From assembly GCA_035296565.1 (NCBI GenBank), contig DATHAQ010000047.1, positions 1,027 to 65,026 on the forward strand: 64,000 bases of DNA. The letters are read 5' to 3'. The notes below the pieces were generated by a model. It ran no database searches. It saw only the letters and a list, made by a program, of their open reading frames with translations, and was not told the DNA's origin. This document shows, in pieces, positions 1-64,000 of this stretch. The translations under genes and the position numbers were made by a program. How positions within the stretch are numbered: position 1 is the first letter of the stretch; every line of letters starts with the position of its first letter. Source of the DNA: Thermoleophilaceae bacterium (GTDB lineage: Bacteria > Actinomycetota > Thermoleophilia > Solirubrobacterales > Thermoleophilaceae).

Positions 1-263
1 AGGCCACCCAGCCGCCCGAGTACTACCGCGAGGACTGGAGCGATCCCGCCGAGATGCAGCGCAAGGCCCAGAACGAGATCTCCGACGACGAGTTCAAGGA
101 GAGCTACATCGTCTCCTCCGACCCCGCCGTCCACACCGAGCGCGTGCGAGAGCTCGAGAAGCTGGGCGCGACGATCGTGTGCCTGCAGAACGGCTCGGGA
201 GCCGACCCCCACGGCGCGCTGCGCGTCTACGGCGAGCAGGTGCTGCCGCGGCTGCGCGCCTAG
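1..263 (+). CDS. F420-dependent oxidoreductase, LLM/G6PDH-family-like (3' fragment; 5' end outside window)
   Basis: Frame 3 is open from the window edge (ATQPPEYYREDWSDPAEMQRKAQ...) to TAG at 261-263. The C-terminal sequence pattern resembles luciferase-like F420 enzymes (recognised by eye, not searched). Confidence 0.55.
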   Translation, partial: ATQPPEYYREDWSDPAEMQRKAQNEISDDEFKESYIVSSDPAVHTERVRELEKLGATIVCLQNGSGADPHGALRVYGEQVLPRLRA

Positions 264-268
264 GCTTC

Positions 269-336
269 GCGCGCACGCGCACGCCCTGCGGGAACTTCAT
301 CAGCGCCCTGACGAATTCCCCGAGAGGGTGGCGTGC
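269..336. repeat. Copy E (degenerate) of the palindromic-core intergenic repeat family
   Basis: GCGCACGCGCAC block, then TCAGCGCCCTGACGAATTCCCCGAGAGGG. This aligns with the copies at 4561-4640 and 28561-29025. It lies between the convergent gene ends at 263 and 338. Confidence 0.5.
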
Positions 337-337
337 T

Positions 338-1066
338 TCAGGCCCGTAGCCGCCTGCGCAGCTCCAGCGCGTTGCGGACGGCGAATCCCTCCCAGTCGTT
401 GTTGAAGTACACGTAGACCTCGGCGCGGCGGCGCCACTGGCTGATGCGCCGGGCCCAGGTCGCGATCTCCGCGCTCGAGTAGTTGCCCCGGCGCCCGCGT
501 GCTCCGTAGTGCAGGCGCACGAGGGTCCAGTCGCTGGTCAGCTCGTGCTCTACGTGAGGGCGCGCGGGATGGTCGCCGATGGCCAGCGCCACGCCGTGCT
601 CGCGCAGCAGGGCATAGACGTCCGGCACGTACCAGCTCGCGTGGCGCAGCTCGAAGCAGTGCCGACCGGGCGGCAGGCCCTGCAGTGCGTAGGCCAGTCG
701 CTCGTCGTCGCGCTTGAAGTTGTCGGCCAGCTGCCAGACCACCGGGCCCAGCCGGCCGGCGCCCACCAGCGGCTCGATCGCCTCGTAGAAGCGGCTCACG
801 CCCCTGTCCATGTCGGTGAGCCGCTTCATGTGGGTCAGGTAGCGGCTCGCCTTCGCCGCGAACACGAAGTCCTCCGGGGTCTGCTCGACCCAGCGGGCCA
901 CCGCCGCGGGCTTGGCCAGCCGGTAGAACGTCGAGTTGACCTCGACGGTCGAAAAGCACTCGGCGTAGCGCTCCAGCCAGTGCGACGCCGGCAGGCCATC
1001 GGGGTACAGGCGCCCGCGCCAGTCGCTGTAGTTCCAGCCCGAGCAGCCGACGTGCGCCGGCTTCAC
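338..1066 (-). CDS. DUF72 (YecE-like) family protein
   Basis: 242-aa ORF with non-shadow composition. N-terminal GCSGWNYSDWRGRLYP and C-terminal VYVYFNND motifs are typical of DUF72. Confidence 0.85.
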   Translation of the reverse strand: MKPAHVGCSGWNYSDWRGRLYPDGLPASHWLERYAECFSTVEVNSTFYRLAKPAAVARWVEQTPEDFVFAAKASRYLTHMKRLTDMDRGVSRFYEAIEPLVGAGRLGPVVWQLADNFKRDDERLAYALQGLPPGRHCFELRHASWYVPDVYALLREHGVALAIGDHPARPHVEHELTSDWTLVRLHYGARGRRGNYSSAEIATWARRISQWRRRAEVYVYFNNDWEGFAVRNALELRRRLRA

Positions 1067-1081
1067 GGCGCCAAGACGGCG

Positions 1082-1495
1082 CTACGAGCCGGGCGCACCG
1101 CCCTGGGGGCTTTCTTCGCCCTCGGGCAGGCGCCCGTCGCGGCCCACGTAGCCGCCCTTGCCGCCAGTGATCAGCAGCAGCGCAGGCTCGTCGCCGGGGT
1201 TGCGCAACCGGCGAACGGTGGAGGCGTCCACACGGGCGAGCCCGCCCGGGCCGAGCTCCTGCGTGCTGCCGTCGCCGAACTCGATCTCCACCCGTCCGCG
1301 GTGGACGAAGTAGAGCTCCTCCTGCTCGTCGTGGAAGTGCCTCCCGGCCTCGAAATGAGGCGGGAACTCGAGCCCGTTAACGCCGAAGGCCGTCACGCCC
1401 AGCTCCTTGCGTACCTTGCGAAAGCCGGGCCCGCCGTCGCCCAGGTCCTCGATGTTCGCCACGGCCCAGCCGTCGCCTTGGATCACCTCGCCCAT
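1082..1495 (-). CDS. Cupin domain protein
   Basis: Internal ATG at 1495 (MGEVIQGDGW...). Cupin motifs GRHFHDEQEELYFVHRG ... GDGSTQELGPGGLARV. The upstream part of the 241-aa ORF is Arg/Pro/Gly shadow sequence. Confidence 0.75.
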   Translation of the reverse strand: MGEVIQGDGWAVANIEDLGDGGPGFRKVRKELGVTAFGVNGLEFPPHFEAGRHFHDEQEELYFVHRGRVEIEFGDGSTQELGPGGLARVDASTVRRLRNPGDEPALLLITGGKGGYVGRDGRLPEGEESPQGGAPGS

Positions 1496-1506
1496 TGGCG
1501 GCAACC

Positions 1507-2286
1507 CTAACCCCCGGCGGCCTCCGCCGCGCGCAGCCCGCGCAGCGCCCAGGCCAGGAACACCGCCCCGAGCGCAAGGGCCGCCAGGAAGGCCGCGCCG
1601 GTGTGGAAGGGCTCGTCGGAGACCAGCCCCCGCAACGACTCGAGGATCAGCGTGAACGGGTTGAAGGTGGCCACCGCGTGCACCCAGCCCTCCAGCAGGT
1701 CGAGCGGGACGTAGACCGGCGCCAGGAACAGGGCGAGGAAGACGGGGATCTGCATCAGCGGGCCGGCCTGGATCGAGCGGAAGCGCAGGGCGATGCCGGC
1801 TGCCCACATCAGGGCGGTCACGTTGACCAGCAACCCGAGCGCCGACATCCCGATCAGCTGCGGCGCGCCGCCGTCGACGTTCATGCCCGCCGCCAGCGCG
1901 ATGCCGAACAGGAGCACCTGGATGAACAGCGCGCGCACGAGCGCGGAGAGCGCGTAGCCCGTCAGCAGGGCACTGCGCCGGGGAGCGGCCAGCATCATGC
2001 GCCGCCCGAAGCCGGACTCGAAGTCGCGCGCGATCCCGAAGCCCGTGAACACGCCCCCGAAGGCCGACGCCTGCATCAGCACGAACGAGAACTGGAAGGC
2101 CGTGTAGCCCGAGCCGAAGTCGAAGTTGGGAAGGTCCTCCACGCGCGAGAGCCCGCCCGCGAACGCCACGAAGAAGAACAGCGGGAACATGATCGAGGGG
2201 ATCAGCAGCGCGGGGTTGCCGAAGAAGTTGTGCAGGTTGCGCCAGGCCACCACCAGCGCGACGGAGCGGTAGCGCCCGACGCTCAT
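1507..2286 (-). CDS. ABC-2 type transporter permease
   Basis: Start at MSVGRYRS (ATG 2286). Six-helix hydrophobic pattern. 4-nt overlap with the upstream permease gene. Confidence 0.85.
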   Translation of the reverse strand: MSVGRYRSVALVVAWRNLHNFFGNPALLIPSIMFPLFFFVAFAGGLSRVEDLPNFDFGSGYTAFQFSFVLMQASAFGGVFTGFGIARDFESGFGRRMMLAAPRRSALLTGYALSALVRALFIQVLLFGIALAAGMNVDGGAPQLIGMSALGLLVNVTALMWAAGIALRFRSIQAGPLMQIPVFLALFLAPVYVPLDLLEGWVHAVATFNPFTLILESLRGLVSDEPFHTGAAFLAALALGAVFLAWALRGLRAAEAAGG

Positions 2287-3062
2287 GTGCGGGTCAACCT
2301 CGTGCGCAGGCTGGCGCTGGCGGCCGCCAGGAAGGCCAGGCCGATGGCGATCGAGAAGCCGAAGCCGAGCGCCAGCGCCTCGCCGTCGAAGCCCTGGATG
2401 AAGAGCGAGCGGACACCCTCGATCAGGTAGGAGACGGGGTTGTAGGTCGCCACGGTCTGAAACCAGTCCTGCTCGATCAGGTTCCGGGGCAGGTTCATCG
2501 AGGACAGGAAGAGGAAGACGAACAGCACCGGAAACAGGCCCTGCACCGCCTCGCCGGTGCCCAGCCGCAGCGCCGCGAAGATGCCGATGCAGCCGAAGGC
2601 GAACGAGATGCACAGCGCCAGCGCCAGCAGCACCGGGACGCCGGCGAGGCCGGCCTCGAAGTGGGCCCCGGCAGCCAGTCCGACGACGAGGTAGATCGCC
2701 CCCTGGGCAACACCGAGCACGAGCACGCCAGCCAGCTGACCGGTCACCAGGCTCACCCCGCTCATGGGCGTGAGCGCCAAGCGGTCCAGGAACCCGGTCT
2801 CGATGTCGCGCGCGAGATCGCTGCCCCCGTTGGACACCGAGAAGATCCCGGCCTGGATGAAGGGGATCGCCAGGGCGAAGGTCAGGAAGGAGTCGGTCGG
2901 GAACCCCGGGATCTCGGTGACCTTGCCCAGCCCCGCAGAGTTGATGGCCACGAGGATCATCGGGAAGATCAGCGAGGGCACGACCTGTGCGGGCTGGCGC
3001 AGCGTGCGGAATACGGAGCGGCGCGCGAGCGCCCCGACCTGGAGGGCGAGGGAGCCGCTCAC
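2283..3062 (-). CDS. ABC-2 type transporter permease
   Basis: 259-aa polytopic ORF, paralogous to the downstream permease. Overlaps the ATPase stop by 4 nt. Confidence 0.85.
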   Translation of the reverse strand: MSGSLALQVGALARRSVFRTLRQPAQVVPSLIFPMILVAINSAGLGKVTEIPGFPTDSFLTFALAIPFIQAGIFSVSNGGSDLARDIETGFLDRLALTPMSGVSLVTGQLAGVLVLGVAQGAIYLVVGLAAGAHFEAGLAGVPVLLALALCISFAFGCIGIFAALRLGTGEAVQGLFPVLFVFLFLSSMNLPRNLIEQDWFQTVATYNPVSYLIEGVRSLFIQGFDGEALALGFGFSIAIGLAFLAAASASLRTRLTRT

Positions 3063-4057
3063 GCCGGCTGGGGCGCGTGCGCTGCAGCCTGGTCGCCCTC
3101 CTCGCCCTCGCCCTCGAGCGAGTGCCCCGTCTTGGCGAGGAAGACGTCGTCCAGCGACGGCGCGTGCAGCTGGAGGTGCTCCACCGCCACGCCCTCGGAG
3201 TCGAGCGCGCGCACGACGTCGGCCAGGTTGCCCTCGCCGCCTGCGAGCCGCACCGCCACGGCCTCAGGCGTGCTCTGCGGGCAGTCACCGTCGTGGCCGA
3301 AGCGAGCAAGGACTCCGGCCAGCCGGCCGCGGTCGCTCGGGTCGGCGGCGACGGCCTCGACGCTGGGCTGTCCGATCTCGGCCTTCAGCGCCGCGGGCGT
3401 CCCCTCGGCGACGATCCGGCCGCCGTCGATGATCCCCACCCGGTCGGCCAGGCGGTCGGCCTCCTCGAGGTACTGCGTGGTCAGGAAGACCGTCACGCCC
3501 TCCCCGGAGGCCAGCCGTTCGACCTCGTCCCACATGGCGCTGCGGCTCTGCGGGTCGAGCCCGGTGGTGGGCTCGTCCAGGAACAGGATCCGGGGGCCGT
3601 GGACCAGCGCGAGGGCCAGGTCCAGCCGCCGCTTCATGCCGCCGGAGTAGCCGCCCACCTTGCGGTCGGCCGCCTCGGAGAGGCCGACGCGCTCGATCAG
3701 CTCGTCCCCGCGGCGGCGGCGCTCGTCGCGCGGCAGGCCCTGCAGGGCGGTCTGGAGGCGCATGTGCTCGCGGGCGGTGAGGAACGGGTCGAGCGCGGCC
3801 TCCTGCAGCGCCGCGCCGATGTGCTCGCGAACGTCCGCCCCCTGGGTGGCCACGTCGTAGCCGGCCACCAGCGCCTTGCCCTCGGTCGGCGGGATGAGCG
3901 TGGTGAGCACGTGGACCGTCGTCGACTTGCCCGCCCCGTTGGGGCCGAGGAAGCCGTAGATCTCGCCCTCCTCCACGCGAAGGTCGATCCCGTCGACCGC
4001 ACGCGGACCCTTCTTGAAGACCTTGACCAGGTCGCGGACCTCTATCGCTGCCGGCAT
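3059..4057 (-). CDS. ABC transporter ATP-binding protein (DrrA-like exporter ATPase)
   Basis: Walker A GPNGAGKST, signature YSGGMKRRL, Walker B ILFLDEPTTGLD. Start chosen at MPAAIEVRDL (ATG 4057). Confidence 0.9.
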   Translation of the reverse strand: MPAAIEVRDLVKVFKKGPRAVDGIDLRVEEGEIYGFLGPNGAGKSTTVHVLTTLIPPTEGKALVAGYDVATQGADVREHIGAALQEAALDPFLTAREHMRLQTALQGLPRDERRRRGDELIERVGLSEAADRKVGGYSGGMKRRLDLALALVHGPRILFLDEPTTGLDPQSRSAMWDEVERLASGEGVTVFLTTQYLEEADRLADRVGIIDGGRIVAEGTPAALKAEIGQPSVEAVAADPSDRGRLAGVLARFGHDGDCPQSTPEAVAVRLAGGEGNLADVVRALDSEGVAVEHLQLHAPSLDDVFLAKTGHSLEGEGEEGDQAAAHAPQPA

Positions 4058-4071
4058 GGCCCGGCACCGTA

Positions 4072-4107
4072 GCAAACTGCTTGATGTTTGCAACTATCGA
4101 AGTTTGC
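4072..4107. promoter_or_regulatory. Candidate MarR operator in the divergent ABC/marR promoter region
   Basis: In an AT-enriched 65-nt spacer: GCAAAC-N8-GTTTGC inverted repeat (4072-4091) plus a third GTTTGC half-site at 4102-4107. Confidence 0.35.
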
Positions 4108-4122
4108 GAATATCATTGGCGC

Positions 4123-4542
4123 ATGAGCACTCCGCCCGACCGGGAGGCCTGGGGGATGGTGCTGGAGCTCTTCTTCAGCCACTACCGGCCTCGGGTATGG
4201 GGCGTCGCCGCCGAGTTCGACCTCGCGCCGATGCAGATGCTCGCCCTCAAGAACCTCGAGCCCGACCGCGAGCTCCCGATGAGCTCCCTCGCCCAGCTGC
4301 TGCACTGCGACGCCTCGAACGTGACCGGCATCGTCGACCGGCTGGAGGGGCGCGGGCTCATCGAGCGCCGCCCCTCCTCGGAGGACCGGCGCGTGAAGAT
4401 GATCGCCGTGACCGAGGAGGGCCAGCGGGTGCGCCAGGAGATTGCCGAGCGCATGAACGAGCCTCCTCCCCCCATCGCAGCGCTCTCCGAGGACGACCAG
4501 CGCAGCCTGCGCGACGTCCTCGCCCGGGCCCTCCGCGGCTAG
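4123..4542 (+). CDS. MarR family transcriptional regulator
   Basis: Winged-HTH pattern LAQLLHCDASNVTGIVDRLEGRGLIERRPSSEDRRV. Divergent from the ABC exporter operon. Start at MSTPPD (ATG 4123) preferred over the ORF-track start at 4081. Confidence 0.85.
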   Translation: MSTPPDREAWGMVLELFFSHYRPRVWGVAAEFDLAPMQMLALKNLEPDRELPMSSLAQLLHCDASNVTGIVDRLEGRGLIERRPSSEDRRVKMIAVTEEGQRVRQEIAERMNEPPPPIAALSEDDQRSLRDVLARALRG

Positions 4543-4560
4543 CGGCCGGCCGGCGTCGTG

Positions 4561-4640
4561 AGGCACGGCTCCCCTGTGAAAAATTGCTCAGCCGGCTGAC
4601 GAATTTCTCCGCAGGGAGGGCACCACAGCGCCGGGTGACT
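4561..4640. repeat. Copy D of the palindromic-core intergenic repeat family
   Basis: GCTCCCCTGTGAAAAATTGCTCAGCCGGCTGACGAATTTCTCCGCAGGGAGGG, with the perfect 12-bp palindrome TCAGCCGGCTGA at 4588-4599. Lies between the convergent marR and doxX ends. Confidence 0.6.
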
Positions 4641-4653
4641 TCAACCCAGCGCG

Positions 4654-4682
4654 AGGCACGGGCGATCTCTGTGCCCGTGCCT
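4654..4682 (-). terminator. Strong hairpin 20 nt 3' of the doxX stop (terminator-like, no U-tract)
   Basis: AGGCACGGG ... CCCGTGCCT gives a 9-bp perfect stem, extendable by C-G, with a loop of about 9 nt. Confidence 0.3.
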
Positions 4683-4701
4683 CCGCGGCTGGAAAACCGG
4701 G

Positions 4702-5225
4702 CTAGGCGGCCTGCGGGTGCGCGGAGCCTCCGCGCCTGCCCAGGACCCGCCCGCCGGCCACCACGCCTGCTCCGCCTGCCACGCCGACGGCCAGCGCAGC
4801 CAGCGCCCAGCCGGACCCGGCAAGGTCGAGCCCGAGCGCGTTGTCGAGCGAGGCCGCACCCGGCCCCACCGCCGACAGCGCGAACAGCGCCGCGATCAGC
4901 GTGAGGTTGAACTCGACGCCGCCGTCCGTGTTGAAAACCCGTTTGCCAGGTGGACGGTGAGCATGGCCGTGACCATCACGGCGATCAGACCGGCCGCGGC
5001 CACCGGGGTCAACAGCCCGAGGGCAAGCAACACACCCCCGACGAACTCGATCGACCCTGACGCCAGGCCATGGAAGCGAGCCGGCTCCAAGCCGAGGGAG
5101 CCCATGAAGCCCGTCACGCCCTCGATGCCCGGCCCGCCGAACGCGCCGAACAGCTTCTGAGCGCCGTGTGCGGCGAACAGAACGCCCACGAACGCGTGGA
5201 GCACCAGCAGTCCTTCGGTCATCAC
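4702..5225 (-). pseudogene. DoxX family membrane protein, reading frame broken by a 1-nt indel
   Basis: N-terminal two-thirds is in ORF 4896-5225 (...MLTVHLANGF). The conserved C-terminal part (FNTDGGVEFNLTLIAALFALSAVGPGAASLD...) is in the frame of ORF 4702-5289. The junction is at GGGTTTTCAAC (minus strand, about 4931-4941). One extra T would restore HLANGFFNTDGG. Confidence 0.6.
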
Positions 5226-5254
5226 AACTCCTTCGGTCTTCCGAACTTCGGGTA

Positions 5255-5269
5255 CTTACGTAACGTAAG
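5255..5269. promoter_or_regulatory. Inverted repeat CTTACG-TAA-CGTAAG in the divergent doxX/antiporter spacer
   Basis: Perfect 6-3-6 palindrome in an AT-enriched 101-nt divergent intergenic region. Confidence 0.3.
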
Positions 5270-5326
5270 CATACCCGTTGTGTGCGCAACCAAACCGCCC
5301 GAGACCGGCGGTTCTAGCTTCGTCCT

Positions 5327-6907
5327 GTGGAGTCGCATACCGAGCTGATCCTCTTCGGGCTGCTCCTCGCCGTCGCGGTGCTGGCCGTGGTCGCTCGCTG
5401 GATCCGAGTGCCGTACCCGATCCTGCTGGTGCTGGGTGGCTCGGCGCTCGGCTTCGCGCCGGGGGTTCCCGAGGTCTCGCTGGACCCCGATCTCGTGCTG
5501 CTCATCTTCCTGCCGCCCCTGCTCTACTCGGCGGCCTTCTTCGCCAATCTGCACGAGCTGCGGCGCAACGCCGCGCCGATCGGCCTGCTGGCCTTCGGCC
5601 TCGTGCTGGCGACGATGGGCGCCGTCGCCGTCATCGCACACCACGCGATCGGGCTGAGCTGGGCGGTGGCCTTCACGCTCGGCGCGGTGGTCGCGCCCAC
5701 CGACGCGGTGGCCCCAGTCACGATCGTGCGCCGGCTGGGCGTCCCCCGGCGCGTGATCACCGTGATCGAGGGCGAGAGCCTGACCAACGACTGGACCGCC
5801 CTCGTGCTCTACCGCTTCGCCGTGGCCGCCGTGGTCAGCGGCAGCTTCTCGCTGGCCGAGGCCGGCCCGAAGTTCCTGCTCACCGGCGTCGGCGGCCTGG
5901 CCATCGGCCTCGGCGTGGGCCACGCGATCGCCTGGGTGCGCGCGCGCCTCGACGATCCGCCCACGGAGATCACTATCGCGCTGCTGACCGGCTACGCCGC
6001 GTACCTGCCCGCCGAGGAACTGGGCTTCTCTGGGGTGATCGCCGCGGTGACCGTCGGCGTCTACATGGGCTCGCAGACCTCGCGCCTGACCACCCCGACC
6101 GTGCGGATGCAGGGGTATGCGGTGTGGGAGATCATCCAGTTCCTGCTCAACGCCTTCCTGTTCGTGCTCATCGGCCTGCAGCTCCCGGGGGTGCTCGACG
6201 GGCTCGACGAGCGCAGCACCGGCGAGCTGGCCGGCTACACGGCCCTGGTGGGCATGGCGGTGATCGTCGTCCGCGTGCTGTGGGTGTTCGCCTTCACCTA
6301 CGTACCGCGGGCCGTAATGCCCCGCATCGCGGAGCGCTCGCAGACTCCATCCTGGCGCCAGACCGCGGCCATCTCCTGGTCGGGAATGCGCGGCGGGGTG
6401 TCGCTGGCCGCCGCCCTCGCCATCCCCCTGACCGTGGACGGGGGGGGTCCGTTCCCCGACCGGGACCTCGTCATCTTCCTGACCTATGCGGTGATCGTCG
6501 CGACCCTTGTCCTGCAGGGGCTCACCCTGCCCGGGGTGGTGCGGGCGCTCGGACTCGAGGATGACGGCCTGGACTCCGAGGAGGAGCTGCACGCCCGGGT
6601 CCAGACCGCGCTGCGGGCCCGCGAGCGCGTGGAGGAGCTGTCGGGAGAGAAATGGGTCAACGCCGACACCGCCGTGCGCCTGCGGGGGCTGTACGAGTGG
6701 CGCCACCGGCGCTTCAGCGCCCAGGCGGACGGCGACGGCGCCGATTACGACGAGCGCTCGGCCGCCTACCAGCGGCTGGTGCGCGAGGTGATCGGAGCAG
6801 AACGCCAGACCCTGCGAAAGCTGCGCAACGAGGGCCGGATCACCGACGAGGTCATGCGCCGGGTCGAGCGCGACCTCGATCTCGAGGAGAGCCGGCTCGA
6901 GGCATGA
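5327..6907 (+). CDS. Na+/H+ antiporter (CPA1/NhaP-type with C-terminal cytoplasmic domain)
   Basis: 526-aa polytopic ORF. Motifs APTDAV, ESLTNDW, SWSGMRGGVSLAAAL. GTG start at 5327. Confidence 0.9.
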   Translation: MESHTELILFGLLLAVAVLAVVARWIRVPYPILLVLGGSALGFAPGVPEVSLDPDLVLLIFLPPLLYSAAFFANLHELRRNAAPIGLLAFGLVLATMGAVAVIAHHAIGLSWAVAFTLGAVVAPTDAVAPVTIVRRLGVPRRVITVIEGESLTNDWTALVLYRFAVAAVVSGSFSLAEAGPKFLLTGVGGLAIGLGVGHAIAWVRARLDDPPTEITIALLTGYAAYLPAEELGFSGVIAAVTVGVYMGSQTSRLTTPTVRMQGYAVWEIIQFLLNAFLFVLIGLQLPGVLDGLDERSTGELAGYTALVGMAVIVVRVLWVFAFTYVPRAVMPRIAERSQTPSWRQTAAISWSGMRGGVSLAAALAIPLTVDGGGPFPDRDLVIFLTYAVIVATLVLQGLTLPGVVRALGLEDDGLDSEEELHARVQTALRARERVEELSGEKWVNADTAVRLRGLYEWRHRRFSAQADGDGADYDERSAAYQRLVREVIGAERQTLRKLRNEGRITDEVMRRVERDLDLEESRLEA

Positions 6908-6947
6908 TCATCCCGCCGCTAGAGTCCTTCGACGGAGGTCGAACGAG

Positions 6948-7247
6948 GTGAGGACCGTTACCCATCCCGCGCTGGGAGAGGTGGAGCTTGCGGACGTGCT
7001 CCACGCCCTCAGCGACCCCGTACGGCTGGAGATCATCCGGGCCCTGGCCAGGGACGGCGAGTGCCCCTGTGGCTCATTCGGGGTATCGATCTCGAAATCG
7101 ACCCTCTCGCATCACTTGAAGGTTTTGCGGCAGGCGGGCTTGACCGAAACGCGTCCAGATGGCACCCTTAGGTTGATCTCGCTGCGGCGCGAGGAGTTCG
7201 ACGAGCGCTTTCCGGAGCTGCTCGACTCCGTTCTCAGCTGCCGCTGA
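6948..7247 (+). CDS. ArsR/SmtB family transcriptional regulator
   Basis: HALSDPVRLEIIRAL ... STLSHHLKVLRQAGL wHTH pattern. GTG start. Confidence 0.8.
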   Translation: MRTVTHPALGEVELADVLHALSDPVRLEIIRALARDGECPCGSFGVSISKSTLSHHLKVLRQAGLTETRPDGTLRLISLRREEFDERFPELLDSVLSCR

Positions 7248-7323
7248 CCCTTTTTTCCGGGTTATTCGTCGTATCTCTTGGGAGAGAGGCTGATTGCAAA
7301 GCCTCGCCCCAATTGTCCCCGTC

Positions 7324-7332
7324 TGCTAATAT
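7324..7332 (+). promoter_or_regulatory. Extended -10 element (TGcTAATAT) ending 8 nt before the sigma-factor GTG, suggesting a possible leaderless mRNA
   Basis: TGCTAATAT at 7324-7332. There is no Shine-Dalgarno sequence between it and GTG 7341. The local region is AT-rich. Confidence 0.3.
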
Positions 7333-7340
7333 TTCGATAA

Positions 7341-8192
7341 GTGTCGAACGATCGCAATCTAGTCCCTGAAGTCACCACCGACTCCCTCCAGCTCTTCTTC
7401 AACGAAGCGCGGCGTCACCCCCTGCTCACCGCAGAGGAGGAGATCGAGCTCGCCAAGCGCATCGAGAAGGGCGATCTGGCGGCCAAGGACCGCATGATCA
7501 ACGCGAACCTGCGCCTGGTGATCTCGGTCGCCCGCAAGTACCAGGGCCAGGGCCTGGCCCTCGGGGACCTGATCCAGGAGGGCATGCTGGGCCTGATCCG
7601 CGCGGTCGAGAAGTTCGACTGGCGCAAGGGCTTCAAGTTCTCCACCTACGGCACCCTGTGGATCCGTCAGGCGATCGGCCGCGGCCTGGCCAATTCCGGC
7701 CGCACCGTGCGCCTGCCCGTCCACATCGTGGCCCGTGCCCGCAAGATCGCGGACGCCGAGCGCAAGCTGGCCGTCGAGTTGGGTCGCGAGCCCACCGACG
7801 CCGAGATCTCCGAGCGCGTCGAGCTGCCGATCGACGAGGTCATGGACATCCGCCGTGCCGACCAGACCCCCTCCTCGCTCGACCAGAAGGTCGGCGAGTC
7901 CGAGGAGACCGCCCTGGGCGACCTGATCGCCGGGTCGGAGCCCGGTCCCGCCGAGGAGGTCGGCGAGAACCTGGCCGGCGAGGCTGTGCATCAGGCTGTG
8001 GAGCAGCTGCCCGACGCCGAGCGCGACGTGCTGCGGCTGCGCTTCGGCTTGAGCGGCTCCGAGCCGGCGGCCCTGCGCGAGACCGGCAAGCAGCTCGGCC
8101 TCTCGACCGAGCGGGTGCGCCAGCTCGAGGACCGCGCCCTCAAGCGCCTGTCGCGCGACGAGGACCTTGCGGCCCTGCGCCAAGCCGCCTAG
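7341..8192 (+). CDS. RNA polymerase sigma-70 family factor (RpoD-like, group 1/2 architecture without long region 1.1)
   Basis: Regions 1.2 to 4.2 are recognisable: [79 protein letters not shown]. Confidence 0.9.
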
Positions 8193-8235
8193 CGGCAGCG
8201 ACTGACAGCCCGTCCTTCCGGGCAGAAGGGTCGGG

Positions 8236-9096
8236 ATGCCCCAACAGCTGACCGACTCTTCACCCGGGACCTTCCGACTCGGGGACCACACCGTGCGCCG
8301 CCTCGGCTTCGGGGCAATGCGCATCACCGGCGACGGCGTCTGGGGTGAGCCGGAGGACCGCAACGAGTCGCTGGCCGTCCTGCGCCGTGCCGTCGAGCGC
8401 GGCGTCAACCTGATCGACACCGCCGACTCCTACGGGCCCAACGTCTCCGAGGAGCTGATCGCCGAGGCGCTCCACCCCTACCCCGACGACCTGCTGATCG
8501 CCACCAAGGCCGGCTTCGTCCGCGACGGCCCCGGCCGGTGGCGCACGCACGGCCACCCCGACCACCTCCGCGAGGCCGTCGAGGGCAGCCTGCGCCGCCT
8601 GAAGCTCGACCGCATCGAGCTGCTGCAGCTGCACAGGATCGACGACCAGGTGCCCGCCGGCGACCAGCTGGGTGCGCTCGCCGAGCTGCGCGACGAGGGC
8701 AAGATCGCCCACATCGGCCTGTCGGAGGTGTCCGTCGAGCAGCTGGAGCACGCCGAGGGCATCACGCCGATCGTCTCGGTCCAGAACCGCTTCAACCTGG
8801 AGGACCGGGCCGCCGAGGACGTGCTGGAGGCCTGCGAGCGGCGCGGCATCGGCTTCATCCCCTGGTTCCCCCTGGGCTCCGGCAACCTGCTGCGCGAGGG
8901 CAGCCCTCTGGAGGAGATCGCCGAGCGCCACGGCGCCAGCCCGGCCCAGATCGCGCTGGCGTGGCTGCTGGCGCGCTCGGAGGTCATGCTGCCCATCCCG
9001 GGCACCTCGTCGGTGGAGCACCTCGAGGACAACCTGGCGGCCGCCGAGATCGACCTCACCGACGAGGAAGTCCAAGCGCTCGAAGACGCCGCGTGA
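8236..9096 (+). CDS. Aldo/keto reductase
   Basis: GFGAMRITG, IDTADSYG and LQLHRID motifs; 286 aa. Confidence 0.9.
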   Translation: MPQQLTDSSPGTFRLGDHTVRRLGFGAMRITGDGVWGEPEDRNESLAVLRRAVERGVNLIDTADSYGPNVSEELIAEALHPYPDDLLIATKAGFVRDGPGRWRTHGHPDHLREAVEGSLRRLKLDRIELLQLHRIDDQVPAGDQLGALAELRDEGKIAHIGLSEVSVEQLEHAEGITPIVSVQNRFNLEDRAAEDVLEACERRGIGFIPWFPLGSGNLLREGSPLEEIAERHGASPAQIALAWLLARSEVMLPIPGTSSVEHLEDNLAAAEIDLTDEEVQALEDAA

Positions 9097-10433
9097 GCGA
9101 GCGGTACGACGTCGTGGTCCTGGGCGCGGGCCCGGGCGGGCGCAACGCCGCCGGCAAGCTCGTCGGCGAGGGCCTGAGCGTCGCGATGCTCGAAGGTGAG
9201 CTGGTGGGCGGAGAGTGCCCGTTCTGGGCCTGCATCCCCACCAAGGGCCTGCTGCGGCCTGTCGAGGTCCGCGAGGAGGCGCGCAGGGTGCCCGGCACGG
9301 AGGCGCCTGCCCCGCGCTGGGCGCAGGTGCGCGAGTACCGCGACTACCTCATCAGCGACCTCGACGACGCCACCAAGGTGAAGTCCTACGCGGACATGGG
9401 CGTCGAGGTGATCAAGGACTACGGCAGGATTAGCGGTCCGGGACGCGTGCACGCGGGCGGCCGCGAGCTCGAGGCGGGCGACATCGTGATCGCCACCGGC
9501 ACACGGGCCGCCGTCCCGCCCATCGACGGCCTCGACCGGGTCGACTACTGGACCAACCGCGAGGCCAGCGCGATGAGGGAGGTCCCCTCGAGCACCGTCG
9601 TCCTCGGCGGCGGCCCGGTTGGCCTCGAGTTCGCCCAGATGCTGTCGCGCTTCGGCTCGCAGGTCACTCTCGTAGAGGGTTCGGACCGCCTGCTCTCACG
9701 CGAGGAGCCCGAAGTCTCCGAGCTGATCGCCGAGCTGCTGACCGACGAGGGCATCGACGTGCGCGTGGGGCAGCAGGCCGAGGCGGTCATGCCCGACGGC
9801 GACGGCGTGAAGGTAACCGTGGACTCCGACGAGCTGTCTGCTGAGCGGCTGCTGGTGGCCATCGGCCGCACGCCGCGGGTGGAGGGCCTCGGCCTTGAGA
9901 CCGTCGGCATCGAGCCCGGGGAGACGGGCATCGAGATCGACTCCTTCTGCCAGGCGGCCGAGAACGTCTACGCGGTGGGCGACGTGACCGGCATCTCACC
10001 CTTCACGCACGTGGCCGCCTACCAGGGCTGGGTGGCCTCGGAGTGCATCCTGGGCCGCGGCCACGAGACCGACTACAGCGCGGTGCCACGGGTCGTCTTC
10101 TCCGACCCGGAGGTCGCCGCGGTCGGCCTGAGCGCCGAGCAGGCTCGCGAGCAGGGCATCGATGTCGCCACCGCCGCGGTGGACATCTCCAAGGCCGACC
10201 GGGCGGAGACCTTCGGCAAGGGCATCAAGGGCCGCGCCGGCGTCGTGGCCGACCGCGAGCGGGGCGTGCTCGTCGGCGCTTGGGCCGTGGCCCCGCTGGC
10301 CAGCGAGTGGATCCACACCGCGGTGCTGGCGGTCAAGGCCGGCGTGCCGCTGGACACGCTGCGCGACTCGATGATGCAGTTCCCCACCTTCAGCGAGCTG
10401 CTGCTCGCCTCGGTGCGGGCCGTCGACGCCTAG
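9093..10433 (+). CDS. Class-I pyridine nucleotide-disulfide oxidoreductase (Lpd/MerA-like flavoprotein)
   Basis: GTG 9093 overlaps the AKR stop (GTGA). FAD fold YDVVVLGAGPGG, redox CxxxxC (GGECPFWACIPTK), second Rossmann motif VVLGGGPVGLEF. The upstream part of ORF 8538-10433 is shadow sequence. Confidence 0.85.
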   Translation: MSERYDVVVLGAGPGGRNAAGKLVGEGLSVAMLEGELVGGECPFWACIPTKGLLRPVEVREEARRVPGTEAPAPRWAQVREYRDYLISDLDDATKVKSYADMGVEVIKDYGRISGPGRVHAGGRELEAGDIVIATGTRAAVPPIDGLDRVDYWTNREASAMREVPSSTVVLGGGPVGLEFAQMLSRFGSQVTLVEGSDRLLSREEPEVSELIAELLTDEGIDVRVGQQAEAVMPDGDGVKVTVDSDELSAERLLVAIGRTPRVEGLGLETVGIEPGETGIEIDSFCQAAENVYAVGDVTGISPFTHVAAYQGWVASECILGRGHETDYSAVPRVVFSDPEVAAVGLSAEQAREQGIDVATAAVDISKADRAETFGKGIKGRAGVVADRERGVLVGAWAVAPLASEWIHTAVLAVKAGVPLDTLRDSMMQFPTFSELLLASVRAVDA

Positions 10434-11113
10434 GCGGCCACGCCCGCCGGCTCGCGCTCGGCCAGCACGCGCAGGTTGCGGCGCGCCCTGGCGCCGAGGA
10501 CCAACAACGCGAGCGCCGAGAGGCCCAGGCCAACCACATCGAGCGCAGTGATGCCGACCCCGAAGAGGTCGAAGGAGAGCCCGGCGCCCAGCGCCATCAC
10601 GGTGTTGAGGCCGATCAGGGCGAGCCGCGCCTCGGTGGGGCCGACGCGCCCGTAACCGAGGCTGAACACGCCGAAGGCGTAGGTCTCGAGGTAGGTGTTG
10701 ATCGACAGCACCAGGTAGACCACGACGATCACCAGGCCGGTGGCCAGCAGCATGTGCGGCGAGAGGCCCAGGCCGATGCCGATCACCGCCGTGGCGATGG
10801 CGTCGACGAGATGGTCGAGGTAATAGCCGTACTTGGGGCGTTGCGTACCGCGGACGCGCGCGAGGGTGCCGTCCAGCGAGTCGCCCAGCCAGTGGACCAC
10901 GAGTAGCGCGCTCGCCGCCCACAGCCAGAGCGGGCTCTCGTTGGAGAGCACGTAGGCCACGGCGATGGCGATGGCCGCCACCACGCCGAGCGCGGTGAGG
11001 TGGTCGGGCATAACGCGCGCGGGCAGGCGCCGCGCGATCCTTTCGAGGGCGTGCGCCTCGCCGCGGGCCAGGAGAAAGCGCTTCTCACGGGGTGCGTCGC
11101 TCTTATCGACCAT
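10430..11113 (-). CDS. CDP-alcohol phosphatidyltransferase family protein
   Basis: Signature D-x2-DG-x2-AR-x8-G-x3-D-x3-D, seen as DSLDGTLARVRGTQRPKYGYYLDHLVD; polytopic. Confidence 0.85.
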   Translation of the reverse strand: MVDKSDAPREKRFLLARGEAHALERIARRLPARVMPDHLTALGVVAAIAIAVAYVLSNESPLWLWAASALLVVHWLGDSLDGTLARVRGTQRPKYGYYLDHLVDAIATAVIGIGLGLSPHMLLATGLVIVVVYLVLSINTYLETYAFGVFSLGYGRVGPTEARLALIGLNTVMALGAGLSFDLFGVGITALDVVGLGLSALALLVLGARARRNLRVLAEREPAGVAA

Positions 11114-11167
11114 AGGTCAACAATACCCCCGGCGACCCTCCCGGTTTCACGTCTAGGATCGCCGCCG

Positions 11168-11383
11168 ATGTCGCTCGACCAGGTGAGAGCCGTCCTCCTC
11201 GCCGCTCGCGACCGGCCCACCTTCGCCCATCAGCTGGCGCAGGCTCCGGCGATACTCACCGGCTACGACCTGACCGTCGAGGAGCGCCGGGCGCTGGTGG
11301 AGTACGACGTCGAGGCGCTCGACGCGATGGGGGTCGAGGCGGACCTCGTTGGCGCCGCCTCGGTCATCGGCCGTCCGCGCTAG
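11168..11383 (+). CDS. Small hypothetical protein, LigA-subunit/NHLP-clan-like
   Basis: 71 aa from ATG 11168. The pattern ...ILTGYDLTVEERRALVEYDVEALDAMGV... resembles LigA-like helical domains. Weak, by eye only. Confidence 0.4.
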   Translation: MSLDQVRAVLLAARDRPTFAHQLAQAPAILTGYDLTVEERRALVEYDVEALDAMGVEADLVGAASVIGRPR

Positions 11384-11427
11384 CGCGCGCCCGCAACTTC
11401 CCACGGCCAGGGCGTGTTCCTGGTGCG

Positions 11428-12918
11428 ATGGGACGCCTCGCGCTCCCGCTGACGATCACGGTCGCGCTCGCGTCGTCGGCGGTCCTGGTGCTGACCGCCT
11501 CGGAGGACCCGGCGCCGGCGCGGTCGAACGCCAAGCCCAACGTGGTCGTGGTGATGACCGACGACCAGACCGAGGAGCAGATGCGGGCCCTCTCGCGGGT
11601 GCGCCGCCTGATCGGGCGGCAGGGCACGACGTTCACCCGCAACTTCGCCACCTTCCCGCTCTGCTGCCCCTCTCGCAGCACCTACCTGACGGGCCAGTAC
11701 CCACAGAACCACGGCGTGCGCGGTAACTCGCCACCCCAGGGCGGTTATTACAAACTCGACGCTTCCAACACGCTGCCGGTGTGGCTGCGCGAAGCGGGCT
11801 ACGCGACCGCGCATGTCGGCAAGTACCCCAACGGCTACGGCACGCGCAACCCGCGCGAGGTGCCGGCCGGCTGGCAGGAGTGGTACGGGTCGGTGGATCC
11901 CACCACCTACAACTTCCGCAATTACTGCCTCAACGAAAACGGGACCCTGCGCGCCTACGGGAACCGGACCCGCGTCGTGCAGCGCGCGTGCCCCGGGGCC
12001 CAGTTGGGGCCCGCGGCCTACCAAGGCGACCTCTACACGGGCAAGGCGATCGACTACATCAACCGCCGCGCTCCCTCGGCACAGCCCTTCTTCCTCTCCG
12101 TGGCCTACCTAGCTCCGCACTCGGGGGGGCCCAACCCGCGCGGAGGACGCTGCCGAGGCTCGGCCAAGCCCGCTGACCGTCACCGCGGCCGCTACGCGAA
12201 CGCCCGCCTGCCGCGCCCGCCGAACTTCAACGAGCGCCTGGTGCGGGACAAGCCCCCGTACATCAGGCGCCTGCACCGTTTCACGGCGGCCGACATCGCG
12301 CGGATTCGCACCGACTACCAGTGCCGCCGCGAGTCGCTGCTGGCGGTTGACGAGGGCGTCGCGGTCATGGTCGAGGCGCTGCGCGCACGCGGCGAGCTCG
12401 ACAACACCGTGTTTGTCTTCACCGCCGACAACGGCTTCTTCCAGGGAGAGCACCGGGTACCGCGCGGGAAGATCAAGCCGTATGAGCCGTCCGTGCGTGT
12501 GCCGGCCCTCATACGCGGACCGGGCCTGCCGCGCGGCAAGCGGACCGGCCAGCTGACCGCCAACGTGGACCTGGCCGCCACGATCGGCGACGTGGCCGGC
12601 GCAAGGCCGCGTCGTAGGCTCGACGGCGTATCGCTGCGGCCGTTGGCGCGCCGCCCGTCGCGCTTCGGGCGCCGCGACATCCTGCTGCAGAACGGCCCGA
12701 ACGCGGGGCTCAGCAACCCCCGCTACACGGCTATCAGGACGCAGCGTTACAAGTACGTGCAGTACTCCAGCGGCCGGCGGGAGCTCTACGACCTGCGCTT
12801 CGACCGCTTCGAGCAGCGCAGCGTGCACGACACCCGCCGCTACCGCAGCGTTCAGCGCAGGCTCGCGCGCAAGCTGCGGCGGCTGCGCCGTTGCGCCGGC
12901 GCCTCCTGCCGGCGCTAG
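11428..12918 (+). CDS. Secreted Cys-type sulfatase
   Basis: Signal peptide, PNVVVVMTDDQ metal-binding motif, and formylglycine motif C-x-P-x-R (LCCPSRSTYLTGQ). Confidence 0.9.
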   Translation: MGRLALPLTITVALASSAVLVLTASEDPAPARSNAKPNVVVVMTDDQTEEQMRALSRVRRLIGRQGTTFTRNFATFPLCCPSRSTYLTGQYPQNHGVRGNSPPQGGYYKLDASNTLPVWLREAGYATAHVGKYPNGYGTRNPREVPAGWQEWYGSVDPTTYNFRNYCLNENGTLRAYGNRTRVVQRACPGAQLGPAAYQGDLYTGKAIDYINRRAPSAQPFFLSVAYLAPHSGGPNPRGGRCRGSAKPADRHRGRYANARLPRPPNFNERLVRDKPPYIRRLHRFTAADIARIRTDYQCRRESLLAVDEGVAVMVEALRARGELDNTVFVFTADNGFFQGEHRVPRGKIKPYEPSVRVPALIRGPGLPRGKRTGQLTANVDLAATIGDVAGARPRRRLDGVSLRPLARRPSRFGRRDILLQNGPNAGLSNPRYTAIRTQRYKYVQYSSGRRELYDLRFDRFEQRSVHDTRRYRSVQRRLARKLRRLRRCAGASCRR

Positions 12919-13541
12919 CCCAACTTCTCGGCCACCACCCGCAAATCCTCGGTGAACGCGTGTCGCTCGGCCAATCGTTCCTCGTCGGTCTGCTGGCGCA
13001 GGATCGCGGAGGGGTGGATCGTGGCCGTGACCAGGGGCGCCAGATCGGACTCGACCGGGCGGCCGCGCTCCTGGGTGACCCGGAAGCCGCTGCCGAAGAG
13101 GGCCTTGCCTGCGGTGGCGCCGAGGGTCACGAGCACCTCGGGACCCACCACGCGGAGCTCCCCCTCCAGCCACGGCTTGCAGGCCTCTATCTCGAAGCGC
13201 TTCGGCGTCTGGTGGATGCGCCGGCGCCCGCGCTCCTTGAACGAGAAGTGCTTGACGACGTTGGTCACGTAGGCCTCCCGGCGGTCGATGCCCACCTCCC
13301 CGAGCGCCGCCACCAGCTCGCGCCCGGCCGGCCCCACGAAGGGCCGGCCCTCGATGTCCTCGCGATCCCCCGCCATCTCTCCCACGAACATGAGCCGCGC
13401 ACCGGCCCTTCCCTCGCCGAACACCGTCTGGGTCGCGTGGCGGTGCAGGTGGCAGCCGCGGCAGTGCGCCGCGGCCTCGCGCAGGGCCTTCAGCGAGCGG
13501 CGCTCGGGCAGGAACGGGGTCGCGTCGTTGGGCTCGTCCAC
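12915..13541 (-). CDS. udgX: UdgX-like family-4 uracil-DNA glycosylase
   Basis: Fe-S cysteines (CRGC...), motif A GEMAGDRED, PFVGPAG, the UdgX-specific insertion VKHFSFKERGRRRIHQTP, FRVTQERG, motif B HPSAILR. GTG start at 13541. Confidence 0.8.
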   Translation of the reverse strand: MDEPNDATPFLPERRSLKALREAAAHCRGCHLHRHATQTVFGEGRAGARLMFVGEMAGDREDIEGRPFVGPAGRELVAALGEVGIDRREAYVTNVVKHFSFKERGRRRIHQTPKRFEIEACKPWLEGELRVVGPEVLVTLGATAGKALFGSGFRVTQERGRPVESDLAPLVTATIHPSAILRQQTDEERLAERHAFTEDLRVVAEKLG

Positions 13542-13882
13542 TAGCGCTCCAGTGCCTCGTCCAACCGGTGCCGAAACGCCCCGGCGCCCTCCACGGAGGC
13601 TCCCGCCGAGCGGGCACGCGCCGCGAGCCCCGAGTCTGAGGTCACCACCGTGACCCCCTCCCCTGCCCGTGCAGCGATCAGATCATCGGCCACCGCGGCG
13701 AATGCGATCTCCACCCTCCCCGCCTCGATCGCGTGAGGCCTGCCGTCGAACACGACCGTCACCGGCTCGCCGAGCGCCTCGAGCTCGGCGACCAGCCGCC
13801 GCTGGGCGCCCCGGCGGTCGCGCCACCACCCGTCGGGGCGCGAGCCGATCACGTTCATGCCGTCCACCAACCAGTTGGGCAC
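13541..13882 (-). CDS. NYN/YacP-like predicted RNA-binding nuclease domain protein
   Basis: WLVDGMNVIG ... VTVVFDG ... ADDLI ... VTVVTSD pattern of the YacP/Rae1-type NYN domain. Confidence 0.7.
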   Translation of the reverse strand: MPNWLVDGMNVIGSRPDGWWRDRRGAQRRLVAELEALGEPVTVVFDGRPHAIEAGRVEIAFAAVADDLIAARAGEGVTVVTSDSGLAARARSAGASVEGAGAFRHRLDEALER

Positions 13883-13901
13883 CGCCGTAGACTCGCCGAT
13901 C

Positions 13902-14534
13902 GTGCGCGAGGCCAGCCAGGAGGAGCTGCGGGTGCTCGGCTGCCTGATCGAGAAGCAGCGGACGACGCCAGACGCCTATCCGCTCAGCATCAACGCCTTG
14001 CGCGCCGCAGCGAACCAGTCCACCAACCGGGACCCCGTCCTCGAGCTCGACGAGCTCGCGGTCAAGGACGCCGCCCAGGCGCTGGGCAAGCGGGGCTGGG
14101 CGCGCTTTACCAGCGGCCAGGGCAGCCGCGCCGCCAAGTACCGCCAGACCTTCGACGAGGCGCTGGGGCTGGGCCGCGATGAGACTGCGGTCCTGGGGGT
14201 GCTGATGCTCCGAGGCCCCCAGACGCCCGGCGAGCTCAAGGGCCGCGCCGAGCGGCTGCATCCGTTCGCCGGCCTGGACGAGGTTCAGGGCATCCTCGAC
14301 CGGCTGGCCGAGCGCGAGCTGGTGGGCGCGCTCGAGCGGCGCCCGGGCCAGAAGGAGCAGCGCTACCGGCACCGCCTCGGCGCCGAGGAATCCGACGAGG
14401 CCCCCCGCGCCGCCCACGGCTCGCCGCCCCACCTCGGTTCGCCCGCGCTCGACGACCGGGTGGAGGAGATCGAGCGCCAGGTGTCCGACCTCAAGCGGGC
14501 GGTCGACGCGCTGCGCGCGGAGCTGGGAGGCTGA
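13902..14534 (+). CDS. DUF480 (YceH-like) protein
   Basis: LRVLGCLIEKQRTTPDAYPLSINAL ... RAAKYRQ ... LMLRGPQTPGELK ... EQRYRH. GTG 13902 is preferred over ATG 13857, which would overlap the divergent NYN gene. Confidence 0.7.
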   Translation: MREASQEELRVLGCLIEKQRTTPDAYPLSINALRAAANQSTNRDPVLELDELAVKDAAQALGKRGWARFTSGQGSRAAKYRQTFDEALGLGRDETAVLGVLMLRGPQTPGELKGRAERLHPFAGLDEVQGILDRLAERELVGALERRPGQKEQRYRHRLGAEESDEAPRAAHGSPPHLGSPALDDRVEEIERQVSDLKRAVDALRAELGG

Positions 14535-14541
14535 CGGCCCT

Positions 14542-15531
14542 GTGAGAGCGGTGCAGATCACCGAGCTGTCTGGGCCGGAGTCGGCGCTGACGCTGACCGA
14601 TGACCTCCCGGATCCCGTGCTCTCGCACTTCATGACGCCCGACCAGGGCGTCGTGGTCGAGGTCGAGGCGGCCGGGGTCTCGTTTCCCGAGGTCCTGCAG
14701 ACGCGCGGCGAGTACCAGGTCAAGCCCGAGCTCCCCTTCGTACCCGGCTCCGAGGTGGCCGGCACGGTGCGCGAGGCAAGCGACGGCGCCGGCGTCGAGC
14801 CCGGCGACCGCGTGGCCGCCTTCTGCATGCTGGGCGGATTCGCCGAGCTGGCCGCCGCCCCGCCCCACTTCACCTTCCGGCTGCCGGAGGGTCTCGACGC
14901 CGCCCAGGGCGCGGGGCTGATCCTCAACTACCACACGGCACTCTTCGCGTTGAAGCTGCGTGGTCGGCTGTCCGAGGGCGAGACGGTCCTGGTCCATGGC
15001 GGAGCGGGTGGGGTCGGCACGGCCTCCATCCAGGTGGCCAACGGGCTGGGCGCGCGGACCATTGCGGTGGTCTCCAGCGACGAGAAGGAGCAGGTGGCCC
15101 GCCAGGCCGGGGGGGACGAGGTGGTGCGCAGCGACGGCGCATGGAAGGACGAGGTCAAGGAGCTCTCCGGCGGCGGCGGCGTGGACGTGGTGCTCGACCC
15201 CGTCGGCGGTGACCGCTTCACCGACAGCCTGCGCTCGCTGGGCGAGGGCGGGCGCCTGGTGGTGGTGGGCTTCACCGGCGGGTCGATCCCCGAGGTCAAG
15301 GTCAACCGGCTGCTGCTCAACAACGTCGACGTGGTCGGCGCCGGGTGGGGGGCCTACGTCATGGGCAAGCCGCAGGTGACCCGCGATCTGGGCGCCGAGC
15401 TTGACCAACTCTCGCGCGAGGGCCACATTCGGCCTATCGTCGGCGCACGCTTTGCACTGGAGGACGCCTCGCAGGCGCTGCAGCTGATCGACGGCCGCGG
15501 TGCTACCGGCAAAGTCGTCCTGGAGCCTTAG
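14542..15531 (+). CDS. NADPH:quinone oxidoreductase / MDR-superfamily zinc-type dehydrogenase-like
   Basis: GVSFPEVLQTRGEY, VLVHGGAGGVGTASIQ, GKVVLEP C-terminus. Confidence 0.9.
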   Translation: MRAVQITELSGPESALTLTDDLPDPVLSHFMTPDQGVVVEVEAAGVSFPEVLQTRGEYQVKPELPFVPGSEVAGTVREASDGAGVEPGDRVAAFCMLGGFAELAAAPPHFTFRLPEGLDAAQGAGLILNYHTALFALKLRGRLSEGETVLVHGGAGGVGTASIQVANGLGARTIAVVSSDEKEQVARQAGGDEVVRSDGAWKDEVKELSGGGGVDVVLDPVGGDRFTDSLRSLGEGGRLVVVGFTGGSIPEVKVNRLLLNNVDVVGAGWGAYVMGKPQVTRDLGAELDQLSREGHIRPIVGARFALEDASQALQLIDGRGATGKVVLEP

Positions 15532-15543
15532 AGGGGGGACCCC

Positions 15544-15957
15544 ATGAAGAAGATCGTTCTGTCTGCCGTCGTCGGCGGCCTTGCCGTGGTCGCGCTCTCG
15601 CCGCTGGCCGAGAGCGCCCGTCGGGGGCCGACCGTCAAGACCATCGACCGGCTGGGTGCGGAGGTCACGGTCGCCCCCAGCCAGGTGGAGCTCGCCAAGG
15701 CGGGTTGCCCGCGCGGCTACGCGCCCGTGGCCGGACAGGAGCTCCTGGGGGCGACCGAGCTCGTCTACTCGATCCGAACCATCTCCAAGCGCGGCTGGGA
15801 GATCGCCGTGGGCAACTCCACCAACTCGCCGCAGGACTTCAGCGCTGGCGTGATGTGCCAGAAGGGCGGCAGCGGCGTCCGGGTGCGCTCGGCAAGCACC
15901 TCGAAGCGGCGTCAGATGATCGCCGCGGCACAGGAGCGACTACGCGCTGAAGACTGA
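15544..15957 (+). CDS. Exported hypothetical protein
   Basis: ATG with signal peptide MKKIVLSAVVGGLAVVALSPLAES. Two Cys residues and non-shadow composition. No family recognised. Confidence 0.6.
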   Translation: MKKIVLSAVVGGLAVVALSPLAESARRGPTVKTIDRLGAEVTVAPSQVELAKAGCPRGYAPVAGQELLGATELVYSIRTISKRGWEIAVGNSTNSPQDFSAGVMCQKGGSGVRVRSASTSKRRQMIAAAQERLRAED

Positions 15958-15958
15958 G

Positions 15959-16329
15959 TGGAGGCGGCCGGCTCTGCCCCGGCGTCCGCGGAACTGCACC
16001 CCGATGCTTGCTACGAGCGTTCCCGTCGGAGTCTGATCTCGGCGCTCCGGCTCGGTCGATCCGCGGGACACGTTGCCGGCGCCATACCCTCCTGTAGGTG
16101 TCCCCCCGGACCGAGGGTCCTGTCCGGAGGTGAGCCCGCTGATTGAAGCCGCTGACCGGGCCGCGGGCTGTCCCGGCGCGACTCCCTCACACGCTGTTAA
16201 GCGGCGAGGGCGAACTCATGATCGGAGTCCGCACTTGGTTTGTTTCCGGGACTTTTTTACGAGGCCAACCCGGAGTCCTCGGCTCGCTACATCGGGACGA
16301 CGATTCCACGTCGAATCTGGATCGCCCCC
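15959..16329 (-). ncRNA. ssrA: tmRNA (SsrA), one-piece, about 371 nt, CCA not encoded
   Basis: Minus strand starts GGGGGCGAUCCAGAUUCGACGUGG. It contains the conserved GGUUGGCCUCGUAAAAAAG just before the tag ORF. The 3' end reads GGACGCCGG-GGCAGAG-CCGGCCGCCUCCA. The 7-bp acceptor stem GGGGGCG/CGCCUCC has a G3-U wobble (Ala identity). smpB and rnr are nearby. Confidence 0.9.
16197..16232 (-). other. tmRNA tag reading frame: (A)DSDHEFALAA plus stop
   Basis: GCG GAC UCC GAU CAU GAG UUC GCC CUC GCC GCU UAA. The resume codon is inferred from position after the CGUAAAAAA element and from the actinobacterial-type ...ALAA ending. Confidence 0.7.
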
Positions 16330-16368
16330 TTATCTGACCCTAAGTCTAGCTTCCTAGACTCACTTGAT

Positions 16369-17205
16369 GTGAGTATCGAGCCCGGAACCTACCCCGCTCC
16401 ACCGGGCGCGCTCCAGCCGGCGCCCGGGCCCGATCCCAAGGAACGCCGGCGCCGCTTCCTGGGCCCGGTCGGGGCGGCCCTGCTGTTCCTGGTCGCCAAG
16501 GGCAAGACGGTGCTCTTGCTGCTGCCCAAGCTCAAGCTGCTCACCACCTCGGCGTCGATGCTGGTGTCGATCGGGGCCTACGCGCTGATCTGGGGCTGGC
16601 GCTTTGCCGTCGGGTTCGTGCTGCTGCTGTTAGTGCACGAGCTCGGCCACGTCCTGCAGCTGCGCCGCGAGGGCATCAAGGCCAGCGCCCCCCTGTTCAT
16701 CCCCTTCCTCGGAGCCGTCGTGGGTATGAAGGCGCTGCCCAAGGACGCCGCGGCCGAGGCGCGCGTGGGCCTCGCGGGACCGGTGCTGGGCACCCTCGGC
16801 TGCCTGGTCCCGGTTGGCTTGTGGCTGGCCACGGGCAACGATCTCTTCCAGGCTCTGGCCTTCACCGGCTTCTTCCTCAACCTGTTCAACCTGCTGCCCG
16901 TCCCCCCGCTCGACGGGGGCCGCGCCGTGGCCGCGCTGTCCACCTGGATGTGGCTGGTCGGCTTCGCCGGGCTGGTGGCGCTGGCCTTCGTGTTCCCCAA
17001 CCCGATCCTGATCGTGATCCTGCTGATCGGGGGCTTCGAGACCTACCGGCGCTTCAAGCAGCGCAAGAGCCCGGAGGCCCGGGAGTACCACCGGGTCAAG
17101 CCGCGCACCCGCGCGGCCATCGCTGCGGTCTACTTGGGACTGGCCGTGCTGCTGGTGGCGGGCATGGACGCCACCTTCCTCGAGCGCAGCCTCTCCGAGG
17201 TCTGA
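16369..17205 (+). CDS. Site-2 protease family (M50) membrane metalloprotease
   Basis: HELGH zinc motif and NLLPVPPLDGG motif; polytopic. GTG 16369 was chosen because the ORF-track start (16240) lies inside ssrA. Confidence 0.75.
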   Translation: MSIEPGTYPAPPGALQPAPGPDPKERRRRFLGPVGAALLFLVAKGKTVLLLLPKLKLLTTSASMLVSIGAYALIWGWRFAVGFVLLLLVHELGHVLQLRREGIKASAPLFIPFLGAVVGMKALPKDAAAEARVGLAGPVLGTLGCLVPVGLWLATGNDLFQALAFTGFFLNLFNLLPVPPLDGGRAVAALSTWMWLVGFAGLVALAFVFPNPILIVILLIGGFETYRRFKQRKSPEAREYHRVKPRTRAAIAAVYLGLAVLLVAGMDATFLERSLSEV

Positions 17206-18554
17206 CGCACCCTCACACCGTTGCGCGGCACGAACGTGATGCCGCGCCGGACCCCCGTGTCGGGCCGCCCGACGGGCTCTAGCGAGGTCCGCTCCAGCAC
17301 CCGGCTCACCACGGTCTTCATCTCGAACAGGGCGAAGCTGGCGCCCAGGCAGCGGCGGGTGCCGCCGCCGAAGGGGATCCAGCTGAAGCCGTCGGGGCTC
17401 TCGTCGCCCAGGAAGCGCTCGGGGCGAAAGCTCTCCGGGCTCGGATAGCGGTCCGCGCGCCGGTGCACCCCGGCGATCGAGGGGTTGATCTCAATGCCCG
17501 GCGGGACGGTCCAGCGGCCGAGCTCGAACGGCCGGCCGCGCACCTTGCGGCCGATGCCGGAGATCACCGGCCGGGCGCGCAACGCCTCCTTGACCACCGC
17601 GTCCAGGTACTCGCCTTCCCCGTCCTCCTCCAGCCGTCTGCGCACCTCGGGGTGGCGCAGCACAAGCTCGAAGGTCCACGCCAGGCCGGTGGCCGTGGTC
17701 TCGTGGCCGGCGACGAGCAGGGTGACGAGCTCGTCGCGCAGCTCGGCGTCGCTCATCGGCCGCCCCTCCTCGTCGCGGGCACCGAGGAGCATGGAGAGGA
17801 TGTCCTCGCGCTCGTCGAGGTCGGGGGCCTCACGCCGGCGCGCGATCTCGGCGTAGATCGCCTCGTCCACCAGCGCACGCCGCTCGGCCAGTCGGCGCTG
17901 TGCCCGGCTCATTCCGCGCCGCCCGCCGGACAGCGCCATGACCAGGATCCCGAGGCGGTGGGCAACCGGCTGGAGCATGTCGCGCAGCAGACCGGCCAGG
18001 TCCTCGCGGCGATCCGCCTCCTCGACCCCGAAGACCGCCCGCATGATCACCTCGAGCGTCAGCGCCTGCATCGAGGGCAGCAGCTCGAACGGCTCGCCGG
18101 CAGGCCAGCGGTCGATCACACGATCGGTGGCCTCCTCGATGACTCCCTCGTAGGCACGCATCCGCTGCCCGTGGAAGGGCGGGAGCATCAGCTTGCGCTG
18201 GCGCAGGTGTTCGTCACCGTCGGCCAGCAGCACCGAGTTCTCGCCCAGGATCGGCCCCAGGACCGCGTTCGCCTCGCCGGCCCGCAGCTGGTCGGGCGGG
18301 CCGCGGAACAGCAGCTTGATGAGCTCCGGCTCGAAGACGATCACGAACCGGGGGTCGAACAGCGTGGAGAAGGTGACGGCGTCGTCGCCGTAGCGGCGCC
18401 TGCAGGCCGAGACCCAGCGCACGGGGTCGATCAGGAAGGCGGCGGTCTGCACCACGCGCGGCAGCTTCGGGCCGGGCGGGAGCAGGGTCTCCTCGCGCCG
18501 GAGCTCAGGCCGGGCGTTGGCCGGCCGATCTCCGCCGCGCGGTCCCTTGCTCAA
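17130..18554 (-). CDS. Cytochrome P450
   Basis: PPGP near the N-terminus, AGHETT I-helix, ExxR (EALR), heme loop FGGGTRRCLGASFA. The TTG start overlaps the smpB stop (TTGA). The 3' end overlaps the M50 gene by 76 nt. Confidence 0.9.
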   Translation of the reverse strand: MSKGPRGGDRPANARPELRREETLLPPGPKLPRVVQTAAFLIDPVRWVSACRRRYGDDAVTFSTLFDPRFVIVFEPELIKLLFRGPPDQLRAGEANAVLGPILGENSVLLADGDEHLRQRKLMLPPFHGQRMRAYEGVIEEATDRVIDRWPAGEPFELLPSMQALTLEVIMRAVFGVEEADRREDLAGLLRDMLQPVAHRLGILVMALSGGRRGMSRAQRRLAERRALVDEAIYAEIARRREAPDLDEREDILSMLLGARDEEGRPMSDAELRDELVTLLVAGHETTATGLAWTFELVLRHPEVRRRLEEDGEGEYLDAVVKEALRARPVISGIGRKVRGRPFELGRWTVPPGIEINPSIAGVHRRADRYPSPESFRPERFLGDESPDGFSWIPFGGGTRRCLGASFALFEMKTVVSRVLERTSLEPVGRPDTGVRRGITFVPRNGVRVRQTSERLRSRKVASMPATSSTASPK

Positions 18555-19033
18555 CGGCCGCGCTCCGCCAGGGCCCGGTCGATCTCGCGGCGCTGGTCGC
18601 GCGCCTTGAGGTCGCGCCGCTTGTCGCGCATGTCCTTGCCCTGCGCGAGCGCGATCTCCACCTTGGCCCTCGGGCCCTTGAAGTAGAGCCGCGTGGGCAC
18701 GAGGGTCAGGCCGCGCTCCGCGGTCTTGCCGATCAACCGCTCGATCTCCCGGCGGTGCAGGAGCAGCTTGCGCGGGCGCTCGGGGTCGTGGTTGTTGCGC
18801 GAGGCCGGCTTGTAGGGAGCGATGTACATCCGCTGCAGCCAGACCTCTCCGTCGCGCACCTCGGCGTAGGAGTCCTTCAGCTGCACGCCGCCGTCGCGCA
18901 ACGACTTCACCTCCGAGCCCTGCAGCTCGATGCCCGCCTCCGTGCGCTCGAGCAGGTTGTAGCGGTAGCCCGCCTGGCGGTTGGTTGCGACGTCCCCCGG
19001 AGCGGCCTTGCGCTTTCCGCCCTTCTTGGCCAA
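18551..19033 (-). CDS. smpB: SsrA-binding protein SmpB
   Basis: NRQAGYRYNLLERTEAGIELQGSEVKSLR ... LLLHRREIERL ... GLTLVPTRLYF, full-length 160 aa. Confidence 0.95.
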   Translation of the reverse strand: MAKKGGKRKAAPGDVATNRQAGYRYNLLERTEAGIELQGSEVKSLRDGGVQLKDSYAEVRDGEVWLQRMYIAPYKPASRNNHDPERPRKLLLHRREIERLIGKTAERGLTLVPTRLYFKGPRAKVEIALAQGKDMRDKRRDLKARDQRREIDRALAERGR

Positions 19034-19036
19034 GGC

Positions 19037-19873
19037 CTACCGCGCGTAGTGGAATTGCCGCAGCTTGCGCTGCAGCGAGCGCAGGTAGGCGCGGCCGTAG
19101 GGGCCGCTCGCGCCCTCGCGGGGGCGGTTGACCTTGCCCTGGCGCACCACCCGGCGCAGGATCCGCCAGCCGCGCGCGGCGGTGCGGCGGCTCAGCAGAT
19201 AGTTGTCGGCCTGGTAGGCGGCGAGTGCTCCGCGCACGTCGCCCTTTGCGCTGCGGATGGCCCGGTAGGCGCGCAGGTGCGAGTCGCGGTCGCGCCGGAC
19301 GGTGTTGCGGAACTTACGGGTGACCGTCTTGAGCCGGCCGCCGCGGTAGTTCCAGATCTGAATCGGGAAGCGGGTCTCGGCGAACGACGTGTAGAGGAAG
19401 GCGAAGCGCTTGTCGCCCGAGCGGAACTCGGGGCGGTCGCGGCGGTCGATGTTGGTGAGCACGTAGCCGGGGTCGCCCCAGTTGCGGCCGATGCGGTTAT
19501 AGCTCGTGCCGTTGAAGTCGTAGATGAAGGTGACCAGGCAGCAGTGCGCGCCGCCCGTGAAGAGGTCGACCAGGATCTCCGGCTCGGCGTCGGAGTCGAG
19601 GTTCGCGAAGTACACCGAGTTTGCGCCGGGTCGGCCCGGGCCGAAGGGCCGGTTGCCCGCCAGCGTGATGCGCTGGTCGAGCACGACGTTGCTCTTGCCG
19701 CTGCCGCGCGCGATTCGGAAGCGCATCTCCCGGCAGCTGTAGGTGCCATCGGGGCAGTGGTAGCTGAGCGTGGCCTTGACGTCGCCGGAGCGGACCACCT
19801 CGTTGGCGGCGGAGGCCGAGGCGGGCACGGCGAGCAGGGTCAGCAGGGCCAGGAGTGGGATGAGCTTCCTCAT
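19037..19873 (-). CDS. Exported hypothetical protein embedded in the rnr-smpB operon
   Basis: ATG 19873 (MRKLIPLLALLTLLAVPASASA signal peptide) overlaps the rnr stop (ATGA). The gene ends 3 nt before smpB. Composition is real, not shadow. No family recognised. Confidence 0.65.
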   Translation of the reverse strand: MRKLIPLLALLTLLAVPASASAANEVVRSGDVKATLSYHCPDGTYSCREMRFRIARGSGKSNVVLDQRITLAGNRPFGPGRPGANSVYFANLDSDAEPEILVDLFTGGAHCCLVTFIYDFNGTSYNRIGRNWGDPGYVLTNIDRRDRPEFRSGDKRFAFLYTSFAETRFPIQIWNYRGGRLKTVTRKFRNTVRRDRDSHLRAYRAIRSAKGDVRGALAAYQADNYLLSRRTAARGWRILRRVVRQGKVNRPREGASGPYGRAYLRSLQRKLRQFHYAR

Positions 19874-21555
19874 GAGGACGTCAAATCTACGCGCCCGCGC
19901 GGCGGTTCGACGCGGTCGACCTCGACAGCGACCGAATCGCCCAGGCGTAACCGCCCTCCGCCCTCGGCCTCCAGCCCCGTTCCCAGCTCGTTGAGCTCCC
20001 ACCAGCCGCGCAGCCGGCGAACCGGCAGAAAGCCCTCAAAGCCCTCCTCGCCGAAGCGCACGAAGGCGCCCCTGGCGATCAGGCCGACCACCTCGCCCTC
20101 GAACCGCGCCCCCGGCTCCTGCTCCGACAGGACGCGCTCCAACAGGAAGGCGCGGCACACGTCGTCGGCGTCGCGCTCGATGATCATCGCCTCGCGCTCG
20201 CGGGCCGAGCTCTCGATCCCCTCCTCCTCCAGCTCGTGGGCGCGCGGGCCCGCGTCGTCGAGCCCGAGCTCGGCGAGCAGGGCGCGGTGCACCGCGACGT
20301 CGGGAAAGCGCCGGATCGGGGAGGTGAAGTGGCAGTAGCGCGGGCTGGCCAGCCCGGCGTGGCCGAGGTTGCGCGGCGTGTAGTAGGCCTGCTTGAGCGA
20401 GCGCAGCACCAGCGAGCCGAAGGCAGCGCGGCCGCGGCCTGTGCGTTTCACCTGGTCGGCGACCAGGTGCGAGGCCTCGGCCGCCAGGTCCGCGGCCTGC
20501 TGGGGACTCATGCGCTCGGGCACCGGCGGCGTCGGCACGTCCAGCGAGGCCAGCTGCTCGACCATGGACTCCACCGACTGCGGGTCGGGGCGCTCGTGCA
20601 CCCGGTACAGGGTGGGCGTGCGGGAGTCGGCCAGGTGGCCGGCCACGCGCTCGTTGGCCAGCACCATCAGCTCCTCGATCAGGCGGTGGGACTCGGTCTG
20701 CGGCTCGTGGCGCACGCCGGTCACGTGACCCTGTCCGTCGAAGTCGAACACCGGCTCGGAGGAGTTCACGGCCAGCGAGCAGCGCGCGTTCCTCCTGGCC
20801 CGCAACGCGGCCGAGACCTCGCGCGCAGCCGCCAGCGGCTCGCCCCAGGGCTCCTCCGCGCGCTCGCTGCCGGCGAAGATCGCGTCGACCTGCGGGTAGG
20901 TGAGCCGCGCGTCACTGCGGATGAGCGTGCGGAGGAAGCGCTGGGACAGCACGTCGGTGCCCCGCATCTCGAGCTCGACGGTGAACGCGAGGCGGTCCTC
21001 GCCGGCACGCAGCGAGCAGGAGCGGTTGGAGAGCGCTTCGGGCAGCATCGGCTCGACCGCGCCGGGGACGTAGACGCTGGTGCCCCGGCGCATGGCCTCG
21101 GTGTCGACGGCCGTGCCCGGACGCACGTAGGCGGTGACATCGGCGATGTGCACCCAGAGGCGGACCCGGTCGTCCTCGCGCCGCGCCGAGATCGCGTCGT
21201 CGAAGTCGCGCGCGTCCGGGGGGTCGATCGTGAAGGTGGGCAGATCGCGGAGGTCCACCCGCCCCTCGCCCTCCTGCGGCGGGTCGCCGGCCTCCGCGTC
21301 GGCCCGGCGCGGGAAGGCGCGCCGCAGGCCGCGGTCGAGCATCAGCCCCTCGAGGACGTCGCGGGCTACGTCCGGGCGGCCGAGCGTGCGGGTCACGCGC
21401 GCCCCGCGCTTGCCGGAGCCCACGAGCACCAGGTCGCCCTCGCCGGCGCGGTGGCCGTCCAGGCGCACAGGCGTGCCACGCTCGAACACGGGCTCCGCCA
21501 CCTGAAAGCGCCCCCGGCGGCCGACGGTGGCCACCAGCGGCTGAAACGGCTTCAC
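19870..21555 (-). CDS. rnr: Ribonuclease R / RNase II family exoribonuclease (short form)
   Basis: RNB domain motifs (FTIDPPDARDFDDAIS, YVPGAVEPMLPE, HAGLASPRYCHFTSPIRRFPD) and a C-terminal S1 domain (FEGEVVGLIARGAFVRF). GTG start. Confidence 0.85.
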   Translation of the reverse strand: MKPFQPLVATVGRRGRFQVAEPVFERGTPVRLDGHRAGEGDLVLVGSGKRGARVTRTLGRPDVARDVLEGLMLDRGLRRAFPRRADAEAGDPPQEGEGRVDLRDLPTFTIDPPDARDFDDAISARREDDRVRLWVHIADVTAYVRPGTAVDTEAMRRGTSVYVPGAVEPMLPEALSNRSCSLRAGEDRLAFTVELEMRGTDVLSQRFLRTLIRSDARLTYPQVDAIFAGSERAEEPWGEPLAAAREVSAALRARRNARCSLAVNSSEPVFDFDGQGHVTGVRHEPQTESHRLIEELMVLANERVAGHLADSRTPTLYRVHERPDPQSVESMVEQLASLDVPTPPVPERMSPQQAADLAAEASHLVADQVKRTGRGRAAFGSLVLRSLKQAYYTPRNLGHAGLASPRYCHFTSPIRRFPDVAVHRALLAELGLDDAGPRAHELEEEGIESSAREREAMIIERDADDVCRAFLLERVLSEQEPGARFEGEVVGLIARGAFVRFGEEGFEGFLPVRRLRGWWELNELGTGLEAEGGGRLRLGDSVAVEVDRVEPPRGRVDLTSS

Positions 21556-21607
21556 CTATCCAGCGGGGGAGCGCAGGCCGGGCGCTCGCCGGCCGAGCAC
21601 CGCTCGC

Positions 21608-22786
21608 TCATTTGCCTAACCGGTTCAGCAGCTCGTCGAGCGCGGTGGGCAGCGCCTCGTCACGGCGGGTACGCGGGTTGTCGCGCGCCTCGACCTGCGG
21701 GCGAAGGCCCTTGCGCAGCGGGATGGTCTTGCCGCTGGGCAGGTAGTAGTTGGCCACGGTCAGGTCCAGCACGCCGCCGTTGGACAGCGGCTCGACCTCC
21801 TGCACGAGGCCCTTGCCGAAGGTGCGCTGGCCGACCAGCGAGGCCCGGCCGCGGTCGCGCAGCGCGCCGGCGGTGATCTCCGAGGCGCTGGCGCTGCCAC
21901 CGTCGACGAGCACCACCACGGCGTCGTCGGGCGCGGCGGCGTCGCCCTCGGCGTTCTCGGTCCGGTTCGCCCGGCTGCGCCCGCGCACCGAGACGATCTT
22001 GCCGCTCTCGATGAACTGGCTCGAGACCAGCACGGCCTCGCGGAGCAGCCCGCCGCCGTTGCCGCGCAGGTCGAGCATGAAGCCCTGGGCGCCGCGTTTG
22101 CGCAACCGCTCCAGCGCCGCCCGCAGCTCTCCGTGGGCACCGGTGGAGAAGCTCGCGAGCTTTACCACGCCGACCTTCTTGCCCTTGCGCTCGACCAGCC
22201 GGGTCTCGACCAGCGGCACGTCGATCTTGGCGCGCTTGACCTTCACGGTGCGAGGCTCGCCGCGGCCGGCGCTGACCTCGAGCCTGACGCTCGTACCCGC
22301 CGGTCCCTTGATGCGGCCAGTCGCGACGCGGCTGTCGACTCCGGCCAGGGAGCGGCCGTTCACGGCCGTGATCAGGTCGCCCTTGGCGATGCCCGCCCGG
22401 CGTGCGGGGGAATTGGGAAAGCTGTTGAGCACGCGCAGGCCGCGGCGGTCTTCGTCCACGGTCATCCCCACCCCCTCGAACTCGCCGTCGACGGCCTGGG
22501 CGAACTGCTGGGCCTCGTTGGGCGGGAGGTACTGCGAGAACGGGTCGTCGAGCGCCTCGACTGTGCCCTTCAGCGTCCGCTCGCGCAGCTTCTCCGCGTC
22601 GACCGGCTTGTAAAAGTCCTCCTGGATGCGGTCGGTGATCTCGGCCTGCAGCGCGCGATCGTCCTCGACGAAGAGGTCCTGCGCGAAGGTGGGCAGTTTG
22701 TCCGGGTGCCCACCGAGATAGAGCCCACCGGCCAGAGCCGCGAGCCCGCAGGCCAGGGCGATCGTGACCGTGCGCAGGTAATGCAC
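21608..22786 (-). CDS. S41 family C-terminal processing peptidase (PDZ-containing)
   Basis: N-terminal membrane anchor, PDZ (GIAKGDLITAVNG), LDLRGNGGG, catalytic GSASASEI and FGKG motifs. Confidence 0.9.
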   Translation of the reverse strand: MHYLRTVTIALACGLAALAGGLYLGGHPDKLPTFAQDLFVEDDRALQAEITDRIQEDFYKPVDAEKLRERTLKGTVEALDDPFSQYLPPNEAQQFAQAVDGEFEGVGMTVDEDRRGLRVLNSFPNSPARRAGIAKGDLITAVNGRSLAGVDSRVATGRIKGPAGTSVRLEVSAGRGEPRTVKVKRAKIDVPLVETRLVERKGKKVGVVKLASFSTGAHGELRAALERLRKRGAQGFMLDLRGNGGGLLREAVLVSSQFIESGKIVSVRGRSRANRTENAEGDAAAPDDAVVVLVDGGSASASEITAGALRDRGRASLVGQRTFGKGLVQEVEPLSNGGVLDLTVANYYLPSGKTIPLRKGLRPQVEARDNPRTRRDEALPTALDELLNRLGK

Positions 22787-22809
22787 GCGTCCGAGGCTAG
22801 AAGCGCGAG

Positions 22810-23709
22810 CTAAACGCGGAGGAAACGGCGCAGCGTGAGGCCGCTGCCGGCGGCGGACACCGCGACGCCGGCGACGACGAGCAGCGCGACCAGCAGGGGA
22901 TAGGCGATCGTGTCCGGCGTGGCGAAGAACTCCCAGCGGTGCGACATGGGCTCGAGGACCGACTCCTTGGCGATGGTCAGGAGGAGCACGGCCAGGGCCA
23001 CGCCGGCGAAGCCGACGATCACGCCTTCGATCATGAACGGCCAGCGGATGAACCAGTTGGTGGCGCCCACCAGGCGCATGACCTCCACCTCGCGGCGACG
23101 GGCGAAGATCGACAGGCGGATGGTGTTGGCGATCAGCGCGACCGAGGCGATCACCAGCAGCAGGGCGAGCCCACCGGTCACAACCGTGACCAGGCCGGTC
23201 ACCGACAGGATCTGCTCCGTGTCCTCCTCGCGGTAGCGCACCTCGTCGATCGCGGTCAGCTGCGGCTCGCGCGCGCCGTCGGGACCCTTGGGGGCCAGGC
23301 GGTCGACGATGCGGCCCACGTCGTCGGCCTTCTCGGGCACGATCCGGAACGAGGCGGGCAGCGGGTTGGTTCCCAGCAGCTCGGAGCCCTCCCGGAAGGC
23401 CCGCGGATTCTTCTCGCGGGCGCGGGCCAGGGCCTCGTCCTTGGAGACGAAGTCGACGGAGCGCACGTTGGCCGTCCGCTCGATCGCGCGCTGCGCCGAC
23501 TGGCGCTCGGCGTCCGAGGCGCCATCGGCCACGTAGACGTCGACCACCACGCGCTCGCGGACGTCGCTCGCGGCGCCCATGGTGGCCTGCACGACCGGGA
23601 TGAAGACCCCGAGCACCAACGCGGTGATCAGCACGGTGAGCATCGCCGCGAGCGCGGGCGCCGAGCTGCGCCGCAGGCCGCGTAGGGCCTCCTTGAAGAA
23701 GAACATCAC
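22810..23709 (-). CDS. ftsX: Cell-division ABC transporter permease FtsX
   Basis: Four TM segments with a large extracytoplasmic loop. Sits directly 3' of ftsE. Confidence 0.9.
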   Translation of the reverse strand: MMFFFKEALRGLRRSSAPALAAMLTVLITALVLGVFIPVVQATMGAASDVRERVVVDVYVADGASDAERQSAQRAIERTANVRSVDFVSKDEALARAREKNPRAFREGSELLGTNPLPASFRIVPEKADDVGRIVDRLAPKGPDGAREPQLTAIDEVRYREEDTEQILSVTGLVTVVTGGLALLLVIASVALIANTIRLSIFARRREVEVMRLVGATNWFIRWPFMIEGVIVGFAGVALAVLLLTIAKESVLEPMSHRWEFFATPDTIAYPLLVALLVVAGVAVSAAGSGLTLRRFLRV

Positions 23710-24534
23710 CTAGCTCGAGATGCCCTGGGCGCCGATGCCAAGCTCGCCGCGCAGTCGAATGGCGAACTCGGTGGTGGACTCGTCGGGCCGGTAGAGACCC
23801 ATCTGCTGGTCGCGGACCACGCGGCCCTCGCGCAGCTCCACCACGCGCCGGCGCATCTTGTCCACCATCTCCTTGTCGTGGGTGGCCACCACGACCGTGG
23901 TGCCGGTGCGGTTGATCCGGTAGATCAGCTGCATGATCCCGATGGAGGTCTCGGGATCGAGGTTGCCGGTGGGCTCGTCGGCCAGCAGCAGCGGCGGGTG
24001 GTTGACGAACGCGCGGGCGATGGACACGCGCTGCTGCTCGCCGCCCGACAGCTCGTCGGGGTAGGCGTGGAGCTTGGTCGAGAGGCCAACGAGGCGCAGG
24101 ATGTCGGGCACCTTGCGGCGGATCTCGTCACGGCTCTCGCCGATCACCGCCAGCGAGTAGGCGACGTTGTCGTAGATCGTGCGGTTGGGCAGCAGCTTGT
24201 AGTCCTGGAACACCGTCCCGACGTTGCGCCGGAGCATCGGCACGCGCTTGCTCGTCACCTTGGACAGCGCCTTGCCGGCGATCAGCACCTCGCCCTCGTT
24301 GGGCTCGAGCTCCTTGAGGAGGAGGCGGATGCAGGTCGACTTGCCGCAGCCCGTGGGCCCCACCAGGAAGACGAACTCTCCGCGGCCGATGCTCATCGAG
24401 GCGCGCTGGAGCCCCACGACGCCCCCGTCGTAGGCCTTCGTCACGCCCTTGAACTCGACGACCGGGACGGTCTTGATGACCGACGGAGCGGCTTCGGGCG
24501 CGCGTACGCGCATGCGTGTCGGGGCGGCGGCCAC
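23710..24534 (-). CDS. ftsE: Cell-division ATP-binding protein FtsE (start uncertain: ATG 24534 or 24513)
   Basis: [10 protein letters not shown], Walker [36 protein letters not shown]. Carries a 20-27-aa N-terminal extension relative to typical FtsE. Confidence 0.9.
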
Positions 24535-24591
24535 GGCGAGCGCCCATGTAAGCGGACAGGCCGCGCTTTTGGGAGGTTTGCAGCGTTTCTT

Positions 24592-25221
24592 TCAGGGGCG
24601 GAACCGCCACCGCGTGAGCAGGTCGCCCCCGCCCTCTACCAGTGAGAGCAGCTCCAGCTGAGGCGGCGGGTCCAGCTCCGGGCCCGCGACGATGGTGAGC
24701 GGATCCCGGCCCCCGACGAGTTGAGGGCTCAGTGTGAGGAACAGCTCGTCCACCAGCCCGAGATCCATCAGCGAGGAGTTCAGCGTCGGACCGCCCTCGC
24801 ACAGGATCGACCGCACGCCGTGCTCGGCGCGCAGGAGCTCGACCAGAGCGACGGGGTCGTCGCCGACGATCGCGCCGGCCAAAGGGACGGCACCACTGCG
24901 GCTCACCACCGCCATGACCGGCTCGGCATCGAGGCCGCGGACCTGGCGGCGCGCGCGAGCCTCCTCGGTCTTGATCACCCGGCCATAGCCTTCGGCTCTC
25001 ACCGTGCCGGCACCGGCCATCACGCAGTCGACGCGCTCGCGGAGCCCGTGGAACAAAGCGTGGTCGGCCTCGCCGCCCAGGCCCGTCGTGCGTCCCTCCA
25101 ACGTGGCGCGGCCGTCCACGCTGGCCACCATGTTCAGCGCGAGGTACGGCCCCTCGGGCGGAAAGCCCTCCAGAAGCTCTCCCACCTCCAGCTCTGCGGG
25201 ATCGGGGAACAGCCGGCGCAC
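24592..25221 (-). CDS. RibD C-terminal domain / dihydrofolate-reductase-like pyrimidine reductase family protein
   Basis: NMVASVDGRATLEG ... FHGLRERVDCVMAGAGT ... ILCEGGPTLNSSL. GTG 25221 (VRRLFPDP) is preferred; the ORF-track start is 25281. Confidence 0.7.
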   Translation of the reverse strand: MRRLFPDPAELEVGELLEGFPPEGPYLALNMVASVDGRATLEGRTTGLGGEADHALFHGLRERVDCVMAGAGTVRAEGYGRVIKTEEARARRQVRGLDAEPVMAVVSRSGAVPLAGAIVGDDPVALVELLRAEHGVRSILCEGGPTLNSSLMDLGLVDELFLTLSPQLVGGRDPLTIVAGPELDPPPQLELLSLVEGGGDLLTRWRFRP

Positions 25222-25324
25222 GCCCGCGAGACTAGGGCGTGAGCTTTTGCGCCCTGGTGTGTTCCAGGGTCGAGCGCCCACTGTGGACGCTCGCCGCCGC
25301 TATCCCGATACTGAGACCTCAAGG

Positions 25325-26647
25325 ATGACGCCAAAGAGCCTCCTCGCCCCGGCCCGACTGGCCGGTGTCCCCCTTCTGCGCTCCCAGAGCGACGAGCGGC
25401 TGGTGGACCTCGTCCGCGCCGGCAACGACGCGGCCTTCGAGGCGATCGTGGCGCGCTACCGGCGGCCGCTGCTGCGCTACTGCACGCGCATGCTGTCCGA
25501 CGAGCGCGCCGAGGACGTCGTCCAGCAGGCCTTCCTGCGCGCGCTGGCGGCGATGCGCCGCGACGAGCGCCCGCTCGACCTCAAGCCCTGGCTCTACACC
25601 ATCGCCCACAACGCCGCGCTGAACGCCCTGCGCGAGCGCTCCCTGCCGAGCGACTCCCTGGAGGAGGAGATCGACGGCGTCGAGCGCCCCGAGCAGGCCT
25701 TCGAGCGACGCGAGGGGCTGCGCTCGGTGATCGCTGCCGTGGGCGCGCTGCCCCAGCGCCAGCGCGACGCCCTGGTGCTGCGCGAGCTCGAGGGCCGCAG
25801 CTACGACGAGATCGCGCGCGAGCTCGGTGTCAGCGACGGCGCCGTGCGCCAGCTGCTCAACCGCGCGCGCACCACCCTGCGGGCCGGCTTCACGGCGATC
25901 ACCCCCACGGCCCTGCTCCTTCGCATCCCGCTCGAGGCCGACGAGCCGCTGGCCGACCGCATCGCCGAGCTGACAATGGCCTCGGCCGGCCTGGGCACGG
26001 TGGCCGCCAAGGCCGCCGCCGGCGCGTTGGTCGCCGGAGCGGTGATCGGCGGCATCGCCGCGGCGCCCGAGACGGTCGGCGACCCCCGGCGACCCCCGGC
26101 ACACGGCGCGGTGGCTGATGCTCGTGACGAGGTGGCGGCCGCGGTCGCCGACGACGAGCACGGCTCACCGGCCTCAAGGGACCGAAGCCGCGACGCGGGC
26201 CCGAACGCCGACGGCGACCGGAGCGCTGGCCTGAGCGGCGACTCCCTCGGCGGCGGCGACGACCGCAGCGGCAGCTCGGGCGCGGACAGCGCCGACGACG
26301 ATCCCTCGGCCCCCGGCGACGACTCGGGCCCCAGCGACTCCAGCGGCCCCGGCCCCGGCGGGGACGACAGCTCCGGTTCCAGCGGACCGGGCTCGGGCGA
26401 CGTCTCCAGCGGCGACTCCTCGGGGCCGGGCAGCGGGGACGACGCCGCTCGCGTGGACGACAACTCGGGCAGCGGCTCCTCGGGCTCGGGCTCCTCGGGC
26501 AGCGGCTCCTCGGACTCGGGCTCCTCGGGCAGCGTCTCCTCGGGCTCCTCGGGCAGCGGCTCCTCGGGCTCCGACTCGTCCGGTTCGGGCGTCAGCGGAT
26601 CGGGCAGCGGCGAGGACCGCTCCGGGCCCTCGGGCGACGCCTACTAG
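25325..26647 (+). CDS. ECF-type sigma-70 factor fused to a predicted TM segment and an approximately 180-aa Ser/Gly/Asp-rich tail
   Basis: Sigma-2 (RYRRPLLRYCTRML...DVVQQAFL...KPWLYTIAHNAALN) and sigma-4 (LPQRQRDALVLRELEGRSYDEIARELGVSDGAVRQLLNRAR). Next comes a hydrophobic stretch GLGTVAAKAAAGALVAGAVIGGIAAAP, then a low-complexity tail. ATG 25325. Confidence 0.8.
   Translation: MTPKSLLAPARLAGVPLLRSQSDERLVDLVRAGNDAAFEAIVARYRRPLLRYCTRMLSDERAEDVVQQAFLRALAAMRRDERPLDLKPWLYTIAHNAALNALRERSLPSDSLEEEIDGVERPEQAFERREGLRSVIAAVGALPQRQRDALVLRELEGRSYDEIARELGVSDGAVRQLLNRARTTLRAGFTAITPTALLLRIPLEADEPLADRIAELTMASAGLGTVAAKAAAGALVAGAVIGGIAAAPETVGDPRRPPAHGAVADARDEVAAAVADDEHGSPASRDRSRDAGPNADGDRSAGLSGDSLGGGDDRSGSSGADSADDDPSAPGDDSGPSDSSGPGPGGDDSSGSSGPGSGDVSSGDSSGPGSGDDAARVDDNSGSGSSGSGSSGSGSSDSGSSGSVSSGSSGSGSSGSDSSGSGVSGSGSGEDRSGPSGDAY
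26468..26580 (+). repeat. In-frame tandem 15/30-nt repeats (GGCAGCGGCTCCTCG/GGCTCGGGCTCCTCG) encoding (GSGSS)n
   Basis: Direct inspection of 26461-26600, within the sigma-factor tail. Confidence 0.7.
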
Positions 26648-26656
26648 GCGGCGCCT

Positions 26657-27637
26657 CTAAGAGCCGATCGCGACCATGCGCTCGATCGGCACCCGGGCCC
26701 GCTCGGCGAGCTCCGGGTCTACCCGCACCTCGGGGCGCAGGTCGCGCAGGCAGTCACGCAGCTTGGGCAGCGTGATCATCTTCATGAATTGACAGACGGC
26801 CGCCCGATTGGCCGGCACGAAGCTCTTGTCCGGGTTCTCGGCCTCGAGCGGATGGAGCATCCCGGTCTCGGTGGCCACGATGAAAGTGTCCGCGTCGGAC
26901 TCGCGGGCGTGGCGGAGCATGCCCCCGGTGGAGAGCATGTGCGTGCTCTCGGTGTCCACGTCGCCGGCGGCGACGTACTCCATCACCGAGGTCGAGCAGC
27001 CGCACTCGGGATGGATGAGGAAGTCCGCGCCGGGATGGCGCTCGCGGACGTCGGCGATGTCGCTCGGGCGGATGCCCGCGTGCACGTGGCACTCGCCGGT
27101 CCAGACGTGCATGCGCCGACCGGTGATCCGCTCCACGTATGCCCCCAGGAACATGTCGGGGCCGAACAGGATCTCCACGTCGTCGCCGTGCTCGCGCCGG
27201 ATGTGCTCGACCACCTGCACGGCGTTCGAGGACGTGCAGCAGTAGTCGGTCTCCGCCTTGACCTCGGCGGTCGTGTTCACGTACATGACCACCACCGCGC
27301 CGGGGTGCTGGGCCTTCCAGGCCCGCAGCTCGTCGGCGGTGATCGAGTCGGCCAGCGAGCAGCCGGCCTCCAGGTCCGGAAGCAGGACCTTCTTCTCGGG
27401 CGACAGGATCGAGGCCGTCTCGGCCATGAAGTGCACACCGCAGAAGGCGATGACCTCGGAGTCGGCCTCGGCCGCTTGGCGGGACAGGCCGAGCGAGTCG
27501 CCCACGAAGTGCGCGACGTCCTGGACCTCCGGCACCTGGTAGTTGTGCGCGAGGATGACCGCGTCGCGCTCCTCGGCGAGGGCGCTGACCTCTTCCTTGA
27601 GCGCAGGAGTGTTCTCGAGCGTCAGCAGGTCCGGCAT
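26657..27637 (-). CDS. nadA: Quinolinate synthase NadA
   Basis: ILAHNYQ, FCGVHFMAETA, the HPEC motif and other conserved NadA blocks. ATG 27637 (MPDLLTL) preferred. Confidence 0.9.
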   Translation of the reverse strand: MPDLLTLENTPALKEEVSALAEERDAVILAHNYQVPEVQDVAHFVGDSLGLSRQAAEADSEVIAFCGVHFMAETASILSPEKKVLLPDLEAGCSLADSITADELRAWKAQHPGAVVVMYVNTTAEVKAETDYCCTSSNAVQVVEHIRREHGDDVEILFGPDMFLGAYVERITGRRMHVWTGECHVHAGIRPSDIADVRERHPGADFLIHPECGCSTSVMEYVAAGDVDTESTHMLSTGGMLRHARESDADTFIVATETGMLHPLEAENPDKSFVPANRAAVCQFMKMITLPKLRDCLRDLRPEVRVDPELAERARVPIERMVAIGS

Positions 27638-27696
27638 GTTTCGCACCTCTCTCGGTGTCGAAATGACGCGCATGGGGCACGCGCTGTACAGCGAGT

Positions 27697-28515
27697 CTAG
27701 CGCCGCTCGAGCGCCATGCTCAAATCAAGTGCCGGAGCCGAGTGGGTCAGGGCCCCGACGCTCACGAAGTCCACCCCCGTCGCCGCGATCGCGCCCACGG
27801 TCTCCAGGGTGACTCCGCCCGAGGCCTCGAGCTCCGCCCGGCCCGCTGTCAGCGCAACCGCCTCGCGCAGCTGCTCCGGCGCCATGTTGTCGAGCAGGAC
27901 GCGCGCCGCCCCGGCATCGAGCGCCTCCCGCAGCTCCTCCAGGTCCCGGCACTCGACCTCGACCAGCATGCCGTCAGGCGCCCCCTCCTGAGCGGCGCGG
28001 ACCGCGGCCGCGACCCCGTCGGCCGACGCGACGTGGTTCTCCTTGATCAGCACGGCGTCCCACAGGCCGTGGCGGTGGCTCATGCCGCCGCCGACTACCA
28101 CGGCCGCCTTCTCGAGCTCCCGCATCCCAGGCGTCGTCTTGCGGGTGTCGAGGATGCGCGCACCCGTGCCCTCGACCGCCGCGACGTAGCGGGCGGTCAG
28201 CGTGGCCACGCCCGACAGCCGGCCCAGCAGGTTCAGCGCCGTGCGCTCTCCGGACAGCAAGGGCGCCGCGGGGCCCTCGACGGTCGCCACCGGCCCGCCC
28301 TCGCGCCACTGCCCCTCCTCGGCCAGGGGCTCCCAACGCAGGGCCGCGTCGAGCCGGCGAAACACCTCCCCGGCCGTTTCCATTCCGGCGATGACACCCG
28401 GCGCCTTCTGCTCTATCCGAGCCCGCGCCCGCGCGGCGTCGGGAACCACGAGCTGCGTCGTGACGTCGCCGCCACCTACGTCCTCGGCGAGTGCTCGATC
28501 GATCAGGTCCCCCAC
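27697..28515 (-). CDS. nadC: Nicotinate-nucleotide pyrophosphorylase (carboxylating) NadC
   Basis: LIDRALAEDVGGGDVTT, ILDTRKTTPGMR, LIKENH, LDNM motifs. GTG 28515 was chosen because the ORF-track start (28650) reads through repeat copy A. Confidence 0.85.
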   Translation of the reverse strand: MGDLIDRALAEDVGGGDVTTQLVVPDAARARARIEQKAPGVIAGMETAGEVFRRLDAALRWEPLAEEGQWREGGPVATVEGPAAPLLSGERTALNLLGRLSGVATLTARYVAAVEGTGARILDTRKTTPGMRELEKAAVVVGGGMSHRHGLWDAVLIKENHVASADGVAAAVRAAQEGAPDGMLVEVECRDLEELREALDAGAARVLLDNMAPEQLREAVALTAGRAELEASGGVTLETVGAIAATGVDFVSVGALTHSAPALDLSMALERR

Positions 28516-28560
28516 GCGGCCGACAGTACTGGCCGCCAGACCGGGCGGGGCGGGCCCGAA

Positions 28561-28682
28561 CGCACGCGCGCGAGCAGACGCGCGGGCCCTCCCCCGAAAA
28601 ACGCTCAGCCGCCTGACGAGTCGGGCGACCGGCGTGCGTGCGCTGCGCACGACCCCGCGGCGCCCGGGCGCGCGGCGGGTCG
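28561..28682. repeat. Copy A of the palindromic-core intergenic repeat family
   Basis: CCCCCGAAAAACGCTCAGCCGCCTGACGAGTCGGGCG with core at 28605-28616. Flanked by inverted CGCACGCGCGCG / CGTGCGTGCGC blocks. Confidence 0.6.
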
Positions 28683-28800
28683 GCGCGCACGCACGCTCCC
28701 TGCTCGAAAACCCTCAGCCGGCTGACGAGCTGGGCGAAGCAGGGCGCGACGTCGCGGTGACCGGGAAGAGCCGCGGCGCTCCACCCGCGGGTGGCAGCGG
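28683..28800. repeat. Copy B of the palindromic-core intergenic repeat family
   Basis: GCGCGCACGCACGCTCCCTGCTCGAAAACCCTCAGCCGGCTGACGAGCTGGGCGAAGCAGGGCGCGACGTCG... with a perfect core at 28714-28725. Followed by the CCACCCGCGGGTGG palindrome. Confidence 0.65.
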
Positions 28801-28911
28801 AAGCAACTTGCCCGCGCCCGAAGGGCGCGAGTGCAAGGAAGTTCCGCTGACAGGACCCGCGGCCGGGCGGCCCGGAGCCCAACCGGCCGGCGCCCGAGGG
28901 GCGCAGGAGCT

Positions 28912-29025
28912 CTGCGCACGCGCACACATCCCCTCAAAAACCCTCAGCCGCCTGACGAGTTGGGCGGGAGCAGGGCGCGACGTCGGGTCATGCGGGGAGC
29001 GTTACGGCGCCCCCACGCGCGGGTG
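28912..29025. repeat. Copy C of the palindromic-core intergenic repeat family
   Basis: CTGCGCACGCGCACACATCCCCTCAAAAACCCTCAGCCGCCTGACGAGTTGGGCGGGAGCAGGGCGCGACGTCG... with core at 28944-28955. Aligns with copy B over about 95 nt. Begins about 10 nt 3' of the prfB stop on the minus strand. Confidence 0.65.
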
Positions 29026-29034
29026 GCCAAAGGC

Positions 29035-30152
29035 CTAGTCCGTAACAGCACCGCCCGAGCGCCGCAGCAACTCGGCTCGCACGAACTCGTCGAGATCCCC
29101 GTCCAGCACCCCCTGGGCGTTCCCCACCTCCACATTGGTCCGGTGATCCTTGACCATGGTGTACGGGTGCAGCACGTAGGAGCGAATCTGGGAGCCCCAG
29201 GCCACGTCCTGGGCGTCACCCTTCTCGCGGGCCATCTCCTCACGGCGCCGCTGCTCCTCGAGCTCGACCAGCTTGGCCTTCAGCATCGCCATGGCGGTCG
29301 TCTTGTTGGCCGACTGCGAGCGCTCGTTCTGACACTGGACCACCACACCCGTGGGCTTGTGGGTGATGCGCACGGCCGAGTCGGTCTTGTTGACGTGCTG
29401 GCCGCCGGCGCCCGACGCGCGGTAGGTGTCGATCTGGAGGTCCTCGTCGTCGACCTGGACGTCGACGTCGCCCTCCACCAGCGGCGCCACCTCCAGGCCG
29501 GCGAAGGCGGTGTGACGGCGTGAGGCGGCGTCAAAGGGCGAGATGCGCACCAGCCGGTGCACACCCTTCTCGGCCGAGAACAGCCCGTAGGCGTTCTCGC
29601 CGCGAGCCAGGAAGGTGGCCGACTTGATGCCCGCCTCCTCTCCGGGGCTGGCCTCCTTCATCTCGGTCTTCATTCCGCGCCGCTCGGCCCAGCGGAGCTC
29701 GGTGCGCAGAAGCATCTCGGCCCAGTCCTGGGAATCGGTGCCGCCGGCGCCGGCGTTGACGGTGACCATCGCGTCGCCGGAGTCGTAACGCCCCCCGAAC
29801 AACCGCCCCTCCTCGAGCTCGGCCAGCCGCTCGCCGACCGAGCGCCGCGTCTCGTCCAGCTCGCCGGCGATCGACTCGTCCTCGGCGGCCATCTCCTCGA
29901 GGGCCTCGAGATCCTCGATGTCGCTCTTGAGCGAGCCGAAGGCCTCGACGCGCTTGCTCAGCTGGGCGTGCTCGGAGGAGACCCGGGCGGCGCGCTCGGA
30001 GTCGTCCCAGAAGCCCGGGGTCTGCATCTCCTGCTCCAGCGCATCGCGGCGCTCGGTCAGGTCGGCGGGGTCAAAGAGAGTCCGTGAGCAGCTTCAGCTG
30101 GTCACGGAGCGCCTCGGCGTGAAGGGAACGAGTGTCCTCCGACGGTCGTCCG

Positions 30153-30163
<11 letters not shown>
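29035..30163 (-). CDS. prfB: Peptide chain release factor 2, requires programmed +1 frameshift (frame 0: 30163-30074; frame +1: 30072-29035)
   Basis: ATG 30163 gives MARSGRPSEDTRSLHAEALRDQLKLLTDSL, then an in-frame TGA. The +1 frame continues DPADLTERRDALEQEMQTPGFWDD..., then SPF, GGQ (ASGAGGQHVNKT) and the rest of RF2. The +1 frame is closed by TGA 7 codons upstream of the shift site. Confidence 0.9.
30070..30076 (-). other. RF2 autoregulatory +1 frameshift site CUU UGA C
   Basis: Minus-strand CTTTGAC. The heptamer is identical to the classical prfB shift site. The upstream Shine-Dalgarno-like element is weak or absent (CACGGACUCU). Confidence 0.85.
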
Positions 30164-33011
<2,848 letters not shown>

Positions 33012-33075
33012 GGGTTCCTACGGTAGCGGCGCTGAGCGGGCTGGGCGAGCGCCGAACTGCCCCGGAGCTCGTCCT

Positions 33076-33417
33076 CTAGGGGGGTGAGGCTCCCGGCTGG
33101 ACGCGCATCGCGTCACGGCGCCTGCGGCGCTTGTCACGGTGCCGCTTGACCTGGCGTGCGAGGTCCTCGGTCATGAGGTTGATGGAGTGCTTCATGTCTT
33201 CCGAGCGCTCGCGAGCACGCAGCGTCACGCCCTTCAGGTGGAGGGTGCCCTCGGCCACCTTCGAGTCGCGGATCGCCGGGTTGCGCTCCTCCCACAGCTC
33301 GATCTCGCACTCGGCGAGCGAGGAGACCTGGCGGGAGACCTTGTCGAGCTTTCGCTCGAGCCGGTCGCGGTACTCATCCTTGACGGCCACGTTGCGCCCC
33401 TTCACGTCGATGCGCAT
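33076..33417 (-). CDS. hpf: Ribosome hibernation promoting factor (short HPF/RaiA family)
   Basis: MRIDVKGRNVAVKDEYRDRLERKLDKV ... VAEGTLHLKG pattern. ATG 33417. Conserved position 5' of secA. Confidence 0.85.
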   Translation of the reverse strand: MRIDVKGRNVAVKDEYRDRLERKLDKVSRQVSSLAECEIELWEERNPAIRDSKVAEGTLHLKGVTLRARERSEDMKHSINLMTEDLARQVKRHRDKRRRRRDAMRVQPGASPP

Positions 33418-33474
33418 GCGTCTCCCCTCTGAGTTTGTTGCGTCCGGCGATGGTACGCCCCTCGGCAACCCGCG

Positions 33475-34122
33475 CTACCTCCCGGGCGTTCTTGCATAGG
33501 CCACCGCCTCCACCTCTCGCGCACCCGCCGCGTGCAGCGCCCGCGCGCACGCGGCCAGTGTGGCGCCCGTGGTGATCACGTCGTCCACCAGCACCGCGCG
33601 CGGTGGCGAGATACGGCGGGTGCTGAAGGTGGGCGCCTGGGCCAGGCGCGCGCCGCGACCGCGGCCCAGCTGGCGGGCCGCCCCGCCGCTGCGCTCGAGC
33701 ACGTCGCAGACGGGCAGGCCCGTCCGCTCGGCGAGCGCGCCGGCCAGCGCCTCGGCCTGGTTGTAGCCGCGCTCACGGCGGCGGCGCGGCGCCAGCGGCA
33801 CGGGCACCAGCGCGCCCTCCAGCAGCCCGGCGGGGGCACCAGCGGCAATGGCCGCCGCCAGCTCGCCCGCCAGCCCGCGGGCGCCACGGAACTTCAGGCC
33901 CCCGATGAGCGCCCGTGCAGGGCCGTCATAGAGGACGGGCGCCCACGCCGGCACCCCATGGGCCGGTCGCGTTGCCGACTCGCTCCAGCGCAACCCGCCG
34001 CGGCAGGCGCGGCAGAGCGCGTGCCCTCTCGCGGCCGCGCCGCAGGCCCAGCACAGCGACGGGCTGAGGAGCGAGATGGGCACGGCGGCAACGGTGCCGC
34101 CAGGCGCGTAACGCCACAGCAC
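33475..34122 (-). CDS. comFC: ComF family phosphoribosyltransferase-domain protein
   Basis: N-terminal double CxxC zinc finger (CWACG...CRAC), GYNQAE, and a C-terminal PRTase motif VLVDDVITTGATL. Confidence 0.8.
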   Translation of the reverse strand: MLWRYAPGGTVAAVPISLLSPSLCWACGAAARGHALCRACRGGLRWSESATRPAHGVPAWAPVLYDGPARALIGGLKFRGARGLAGELAAAIAAGAPAGLLEGALVPVPLAPRRRRERGYNQAEALAGALAERTGLPVCDVLERSGGAARQLGRGRGARLAQAPTFSTRRISPPRAVLVDDVITTGATLAACARALHAAGAREVEAVAYARTPGR

Positions 34123-34145
34123 GCGGTTGCGACAATCGAGGATGC

Positions 34146-34973
34146 GTGGAGAACCCTCACCCGCAGCTCGACTGGCTGGCCGACCCGCTCGTGCTGGTCC
34201 CCATCCTCACGCTGGCGGTGGTCTACGCCATGCGCTTTCGCACCGCGCGGGCCGAGGCGGGCGGCCGCGGCACCAGCCCGCTCCGGGCGCTCGCCTTCGC
34301 CGCCGGGCTGCTCGTGCTCGTGGCGGCGACGGCCACCCCCCTGGACGGGCTCGGGGAGCGCTACCTGTTCTCCGCCCACATGCTGCAGCATGTGCTCCTG
34401 GGCGACGTCGCCCCGCTGCTCCTGCTGCTCGGCCTGTCGCGCGTGATCATGCGGCCCGCCACCCGGCGCCTGCAACGCCTCGAACGCGCGCTGGGCCCCT
34501 TCGCCCACCCGCTCACGGGACTTCTGCTCTGGCTCGGGACCATGTACCTGTGGCACGTCCCGGCGATGTACGAGGCAGCCCTGGCGAGCCCCCTGGTGCA
34601 CCTGGTCGAGCACGTGTCGTTCTTCGCGGCGGGCTTGGCCGTGTGGTGGCCGCTGATCCAGCCCGTCCCCATGCGCAGGCGCCTGACGGGCATGTGGCCG
34701 GTCGCCTACATCGGTGCGGCCAAGTTCGGCCTGGCCGCACTGGGCCTCTATCTCACTTGGTCCTCAGGCGTCGTCTATGAGCACTACGAGGCCGCCCCGC
34801 ACATCTGGGGGCTGAGCCACCAGACCGACCAGAACGCGGGCGGCGCGATCATGATGGTCGAGCAGTCGCTGACCTTCGTGGTCGCGCTGGTGGTGGTGTT
34901 CAGCCTGGCGCTCAAGCAGTCGGAGACCGAGCAGCGCCGCCGCGAGCGGCTCGAGGACGCCGCCGCGGCTTAG
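34146..34973 (+). CDS. ctaG: Cytochrome c oxidase assembly factor CtaG (caa3-type, membrane)
   Basis: Polytopic, with SAHMLQHVLLGDVAPLLLLLG and VHLVEHVSFFAAGLAVWWPLIQP motifs. GTG start. Confidence 0.75.
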   Translation: MENPHPQLDWLADPLVLVPILTLAVVYAMRFRTARAEAGGRGTSPLRALAFAAGLLVLVAATATPLDGLGERYLFSAHMLQHVLLGDVAPLLLLLGLSRVIMRPATRRLQRLERALGPFAHPLTGLLLWLGTMYLWHVPAMYEAALASPLVHLVEHVSFFAAGLAVWWPLIQPVPMRRRLTGMWPVAYIGAAKFGLAALGLYLTWSSGVVYEHYEAAPHIWGLSHQTDQNAGGAIMMVEQSLTFVVALVVVFSLALKQSETEQRRRERLEDAAAA

Positions 34974-35842
34974 AGCCGCCCGATCGCATCCACGAGCACC
35001 GAACGCGCGGGCACCCGCGAGCCCGGCAGCAGGATCGTGTCGCGCAGCGAGGCCCCGGCGCCCACGCGGGAGCCCGCGCCGATCACCACACGGCCCATGA
35101 GCTCCACCCCCGCGTCGATCTCGCAGCCCTCCCCGACCCATACCGATCCGCTGGTGGCCTCGAGCGCCCGCCAGTTGGCCTCCCGCAGCTTGGACGGCGA
35201 GCCGATGTCGTTCCAGTAGGCCGTCGTCTCGAGCGCGTGCAGGGGCACGTCGTTCTCCAGCAGGACGGGAAAGACGTCCTGCGCCCAGTCGACGGGGTCC
35301 TCGGCCGGGAAGTAGTCGAACACCCCGGGCGAGAAGCAGTAGATGCCGCAGTTGGCCAGGTCCGACAGGGCCTCCGCGGGATGCGGTTTCTCCTGGAAGC
35401 CGGTCACCCGGCCTCCCTCGCCGATCAGGACGGCGCCGTAGTCGCGAATGTCGGCGACCCGCTGCGCCACGAGGGTGGCCACGGCACCGGAGGAGCGGTG
35501 TCGCCGCACCAGCTCGTCGAGCCGGATCTCGTTGAGGGAGTCTCCCGAGACGACGACGATCGGGTCGTCGCCGAAGAAGTCCGCCGCGTTGCGCACCCCG
35601 CCGGCGGTGCCCAGCGGCTCTTCCTCGACGCGGTAGGCCAGCCGATCGCCGAAGTAGCCCCGGATGGCATCCGGCAGGTGATGGAGGTTCGCCACCAGCT
35701 CGTCGAAGCCCTGGCGCTCGAGCGCGTCGACGATGTGGGCCAGCGCCGGGCGGTTCAACACGGGCATCATCGGCTTGGGGAGCTCGGCGGTGAGCGGCAT
35801 GAGCCGCGTGCCGAGACCGGCGGCGAGGAGCATGGCCTTCAT
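34970..35842 (-). CDS. Sugar-phosphate nucleotidyltransferase (NTP_transferase plus short LbH C-terminus)
   Basis: LLAAGLGTRLMPLTAELPKPMMPV, EEEPLGTAGG, YWNDIGSP. Confidence 0.85.
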   Translation of the reverse strand: MKAMLLAAGLGTRLMPLTAELPKPMMPVLNRPALAHIVDALERQGFDELVANLHHLPDAIRGYFGDRLAYRVEEEPLGTAGGVRNAADFFGDDPIVVVSGDSLNEIRLDELVRRHRSSGAVATLVAQRVADIRDYGAVLIGEGGRVTGFQEKPHPAEALSDLANCGIYCFSPGVFDYFPAEDPVDWAQDVFPVLLENDVPLHALETTAYWNDIGSPSKLREANWRALEATSGSVWVGEGCEIDAGVELMGRVVIGAGSRVGAGASLRDTILLPGSRVPARSVLVDAIGRL

Positions 35843-35880
35843 CGCGCCGCGAAGCTACCCGAGGCGGCCGGCCGTCCAGT

Positions 35881-37041
35881 TCAGGCCCAGGACGTCAGGT
35901 AGAGCCGCTGACCCTCGGTGAGCTCGTCGATCGACACACCGAGGGCGGCGAGCTTCAGCCGAGCGACCTCGTCGTCGAGCTCGGGTGGCACGGCGAGCAC
36001 CTTGGGCTCGAGCTTCCCGGCGTTCTGGATCAGGTGCTCTACGGCGAGCGCCTGGAGCGCAAAGCTCACGTCCATCACCGACGCCGGGTGTCCCTCGGCG
36101 GCGGCGAGGTTGACCACGCGGCCGTTGGCGAGCAGGTGGAGTCGCTTGCCGCCGACGTCGAACTCCTCCACCAGCGGCAGCACCTGCCGCGAGGGGCCGT
36201 CGGCCACGCCGCTGAGCGCGGCGATGTCGATCTCCACGTCGAAGTGCCCCGCGTTGGCCAGCAGCGCCCCGTCCTTCATGCGTTCGAAGTGCTCGCTGCG
36301 CAGGACCGAGCGCGAGCCGGTGACCGTGACGAAGATGTCGCCGCGCTCGGCAGCCTCCAGGATCGGCATCACCTCGAAGCCGTCCATGCGGGCCTCCAGC
36401 GCACGGAACGGGTCGACCTCGCAGACAACCACCGCCGCGCCCGCCCCGCGGGCGCGCTCGGCGACCCCCTTACCCGCGAAGCCGTAGCCCAGCAGCACGA
36501 GGGTGTGGCCCGCCAGCAGGATATTGGTGGCGCGCAGGATGCCGTCGAGCGCTGACTGGCCGGTGCCGTGACGATCGTTGAAGGTGCGCTCGGTGCGGGC
36601 CTCGTTGACGGCCAGGATCGGGTAGCGCAGGCCGCCCTCCTCGGCGAGGTGGCGCAGGCGCACGATGCCCGTGGTGGTCTCCTCGGTGCCGCCGAGCGCC
36701 TCGTGGCCGGCCGCGTTGACCCCGGTGACCAGGTCCGCGCCGTCGTCGAGCGTGATCTGCGGCTCGGCCCCGACCAGATCCTTCACGTGGGCCACGTAGC
36801 TCTCGGCGCTCTCGCCGCGCTCGGAGGAGATCGCCACCTCCTCCGCCGAGAGAGCGCCGACCACGTCGTCCTGGGTGGACAGCGGGTTGGCCGCGGCCAT
36901 GCGGACATCCGCGCCGCCGCGCCTGAGCGTTCGGGCCAGGACCGCCGTCTCGGCCGTCACGTGAAGGCAGGCGGCAACGCGGATCCCGTCGAGCGGGCGC
37001 TCGTCCTCGAAGCGCCGGGCTATGGAGCGGAGGACCGGCAT
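35881..37041 (-). CDS. Short-form (Thermotoga/archaeal-type) S-adenosyl-L-homocysteine hydrolase paralog
   Basis: LHVTAETAVL, NPLSTQDDV, EETTTG, NDRHGTGQS, GYGFAGKGVA (NAD fold), ANAGHFDVEID, and it ends ...YLTSWA. It lacks the approximately 40-aa insertion and the C-terminal tail of the adjacent ahcY product. Confidence 0.8.
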   Translation of the reverse strand: MPVLRSIARRFEDERPLDGIRVAACLHVTAETAVLARTLRRGGADVRMAAANPLSTQDDVVGALSAEEVAISSERGESAESYVAHVKDLVGAEPQITLDDGADLVTGVNAAGHEALGGTEETTTGIVRLRHLAEEGGLRYPILAVNEARTERTFNDRHGTGQSALDGILRATNILLAGHTLVLLGYGFAGKGVAERARGAGAAVVVCEVDPFRALEARMDGFEVMPILEAAERGDIFVTVTGSRSVLRSEHFERMKDGALLANAGHFDVEIDIAALSGVADGPSRQVLPLVEEFDVGGKRLHLLANGRVVNLAAAEGHPASVMDVSFALQALAVEHLIQNAGKLEPKVLAVPPELDDEVARLKLAALGVSIDELTEGQRLYLTSWA

Positions 37042-37075
37042 GCGGCCCTCCGCCCAGTTGATGCGTTCGCTGCCC

Positions 37076-38497
<1,422 letters not shown>

Positions 38498-38516
38498 TCT
38501 TCTCCTGTGATCGTGG

Positions 38517-38867
38517 TCAAGAGGCGGCCAGGAGCGCTTCGTGCTTGCGCTGCTCCCAGTCCAGCCAGTCCTCGGAAGCGACGCCCTGGGGGCGTTCGGG
38601 CTCGGACTCGAGCCAACTGTCCAGCTCCCCGCGTAGATCGTCCTCGTTGCGCAGGCGCGCGGCGAAGGCGACGTCCGACAGCCCGCAGTCGAAGCGCTCC
38701 AGCAGCTCGCGCAGGGTGCGCAGGCGTTGCAGCTCTCCGGGGCCGAACACGCGGTACCCGGCCGGCGTGCGCTCCGGATCGACGAGACCACCGCGCTCGA
38801 GATAGCGCAGCATCCTCGGCGACCAGCCGGTGAGCTCGGCCGCCTGATGGATGGTCAGGCCGTCCAT
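38517..38867 (-). CDS. MerR family transcriptional regulator
   Basis: N-terminal [41 protein letters not shown]. 19 nt upstream of ahcY. Confidence 0.85.
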
Positions 38868-38876
38868 TCGGCCGCA

Positions 38877-38902
38877 AACCTTACCACGATCGTGTCAAGG
38901 TT
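38877..38902. promoter_or_regulatory. 26-bp near-perfect inverted repeat (candidate MerR operator/promoter) 9 nt upstream of the merR ATG
   Basis: Minus strand AACCTTGACACGATCGTGGTAAGGTT. 22 of 26 positions are palindromic, the central CACGATCGTG is perfect, and it contains TTGACA. Confidence 0.45.
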
Positions 38903-38929
38903 GGGGCCGGCGCTCGTGCGCCGACGCAC

Positions 38930-39973
38930 TCAGGCGTCCAGCTCGGCCTTGAAGCGCTCGATCGGCTCGACCGGCGTGGGGTCGATGCCCTCCAGCACGG
39001 CCAGGTAGACGCTGACCAGGTCGCCGAGCAGCACCAGCGAGAGCACGCGCTCGAAGGGGGTGTCGCCCTTGGCGTCGACCAGGGTGCAGGCCGCGCCGGC
39101 GTCCCTGGCCAGCTTGGCTGTCACCTCCACCCGGCGGCGCACGCGCGGATGCTGGTCGGCGTTCTCGAGGAATACGGCCGAGAGCGGGGCGAGGGCGCGG
39201 CCGCGCTCCCAGCCGCAGATCTCGTTGTGGTTGGCCTCGGGCAACGCGGAGGCGAATGCGGCCGTCTCGGCGTTCTCGTTGATCTGGGTTTTCCAGCGCA
39301 TGGCCGGCGCCAGGGTGGGCCCGGCGCCGTGAACGACGGGGATGGTCCCGTGAAGGCGGTGGGCGATCTCGGCCGCGAGCGAGCCATCGGCTCCCGGCCC
39401 CCACTCGTCGGCGAGCCCGCGCAGCAGCGGCTCCGCCTGCTCGACCTCGCCGCGCAGGGAGGGCGCGGCGTTGCAGGCCGCGGCCGCCGCCATGACCCCG
39501 ACGGCCATGTAGATCACCGCCGCGCGTGGCTGCATGCCGGAGGGGACGCCGATGACCGGCACGCCATCCTCGCGGGCCGCCGCGGCGAGGCTGCCGCCGG
39601 TGGTGAGCACAGCCCGGGGCGCGCCGGCCACGCGGGCCGCCTCGTAGCAGGCGAGGGTCTCCTCGGTCTCGCCCGAGTAGCTCGAGCATAGGACGAAGTA
39701 GTCGGAGGTCAGCCAGCCGGGAGGCGAGTACCCGCGCAGCACCTGCAGCGGCCGGGTAGCGCGGTCGTCGAGCACCGCGTTGGCCAGGTCGGCGCCGATG
39801 GCCGAGCCGCCCATGCCGCAGACCAGCAGCCCGCCCGGCGTCTCCGCGCCGGGCAGGCCTGCCGACTCGGCGCGCCACAGTGCGTCCTCCAGCTGCAGCG
39901 GCTGGGCGACGATGTCGGAGAGCATCCCCGTCTTGTCGAGGTGCTCGATCGCGTCCGGCTGGATGACGGTCAT
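38930..39973 (-). CDS. Bifunctional phosphoglucose/phosphomannose isomerase family (SIS domain) protein
   Basis: ATG 39973 (MTVIQPD) overlaps the upstream stop (ATGA). GMGGSAIG, SYSGETEET, and the C-terminal EANHNE motif typical of the PGI/PMI family. Confidence 0.8.
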   Translation of the reverse strand: MTVIQPDAIEHLDKTGMLSDIVAQPLQLEDALWRAESAGLPGAETPGGLLVCGMGGSAIGADLANAVLDDRATRPLQVLRGYSPPGWLTSDYFVLCSSYSGETEETLACYEAARVAGAPRAVLTTGGSLAAAAREDGVPVIGVPSGMQPRAAVIYMAVGVMAAAAACNAAPSLRGEVEQAEPLLRGLADEWGPGADGSLAAEIAHRLHGTIPVVHGAGPTLAPAMRWKTQINENAETAAFASALPEANHNEICGWERGRALAPLSAVFLENADQHPRVRRRVEVTAKLARDAGAACTLVDAKGDTPFERVLSLVLLGDLVSVYLAVLEGIDPTPVEPIERFKAELDA

Positions 39974-40998
39974 CCGACCCTCTCCCCCGGCTCCACCCGG
40001 GCCTCGGCGCTGACGCGCGCCCCCGACTCCACCCGCGCGCCGGCTCCCACCAGGGCCCCCGGCTCCACATGAGCGCCCTCGCCTACGCGCACCCGCTCGG
40101 CCAGCACGCTCTCCTGGATCACGCAGTCGGCGCCCACGACCACGCCATCGTGAAGCACCGAGCGCTCGACCGCGCTGTCGCTGCCCACCGAGCAGTGCGA
40201 GCCGAGCACCGTCTGGGGGCCGATATGGGCTCCGGCGGTCAGGCAACCCTCGCCGATCAGGGACCCCGTCTCGTCACGCGGCGGCAGGTTGCTGCGCGGG
40301 TGGCCTGCCAGCAGGTCGTAAGTCGCCTCGAGGTAGCGCTCGGGCGTTCCGATGTCGAGCCAGTAGCCCTCCGCGGGCCAGCCCAGGAGCCCCTTGCCCA
40401 CCAGCTCCGGGAACACCTCACGCTCGAAGGAGACCGGCCGGCCGGCGGGGATGCCCTCCACGACCGGGCGCTCCAGCACGTAGGCGCCCGCGTTGATGCG
40501 GTTGGTGGGCGCGGGCCCGTCGGACTTCTCGAGGAAGTCCAGCACCCAGCCGGCGTCGTCTGTGGGCACGACGCCGTAGCTGGAGGTGTCCTCGACGGCG
40601 ATCAGCGCCAGGGTGGCCAGCGCCCCCGCCTCGTCGTGACGGGCCAGCTCGGCGGTGAGGTCCATGTCGGTGAGCACGTCGCCGTTGAGCACCACCAGCC
40701 GCTCCTCGAGCAGGCCCTCGTCCAGGGCCAGGCGCACCGGCCCGCCGGTGCCGAGTGGCTCGCGCTCGATCACGTAGCGCAGGCGCATGCCCTCGTAGAT
40801 GTCGCCGAGGACGTCGTGCACGCCGTCGGAGAGGAAGCCGCAGGAGAGGATCACCTCGGTCACGCCGTGCGAGCGCAGCCAATCCAGCATGAACGTGAGG
40901 AAGGGCCGCCCGGCGAGCGGCATGACCGGCTTGGGGACCGTGCGGGTGAGCGGGCGCAGGCGGGTGCCCTCGCCGCCCGCGAGAACTAGCGCCTGCAT
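39970..40998 (-). CDS. NDP-sugar pyrophosphorylase (mannose-1-phosphate guanylyltransferase-like, with LbH domain)
   Basis: LAGGEGTRLRPLTRTVPKPVMPLAGRPF, EREPLGTGG, YWLDIGTPERY, and C-terminal hexapeptide repeats. Confidence 0.85.
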   Translation of the reverse strand: MQALVLAGGEGTRLRPLTRTVPKPVMPLAGRPFLTFMLDWLRSHGVTEVILSCGFLSDGVHDVLGDIYEGMRLRYVIEREPLGTGGPVRLALDEGLLEERLVVLNGDVLTDMDLTAELARHDEAGALATLALIAVEDTSSYGVVPTDDAGWVLDFLEKSDGPAPTNRINAGAYVLERPVVEGIPAGRPVSFEREVFPELVGKGLLGWPAEGYWLDIGTPERYLEATYDLLAGHPRSNLPPRDETGSLIGEGCLTAGAHIGPQTVLGSHCSVGSDSAVERSVLHDGVVVGADCVIQESVLAERVRVGEGAHVEPGALVGAGARVESGARVSAEARVEPGERVG

Positions 40999-41002
40999 GG
41001 GC

Positions 41003-42277
41003 TCAGCGTCCTATGCCCTCGTAGCTGAAGCCGGCCTCGACCAGCGATGGGCCGTCTAGGAAGTTGCGCCCGTCGACGATCAGCGGCACGTTCATGCGCT
41101 CACGCATGGCGCTCCAGTCCAGCTCGGCGAACTCCGCCCACTCGGTCACGAGCACCGCGCCGTCGGCGCCGTCCAGCGCCTCCTCGACCGAGTCGGCGAT
41201 GGTGGCGCCGCCCAGCATCTCGCGGGCCCCCTCCGCCGCCACGGGGTCGTAGACGCGCACGTTCGCGCCCTCGCCCTGGAGCCGCGCCGAGAGCACGAGG
41301 CTGGTCGCCTCGCGCACGTCGTCGGTGTCCGGCTTGAAGGCCACCCCGAGCAGCGTGATCTCCTTGCCCACCAGGGAGCCGAGGTGCTTCTGGAGCTTGC
41401 CGATGGTGCGCCTCTTCTGGAGCTCGTTGACCTCGATCACGGCCGTCAGCAGCTGGAAGTGGTACCCCGTGTTGCCGGCCAGCTGCTTGAGCGCGCTGAC
41501 GTCCTTGGGGAAGCACGAGCCGCCGTAGCCGATGCCGGCCTGGAGGAACTTCGGGCCGATGCGGTCGTCCAGGCCCATGCCGCGTGCCACCTCGGAGACG
41601 TCGGCGCCCAGCTCCTCCGAGACATTGGCGATCTCGTTGATGAAGGAGATCTTCGTGGCGAGGAAGGCGTTCGAGGCCAGCTTGACCATCTCGGCGCTGG
41701 CCACGTCCGTCCGCACGCGGGCGCCGTCCAGCGTGCTGTACAGCGCCTCAACGCGGTCGGCGAAGCCCTGCGAGCCGTCGTCGGCGCCGATGACCACCCG
41801 GTCGGGGCTCATGAAGTCCTTGATCGCCGAGCCTTCCTTGAGGAACTCGGGGTTCGAGACGTAGCCGACGTTGGGAAAGCGGCGCACGATCGAGCGCCCG
41901 GTGCCCACCGGGACGGTGCTCTTCATGACGATCGCGTGGCCCTCGGACGCGCCCAGGTCGGCGATGACCGCCTCCACGCGCGAGAGGTCGGCGTCGCCCG
42001 AGTAGGTCGGCGGGGTGTCGACGCAGCAGAACAGCAGCGAGGCGTTGTCGAGCACCTCGCCCATGTCGGTCGTGAAGTGCAGCCGCTCGGCGTTTCCCCC
42101 CACGAGCTCGGAGAGACCCGGCTCGTGCATGGGGACCTGGCCGCGCGAGAGGGCATCGACCCTCTCCGAGACGATGTCGCGCGCGTAGACGTGGTGTCCG
42201 AGCTCGGCGAAGCACGCCGCCGTGCACAGACCGACCCAGCCGACGCCGATGACTCCTATGGGCTCCTTGTCGGCCAT
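41003..42277 (-). CDS. ugd: UDP-glucose 6-dehydrogenase
   Basis: IGVIGVGWVGL NAD fold, the catalytic GGSCFPKD motif, and LGVAFKPDTDDVREA. Confidence 0.9.
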   Translation of the reverse strand: MADKEPIGVIGVGWVGLCTAACFAELGHHVYARDIVSERVDALSRGQVPMHEPGLSELVGGNAERLHFTTDMGEVLDNASLLFCCVDTPPTYSGDADLSRVEAVIADLGASEGHAIVMKSTVPVGTGRSIVRRFPNVGYVSNPEFLKEGSAIKDFMSPDRVVIGADDGSQGFADRVEALYSTLDGARVRTDVASAEMVKLASNAFLATKISFINEIANVSEELGADVSEVARGMGLDDRIGPKFLQAGIGYGGSCFPKDVSALKQLAGNTGYHFQLLTAVIEVNELQKRRTIGKLQKHLGSLVGKEITLLGVAFKPDTDDVREATSLVLSARLQGEGANVRVYDPVAAEGAREMLGGATIADSVEEALDGADGAVLVTEWAEFAELDWSAMRERMNVPLIVDGRNFLDGPSLVEAGFSYEGIGR

Positions 42278-42317
42278 GAGCGGACGCGCCAGGCTAGTGA
42301 ACCGATCGAGCGCCCCG

Positions 42318-43763
42318 CTAGAGGCTGCGGCAGGAGCGCGCGATGCCCATCATCTCGCGCTCGGACAGGGACTGGAGAAGGGTGTTGGAGATCCAGTAGA
42401 CGGCCTTCTTGGTGCGCCACGCCACCAGGCGCAGGCGGTCGCCGTCGTAGTGGAGCTCGTAGGTGCGCTTGCCGACACGGCGCGTCTCGGTCGGGTTCTC
42501 GAGAATCGGGGCCTCGCGCCAGAGCGTGCCCTGCAGGCCGTAGTACTCGCCGACCCGGCCGCGCTTGATGACCATTCGGTAGCTGGGGTACCTGCGCCCG
42601 CTGCGGGTCTTCAGCTTGTAGACGCGCGGCGGCCCGGCGAACACGGAGCCGCTCAGGCGCTTGGTGGGATAGAGCACGGGGACGCGCTTGCTCAGCCCCT
42701 GCTGGGCGGCCTGCAGGCCCTGGTCGCGGCCCTCAGCCGGGATGTCCTCGAGGTTGTTGCTCCCGCCGCGCTTGCGCTTCTTGCGCGGGCCCTTGGGCTT
42801 GAGCTTGCCGCGGGGGCCCGGCGTCTCCTTCACGCCGAGGAACTGGGAGGCGAGCTTGCGCACTCGGCGCGAGCTGGCCGTGACGTAGCTGGCGCCGATC
42901 TGGCCCTCGAAGTGGACCTCGCGCACCGGCTGGTCGATCGAGCCCACGGCGAGCTTGACGATGCGCAGCACCTCGCCCCGGTCGCGGATGTCCGACGAGG
43001 TGTACCTGCCGAAGATCTTCACCAGCTTCGAGCGGTCCTCGATCAGCCGGCCCGCGCCCACCTGCTGCTTGGCCTGGCGCAGGAAGTCCTGCTGGCGCGC
43101 GGAGCGCACGAGGTCGTTGTCCTCGTAGCGGAAGCGCACGTACTGAAGCGCCTCGCGGCCGCACAGGCGCTGATAGCCGGCGGGCACGTTGATGTAGGCG
43201 TACTGGGCGCTGTTGTTGAAGTAGCGCCGGTCCACGTCGGTGTAGATGCAGCCCAGCGCGTTGACGCCGGCGTAGAAGCTGCGGAAGTCGATGTTGATGA
43301 CGTGGTTGATGCGCAGCCCGGTCAGCTGCTTGACCGTGTTCAGCGTCAGCCTCGGCCCGCCCTCCTCGTAGGCCGCGTTGATCTTGTCCGTGCCGTGGCC
43401 CGGGATCTTCACCTTGAGGTCGCGGGGCAGGGACATCAGGGCCGTCGCCTTCTTCTTGGGGTCGAGCCGGACGAGGATGATCGTGTCCGAGCGGGCATCG
43501 GCGGCGGCGCCCTCGAGGTTGTTCTTGGGCCGTCGGTCGGAGCCGATGAGCATGATCGTCTGCGGCTTGCCGGCCTCGGTCTTCGCGATGTCGGCGCCGA
43601 GCTTGAGCTCGGGCTGGGTGCGGAGGGCGTTCACTACCCGGTCGACCTCGCGGAAGGCGGCGACGGCGGTCGCCGAGGCGGAGGCGAAGATCACGAGCGC
43701 GGCCCCGAGCAACAGGCGCTTCCACATGCTCGGTCCCCGGTCGCCGTCATCGAAGACCGGCAT
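42318..43763 (-). CDS. LCP (LytR-CpsA-Psr) family glycopolymer ligase with C-terminal extension
   Basis: N-terminal TM segment. IMLIGSDRR ... RSDTIILVRLDP ... SLPRDLKVKIPGHGTDKINAAY ... INHVINIDF. Confidence 0.85.
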   Translation of the reverse strand: MPVFDDGDRGPSMWKRLLLGAALVIFASASATAVAAFREVDRVVNALRTQPELKLGADIAKTEAGKPQTIMLIGSDRRPKNNLEGAAADARSDTIILVRLDPKKKATALMSLPRDLKVKIPGHGTDKINAAYEEGGPRLTLNTVKQLTGLRINHVINIDFRSFYAGVNALGCIYTDVDRRYFNNSAQYAYINVPAGYQRLCGREALQYVRFRYEDNDLVRSARQQDFLRQAKQQVGAGRLIEDRSKLVKIFGRYTSSDIRDRGEVLRIVKLAVGSIDQPVREVHFEGQIGASYVTASSRRVRKLASQFLGVKETPGPRGKLKPKGPRKKRKRGGSNNLEDIPAEGRDQGLQAAQQGLSKRVPVLYPTKRLSGSVFAGPPRVYKLKTRSGRRYPSYRMVIKRGRVGEYYGLQGTLWREAPILENPTETRRVGKRTYELHYDGDRLRLVAWRTKKAVYWISNTLLQSLSEREMMGIARSCRSL

Positions 43764-44884
43764 CAAGCAATCCTAAGTCGGGGTGTGGCCGGATCCTGTT
43801 GGTTGACCCGCTCGGGCAGCAGGCGGACGAACTCCACCAGCACGCGGCGGTAGCGCTCCAGTGAGGAGATCGAGACCCACTCGTCCGGGCCGTGGTGCCC
43901 GCCGCCGATCGGGCCGAACTCGATTGCGGGCACGCCGGCCTGGAGGAAGGAGACGGCGTCCGAGGAGCCGTCGCGTCCCACCGAGATGCTCTCGCCGGCC
44001 TCCGGGGCCACGCTCGCCACGGCCTCGGCGAGGGTGGTCACGAAAGGGTCCTCGCGAGACACGATCGCCGGCCCGCGGCGGAAGGTCTTGACCACCTTGC
44101 AGTCCGGTAGCTCGGAGACGGCGGCCAGAATGGCCTCGGGGTTCTGCTCGGGCAGGTAGCGCACGTCCACGTCGATCGTGCAGCGGTCGGGCACCTTGTT
44201 CAGGGCGTCGCCGCCGATGATGCGGCCGAGGTTGATGGAGGGGCGGTCGAAGAGGTCCGAGGACTCGCGCGCGAAGGGCAGCGCCTCGATGAGGCGAAAG
44301 GTGTCGAGGGCCTTGAGCACCGCGTTGTCGCCCTCCCAAGGCGTCGAGCCGTGGGCCGCCTTCCCGGCGACCTCGATCCGCATGGCCAGCACGCCCTTGG
44401 CCTGCACGCCGATGCGCAGGTCCGTGGGCTCGCCGGTGATCGCGAAGTCACCTACATAGCCCCGTTCGACGAGGTGGTCCGAGCCCCTGTTTTCCTCCTC
44501 CTCGGACTCCTCGTCGGAGACGCAGACGAAGTGCACCCTCACCACGTCCTGCGCGGCCAGGTCCCGGGTGGCGCACATCATCGCCGCCAGGCCGCCCTTC
44601 ATGTCGTAGGCGCCGCGACCGACGAGACGGTCGCCGTCGATGCGCGGCTCGAACTGCTCGGCGTGGCCGGGGACGACGTCCAGGTGCCCGTGCAGGACGA
44701 CGGTTGGACCGCTGCTCGCACCCACGGTCGCGGCCAGCACGGGGCGGCCGTTGTGGTGCGTGCCGGTCACCTCCACGTCGCGGGCCTCGAGCCAGCCCTT
44801 CACGAACCCGGCGGCCGAGCCGATGCCCTCCAAGGTCGACGTGTCGTAGGTGACGAGGCGCTCGCACGTTGAGCGCTCGTCCAT
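43763..44884 (-). CDS. M20 family metallopeptidase (ArgE/DapE-like)
   Basis: LHGHLDVVP, GRGAYDMKGG, DEESEE, and a C-terminal HGPDEWV motif. Confidence 0.85.
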   Translation of the reverse strand: MDERSTCERLVTYDTSTLEGIGSAAGFVKGWLEARDVEVTGTHHNGRPVLAATVGASSGPTVVLHGHLDVVPGHAEQFEPRIDGDRLVGRGAYDMKGGLAAMMCATRDLAAQDVVRVHFVCVSDEESEEEENRGSDHLVERGYVGDFAITGEPTDLRIGVQAKGVLAMRIEVAGKAAHGSTPWEGDNAVLKALDTFRLIEALPFARESSDLFDRPSINLGRIIGGDALNKVPDRCTIDVDVRYLPEQNPEAILAAVSELPDCKVVKTFRRGPAIVSREDPFVTTLAEAVASVAPEAGESISVGRDGSSDAVSFLQAGVPAIEFGPIGGGHHGPDEWVSISSLERYRRVLVEFVRLLPERVNQQDPATPRLRIA

Positions 44885-44908
44885 CGTGGCGAGACTAGAA
44901 GATCGCGG

Positions 44909-46495
44909 TCAGTCCTCGAGCCGGGCCTGCTCGAGGTCGAGGTCGCGCTCCATCTCGCGGAAGGTGTCACCCGTAATCTCGCGCGCGTCGGCCAGCTCGG
45001 TCAGCGCCCGGCGCTCGGCGTCCAGCAGCTCGCGGCGGATCTCGCGCGCGGCCGAGTGCAGCTCGGCGTCGGCGTCGTCTCCGTCTCCCATGTTCACCTC
45101 CTCGCGCAGCTGGGCGGCGCGCATCTCGAACTCCTCACGCGCGCGCTCGAGCGCCTGCCGGGGCACGCCGCCCTCCTCGGACAGCTCGTCGGCACGCCGC
45201 AGGGCGGCGTCGAGGACCTTCAGCCGGGCCTCCACGTCCTCCTCGTCGGGCTCGTCTCCGGAGGCGAGGCCGAGCCGCCCGATCAGCGGCCCCATCCCCA
45301 GTGCGGGCACCACGAGGGTCAGGACCACGGCCCCGAACGCGATGAACAGCAGGGTGCCGCGGTCGGGGAAGGCCTTCCCCCCGACGCTGACCGGAATGGA
45401 AAGCACAGCCGCCACTGAGACCGCGCCGCGCATCCCCCCGCCGGCGACCAGCACCAGCTCGCGCGGGGAGAGCAGCGGCTGGGGCCGCCAGCCCCCCGAG
45501 CGCAGCGCCGTGGGCAGTGCGGCGAAGTACGGCGTGATCAGGACCCAGGCCACCCGGACCCCGAGGGCGACCACCGACACCGCGAGCGTCGCCGCGATGA
45601 GCGTGCCCAGACCAGTCGCGTCCTCGGTGTCCAGCACATCGGCGAACTGGAGGCCGATCAGCAGGAAGAGCATCGACTCCGCCAAGAACTGCAGCGGCTC
45701 CCAGAAGGCGAGCGCCCGCAGGCGGGTCGAAGGCCTTACCTCGCGCGGCGAACGGACCCCCATCACCAAGCCGGCCACCACCGCAGCGAGGACCCCGGAC
45801 ACCCCCAGCCTGTCACCCGCCAGGAAGGCGCCGTAGGCGGTGAGCACCGAGATGGCGATCTCCACGTCGGGCTGGTCGAGCTGCCTGCGCACCATCGACG
45901 CGATCCAGCCCACGGCGCCACCCACCGCGATGCCGCCGAGCACGACACCCACGAACTCGAGCGTGGCCGAGCCCAGCGCGAAGCTCGCCACCCCGACCGC
46001 TCCGAGCGTCACCTGCAGGGCGCTCAGCCCGGTGCCGTCGTTGACCAGGCTCTCGCCCTCAAGGATCGCGCTCACGCGCTCGGGCGCTCCCAGCCCGCGG
46101 ATGATCGAGGTCGCGGCCACCGGGTCGGTGGGGCCGAGCACGGCGCCCAGGACGAAGGCCACCTCCCATGGGACACCGGCCACGAGGTGGACGGTGACCG
46201 CCACCGCGGCCACGGTGGCCAGCACCAGCCCGATCGCCAGGACACCCACCGGTCGGGCGTAGAAGCGGAAGTCCTCGGCGGCGAAGCGGAAGGCCGCCGG
46301 GTAGAGGATCGCCGGCAGGAAGACCAGGAAGATCAGCTCGGGGGAGATCTGGACGTCGGGCGCGAAGGGAAGGAGCCCGATGACCAGGCCGCCCAGGACG
46401 AGCGCCACGGCATGCGGGATCCGGCGCCGCTCGGCGACCATGGCGAGCAGCACCACGGCCGCGAGGAGCAGGATGAACAGGTCGACCTCGCGCAT
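44909..46495 (-). CDS. Na+/H+ antiporter (CPA1/NhaP-type), paralog of 5327-6907
   Basis: 528 aa, same architecture and motifs (GPTDPVA, ESLVNDG, GGMRGAVSVAAVL) with a C-terminal helical domain. Confidence 0.9.
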   Translation of the reverse strand: MREVDLFILLLAAVVLLAMVAERRRIPHAVALVLGGLVIGLLPFAPDVQISPELIFLVFLPAILYPAAFRFAAEDFRFYARPVGVLAIGLVLATVAAVAVTVHLVAGVPWEVAFVLGAVLGPTDPVAATSIIRGLGAPERVSAILEGESLVNDGTGLSALQVTLGAVGVASFALGSATLEFVGVVLGGIAVGGAVGWIASMVRRQLDQPDVEIAISVLTAYGAFLAGDRLGVSGVLAAVVAGLVMGVRSPREVRPSTRLRALAFWEPLQFLAESMLFLLIGLQFADVLDTEDATGLGTLIAATLAVSVVALGVRVAWVLITPYFAALPTALRSGGWRPQPLLSPRELVLVAGGGMRGAVSVAAVLSIPVSVGGKAFPDRGTLLFIAFGAVVLTLVVPALGMGPLIGRLGLASGDEPDEEDVEARLKVLDAALRRADELSEEGGVPRQALERAREEFEMRAAQLREEVNMGDGDDADAELHSAAREIRRELLDAERRALTELADAREITGDTFREMERDLDLEQARLED

Positions 46496-46562
46496 CGCCC
46501 GCCTGTTCTACCGAGGGCCGGTTCGCACCGCGCCGCGGCTCGCTGGCCCCGGGGCCGCGGCC

Positions 46563-47246
46563 CTATCTCGTCAGGCGGCAGCGGACGAGCGTCACGAGCA
46601 CTCGCAGGCCGTCCAACGCCCTGAGCTTCTTGCCCTCCTCGGTGCTGCGCGCCTTGTAGTGCACCGGCACCTCGAAGATGCGCTCTCCGCGCTGCAGCAG
46701 CCGCGCGGCGATCTCCGGCTCTATGTCGAAGCCGCGGGCGCGTAGCGGGAGCCGGCGGAAGACATCGGTGCGGATGGCCTTATGGCAGGTCATGAGGTCG
46801 CGCAGGTAGACGTTGAAGAGGAGGTTGGCCGCCAGCGTCACGGCCTTGTTGCCGAGCACGTAGAGGAACGAGTGGCTGGTGTAGCCGTCGAAGGCGCGCA
46901 CGCCGAACACCGCGTTGCTTTGTCCCGAGGTCAGCGCAGGCAGCAGGGCGGCCAGGTCGTCGGGGTCGTACTCGAGGTCGGCGTCGAAGACCGCGGCGAA
47001 CTCGCCCTTGGCCTGGGCGAGCGCGGTGCGGACCGCAGCGCCCTTGCCCTGGTTGACGGCGTGGCTGAGCACCGTCACGCGGTCGGGCCAGTCGGCTCCG
47101 GCGATCAGCTCCGAGGTGCCGTCCGTCGATCCGTCGTCGACCACTATGACCTCGGTCTCGACCCCGAGATCGGCTTCGAGCAGCTCGGCCACGGCCTGCT
47201 CGACCGTGGCCAGCTCGTTGTACACGGGCATGAGGATCGAGAGCAC
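46563..47246 (-). CDS. GT2 family glycosyltransferase (DPM1/polyprenyl-phosphate sugar synthase-like)
   Basis: LSILMPVYNE, VVDDGSTDGT, FDADLEYDP. GTG 47246 preferred (ATG 47231 is the alternative). Confidence 0.85.
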   Translation of the reverse strand: MLSILMPVYNELATVEQAVAELLEADLGVETEVIVVDDGSTDGTSELIAGADWPDRVTVLSHAVNQGKGAAVRTALAQAKGEFAAVFDADLEYDPDDLAALLPALTSGQSNAVFGVRAFDGYTSHSFLYVLGNKAVTLAANLLFNVYLRDLMTCHKAIRTDVFRRLPLRARGFDIEPEIAARLLQRGERIFEVPVHYKARSTEEGKKLRALDGLRVLVTLVRCRLTR

Positions 47247-47257
47247 GGCGGAGCAGC

Positions 47258-47713
47258 CTACGCGGCAAGGTGCACCGCGAGCTTCTCCAGGGCGGCGATC
47301 CAGCCGGCCTCGGCGGCGTCGCGGCCCGCCGGCGGGAGAGGCCCGTCGCTGAGCGTCATGCGCGTCTTGTCGCCGTGGTCGTGGAGCTCCACGCGCACGA
47401 CGGTGGGCTCGGGCATGCCCATCTCCGGCATCGGATCCGAGCGCAGCACGATCAGCTCCGGCTCCACGAGCTCGACGATGTCGTAGCCGATCGCGAACTC
47501 CGCGCTGCCGCCGCGCCGGACCATCGTGAGCTCCCAGCGCCCTCCCACCCGCAGGTCGATGTCGATGCGCTCGCGCGGAGCGCCGAAGTGCTCCGGGCCG
47601 TACCACGCGGCCACCTCGTCGGGATCGGTCCAGGCTCGGAACACCGCCTCGCGCGGCGCCTCGAAGATGCGCGTGATCAGCACCTCGCTGTCGGTGGGGG
47701 TCGCCTCACTCAT
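47258..47713 (-). CDS. SRPBCC/AHSA1-like domain protein
   Basis: ITRIFEAPREAVFRAWTDPDEVAAWYGP pattern. 8-nt overlap with the upstream arsR-type gene. Confidence 0.8.
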   Translation of the reverse strand: MSEATPTDSEVLITRIFEAPREAVFRAWTDPDEVAAWYGPEHFGAPRERIDIDLRVGGRWELTMVRRGGSAEFAIGYDIVELVEPELIVLRSDPMPEMGMPEPTVVRVELHDHGDKTRMTLSDGPLPPAGRDAAEAGWIAALEKLAVHLAA

Positions 47714-48038
47714 CCTTCGCTCCCTTCTGGCGCAGGTGCTCGTCGAGCCGGTCCATCCGGTCCTCCCAGGTCCGCTTGCGCGACTCGATCCACACCACCG
47801 CCTCGTCGAGCGCGTCGGCCTGCAGGCGTCGCGGGCGCCACTGGGCCTCCCGGCCGTGCGCGACGAGCCCGGCGCGCTCGAGCACCTTGAGGTGGCGCGA
47901 GATCGCCGGCAGGCTCACCGAGAACGGCTCGGCGAGCTCGTTCACGGTCGCCTCGCCTTCCGCGAGCCGGGTCAGGATCGAGCGTCGCGTCGGATCGGCG
48001 AGCGCGGCAAAGGTGAGGTTGAGGTCGTCGGCGGGCAC
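47706..48038 (-). CDS. ArsR/SmtB family transcriptional regulator
   Basis: FAALADPTRRSILTRL ... SLPAISRHLKVLERAGLV. GTG start. This is the common ArsR-SRPBCC gene pair. Confidence 0.85.
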   Translation of the reverse strand: MPADDLNLTFAALADPTRRSILTRLAEGEATVNELAEPFSVSLPAISRHLKVLERAGLVAHGREAQWRPRRLQADALDEAVVWIESRKRTWEDRMDRLDEHLRQKGAKDE

Positions 48039-48049
48039 GTAACGCTTTG

Positions 48050-48059
48050 GTTAATTAAC
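48050..48059. promoter_or_regulatory. Perfect palindrome GTTAATTAAC 11 nt upstream of the arsR-type GTG
   Basis: It is the only AT-rich patch in a 35-nt spacer (48039-48073). Confidence 0.3.
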
Positions 48060-48073
48060 TCCCTCATTAAACA

Positions 48074-49405
48074 CTAGCTCCGGCGCAGGGCGCGATAGAC
48101 CCAGCGCCCCGCGCTGCGCACCACTGCGCCGGGCCCGTCGCTCTCGCGCCGCCGGGCGGCGATGAACGGGTACTGGCCGTAGGTGGCCAGCGCGAGGGCG
48201 GCGCCGTACTTGCGCGGCACCGGGCGCTCGGGGTCCAGGCAGAAGTCGATCAGCGGACGGGCCGCGACGGGCCAGCGCAAGGCGTCCCGAGCCACCGCCG
48301 GCTGCTCGGGGCGCTCGTCGAGCAGGCGCGCGCAAGCCGATGCGAAGCCCTCGTCGTCGCCTGGCGCCACGGTCGCGCCGAGGCCCTCGCGCTCCACCAG
48401 CTCGGCCACCGAGTCGCCGCCGCTGGTGACCACCGGCAGCCCCGCCCAGATGTAGTCGAGCACGCGCGTGCGAAACGAGAAGCGCGCCTCGAGGTGGTCG
48501 TGGTGGGCGGAGACACCCAAGTCGGCGTCCAGCAGGTAGCCCGCTCGCTCGTCGTACGGGGTCCAGCCCTCCTTGAAGTGCACCCGGTTGCCCTCCAGGC
48601 CCCGCTCGCGCGCGAACTCGATAGCCGCGGCGGCGCCCGACGGCACGCGCTCGGGCGCCGCGGAGGGGCGATCGATTCCCAGGAAGAACAGGTGAACCGC
48701 GCGGCCGTGGTCGTTGAGGCGCTCGACGGCCCGGATCGGCGTGAGCGCGTCCAGCCAGCGCCAGATCCCCCCGCCCCAGATCAGCACCTCGTCGCCTGGG
48801 CCGATGCCCGGCCAGGCCCCCTTGAGCGGCCGGGCGGCGGCTCGGGGCGGCTCGCTGGGCACCCCGAACGGCACGACGTCCACGAACTGGCGGTAGGTCG
48901 GGTCATGGCGATAGGCGCGCAGGTCCACCAGGCCGGCCATGCTCATGCCCCCCAGCCAGAGGTCGCGCTGCTTCTCGCTCGCGCAGACGACGAAGTCGGC
49001 GGCGGCGCACTGGGCCATGACCGTCAGCGCCGTCTGGCGCACGGAGGCGGTGGCGCGCAGCTCGGGCTCGCGCGCCGCCGCCTCCAGGCCCTCCACGACG
49101 ATCGGGTTGTACAGGTCGGCCACGTAGCGCACCGGCAGCCGGCGCACGCGGCGCAGGAGTTGCGCGGGCAGGCGCTGGGCCACCACGACGTCGTGGCGCT
49201 GTAGGGCCTCGTGCAGAACCTCGAAGTCGGCCATCCCCGCCTCGAGGAGCCCGAAGGGCTCGCCGTCTGCCCGGCTCGGCGCCGGCGCGGCGAGGGTCAC
49301 ATCGCACTCCGCGGCGAGGGCGCGGGAGAGCTCCAGCGCACGGATCGCCGGGCCTGCGATCCGCTCGCCCACCGGCTCCTGGGAGACCACCAGCACCCGT
49401 GTCAC
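48074..49405 (-). CDS. GT-B fold glycosyltransferase (GT4/GT1-like)
   Basis: 443 aa. N-terminal RVLVVSQEPVGERIAGPAIRALELSRAL and a C-terminal GLPVVTSGGDSVAELVE nucleotide-sugar binding pattern. The GTG start overlaps the upstream stop. Confidence 0.75.
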   Translation of the reverse strand: MTRVLVVSQEPVGERIAGPAIRALELSRALAAECDVTLAAPAPSRADGEPFGLLEAGMADFEVLHEALQRHDVVVAQRLPAQLLRRVRRLPVRYVADLYNPIVVEGLEAAAREPELRATASVRQTALTVMAQCAAADFVVCASEKQRDLWLGGMSMAGLVDLRAYRHDPTYRQFVDVVPFGVPSEPPRAAARPLKGAWPGIGPGDEVLIWGGGIWRWLDALTPIRAVERLNDHGRAVHLFFLGIDRPSAAPERVPSGAAAAIEFARERGLEGNRVHFKEGWTPYDERAGYLLDADLGVSAHHDHLEARFSFRTRVLDYIWAGLPVVTSGGDSVAELVEREGLGATVAPGDDEGFASACARLLDERPEQPAVARDALRWPVAARPLIDFCLDPERPVPRKYGAALALATYGQYPFIAARRRESDGPGAVVRSAGRWVYRALRRS

Positions 49406-50055
49406 GCCGGCGCCCTCGCGATCAGCCGGGTGAAGAAGAGCGGCTTGGCCAGCCCCGCGCGGTGCAGCCAGCGGTAGGGCGGGCGTAGCACGCCGGGCAG
49501 GATCTGCGCCGCCAGGCGGGCGTCGACAGGCGCCACCTGCTCCACGTGGCTGGTCCCGAACACGCCGTCGAGGAGCTCGCTGAGCGAGGCGACGGTGAAA
49601 GCGTGGCGGTGGTCGAGGTCGAGCATGTGGCTGAACTCCACCGGCGTGCTGCCGAAGCTCTGGGTGGCGTTCGGCGTACTCAGCAGCACGTTGCGCCGCG
49701 CCACCCTGCGGGCCTCGGCCAGCAGCGCGGCGGGCTCGTCGAGGTGCTCGATCACCTCCAGCATCAGCACGCTGTCCACGGCATCGTCGGGCAGCGGCAA
49801 CGTCGAGCCGTCGTAGCTCTCCGCCTCCACGCCAAGGCTGCGCGCGCGCTCGACGTAGCGGTCCGAGACGTCGAGGCCCCGCACGGCGAAGCCCCGCTTG
49901 CCCAGCTCCAGGCTGTAGCCGCCGAGCCCGCAGCCAAGGTCGAGCAGCTCGTGCCCGGCGTGGGCGGCGGCGAAGTCGACCAGGGCGTGGTCGACCTGCT
50001 CCAGCGGGTCCGCGTCGAGATACCAGCTGCGGCTGTCGCGCGGCCCCCGCGGCAT
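49402..50055 (-). CDS. Class I SAM-dependent methyltransferase
   Basis: ATG 50055. Motif I LLDLGCGLGG and post-I VRGLDVS, then VLMLEVIEHLDEP. Confidence 0.85.
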   Translation of the reverse strand: MPRGPRDSRSWYLDADPLEQVDHALVDFAAAHAGHELLDLGCGLGGYSLELGKRGFAVRGLDVSDRYVERARSLGVEAESYDGSTLPLPDDAVDSVLMLEVIEHLDEPAALLAEARRVARRNVLLSTPNATQSFGSTPVEFSHMLDLDHRHAFTVASLSELLDGVFGTSHVEQVAPVDARLAAQILPGVLRPPYRWLHRAGLAKPLFFTRLIARAPA

Positions 50056-50060
50056 GGCGC

Positions 50061-51476
50061 TCACCGGCGCAGGCCGGAGACCACGGAGCGCGCGCCCGGG
50101 CTGATCGCCAGCAGCAGGCCGAGGTAGATCGCGGCCCCCAGCGGGGCGAGCGCGAGGAAGGGGCCCTCGCGCAGGGGCCAGAGCGCGACGCCCATCGCCG
50201 CCGCGGCGGCCAGCGCCGGCAGCAGGATTCCGGGCGAGGGGAAGAAGCCGAAGTTGCGTCGCATCAGCAGGTAGGAGCCTCCCAGGATGAGGACCTCGGA
50301 GGCGACCGTGATCACGGCCGCGGCCACTATGCCGTAAGCCGGCACGAGCGCGAGGTTGAGACCCACGTTGAACGTGAGCCCGAGCACGTTCAGCCACAGC
50401 GCGCTGGCCTGGCGCTCCTTGGCGATCAGGGCGTAGCCGAAGACCCCGTTCACCCAGGCCAGCGTTCCCGCGGCGAGCAGGATCTGCAGCGGCTCGACCG
50501 CCTGATCGAAGTCCTCCCCCGCCACCAGCTCGATCAGGCGCGGGGCCAGGATCGCGCCGCCGACCACGACCGGCACCCCGGCCACCAGGAACAGGTCCCA
50601 GGACGACTGGATGGCCGGGCGCAAGCGGCGGTCCTCGTCGGCCACGTAACGCGAGATGACCGGGAACGAGGCGGTGAGGAACACGGTCCCGCCGGTAAGG
50701 ACGAACTCGAGGATGCGGTAGGCGAGCGTGTAGAAGCCCACCTCGTCCACGGGTCGCAAGAGCGAGATGATCAGCGTGTCCGCCCGAAAGTAGAGCGCGT
50801 TGATGGCCAGCGCCAGCCCCAGTGGCAGGCTCGCCAACAGCAGCGTCCGCCACACCGCCCGGTCGCTGAGGAAGCGGATGCGCACGAGCCGGCGCGACAG
50901 CACCACCGACACCATCAGGGTGGCCAGCGCCCCGCCGGCGGCCGCGCCCATCACCGCGAAGAAGCCCAGGTCCAGCGTGGCCACCAACACGGCCAGGCCG
51001 AAGGCGATCGCGCGGCCGACGACATCGGCGCTGACCGAGCGGCCCATTCGCATCTGACCCTGGAAGACGGCCGTGAGCGAGCCGTTGAGCATGCCCAGCA
51101 GGAGCGGACCGCCGGCGAGGACTATCGCCAGCCGCACGTCGGGCTCGTAGGGCAGCAGGAGGCTGATGGCGACCGCCACGACGATCGTGACCAGCGACAG
51201 CAGCAGGCGCAGCGTCAGTGCGTTGCCCACCAGGCTCTCGGTGCGCGAGGGGTCCTTGCTGATCTCGCGCACGACGGTGGTGAGCAGCCCGACGTCCGCG
51301 AGCACCGCGAACAGCTGCATGTACATGAGGGCGAGCGTGTAGCGCCCGTAGTCCGACGGCCCCAGGTAGCGCGTGAGCACCGCGATGGAGGCCGCGCCGA
51401 TGGCCAGGACCGCCGCCTTGCCGGCCACCTGGACCGCCGTGTTCGACGCGACGCGCCGCCGATCCGAGTCGGTCAC
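50061..51476 (-). CDS. Polysaccharide flippase (MOP superfamily, Wzx-like)
   Basis: 471 aa with about 12-14 TM segments. N-terminal NTAVQVAGKAAVLAIGAASIAVLTRYLGPSDYGRYTL is typical of the Polysacc_synt family. Confidence 0.85.
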   Translation of the reverse strand: MTDSDRRRVASNTAVQVAGKAAVLAIGAASIAVLTRYLGPSDYGRYTLALMYMQLFAVLADVGLLTTVVREISKDPSRTESLVGNALTLRLLLSLVTIVVAVAISLLLPYEPDVRLAIVLAGGPLLLGMLNGSLTAVFQGQMRMGRSVSADVVGRAIAFGLAVLVATLDLGFFAVMGAAAGGALATLMVSVVLSRRLVRIRFLSDRAVWRTLLLASLPLGLALAINALYFRADTLIISLLRPVDEVGFYTLAYRILEFVLTGGTVFLTASFPVISRYVADEDRRLRPAIQSSWDLFLVAGVPVVVGGAILAPRLIELVAGEDFDQAVEPLQILLAAGTLAWVNGVFGYALIAKERQASALWLNVLGLTFNVGLNLALVPAYGIVAAAVITVASEVLILGGSYLLMRRNFGFFPSPGILLPALAAAAAMGVALWPLREGPFLALAPLGAAIYLGLLLAISPGARSVVSGLRR

Positions 51477-51496
51477 GGCGCTTAGGCTGCCAGGCC

Positions 51497-52969
51497 GTGC
51501 GGCCGTGGATCGCGTACGGGCTGCTGTTCCTGGGCGCTGCCGGGCTCTCGGGCCTGACCGTGCTGAATGAGCTCAATCCGCACGATGAGGGCCTGATGCT
51601 GCAGGCCGCCGCGCGCATCGCCGACGGCCAACTGCCCTATCGCGACTTCTGGTGGAACTACGGCCCGGGCCAGCCACTGCTGCTGGCGGGGCTGCAGGAG
51701 CTGTTCGGGCTCTCGCTGTTGCCGTGGCGCGTGCTGCGCGTGCTGCTCGACGCCGGAGTGGCCACGCTGGCCTTCGGCCTTGCGCGGCGAGCAAAGGCCG
51801 GGACCCCGGTCGCCCTGCTGGCCTGGCTGGCGGCCGCGCTGGCCATGGCCTCCCCCACTCTGCCGAGCCCTGTCCCTGCCGCGACCGCGCTGGCACTTGG
51901 AGCAGTGCTGGTGGCCCGTGGTTCGCCGGTGGCCGCCGGGGTGCTCGCCGGGTTGGCGCTCGCCTTCCGCATCGACCTGGGTCTCGCCGCCGTGCTGGGC
52001 GCCGCGGTCTCCTCCGCCGAGCGCGACGAGCGGGCCGCCCTGCGCGCCGTCGCCTCCGCAGCGGTGGCCGCAGCGATCGCCCTCGGTCCGTGGGTCCTGG
52101 CCGGCGGAGCTGGTCGCTTCTGGGACCAGACCATCGGCTTCGCCGCGAACCTCCAGGACCTGCAGCGCCTACCTCTGCCCGGCGCATGGGACGGCGGCGT
52201 CGACCCCGGGCGGATCCTCGACTTCTACGCGCCGTACGTCCTCTTCGCCGGCGTGCTGCTGTGGGTCGTCGAAGCCGCCCGGCGGCGCCCGTCGCCGACC
52301 GAGCTCGGCGCCCTTCCGCTCGTGGTCGCCGGGGTCCTCTATCTGCTGGCCCGCGCCGACGAGTTCCACCGGATCCCCCTGGCCGCCGTGCTGCCGGCGC
52401 TGCTGGCCGCCGCGGTGTGGCGTGCGCGCGCGGCTAGCCGCGCGTTCGCAGTCGTGCTGGCCGTCCCGCTGGTGCTGTTGGCCCTCAACGGCCTAGACCG
52501 CCTGCGCATCGACCTCTTCACCGGCCCACCAAAGCAGCGCGTCGACCTACCGGTCGCCGACGGCGTGCGGGCGCCCACGCGCGAGGCGCGCGACCTGGTG
52601 GCGCTGCGCCGCGAGGTGGGCCGCCTTGTGCCGCCCGCCCAGCCGGTGTTCGTGGCCAACCCACGCCACGACCGGGTGCGCGTCGGCGACCCATTGCTCT
52701 ACGTCCTGCTCGAGCGGCCGAACCCGACCCGCTACGACGTCATGCAGCCGGGAGTGGTGACTACGGAGCAGGCGCAGCGCGAGATGGTCGCCGACCTGGA
52801 GAGCGTCAGGCCGGAGGTCGTGATCCGCTGGGTCAGCCCGGTGGCCGACCAGCGGGAGGACAACGGCTCGAGCCGCTCGACTGGCATCCGCATCCTGGAC
52901 GACTACATCGCGCGCTTCTACCGCCGCGCGAGGCGGATAGGCGACTTCCTCGTGCTGCAGCGGCGCTAG
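51497..52969 (+). CDS. Polytopic membrane protein, GT-C-like glycosyltransferase candidate with C-terminal soluble domain
   Basis: Acidic first-loop motif (NPHDEGLMLQAA) after TM1, many TM helices, and a roughly 150-aa hydrophilic C-terminus. The fold assignment is an inference. Confidence 0.55.
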   Translation: MRPWIAYGLLFLGAAGLSGLTVLNELNPHDEGLMLQAAARIADGQLPYRDFWWNYGPGQPLLLAGLQELFGLSLLPWRVLRVLLDAGVATLAFGLARRAKAGTPVALLAWLAAALAMASPTLPSPVPAATALALGAVLVARGSPVAAGVLAGLALAFRIDLGLAAVLGAAVSSAERDERAALRAVASAAVAAAIALGPWVLAGGAGRFWDQTIGFAANLQDLQRLPLPGAWDGGVDPGRILDFYAPYVLFAGVLLWVVEAARRRPSPTELGALPLVVAGVLYLLARADEFHRIPLAAVLPALLAAAVWRARAASRAFAVVLAVPLVLLALNGLDRLRIDLFTGPPKQRVDLPVADGVRAPTREARDLVALRREVGRLVPPAQPVFVANPRHDRVRVGDPLLYVLLERPNPTRYDVMQPGVVTTEQAQREMVADLESVRPEVVIRWVSPVADQREDNGSSRSTGIRILDDYIARFYRRARRIGDFLVLQRR

Positions 52970-53032
52970 CGGCCCCCACGCTGCCTAGGATCGCTGTCCG
53001 GTGGCCAGCGCGGCGGTAGCACGAGATCGCTC

Positions 53033-54994
53033 GTGGAACTGATACGCCACTGTCTGCTCGTCATCGCGGCGGCCGCCCTCGGAGCCGCCTCCCTACGCGT
53101 CGCCGCTCGAGCCGGAGCCGACGGCCTCACTCGAGTAGTGGCCGCAGCGCCCTTGGCAGCCTCCGTCGCGATCGTGCAGGCTCTCGCGCTCGGACTGGTC
53201 GCCCTCGGGGCCGACTCCCTGGTCCTAGTCGCGGCGGCGCTGGCCGCCTGGGTCGCCGTGCGCATGCTGGTCCCCGTGCCCCGCGTCTCGCTCGGCTCGG
53301 CGGTCGCCGCCAGCTGGCGGGCGCGGAGCCGACCCGAGCAGATCGCCCTGGGAGCCCTGGCCGGGCTCTCGCTCGCCTGGACGGTGTGGCTTCTGCGGCA
53401 CCCGTCGATCGGTTTCGACTCCTCCCTCTATCACTACACGCAGGTCGCTCAGTGGCTCGAGAACGGGCGCCCCGGCTCCCAGGGGACGATCAGCCATGGG
53501 CTCCCGTTCGGGAGCTACCCGCTCACCAGCGAGGTCCTGCAGGCGTGGCCGACAGCCATCGCGCGGAGCTTCGTACCGCTCTCCCTCCTCCCCCCGCTCA
53601 CCTGGCTGCTCTTCGCGGGCGCCGGATGGCTCGCGCTTCGCGAGCTGGGGGCGCCCAGGCCGGCCACCGGCCTCGCACTCGCCGCGGTACTCACAACCCC
53701 TTGGGTGGTCCGCGAGCTCAACGAGCCCCTCGGCGACCTGGCCAGCCTGGCGTGGCTCGCCACGGGCGCGGCCCTGGTTCTCGCGGCGCGGCGAAGGCCT
53801 CCGCTGCTCGCCGGCGCGGTGGTGGCCGCCGGGCTCGCGGTGGGAGTGAAGACAACCGCCCTGGTGCCCGCGCTCGCGCTTCTCGCCGTGGGCGGCTTCT
53901 TGCTTCGCGGGCGCCTTCGCCCTCTGGCGCGACCGCTGCTGGCGGCAGCGGTGCTGGCCGGCGTGACGGGGGGCGTGTGGTACCTGCGCAACCTGTTCCA
54001 GCACGGCTCGCCCACGTGGCCGTTCATGGCAGCCCCCTGGGGCGATCCGGTGCCTCCCTTCGTCGACCTGATCGACACCCGCTTCAGCCAGCGGCCGCTC
54101 GCCACCCTCGACGGCCGCCTGTCCGAGTACGCCTCGGTGCTGGCGGGCAGCATCGTCGGCCTCGTCGGTGGGGCGCTCGCCCCGGCGCTGTCCCGGCGGC
54201 GGGCGGTCTGGATCGCGGCGGCAGTGTCGGTGGGGAGCCTCGTGGCCTGGACGCTGGCTCCTGTCACGGGCCTGAGCGAGACCACGGACGTCCCGGGCAT
54301 CGAGTTCTGGTCGCTGTCGACCACGCGCTACCTGCTGCCCGCAGCGACGGCGGGGGCCGCGGCGCTGGCGCTGGCCGCCCGGGCGGGGCGCTTCGCGCGC
54401 GGTGCCGCGCTCGGTGCGCTGGCCGTCGCCTGCTTATGGAATCTCGCGGAGGTCGGTCAACTCGGCCTGCCCTTCGTCCCCCGCGCGCGGGTGCCACTGG
54501 CGGGCATCGTCGCCGGCGCTGCAGCGGCCGCCTGCCTGCCGCTGCTCCGGGGCCTTCCCCGTCCGCCCCGGCGCCTGGGGCAGGCCGCCGTCCCGGCGGC
54601 TGCCCTCTCCGCGGGGCTGCTGATGGCCCTCGCGGCGCCCGGGTACCTGGAGCGCCACGGTACGGTCCGCGACTCGACGTCGGTCGACGGCCGGCGGCTG
54701 ACGGTGTGGTTCGCCCGACAACCGGCCTTCGAGCACGACGACGAGCCGGTCTACACGGCAGGCCGCTTCCTCAGCGCGCAGCTCGCGGGGGCCGGCTTCC
54801 AGCATCGGCTCGAGCTGCTGCCGCGCGACGCGAGCTGTCGCGAGGTGGCGCGCGCGGCCGAGCGGGGCTGGCTTGTCGTGCAGCTGCGGGTGACGCGCGG
54901 CGTGCTCGGCGTGGACCGCGTGCCGGCGGCCGACTGCCGCCCACCGTTCCCGCCTCTCTATGACGACGGCGCTTTTAGGGTCTACGCGCGATGA
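53033..54994 (+). CDS. Polytopic membrane protein, GT-C-like candidate (paralog of 58802-60799)
   Basis: 653 aa. Shared blocks with the paralog: SIGFDSSLYH, GVKTTAL, YLRNLFQHGSPTWPFMAAPWGDPVP, TTRYLLP. Confidence 0.55.
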   Translation: MELIRHCLLVIAAAALGAASLRVAARAGADGLTRVVAAAPLAASVAIVQALALGLVALGADSLVLVAAALAAWVAVRMLVPVPRVSLGSAVAASWRARSRPEQIALGALAGLSLAWTVWLLRHPSIGFDSSLYHYTQVAQWLENGRPGSQGTISHGLPFGSYPLTSEVLQAWPTAIARSFVPLSLLPPLTWLLFAGAGWLALRELGAPRPATGLALAAVLTTPWVVRELNEPLGDLASLAWLATGAALVLAARRRPPLLAGAVVAAGLAVGVKTTALVPALALLAVGGFLLRGRLRPLARPLLAAAVLAGVTGGVWYLRNLFQHGSPTWPFMAAPWGDPVPPFVDLIDTRFSQRPLATLDGRLSEYASVLAGSIVGLVGGALAPALSRRRAVWIAAAVSVGSLVAWTLAPVTGLSETTDVPGIEFWSLSTTRYLLPAATAGAAALALAARAGRFARGAALGALAVACLWNLAEVGQLGLPFVPRARVPLAGIVAGAAAAACLPLLRGLPRPPRRLGQAAVPAAALSAGLLMALAAPGYLERHGTVRDSTSVDGRRLTVWFARQPAFEHDDEPVYTAGRFLSAQLAGAGFQHRLELLPRDASCREVARAAERGWLVVQLRVTRGVLGVDRVPAADCRPPFPPLYDDGAFRVYAR

Positions 54995-56436
54995 GGCCGC
55001 GGCTGAGTCGTGCCGCACTGCCGGTGATCCTGGTCATCGCGCTGGCGCTGCGCCTGGGGGCGATGGCTGCCACCGATCCGTACTCGCCCCACGGGGATGC
55101 AATCGATTACCACGCGCACGCCCTGTCGCTGGTTCAGGACGGCCAGTACCCGGGGACTCTGTTCGCCGGCTTGGACGAGATCATCGTGCGCGGCAACGAG
55201 GCGCCGACGATCTCCGAGCGCACCACTGCGCCGTCCGCCTACCGGCCGCCGACCTACCCCTACCTGCTGGCGGCGGTTTACGCGGTTTCGGGCAACAGCT
55301 GGACAGCAGGCCGGCTGACCAACGCGCTCCTGGGAGTCCTCGCGGTGGCCCTCGTGTTCGTGATCGCTCGCCGCCTGTGGGACCGGACCGTGGGCCTCCT
55401 GGCCGCGGGCGTGATGGCCGTGGCCCCGCCACTCGTCTACCTGAGCGCGTCGCTCATGTCCGAGCCGCTCTTCATCGCCCTGGAGCTCGCCGCAGTGCTC
55501 GCGGTGATCGTGCACGGGCAATCCGACCACCGGCTGCGCTGGGTCGTCGCCGCCGGTGCGCTCTGCGGCCTGTGCGCGCTGACCCGGGCCAACGGCGTGG
55601 TCCTGATCCCCGTGGGCGCTCTGGGCATCTGGGGCTACGCGCGCTCAGACGGCCGCAGCGCGCTGAAGCCGGTGGCTGTGCTGGTGACGGCGAGCCTGCT
55701 CACGATCGCCCCGTGGACGATCCGCAACGCGCTGGTGATGGACCGGCTGGTGCCGATCTCGACCCAGGCGGGAGCGGCGATCGGCGGGTCCTACAACGCC
55801 CTGGCCGAGCGCGGCGGGCTGCGCGCAGGGTGGTTGCATCCGTTGGCCGTACCCGAGTTCCAGCGCGAGGTGTTCCGGAACAAGCGCTTCAACGAAGCTG
55901 ACGTGGAGCGCGAACTGCGTCGCCGCGGGATCTCCTTCGCGCTCGACCACCCCGGGTATGCGCTGGCCACCACCTGGTGGAACTCGCTGCGGATGTTCGA
56001 GCTCGCCGACCTCGGGCGCTACCGCGACGTGTTCCAGCAGGAGCGCGCGCTGGCGGGCATCGATCGCGACCTGAGCCGGATCGGCGCCTACGTGCTCGCG
56101 CTGCTGGCGCTCGGCGGCGCCGTGGTCCTGGCGAACGGTCCCCGGAGGCGGCGCGGCGCGTGGTTCGTCTGGCTCCTGGCCGCCCTGCTGTTCCTGAGCA
56201 CGGTTCCCCTCAACGGTTCGCCGCGCTACAGGGCCCCCGTGGACCCCTGGCTGGTGCTGCTGGCGGCGGCGGGCGTCGTCGAGGGGGCGCGAAGGCTCTC
56301 GGGGCGGCGGGCCAGCACGACGTACTCGTCGCCCAGCGTGAGCGAGAGCGGCAGGCGGTCGGGGACGAGCCGGCCCACGGCCGCCGCGAGCGCTCCCGCC
56401 GCTCCGCCCCGTCCGGCGGCGCCCGAGAACCAGTAG
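54991..56436 (+). CDS. GT39/ArnT-like (PMT_2) GT-C glycosyltransferase
   Basis: The ATG overlaps the upstream stop (ATGA). GDAIDYHAHA loop, YRPPTYPYLLAAVYAV, RLTNALLGVLAVALVFVIARRL. The last approximately 50-70 codons overlap the convergent methyltransferase gene and may not all be real. Confidence 0.75.
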   Translation: MRPRLSRAALPVILVIALALRLGAMAATDPYSPHGDAIDYHAHALSLVQDGQYPGTLFAGLDEIIVRGNEAPTISERTTAPSAYRPPTYPYLLAAVYAVSGNSWTAGRLTNALLGVLAVALVFVIARRLWDRTVGLLAAGVMAVAPPLVYLSASLMSEPLFIALELAAVLAVIVHGQSDHRLRWVVAAGALCGLCALTRANGVVLIPVGALGIWGYARSDGRSALKPVAVLVTASLLTIAPWTIRNALVMDRLVPISTQAGAAIGGSYNALAERGGLRAGWLHPLAVPEFQREVFRNKRFNEADVERELRRRGISFALDHPGYALATTWWNSLRMFELADLGRYRDVFQQERALAGIDRDLSRIGAYVLALLALGGAVVLANGPRRRRGAWFVWLLAALLFLSTVPLNGSPRYRAPVDPWLVLLAAAGVVEGARRLSGRRASTTYSSPSVSESGRRSGTSRPTAAASAPAAPPRPAAPENQ

Positions 56437-57179
56437 CCGGCCGAGAAGGTCCTGACCAGGGGCCGCCGGCCCACCACCTCGAAGCCCGTCTCGTGGAGCA
56501 CGCGGCCCAGCGTGCTGCGCGGCAGGAGGTAGGCGTGCGCTCGCAGGTAACCCCACCAGCGCCCGCCCGCCAGGCGCGCCATCCGCGAGGCCGGATCCGG
56601 CGAAGCCGTCAGCAGGACGCCCCCGGGCCTCAGCAGCTCGACGCAGCGGGAGAGGGCGCCTCGCGGATCGTCGAAGTGCTCGATCACGTCCGCTAGGACG
56701 ATCGCGTCGAAGCCGGAGTCGTCGTCGAAGGCCTCCAGCGGGACCTCCCTGACGTCCAGGCCCAGCCGGTCGCGCGCGTGGGCCGCCGAGGACCGGGAGA
56801 GGTCGAGCCCCACGGTGGCCCAGCCCCGCTTGCGCGCCTCGTCGAGCAGGATGCCGGGGCCGCAGCCTGCGTCGAGCAGCCGCCCCCCGGGCACCTGCTG
56901 CTCGATCTGGCCCAGCAGCCGGCGGGCCGTCCGGCGGCGTCCGTCCTCCTCGTCGAGATAGCGCTCGTCGCGCATGTCGCGGTACAGGTCGTGAAGGGCG
57001 TCGCCGGCCGGGAGCGCCGGCTGGGCCACCGTGCCGCAGCGCTCGCAGATCCAGAGGTCCCCGTAGACGCCAGGGTCGTGGTTGGTTGGAGCCAGCTCGT
57101 CGGGGGTGGGCGGCCCGCCCGTGCCGGCGTAAAGCAGGCGCGTCGGCCCCCCACAGATCTTGCAGCCGGCCGCCGTCAC
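56226..57179 (-). CDS. Class I SAM-dependent methyltransferase with N-terminal CxxC...CxxC zinc ribbon
   Basis: GTG 57179 overlaps the GT2 stop (GTGA). CKICGG...CERCG, motif I LLDAGCGPG, then VLADVIEHFDDP. Confidence 0.8.
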   Translation of the reverse strand: MTAAGCKICGGPTRLLYAGTGGPPTPDELAPTNHDPGVYGDLWICERCGTVAQPALPAGDALHDLYRDMRDERYLDEEDGRRRTARRLLGQIEQQVPGGRLLDAGCGPGILLDEARKRGWATVGLDLSRSSAAHARDRLGLDVREVPLEAFDDDSGFDAIVLADVIEHFDDPRGALSRCVELLRPGGVLLTASPDPASRMARLAGGRWWGYLRAHAYLLPRSTLGRVLHETGFEVVGRRPLVRTFSAGYWFSGAAGRGGAAGALAAAVGRLVPDRLPLSLTLGDEYVVLARRPESLRAPSTTPAAASSTSQGSTGAL

Positions 57180-57919
57180 GTCGTGAACAGCCGCGAGCGC
57201 ACGATCCCGCGCCGGTGCAGGACCAGGCGCGCCGCGCTGAGCAGGGTGTGGAGGCCGTACTTGACCGACGTCTTGAAGCCCACCGAGGACGCTTCCTCGA
57301 AGTAGCGCGAACGGGCCGGGACCTCGGCGATCCGAAAGCCCAGCTCCGACGCCTGCATGATCATCTGCGAGTCGAAGCCGAAGCCCAGCGAGTTGCGCAG
57401 GAAGGGCACGGTCAGCAGGAGCCGCCGCGAGTAGGCGCGGTAGCCGGTGTGCATCTCCGTCAGGTCCGTCCCGAGCACGGCATTCTCGATCGTGGTCAGG
57501 GCCCGGTTGGCCAGGAACTTCCACAGGGGCATGCCCTCCCTGCGGGCCAGCCCCGGCTCGGCGAAACGCGAGCCGAGCACCATGTCCGCCTCGCCCCGGA
57601 GGATCGGCTCCACGAGCTCGGGGATCAGCGCGGGCTCATACTGGCCGTCGGGGTGGAGCATCACCACCACGTCGGCGTCGCGCTGAAGGGCCTCGAGGTA
57701 GCACGTCTTCTGGTTGCCCCCGTAGCCGACGTTGTGCGGGTGCCAGATCAGGTGCACCGGCAGGCTGCGGGCCAGCTGTACGGTCTCGTCGGTCGACCTG
57801 TCGTCGACGATGATCACCTCGTCGACCTCGGGTATGGCCGAGACCGTGCTCTCCAGCGTGCGCGCGGCGTTGAGCGCGGGCATCACGACGACCACCTTCG
57901 CGGTCTCCAGCCGGCTCAT
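57176..57919 (-). CDS. GT2 family glycosyltransferase (DPM1/GtrB-like polyprenyl-phosphate glycosyltransferase)
   Basis: VVVMPALNAA, IIVDDRSTDET, MLHPDGQYEP, GSRF... The ATG 57919 overlaps the upstream stop (ATGA). Confidence 0.9.
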   Translation of the reverse strand: MSRLETAKVVVVMPALNAARTLESTVSAIPEVDEVIIVDDRSTDETVQLARSLPVHLIWHPHNVGYGGNQKTCYLEALQRDADVVVMLHPDGQYEPALIPELVEPILRGEADMVLGSRFAEPGLARREGMPLWKFLANRALTTIENAVLGTDLTEMHTGYRAYSRRLLLTVPFLRNSLGFGFDSQMIMQASELGFRIAEVPARSRYFEEASSVGFKTSVKYGLHTLLSAARLVLHRRGIVRSRLFTT

Positions 57920-58827
57920 GCCCTCGCCTCGATGTAGACCGTGCCGCCGCGCCCGAGCAGCGCCTCGATGGAGCCGGCCGCCACGGCGAGCGGCCACATG
58001 ACCGCGGCCGCGCCGAGAGCCGCCGCGCGGCGAGGGCCGCTCAATGTGGTACGCCGCGCCTCGGGCCGGCGGATCGCGTCGTAGAGGTCCGGGTGCCCGG
58101 GAAGCAGCCCCACCAGGCCGTACAGCCAGCCGAACACGACCTGACCGCCGCGCAGCGGGCTCTCGCGCTCGACCTCGAGCCCGAGCTCCTTCAGCGATGC
58201 CCGCAGCGCGCTCGCCGGGATGTGCACGAGGTGCCTGGGGAAGTCCAGCGCGAACCAGCGCCCCCCGAACACCGCAGCCTGCAGGCTCTCCGCGTTGGGC
58301 ACCGCCACCACCAAGATGCCGCCGGGCGCCAGCAGTCGAGAGGCCGCCCGCAGGGCCTCGCCGGGCTCGCGCAGGTGCTCCAGCGAATGCCAGAACACGA
58401 CCGCCGACCACACTCCGTCCGTCTCCTGGACGGTGCTCTCCCGCACGTCGGGGCGCGAGGAGCGGCGCTCCAGCCCGGTCGCATCGCGGCCCCGCGCGCG
58501 CAGCGCGTCCAGCAAGGCCCCGTCTCCTGCGCCGACGTCGAGCACCGGGCCCGGCGGCGCGCGCTGGTCAAGGTGCACCGCCAGGCGGGCGCGGGTGCGG
58601 CGCAGCAGCCGGTCGCCCACGCCGGAGAAGCGGCCGCTCTGCGGCCTGTACCAGCCGGCGTAGGCGCGCGCGAGGTCGGCGTCGGAGGGCCACGGGTCGG
58701 TCGTCGCGACCCCGCAGCCGCGGCAGCGCAGGCGACCGGGAAGGCCGTCCGAGCCCTCGCCGAAAGCGCGACCGCACCAGGCGCAGGCGACCGGCGGAGC
58801 CGTGGGGGCGATCGTGTCCGCGACCAT
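57916..58827 (-). CDS. Class I SAM-dependent methyltransferase with N-terminal zinc ribbon
   Basis: ATG 58827. CAWCGR...CRGCG, motif I VLDVGAGDG, then VVFWHSLEHLREP. Confidence 0.8.
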   Translation of the reverse strand: MVADTIAPTAPPVACAWCGRAFGEGSDGLPGRLRCRGCGVATTDPWPSDADLARAYAGWYRPQSGRFSGVGDRLLRRTRARLAVHLDQRAPPGPVLDVGAGDGALLDALRARGRDATGLERRSSRPDVRESTVQETDGVWSAVVFWHSLEHLREPGEALRAASRLLAPGGILVVAVPNAESLQAAVFGGRWFALDFPRHLVHIPASALRASLKELGLEVERESPLRGGQVVFGWLYGLVGLLPGHPDLYDAIRRPEARRTTLSGPRRAAALGAAAVMWPLAVAAGSIEALLGRGGTVYIEARA

Positions 58828-60799
58828 CACAGGCGGCAAGGGTAGTTTCGTGTCCCTGGTCGCCCCGTCAGTCCTCCTCTCGGCCGCGCTGCTGGTGGCC
58901 TGCGTCCTCGCGCTCTTCGACGCCTCCGTCCGACTGGCGTCGGCGGCCGCGCCCCGCGGCCTCGAGCGGCTGGTCGGCGCTGCGGTGATCGCCGGCGCCA
59001 TGCTCGCCCTGCACGCCCTTTTGCTCGGCCTGGTGGGCCTGGGCGGCTCGGCGCCCGCCCTGGGGCTGGCGGCGCTGGCCACCCTGCTCGCCGCCCGGGC
59101 GCTCCTCCCCCGGCCCGAGGTCCCTCCCGGCGGCGAGCTCGCCGCGTGGTGGCGAGAGCTAGAGGTCCCGGCGCGGGTCGGCAGCGCCGCTGCCGCCGGC
59201 GCCTGGCTGCTCTACATCGCCTGGCTGATCCGCTGGCCGAGCCTCGGCCTGGACGGGGTCGTCTACCACCTGACCGAGTCGGTCGTGTGGGCCCAGCAGG
59301 GACGTCCGGGCTCGATCGAGCTCGCGACCTACGAGTTCCCCGTCGGCAACTACCCAGTGCTGTCCGAGGTGATGGTCGGCTGGTCGAACGCAGTGGCCCG
59401 CTCACTCCCCCAGGCTGTGGTCTGGGCACCGGCGATGCTCGGTCTCGCCCTGCTGTCCGGCTGGCTCGGGCTGCGTGAGCTGCGCGTGCCCCGGCCGGCG
59501 GCGGCGGCCGCGCTTGCGGCCGTCGCGCTGACGCCCATCGCCATCGACGGTCTGCGGGGGCCCAGCACCGACATTGCCGCGCTGGGATGGCTGGTGAGCG
59601 CCGCCGCGCTCGCTGTCGTCGCCCGGCGGCGTCCCGCCCTCCTGGCCCCTGCCCTGCTCGCCGCGGCCATGGCGGTCGGGGTGAAGACCACGGCCCTCCC
59701 TTACGCCGCGGCCATCGTGGCCTGGGGGCTTCTGGCCGCCCGGGGCGAGATCCGGCGGCTCGCCGTGCCGCTCGGCGCTGCCGCAGCGGCGGGCGCGGTC
59801 CTGGGCGGCTTCTGGTACGCCCGCAACCTGGTCGACCACGGGTCACCCTTCTGGCCCTTCGTCGCGGCTCCCTGGGGCGACCCGGTGCCCGAGTACCTCG
59901 CCCGCTTCGACAGCTCCTTCCTCCAGAGCCCCGTCGGCACGCTCGAGGGCCGGGTCGGCGAGTACCTCTCCTTCGTCGGAGGAGTGCCCCTGCTCCTCGC
60001 GGGCGCGCTGGGCGCGGCAATCGCAGCCCGCTCCCGGGCGACCGGCGTCGCGGCGCTCGTGACCGTGGCGGGAGGTATCGCGTGGGCGGCCTCGCCCTAC
60101 ACGGGGCGGTCGTCGCTCAGCCGGCTCTTCGACCTGTCGCTCTCCACCACCCGCTACCTCCTGCCCGTGGTCGCCGCCGGAGCGCTCACGGTCGCGCTGG
60201 CGGCCCGGCGCGGGCGCCGCGAGGAGGTGATCGCGACGGTGTTCCTGACCGCCTGCGCGGCGTGGAGCCTGGGGGCGGCGATCGCCCTGGGCTTTCCCCG
60301 CTCCCCTCCGGGGTGGCTGTTCGTGGCGGGACCCGCGGCCGGAGCGGCGACAGCGGCGGTCGTCGGACTGTTTCCCCGCCTTCGCCTTCCCTCGCCGACG
60401 GCGCTCGCCGCCGGAGCCGTGGCCGCGACGCTCGGACTGGCGCTCCCCGCGCCGGGCTTCCTGTCGCGCTACGCCGACACGGGCGGCTTCGGCAGCCCGG
60501 TGGCCCGGTGGCTGGACTCCCGCGACGACTTCCGCGACGGGTCGCGGCCGGTGGCCTTCGCCCCTGCGCCGGTCAGCGTCCTCGCCGGCCCCCGCCTGCG
60601 CCACCGGCTCGAGGTGATCCCCGCCAGGGAGAGCTGCACCCGCGTGCGCGCCCGAGCCCGGCGCGGCTACGTGGTGCTGCGGCGCTTCGAGTTCGAGCGG
60701 CAGCTCACCCGCTTCACCGCCGACGAGTGCCTAGCCGGGCTGCGCCCTGCTTTCGACCACGGCGGAGAGTGGCGCGTCTACACGCTCGCCCCCGGCTGA
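58802..60799 (+). CDS. Polytopic membrane protein, GT-C-like candidate (paralog of 53033-54994); start uncertain (GTG 58802 or 58850)
   Basis: SLGLDGVVYH, GVKTTAL, YARNLVDHGSPFWPFVAAPWGDPVP, TTRYLLP. The 3' end overlaps the convergent gene by 69 nt. Confidence 0.55.
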   Translation: MGAIVSATITGGKGSFVSLVAPSVLLSAALLVACVLALFDASVRLASAAAPRGLERLVGAAVIAGAMLALHALLLGLVGLGGSAPALGLAALATLLAARALLPRPEVPPGGELAAWWRELEVPARVGSAAAAGAWLLYIAWLIRWPSLGLDGVVYHLTESVVWAQQGRPGSIELATYEFPVGNYPVLSEVMVGWSNAVARSLPQAVVWAPAMLGLALLSGWLGLRELRVPRPAAAAALAAVALTPIAIDGLRGPSTDIAALGWLVSAAALAVVARRRPALLAPALLAAAMAVGVKTTALPYAAAIVAWGLLAARGEIRRLAVPLGAAAAAGAVLGGFWYARNLVDHGSPFWPFVAAPWGDPVPEYLARFDSSFLQSPVGTLEGRVGEYLSFVGGVPLLLAGALGAAIAARSRATGVAALVTVAGGIAWAASPYTGRSSLSRLFDLSLSTTRYLLPVVAAGALTVALAARRGRREEVIATVFLTACAAWSLGAAIALGFPRSPPGWLFVAGPAAGAATAAVVGLFPRLRLPSPTALAAGAVAATLGLALPAPGFLSRYADTGGFGSPVARWLDSRDDFRDGSRPVAFAPAPVSVLAGPRLRHRLEVIPARESCTRVRARARRGYVVLRRFEFERQLTRFTADECLAGLRPAFDHGGEWRVYTLAPG

Positions 60800-63139
60800 G
60801 TCGGGCCGGGGGGACTCCTCCGGCGGCACCCAGCGGCCCAGCACGGCGTGGGCCAGCGCGCCCGCGTAACACAGCACCGCCAGCCCGGCTGCCCACGGAT
60901 AGCCGAGGTTGATCGCGACCGCGATGGCGAGCACCGACCCCACCACCGACGCGACCCCGTTGACCCCCCAGGCCCAGGCCACGCCCTCGGGGTAGAGCCC
61001 CTGCAGGCGCCGGAGCCCGATCGGCATCGCGAAGCCCAGCGCCGCTCCCACCGGGGCGAGCAGGACCACCGTGCAGAGGATGCGCAGCGCGAAGGGGATA
61101 TCGATGAGCGCGTCCAGCAGCGGCCTGAGGCCCCAGATGCTCGCCGCGATCGCCATACAGCCGAAGGCAAGCGCGCCGATCAGCCGCGTCCGATCCGGAG
61201 ACCCTCCCCGGCCCGACAGCCAGGCTCCGGCGCCCGTGGAAACCAGCAGGGTGAAGAGCACCACCGACAAGGCATAGGTGGGGAAGCCGAGGAAGAGGAC
61301 GAAGCGCTGGATCAGGACCACCTCCAGGACGAGGAAGCCGAGCCCGATCGCGACGAAGAAGAGCAGCGAACCGACGTCGGGCCTGGTCCGGGCCGGCACC
61401 ATCGCCAGCGGGAGGGCAAACAGGAAGCTCGCGAGGACGAGGAGGATCCCGAGCGTGATCAGGAGAATGAGCATCGGATCGGGCACGCCGAGCTCCGATG
61501 ACGTCGCCTCGCTGCCGAGGTCGCCGAGCCGCTTCATGTGAAAGAAGAAGGGTTTGTCGTCGGTCGGCGGGCAGACGTTGACCTCGTACCCGCCGCAGAA
61601 GGCGTCGAGGCTCGGCGCCGAGGCCAGGCCCCGCCACTCCTCGCGGTAGGGGCCTCCGGGGGCGAAGGCGAGCCCCCCTCCCCGGTCGGCCGCCAGGCGA
61701 CGGATGCGGCTGTGCTCGGCCGCCGTGAAGGGCTTGAGCTTGGCCAGGACCGTGCCGTAGGGGATAGCCCGGAACGGGCCCTTGTAGTAGCCGCGCAGCA
61801 CCACCACGTGGCGCTCGGGGTCCTTTATGCCGCGGCGCCGCAGCGCGTCGAGGGTCAGCACCGTCACTCGGATCGCCTCGTCGCCCAGATGCCGCTGCGG
61901 GCGCGAGACGTTCAGCACGCCGTCGGGCTTGAGGTGGTCGAAGTACTCGTCGAAGGCCTCGATGGTGTAGAGGTTGTTCTCGGTCAGCGCGAAGGCCTGC
62001 GCCGAGCTGGGACTGAAGGTGTCGGTGAACCCGATGTGGACCTGGTCGTAGAGCCGCCCGCTCTCGCTCAAGCGCGAGCGGCCGTCACCGATCCTGGTGT
62101 GCACCCGGGGCAGCGCGTAGGGCCCGCCCGAGAACCAGCGCAGGTCGTCGTCGACCACCTTGCGGATGCCGCGGTTGAGCTCGATCACGTCGACCCTGCG
62201 TTGCTTCTCGCTGAGCGCGTTGAGGATGTCGCGGCCGCCGCCACCGCCGATGACCAGCGCGTCCCCCGGGCCGGTCAGCTGGTAGCCGATGCTCTGAGGC
62301 CCCTCCTGGAGGCGGCGCCAGTCCGGGATCCGGTCGCGACGGGCGGGGATGATCTCGCCGAGCACGCGGTCGTAGACCACGATCCCGTTGCTCTGGGGCC
62401 GTCGCTCGTTGGGCCGGGGCACGAAGCCCTGCACGCGGCTGAGCGGAGTCCAGCGCTCCACGTCGGGCTCTCGCCCGTCGGGCCGAAGCTGGAAGACCTC
62501 CTCGACCCCGGGCACCACCGCCAGCGCCACGGCGACGACGGCGAGCCCCGCCCCGAGCCGGGCCTCGCGCAGCGATGGGCCGGCGACGAGCGCCGCGGCG
62601 GCCCCGACCAGGACCGCCAGCAGGACCACGAGGCGCGGAGCGTCGAGCAGCCACATCGGCGGCACCACCGCGAGCGCGCCGATTCCGGCTCCCGCCAGGT
62701 CGTAGGCGTAGACCCTTCCGATCGACTGCACGTACGCCCGGACGGCGAGCGCGATGGCGATGCCCGCGGCAAGGAATGCCGCCCCGGCGAGGACCGACGG
62801 GACGGCCAGCGTGAAGATGAAGCCGAGCGTCACGCCCTCGAAGCGGAAGTTCAGGCGGGCGGTGGCCGCCATGAGGACGAGCAGGAGGCCTCCGTAGGCC
62901 AGCGCGGCCCGGGCCATCGCCTGCTGGAGCGGCACGCGCTCGAACCAGGCCGGCCGGACGTAGATCAGGATCGCGCCGCCTCCCACGCCCAGCAGCGCCA
63001 GCGAGATCGCCAGGAAGCCGAAGTGGTAGAAGAGCACGGCGGCGAAGACCCGGGTCAGGAGTACCTGGAGCGCCAGGGTCGAGCCGGCGATGAGCCCGAC
63101 CGCGATGAGCAGCCTCAGGGGCGGTCGGCCGGCCAGCAT
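60731..63139 (-). CDS. Membrane-embedded spermidine-synthase-like (class I MTase-fold) fusion protein
   Basis: 802 aa. About 7 N-terminal TM helices, a central soluble domain with ALVIGGGGGRDILNAL ... VDVIELN ... DQVHIGFTD, then about 5 C-terminal TM helices. Confidence 0.8.
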   Translation of the reverse strand: MLAGRPPLRLLIAVGLIAGSTLALQVLLTRVFAAVLFYHFGFLAISLALLGVGGGAILIYVRPAWFERVPLQQAMARAALAYGGLLLVLMAATARLNFRFEGVTLGFIFTLAVPSVLAGAAFLAAGIAIALAVRAYVQSIGRVYAYDLAGAGIGALAVVPPMWLLDAPRLVVLLAVLVGAAAALVAGPSLREARLGAGLAVVAVALAVVPGVEEVFQLRPDGREPDVERWTPLSRVQGFVPRPNERRPQSNGIVVYDRVLGEIIPARRDRIPDWRRLQEGPQSIGYQLTGPGDALVIGGGGGRDILNALSEKQRRVDVIELNRGIRKVVDDDLRWFSGGPYALPRVHTRIGDGRSRLSESGRLYDQVHIGFTDTFSPSSAQAFALTENNLYTIEAFDEYFDHLKPDGVLNVSRPQRHLGDEAIRVTVLTLDALRRRGIKDPERHVVVLRGYYKGPFRAIPYGTVLAKLKPFTAAEHSRIRRLAADRGGGLAFAPGGPYREEWRGLASAPSLDAFCGGYEVNVCPPTDDKPFFFHMKRLGDLGSEATSSELGVPDPMLILLITLGILLVLASFLFALPLAMVPARTRPDVGSLLFFVAIGLGFLVLEVVLIQRFVLFLGFPTYALSVVLFTLLVSTGAGAWLSGRGGSPDRTRLIGALAFGCMAIAASIWGLRPLLDALIDIPFALRILCTVVLLAPVGAALGFAMPIGLRRLQGLYPEGVAWAWGVNGVASVVGSVLAIAVAINLGYPWAAGLAVLCYAGALAHAVLGRWVPPEESPRPDSAGGERVDAPLSAVVESRAQPG

Positions 63140-63283
63140 CGGACCTAGCGTAGAGAGGAGATTTGGCGCCCCTGCCAGCCCCCGCGGCGGGGTCTAGCGG
63201 GTCGGACGGGGCGTTCCCCAGGCGTCGCAGCGGGCCACCATCGGCGCGAGGCAGCCCCAGCACCCGTCCTAGACTGCTCCGCC

Positions 63284-63748
63284 GTGGCGCGGCTCTTGGT
63301 CATTCTCATTGCCGCTGCAGTCGTGGCGCTGCTGGCGGCTCAATTTCGGGCAGACCGCCACGAGCACCGCGCGGCCGAGGCGGTCGACCTCGCGGCCAAA
63401 GGCAGGGCCTCGCCCGAGGCGGTGACACAGGGCCTGGACGACCTCAGGAAGGCGCGTCGCTTCTATGCGGACGGATCGGCGCTTCGCCACGAAGCCGCAT
63501 TGCTGCTGTTCGCGGGTCGCTTCGACCGGGCGCACACCGCGGCCCGGCAGCTGGTAGACATGGAGCCCGAAAACTTCGACGGCTGGGTGGCGGTCAACCT
63601 CGCCTACCCCGACCGAGGCGGTCCCCAGGCCCGCCTCGCACGCGCCCGCGCACTTCAGCTCAACCCTCTCGGAGCCTCGAGCATCACCGCGCTGGAGACG
63701 CAGCCGGTCCTCCAGCAGGCCTATCGGCGCGCGCGCCGCTCTCCCTGA
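63284..63748 (+). CDS. Membrane-anchored hypothetical protein (TPR-like helical)
   Basis: GTG start, N-terminal TM LLVILIAAAVVALLAA, then a helical Ala/Leu/Arg-rich region. No family recognised. Confidence 0.5.
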   Translation: MARLLVILIAAAVVALLAAQFRADRHEHRAAEAVDLAAKGRASPEAVTQGLDDLRKARRFYADGSALRHEAALLLFAGRFDRAHTAARQLVDMEPENFDGWVAVNLAYPDRGGPQARLARARALQLNPLGASSITALETQPVLQQAYRRARRSP

Positions 63749-63750
63749 AG

Positions 63751-64000
63751 GTGGCGCGGCCGCAGCACCGAGGCAGCTCGAGCGCGGTCGCGACGCTCCG
63801 CAGGAACGCACGAAGAGCGGGTCGCGAGGCCGTGCGTCGGGGCACCGCCACGGTTGCCGCCGATTGCGCGCGCTGGGCGCTCGGCTTCCTCCTCGGGCGC
63901 CACCTGCGACCCGTGCGCTTCCGCCTGGGAGGCAGCGAGTACACAGCTCTGCACCACCGTCACCTGTTCACCTGGCTCAACGAACGGGCGGTCGAGGTGC
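63751..64000 (+). CDS. Hypothetical protein, 5' fragment running off the window
   Basis: The frame is open from GTG 63751 to the window end. The segment ...RFRLGGSEYTALHHRHLFTWLNERAVEV resembles N-termini of some polysaccharide-locus methyltransferases. Very tentative. Confidence 0.3.
   Translation, partial: MARPQHRGSSSAVATLRRNARRAGREAVRRGTATVAADCARWALGFLLGRHLRPVRFRLGGSEYTALHHRHLFTWLNERAVEV

Follow-up and report, generated by a model that had tools for sequence, protein, structure and literature searches.

The prfB–nadC spacer of an uncultured Thermoleophilaceae bacterium probably holds an array of a lineage-specific, modular, MITE-type palindromic repeat with a terminator-like hairpin

The window, the whole 64-kb (64,000-nucleotide) stretch of DNA analysed here, has a GC content of 71.6% (~72%) and comes from an uncultured Thermoleophilaceae host, whose nearest NadA proteins belong to uncultured soil Thermoleophilaceae (82–94% amino acid identity). 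On the minus strand the genes of the locus follow the order secA, prfB, spacer, nadC and nadA, with the features listed here.

30153–33011, minus strand: secA.
29035–30027 plus an upstream frame, minus strand: prfB (RF2), with a programmed frameshift site, CTTTGAC, at 30076.
29035–29037, minus strand: TAG stop codon of prfB, within CTAG, abutted by the right terminus of repeat unit C (see below).
28516–29034: prfB–nadC spacer, 519 nt.
28523–28528, minus strand: TACTGT, putative −10 box of a nadC promoter, 7 nt upstream of the GTG.
28513–28515, minus strand: GTG start codon of nadC (272 aa), the same start as in the gene call of assembly L184.

The arrangement TACTGT-N7-GTG is kept in the window, in strain L127 (97% identical across nadA-nadC-prfB) and in the relative L120, despite a different upstream neighbour in the latter. 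Judging from the sequence, the nadC mRNA is probably leaderless and transcribed from a putative promoter of its own. A small protein encoded in the spacer was considered and rejected, as the open reading frames overlapping it lack codon-position GC periodicity; their GC content is flat across the three positions (0.70–0.83), against a GC3 of 0.90–0.93 and a GC2 of 0.44–0.52 in real genes, and the spacer is therefore non-coding. The same 519 nt recur without change in the independent assembly L184, so the array described below is not an assembly artefact; another contig, L186, agrees with the spacer until it ends inside unit B. Among relatives the prfB–nadC interval is a variable spot, carrying other cargo in L120 (TetR-MMPL-GGDEF) and an acetyltransferase, an AMP-ligase and FtsH in L122 and L183.

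The original prediction of three same-orientation copies of one repeat (A, B and C) in this spacer was borne out. The 17-mer CTCAGCCGSCTGACGAG is present exactly at 28604, 28713 and 28943 (plus strand) and with one mismatch at 4587, compared with a chance expectation of 1.8 occurrences in the window when up to three mismatches are allowed; an HMM and the identical spacer of L184 agree. Two further copies, D and E, lie elsewhere in the window, the fifth being detected at 274–335 with an E-value of 1.7e-5 by an HMM made from A–D alone, and thus independently of copy E. With single copies as queries, the other copies were the best non-self matches (B–C, E = 3e-9; A–C, E = 4e-5), with A–B, D and E recovered only marginally. 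The units and their parts are as follows.

28543–28649, minus strand: unit A, a variant type; apex 28604–28620, U5 tract 28597–28601, purine/pyrimidine tracts 28560–28572 and 28632–28643.
28650–28794, minus strand: unit B; apex 28713–28729 with a perfect TCAGCCGGCTGA, U4 tract 28707–28710, purine/pyrimidine tract 28683–28696, small palindrome 28651–28681, CCACCCGCGGGTGG at 28781–28794.
28777–28871, minus strand: long rod-like hairpin, 95 nt, between B and C.
28850–28887, minus strand: linker from unit C to the long hairpin, conserved in the array of metagenome contig L125.
28888–29034, minus strand: unit C; apex hairpin 28943–28959, U5 tract 28936–28940 (AAAAA on the plus strand), purine/pyrimidine tract 28913–28929, palindrome CCACGCGCGGGTGG at 29013–29026.
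4543–4644, minus strand: copy D; apex 4587–4603, U5 tract 4579–4583; between the convergent genes for MarR (plus strand, ending at 4542) and DoxX (minus strand, ending at 4702).
264–346, minus strand: copy E, 83 nt; apex 300–317, no U-tract, TAG at 261–263 and at 347–349.

The extent of the units had been underestimated. Homology between B and C covers 28658–28795 and 28888–29027 (143 nt aligned, 79% identity, E = 2e-22) rather than about 95 nt, with a start-to-start spacing of 230–231 nt; the boundaries first proposed for these two copies (114–118 nt) were likewise too short for units of about 140 nt with a period of about 231 nt. This period was missed by TRF, there being fewer than two copies at 79% identity. 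The stretch 28801–28911, initially left unassigned, contains a separate conserved module, the 95-nt hairpin. Inverted arms do bracket copy A, as had been noted, with a length of only about 7–11 bp.

On the gene strand (minus), copies A–D share the apex CUCGUCAG-NNNN-CUGAG(S)G, with U4–5 directly after it, and for A, B and C the more detailed minus-strand reading offered earlier, CUCGUCAGSCGGCUGAGSG plus UUUU(U), holds. On the same strand, 5–12 nt beyond the apex U-tract, lies an alternating purine/pyrimidine tract, GYGUGCGYGUGCGC; tracts of this kind are not enriched across the window (33 observed, 43 expected) and are simply part of the repeat. Read along the plus strand, a unit consists of a GC-rich left end, an alternating GCGCACGCGCAC tract, a GAAAA run and the apex hairpin, and past the apex a right arm ending in CCACCCGCGGGTGG, the optional 95-nt hairpin and a right end at a TAG stop. 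In a MAFFT alignment, copy E, unit C, unit B with its hairpin, and the copies in L078 (another Thermoleophilaceae MAG), L125 and L127 are collinear versions of one modular element; the closest relative of the variant unit A is found in L123 (matching 28593–28664, E = 1e-7). Unit sizes range from 83 to 230 nt, with a GC content of 70–75% and an apex of 7–8 bp set inside a longer imperfect palindrome.

In the long hairpin, CCGCGGGU/ACCCGCGG (28853–28864 with 28781–28794) close a stem-loop (28795–28849) whose minus-strand loop is C(UUCG)G, and both strands fold with about −62 kcal/mol (z about −5.4 to −5.5). A 90.7% identical hairpin is found in L078 in an unrelated gene context, following what we take, from its translated sequence, to be a homoserine-kinase-like gene, and it differs from that of the window by one compensatory G-C to A-U change. 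The hairpin is present twice in the second array, on L125, where one of the two shows a base change without compensation and lacks 4 nt of the stem; the comparison covers only three full copies, with one compensatory and one disruptive change. In the window, L078 and L125 every long hairpin is followed by a terminator-like unit, and the hairpin is absent from the 97%-identical strain L127 and from copies A, C, D and E. Within the repeat it is an internal module that may be present or absent. The possibility of an integron attC site was rejected for this hairpin, the R''/R' core sites (RYYYAAC/GTTRRRY) being absent, and scans of viral contigs for the hairpin and the core returned 47 chance matches and 0 matches.

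The gene-strand apex is predicted to form a 7-bp bulged hairpin followed by U4–5, a module resembling a Rho-independent terminator. Copies A–D combine, as intrinsic terminators do, a GC-rich hairpin with a U-tract on the gene strand, and at all loci the repeat lies downstream of a co-oriented stop codon. The U-tracts are short (4–5 U), and a simple terminator scanner applying a stricter rule made no call on the repeat modules. Of 13 copies compared, 11 have the more stable fold on the strand bearing the U-tract, and in 10 the advantage over the complementary strand is 2.5 kcal/mol or more. Runs of T are very scarce: the two strands of the 64-kb window together have only 19 of at least four T, four of which belong to the repeat family, as do three of the five runs of at least five T.

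The earlier statement that the repeat matched no known RNA family held against Rfam 15, which at gathering and permissive thresholds gave no family in the spacer, L078 or L125; in these sequences no matches below E = 1 were present beyond chance miRNA-like ones, and the sole Rfam match in the window was the tmRNA (15956–16329). The suggestion of a structured RNA found no support for the apex, which has no Rfam match and no significant covariation: two pairs show double changes, and the observed score is attained in 47 of 500 shuffles. CUGACGAG...GAAA was also considered as a hammerhead-like motif and rejected on inspection, as stems I and III have no room between the motifs and Rfam gives no match.

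The search for further copies, extended from the window (D and E) to other contigs, metagenomes and relatives, placed the family at no fewer than nine independent loci in the window species and close relatives. A scan of JGI metagenomes with a specific 23-nt exact pattern gave 11 loci, six of them real: L124 corresponds to copy D of the window (99.5% identity) and L127 to the window's own spacer region (97%), and L123, L125, L128 and L133 are new loci. Since only six real copies emerged from this exact-pattern scan, copy number may be low. Scanning genome contigs with the bare 16-mer core was unspecific (119 loci, nearly all chance), and only L078 was useful. Relatives of the repeat with an altered apex occur after prfB in L120 (NadA 94% identical) and also in L187. 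The L120 site is a canonical terminator, ATCGUCCG / AUCGUCCG-GCGG-CGGACGAU-UUUUU, and differs from the window apex by a compensatory A-U to C-G change. L188 contained no copy, and neither did ~100 kb of the relatives L121, L122 and L181–183, whose NadA is 87–88% identical at the amino acid level and whose nucleotide identity across the locus is ~78–79%. Because it is absent from these relatives, the family is narrow (species to genus level), and its copy number is low to moderate. A BLAST search of the spacer against a plasmid collection gave no match, and a literature search on repeats in Thermoleophilia found nothing relevant.

Placement relative to genes had been singled out as a check in the original prediction. 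Each locus lies downstream of at least one gene, and of the eight loci that could be classified, five are between convergent genes, three are in tandem contexts and none is between divergent genes. Orientation is uninformative in convergent contexts, and the informative tandem contexts are the prfB spacer and L078 only. Copies abut a TAG at nine loci (prfB, L125, L078, L123, L128, L133, MarR, DoxX and the oxidoreductase gene beside copy E), and the flush TAG junction is also seen in L127 and L120; the copy in L187 abuts TGA. The association of copies with TAG has a p of about 0.004. As TAG is already the commonest stop codon of the lineage (70 of 129 crude gene calls, 54%), this association is only moderately significant, and the idea of a CTAG or TAG target is weakened.

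Copy E provides the clearest view of how a unit may arrive at a gene end. In L187, L188 and L189 the corresponding site contains no insert, and the two convergent genes, encoding a luciferase-like (LLM-type) oxidoreductase and a DUF72 protein (87–89% identical in L187–L189), overlap by 12 nt across a junction reading ...CGCGSC-TAG-CCGCC.... In the window the same junction holds an 83-nt insert (264–346) bracketed by TAG, and the DUF72 reading frame now terminates within this insert, at a new stop codon (338–340). By its sequence, copy E is an apparent clean insertion with a 3-nt TAG duplication, in one case, this being the only clean filled-versus-empty site and the other loci being uninformative; the TAG duplication could also be microhomology from a deletion in the relatives. 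Where the window carries copy D, a HAD hydrolase gene is found in the relative L187. Copy E and the L078 composite have similar termini, with TA-GC..TTCGCGC at one end and TTCAG..GCC(C)G-TAG at the other. Terminal inverted symmetry is weak, and complementarity between the flanks of the same copy is not better than that across copies (p about 0.12).

Within the array, units lie head to tail and their number varies between strains, as in a tandem-repeat (VNTR) locus. The spacer of the 97%-identical strain L127 measures 288 nt and contains A plus only one B/C unit; compared with that of the window, it lacks exactly one unit of 231 nt. The second array, on L125, comprises two hairpins and a single unit up to the point where the contig breaks off. 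TA dinucleotides occur in the spacer only at 28527, 29003 and 29036, and none is at a unit junction; we therefore attribute growth of the array to unequal recombination and not to serial insertion, and the array is more likely a product of recombination. Neither a transposase or RAYT family, the IS200-like type proposed earlier included, nor a parent IS with matching ends was found among the ~40 window proteins and the called genes in ~190 kb of relatives, which is a weak negative.

Taken together, we consider it probable that nested or tandem units of a modular, non-coding palindromic repeat of the MITE type make up the spacer, and that this repeat is lineage-specific and carries a terminator-like hairpin. 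The copies have the properties of MITEs in being shorter than 300 bp, non-coding and dispersed, with a target-site duplication and a filled/empty polymorphism at E only. We infer both terminator activity and a transposition mechanism. TAG/TA sites at gene ends would receive new units through transposition or recombination, and unequal recombination between units would lengthen or shorten the arrays. An inserted hairpin with its U-tract would terminate or stabilise upstream transcripts. As three modules are stacked between the end of prfB and the putative promoter of the probably leaderless nadC, they would, if active, act as insulators of that promoter from prfB read-through. High-GC Actinomycetota have few canonical terminators, and how transcription ends in them is still debated. 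The element would account for much of the small stock of canonical terminators in this genome of 72% GC.

A fairly unlikely alternative is that these are ordinary host intrinsic terminators, conserved by selection or gene conversion in the manner of TRIT, perhaps with a dedicated factor, which are not mobile and have undergone local tandem duplication. The hairpin with its U-tract on the gene strand at gene ends is what such terminators would look like, the orthologous post-prfB hairpin of L120 evolved in situ with a compensatory change, a sequence-conserved terminator has a precedent in TRIT (PMC3152330), and the change of unit number between strains fits unequal recombination. Against this, copy E is a discrete 83-nt insertion where the genes overlap in three related contigs, and homology among copies extends far beyond the hairpin, to the purine/pyrimidine tract, CCACCCGCGGGTGG, the termini and a shared 3-nt arm deletion. 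The family is, in addition, missing from relatives that are ~78–79% identical in DNA across the locus.

A bolder form of the mobile reading is also unlikely, namely that the repeat is a self-propagating terminator cassette, placed flush at TAG stops, which, in a 72% GC lineage with hardly any U-tract terminators, has become the main source of intrinsic terminators and parts overlapping convergent genes, with the rod as a functional 3'UTR RNA module. In that case the rod may serve, for example, as an exonuclease block or as a handle for a protein or RNase III.

We regard as improbable a multicopy structured small RNA, either from its own genes or 3'UTR-derived, in which a long hairpin plus terminator yields a functional RNA product. 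The order of stop codon, 95-nt rod hairpin and terminator module in L078 and L125 would suit it, as would the C(UUCG)G loop on the gene strand and the great stability of the hairpin (z about −5.5), which is 90.7% identical at unrelated loci with one compensatory pair. However, no promoter-like −10 box is present upstream of the hairpin, which folds equally well on both strands. The degenerate L125 copy (uncompensated change, 4-nt stem deletion) also argues against it, and the 97%-identical strain lacks the module, as do copies A, C, D and E. Rfam gives no match, and the 3–4 copies known are too few for covariation.

It is very improbable that the palindromic cores TCAGCCGGCTGA serve as double-stranded DNA binding sites, either as an operator array for NAD synthesis or as sites for a nucleoid or topology protein. 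Three palindromes do lie upstream of nadC, with conserved TCAG/CTGA half-sites around a variable 4-nt centre, and each copy is accompanied by alternating purine/pyrimidine tracts, which are Z-DNA-capable. However, the same core adjoins genes unrelated to NAD synthesis (DUF72, MarR/DoxX, fumarase/HxlR, aldehyde dehydrogenase), so that an NAD-specific form of the protein-binding array suggested in the original prediction is unlikely; moreover, the cores are situated 80–430 nt upstream of the nadC −10 box, the asymmetry of the arms and the adjacent U-tract are left unexplained, and a close strain has one copy fewer. Chance similarity of GC-rich, low-complexity sequence, for which a 72% GC content with many weak expected inverted repeats and several probably fortuitous two-copy families in the window could be cited, has a negligible probability given three exact 17-mers where none is expected, the HMM hit to copy E (E = 1.7e-5), the B–C alignment (E = 2e-22) and the recovery of copies in other contigs and genomes.

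The MITE-type repeat array, our preferred reading, adds a further example to a kind of element already known and is not a new class of mechanism. Insertion at stop codons, as at copy E, would establish repeat elements as a means by which terminators spread, and the repeat would help to annotate gene ends in uncultured Thermoleophilia. The array also breaks short-read assemblies, contigs L125 and L186 ending inside it, and, varying between strains, it could serve as a strain marker.

Among known systems, REP/BIME elements and REPINs are extragenic palindromes at gene 3' ends, with mosaic clusters, strain-variable copy numbers and proposed roles in termination and mRNA stabilisation. The present repeat shares their 3'-end palindromes, clustering and strain-variable copy number. 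It differs in that BIME units alternate in orientation, whereas A, B and C have the same orientation, in that REPs have no target-site duplication, and in that no RAYT (Y1 transposase) was present in the DNA examined. The original suggestion of a terminator-bearing REP-like element therefore stands as regards the dispersed palindrome, the hairpin with its U-tract and the position at gene 3' ends; the REP label itself fails, since the array copies have one orientation, one copy has a TAG duplication and no RAYT was seen.

Correia elements duplicate TA. With these and other bacterial MITEs the repeat has in common a short, TA-containing target duplication and a possible effect on transcript ends. 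It also resembles them in being shorter than 300 bp, non-coding, palindromic and dispersed, with presence/absence polymorphism (PMC10969869), but Correia elements have clear 26-bp terminal inverted repeats, whereas the termini here are weakly inverted and no parent IS was identified. BOX, the modular boxA-boxB(n)-boxC MITE of S. pneumoniae, is similar in that an internal module is optional or variable; like the present repeat, it varies in length, folds into stable RNA structures, clusters in intergenic regions and differs in unit number between strains. The two differ in sequence, host and module set, and BOX has defined terminal inverted repeats and target-site duplications.

TRIT, the Tuberculosis Rho-independent terminator, has 147 copies (Gardner et al., 2011; PMC3152330). 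It is a sequence-conserved palindromic terminator at gene ends in a high-GC actinobacterial lineage poor in canonical terminators, as here, and it is genus-restricted and mostly bidirectional (PMC3152330). However, TRIT is centred around −8 relative to the stop codon, inside the coding sequence, whereas the units described here are flush after the stop; they also have extra modules and form arrays, and mobility has not been proposed for TRIT. Besides mycobacterial TRIT, a second and unrelated terminator-like repeat of conserved sequence would be instructive.

The closest analogue appears to be the pneumococcal SPRITE, a terminator-like interspersed repeat with AAAA/TTTT ends that has about 30 copies and is species-restricted (PMC3049150, PMC10969869); SPRITE and BOX clusters are also precedents for clusters of repeats (PMC3049150, PMC10969869). 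Both SPRITE and the present element are small, non-coding repeats with a predicted RNA stem followed by a U-rich tract and with AAAA/TTTT flanks. Both lie near the 3' ends of coding sequences, are over-represented between convergent genes, strongly so in SPRITE, and cluster with other repeats (PMC3049150), and SPRITE, with tens of copies in one species group, likewise has no known transposase (PMC3049150). SPRITE differs in being AT-rich with an 18-bp stem, compared with 70–75% GC and a 7–8 bp apex here, and in having no empty site or target-site duplication found, compared with one TAG-flanked insertion here. There is no sequence homology to SPRITE, BOX or TRIT. For the element as a whole, a modular MITE-like or SPRITE-like repeat is a better description than a REP-like one.

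Gene content between prfB and nadC changes among relatives, which marks the interval as a hotspot (contigs L120, L121, L122, L182 and L183 of the relatives versus window 28516–29034). The cargo consists of TetR, MMPL and GGDEF genes in one relative, acetyltransferase, AMP-ligase and FtsH genes in others and proteases in L121, and in the window strain the palindromic terminator-like repeats are the sole content of the interval. Short-read contigs terminate within the repeat array, both in L125 (1–290), a metagenome contig with a second array, and in L186 (1–252), which matches the window as far as a point inside unit B; the repeat element therefore breaks assemblies. Judging from these terminations, counts of the element's copies in metagenomes are probably too low.

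The prfB gene carries an RF2 +1 programmed frameshift site of the classical type, CTT TGA C (window 30070–30082, minus strand). Frame 0 closes with LTDSL followed by the stop codon, and the +1 frame goes on with DPADLTERRDALEQEM.

Near repeat copy D (4543–4644), a frameshift apparently divides the DoxX-family gene (4702–5225, minus strand): ORF 4896–5225 holds the N-terminal part, and the C-terminal part falls in the frame of ORF 4702–5289. The gene is a pseudogene, or else the sequence contains an error. The DoxX of L187, a contig of a relative, is intact (173 aa). Right behind the DoxX stop lies a 12-bp hairpin, GAGGCACGGGC...GCCCGUGCCUC, distinct from copy D (window 4654–4684; about 5905–5945 in L187), in which a U4 run precedes the stem rather than trailing it. 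L187 keeps this hairpin, with one A-U pair replaced by G-C in a compensatory change.

Elsewhere in the window, the tmRNA gene has the usual neighbourhood, ftsE-ftsX-smpB-ssrA:

15956–16329, minus strand, tmRNA gene (ssrA), Rfam RF00023, 114.5 bits

A short AT-rich island, TTTTTTCCGGGTTATTCGTCGTATCTC...GCTAATATTTCGATAAG (7250–7340), conspicuous against the 72% GC genome, separates the end of an ArsR-like gene from a sigma-70 family gene (7341–8189); it may act as a strong promoter or have a regulatory role. Within the 3' part of an ECF-sigma-domain gene (25004–26647), about 7.5 copies of a 15/30-nt tandem repeat, CTCGGGCAGCGGCTC (26464–26572), probably encode a low-complexity repeat tail of the product. 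S-adenosyl-L-homocysteine hydrolase is represented by two neighbouring tandem genes (35881–38851, minus strand): one is called at full length (591 aa), and the other, a paralogue of 420 aa, gives weaker matches.

The tetranucleotide CTAG is rarer than expected (40 observed against 165 expected), with most occurrences at stop codons. Among 129 crude gene calls from the whole window and related loci, TAG is the commonest stop codon (54%), followed by TGA (36%) and TAA (9%), an unusual order for a 72% GC actinobacterium, in which TGA is normally the dominant stop.
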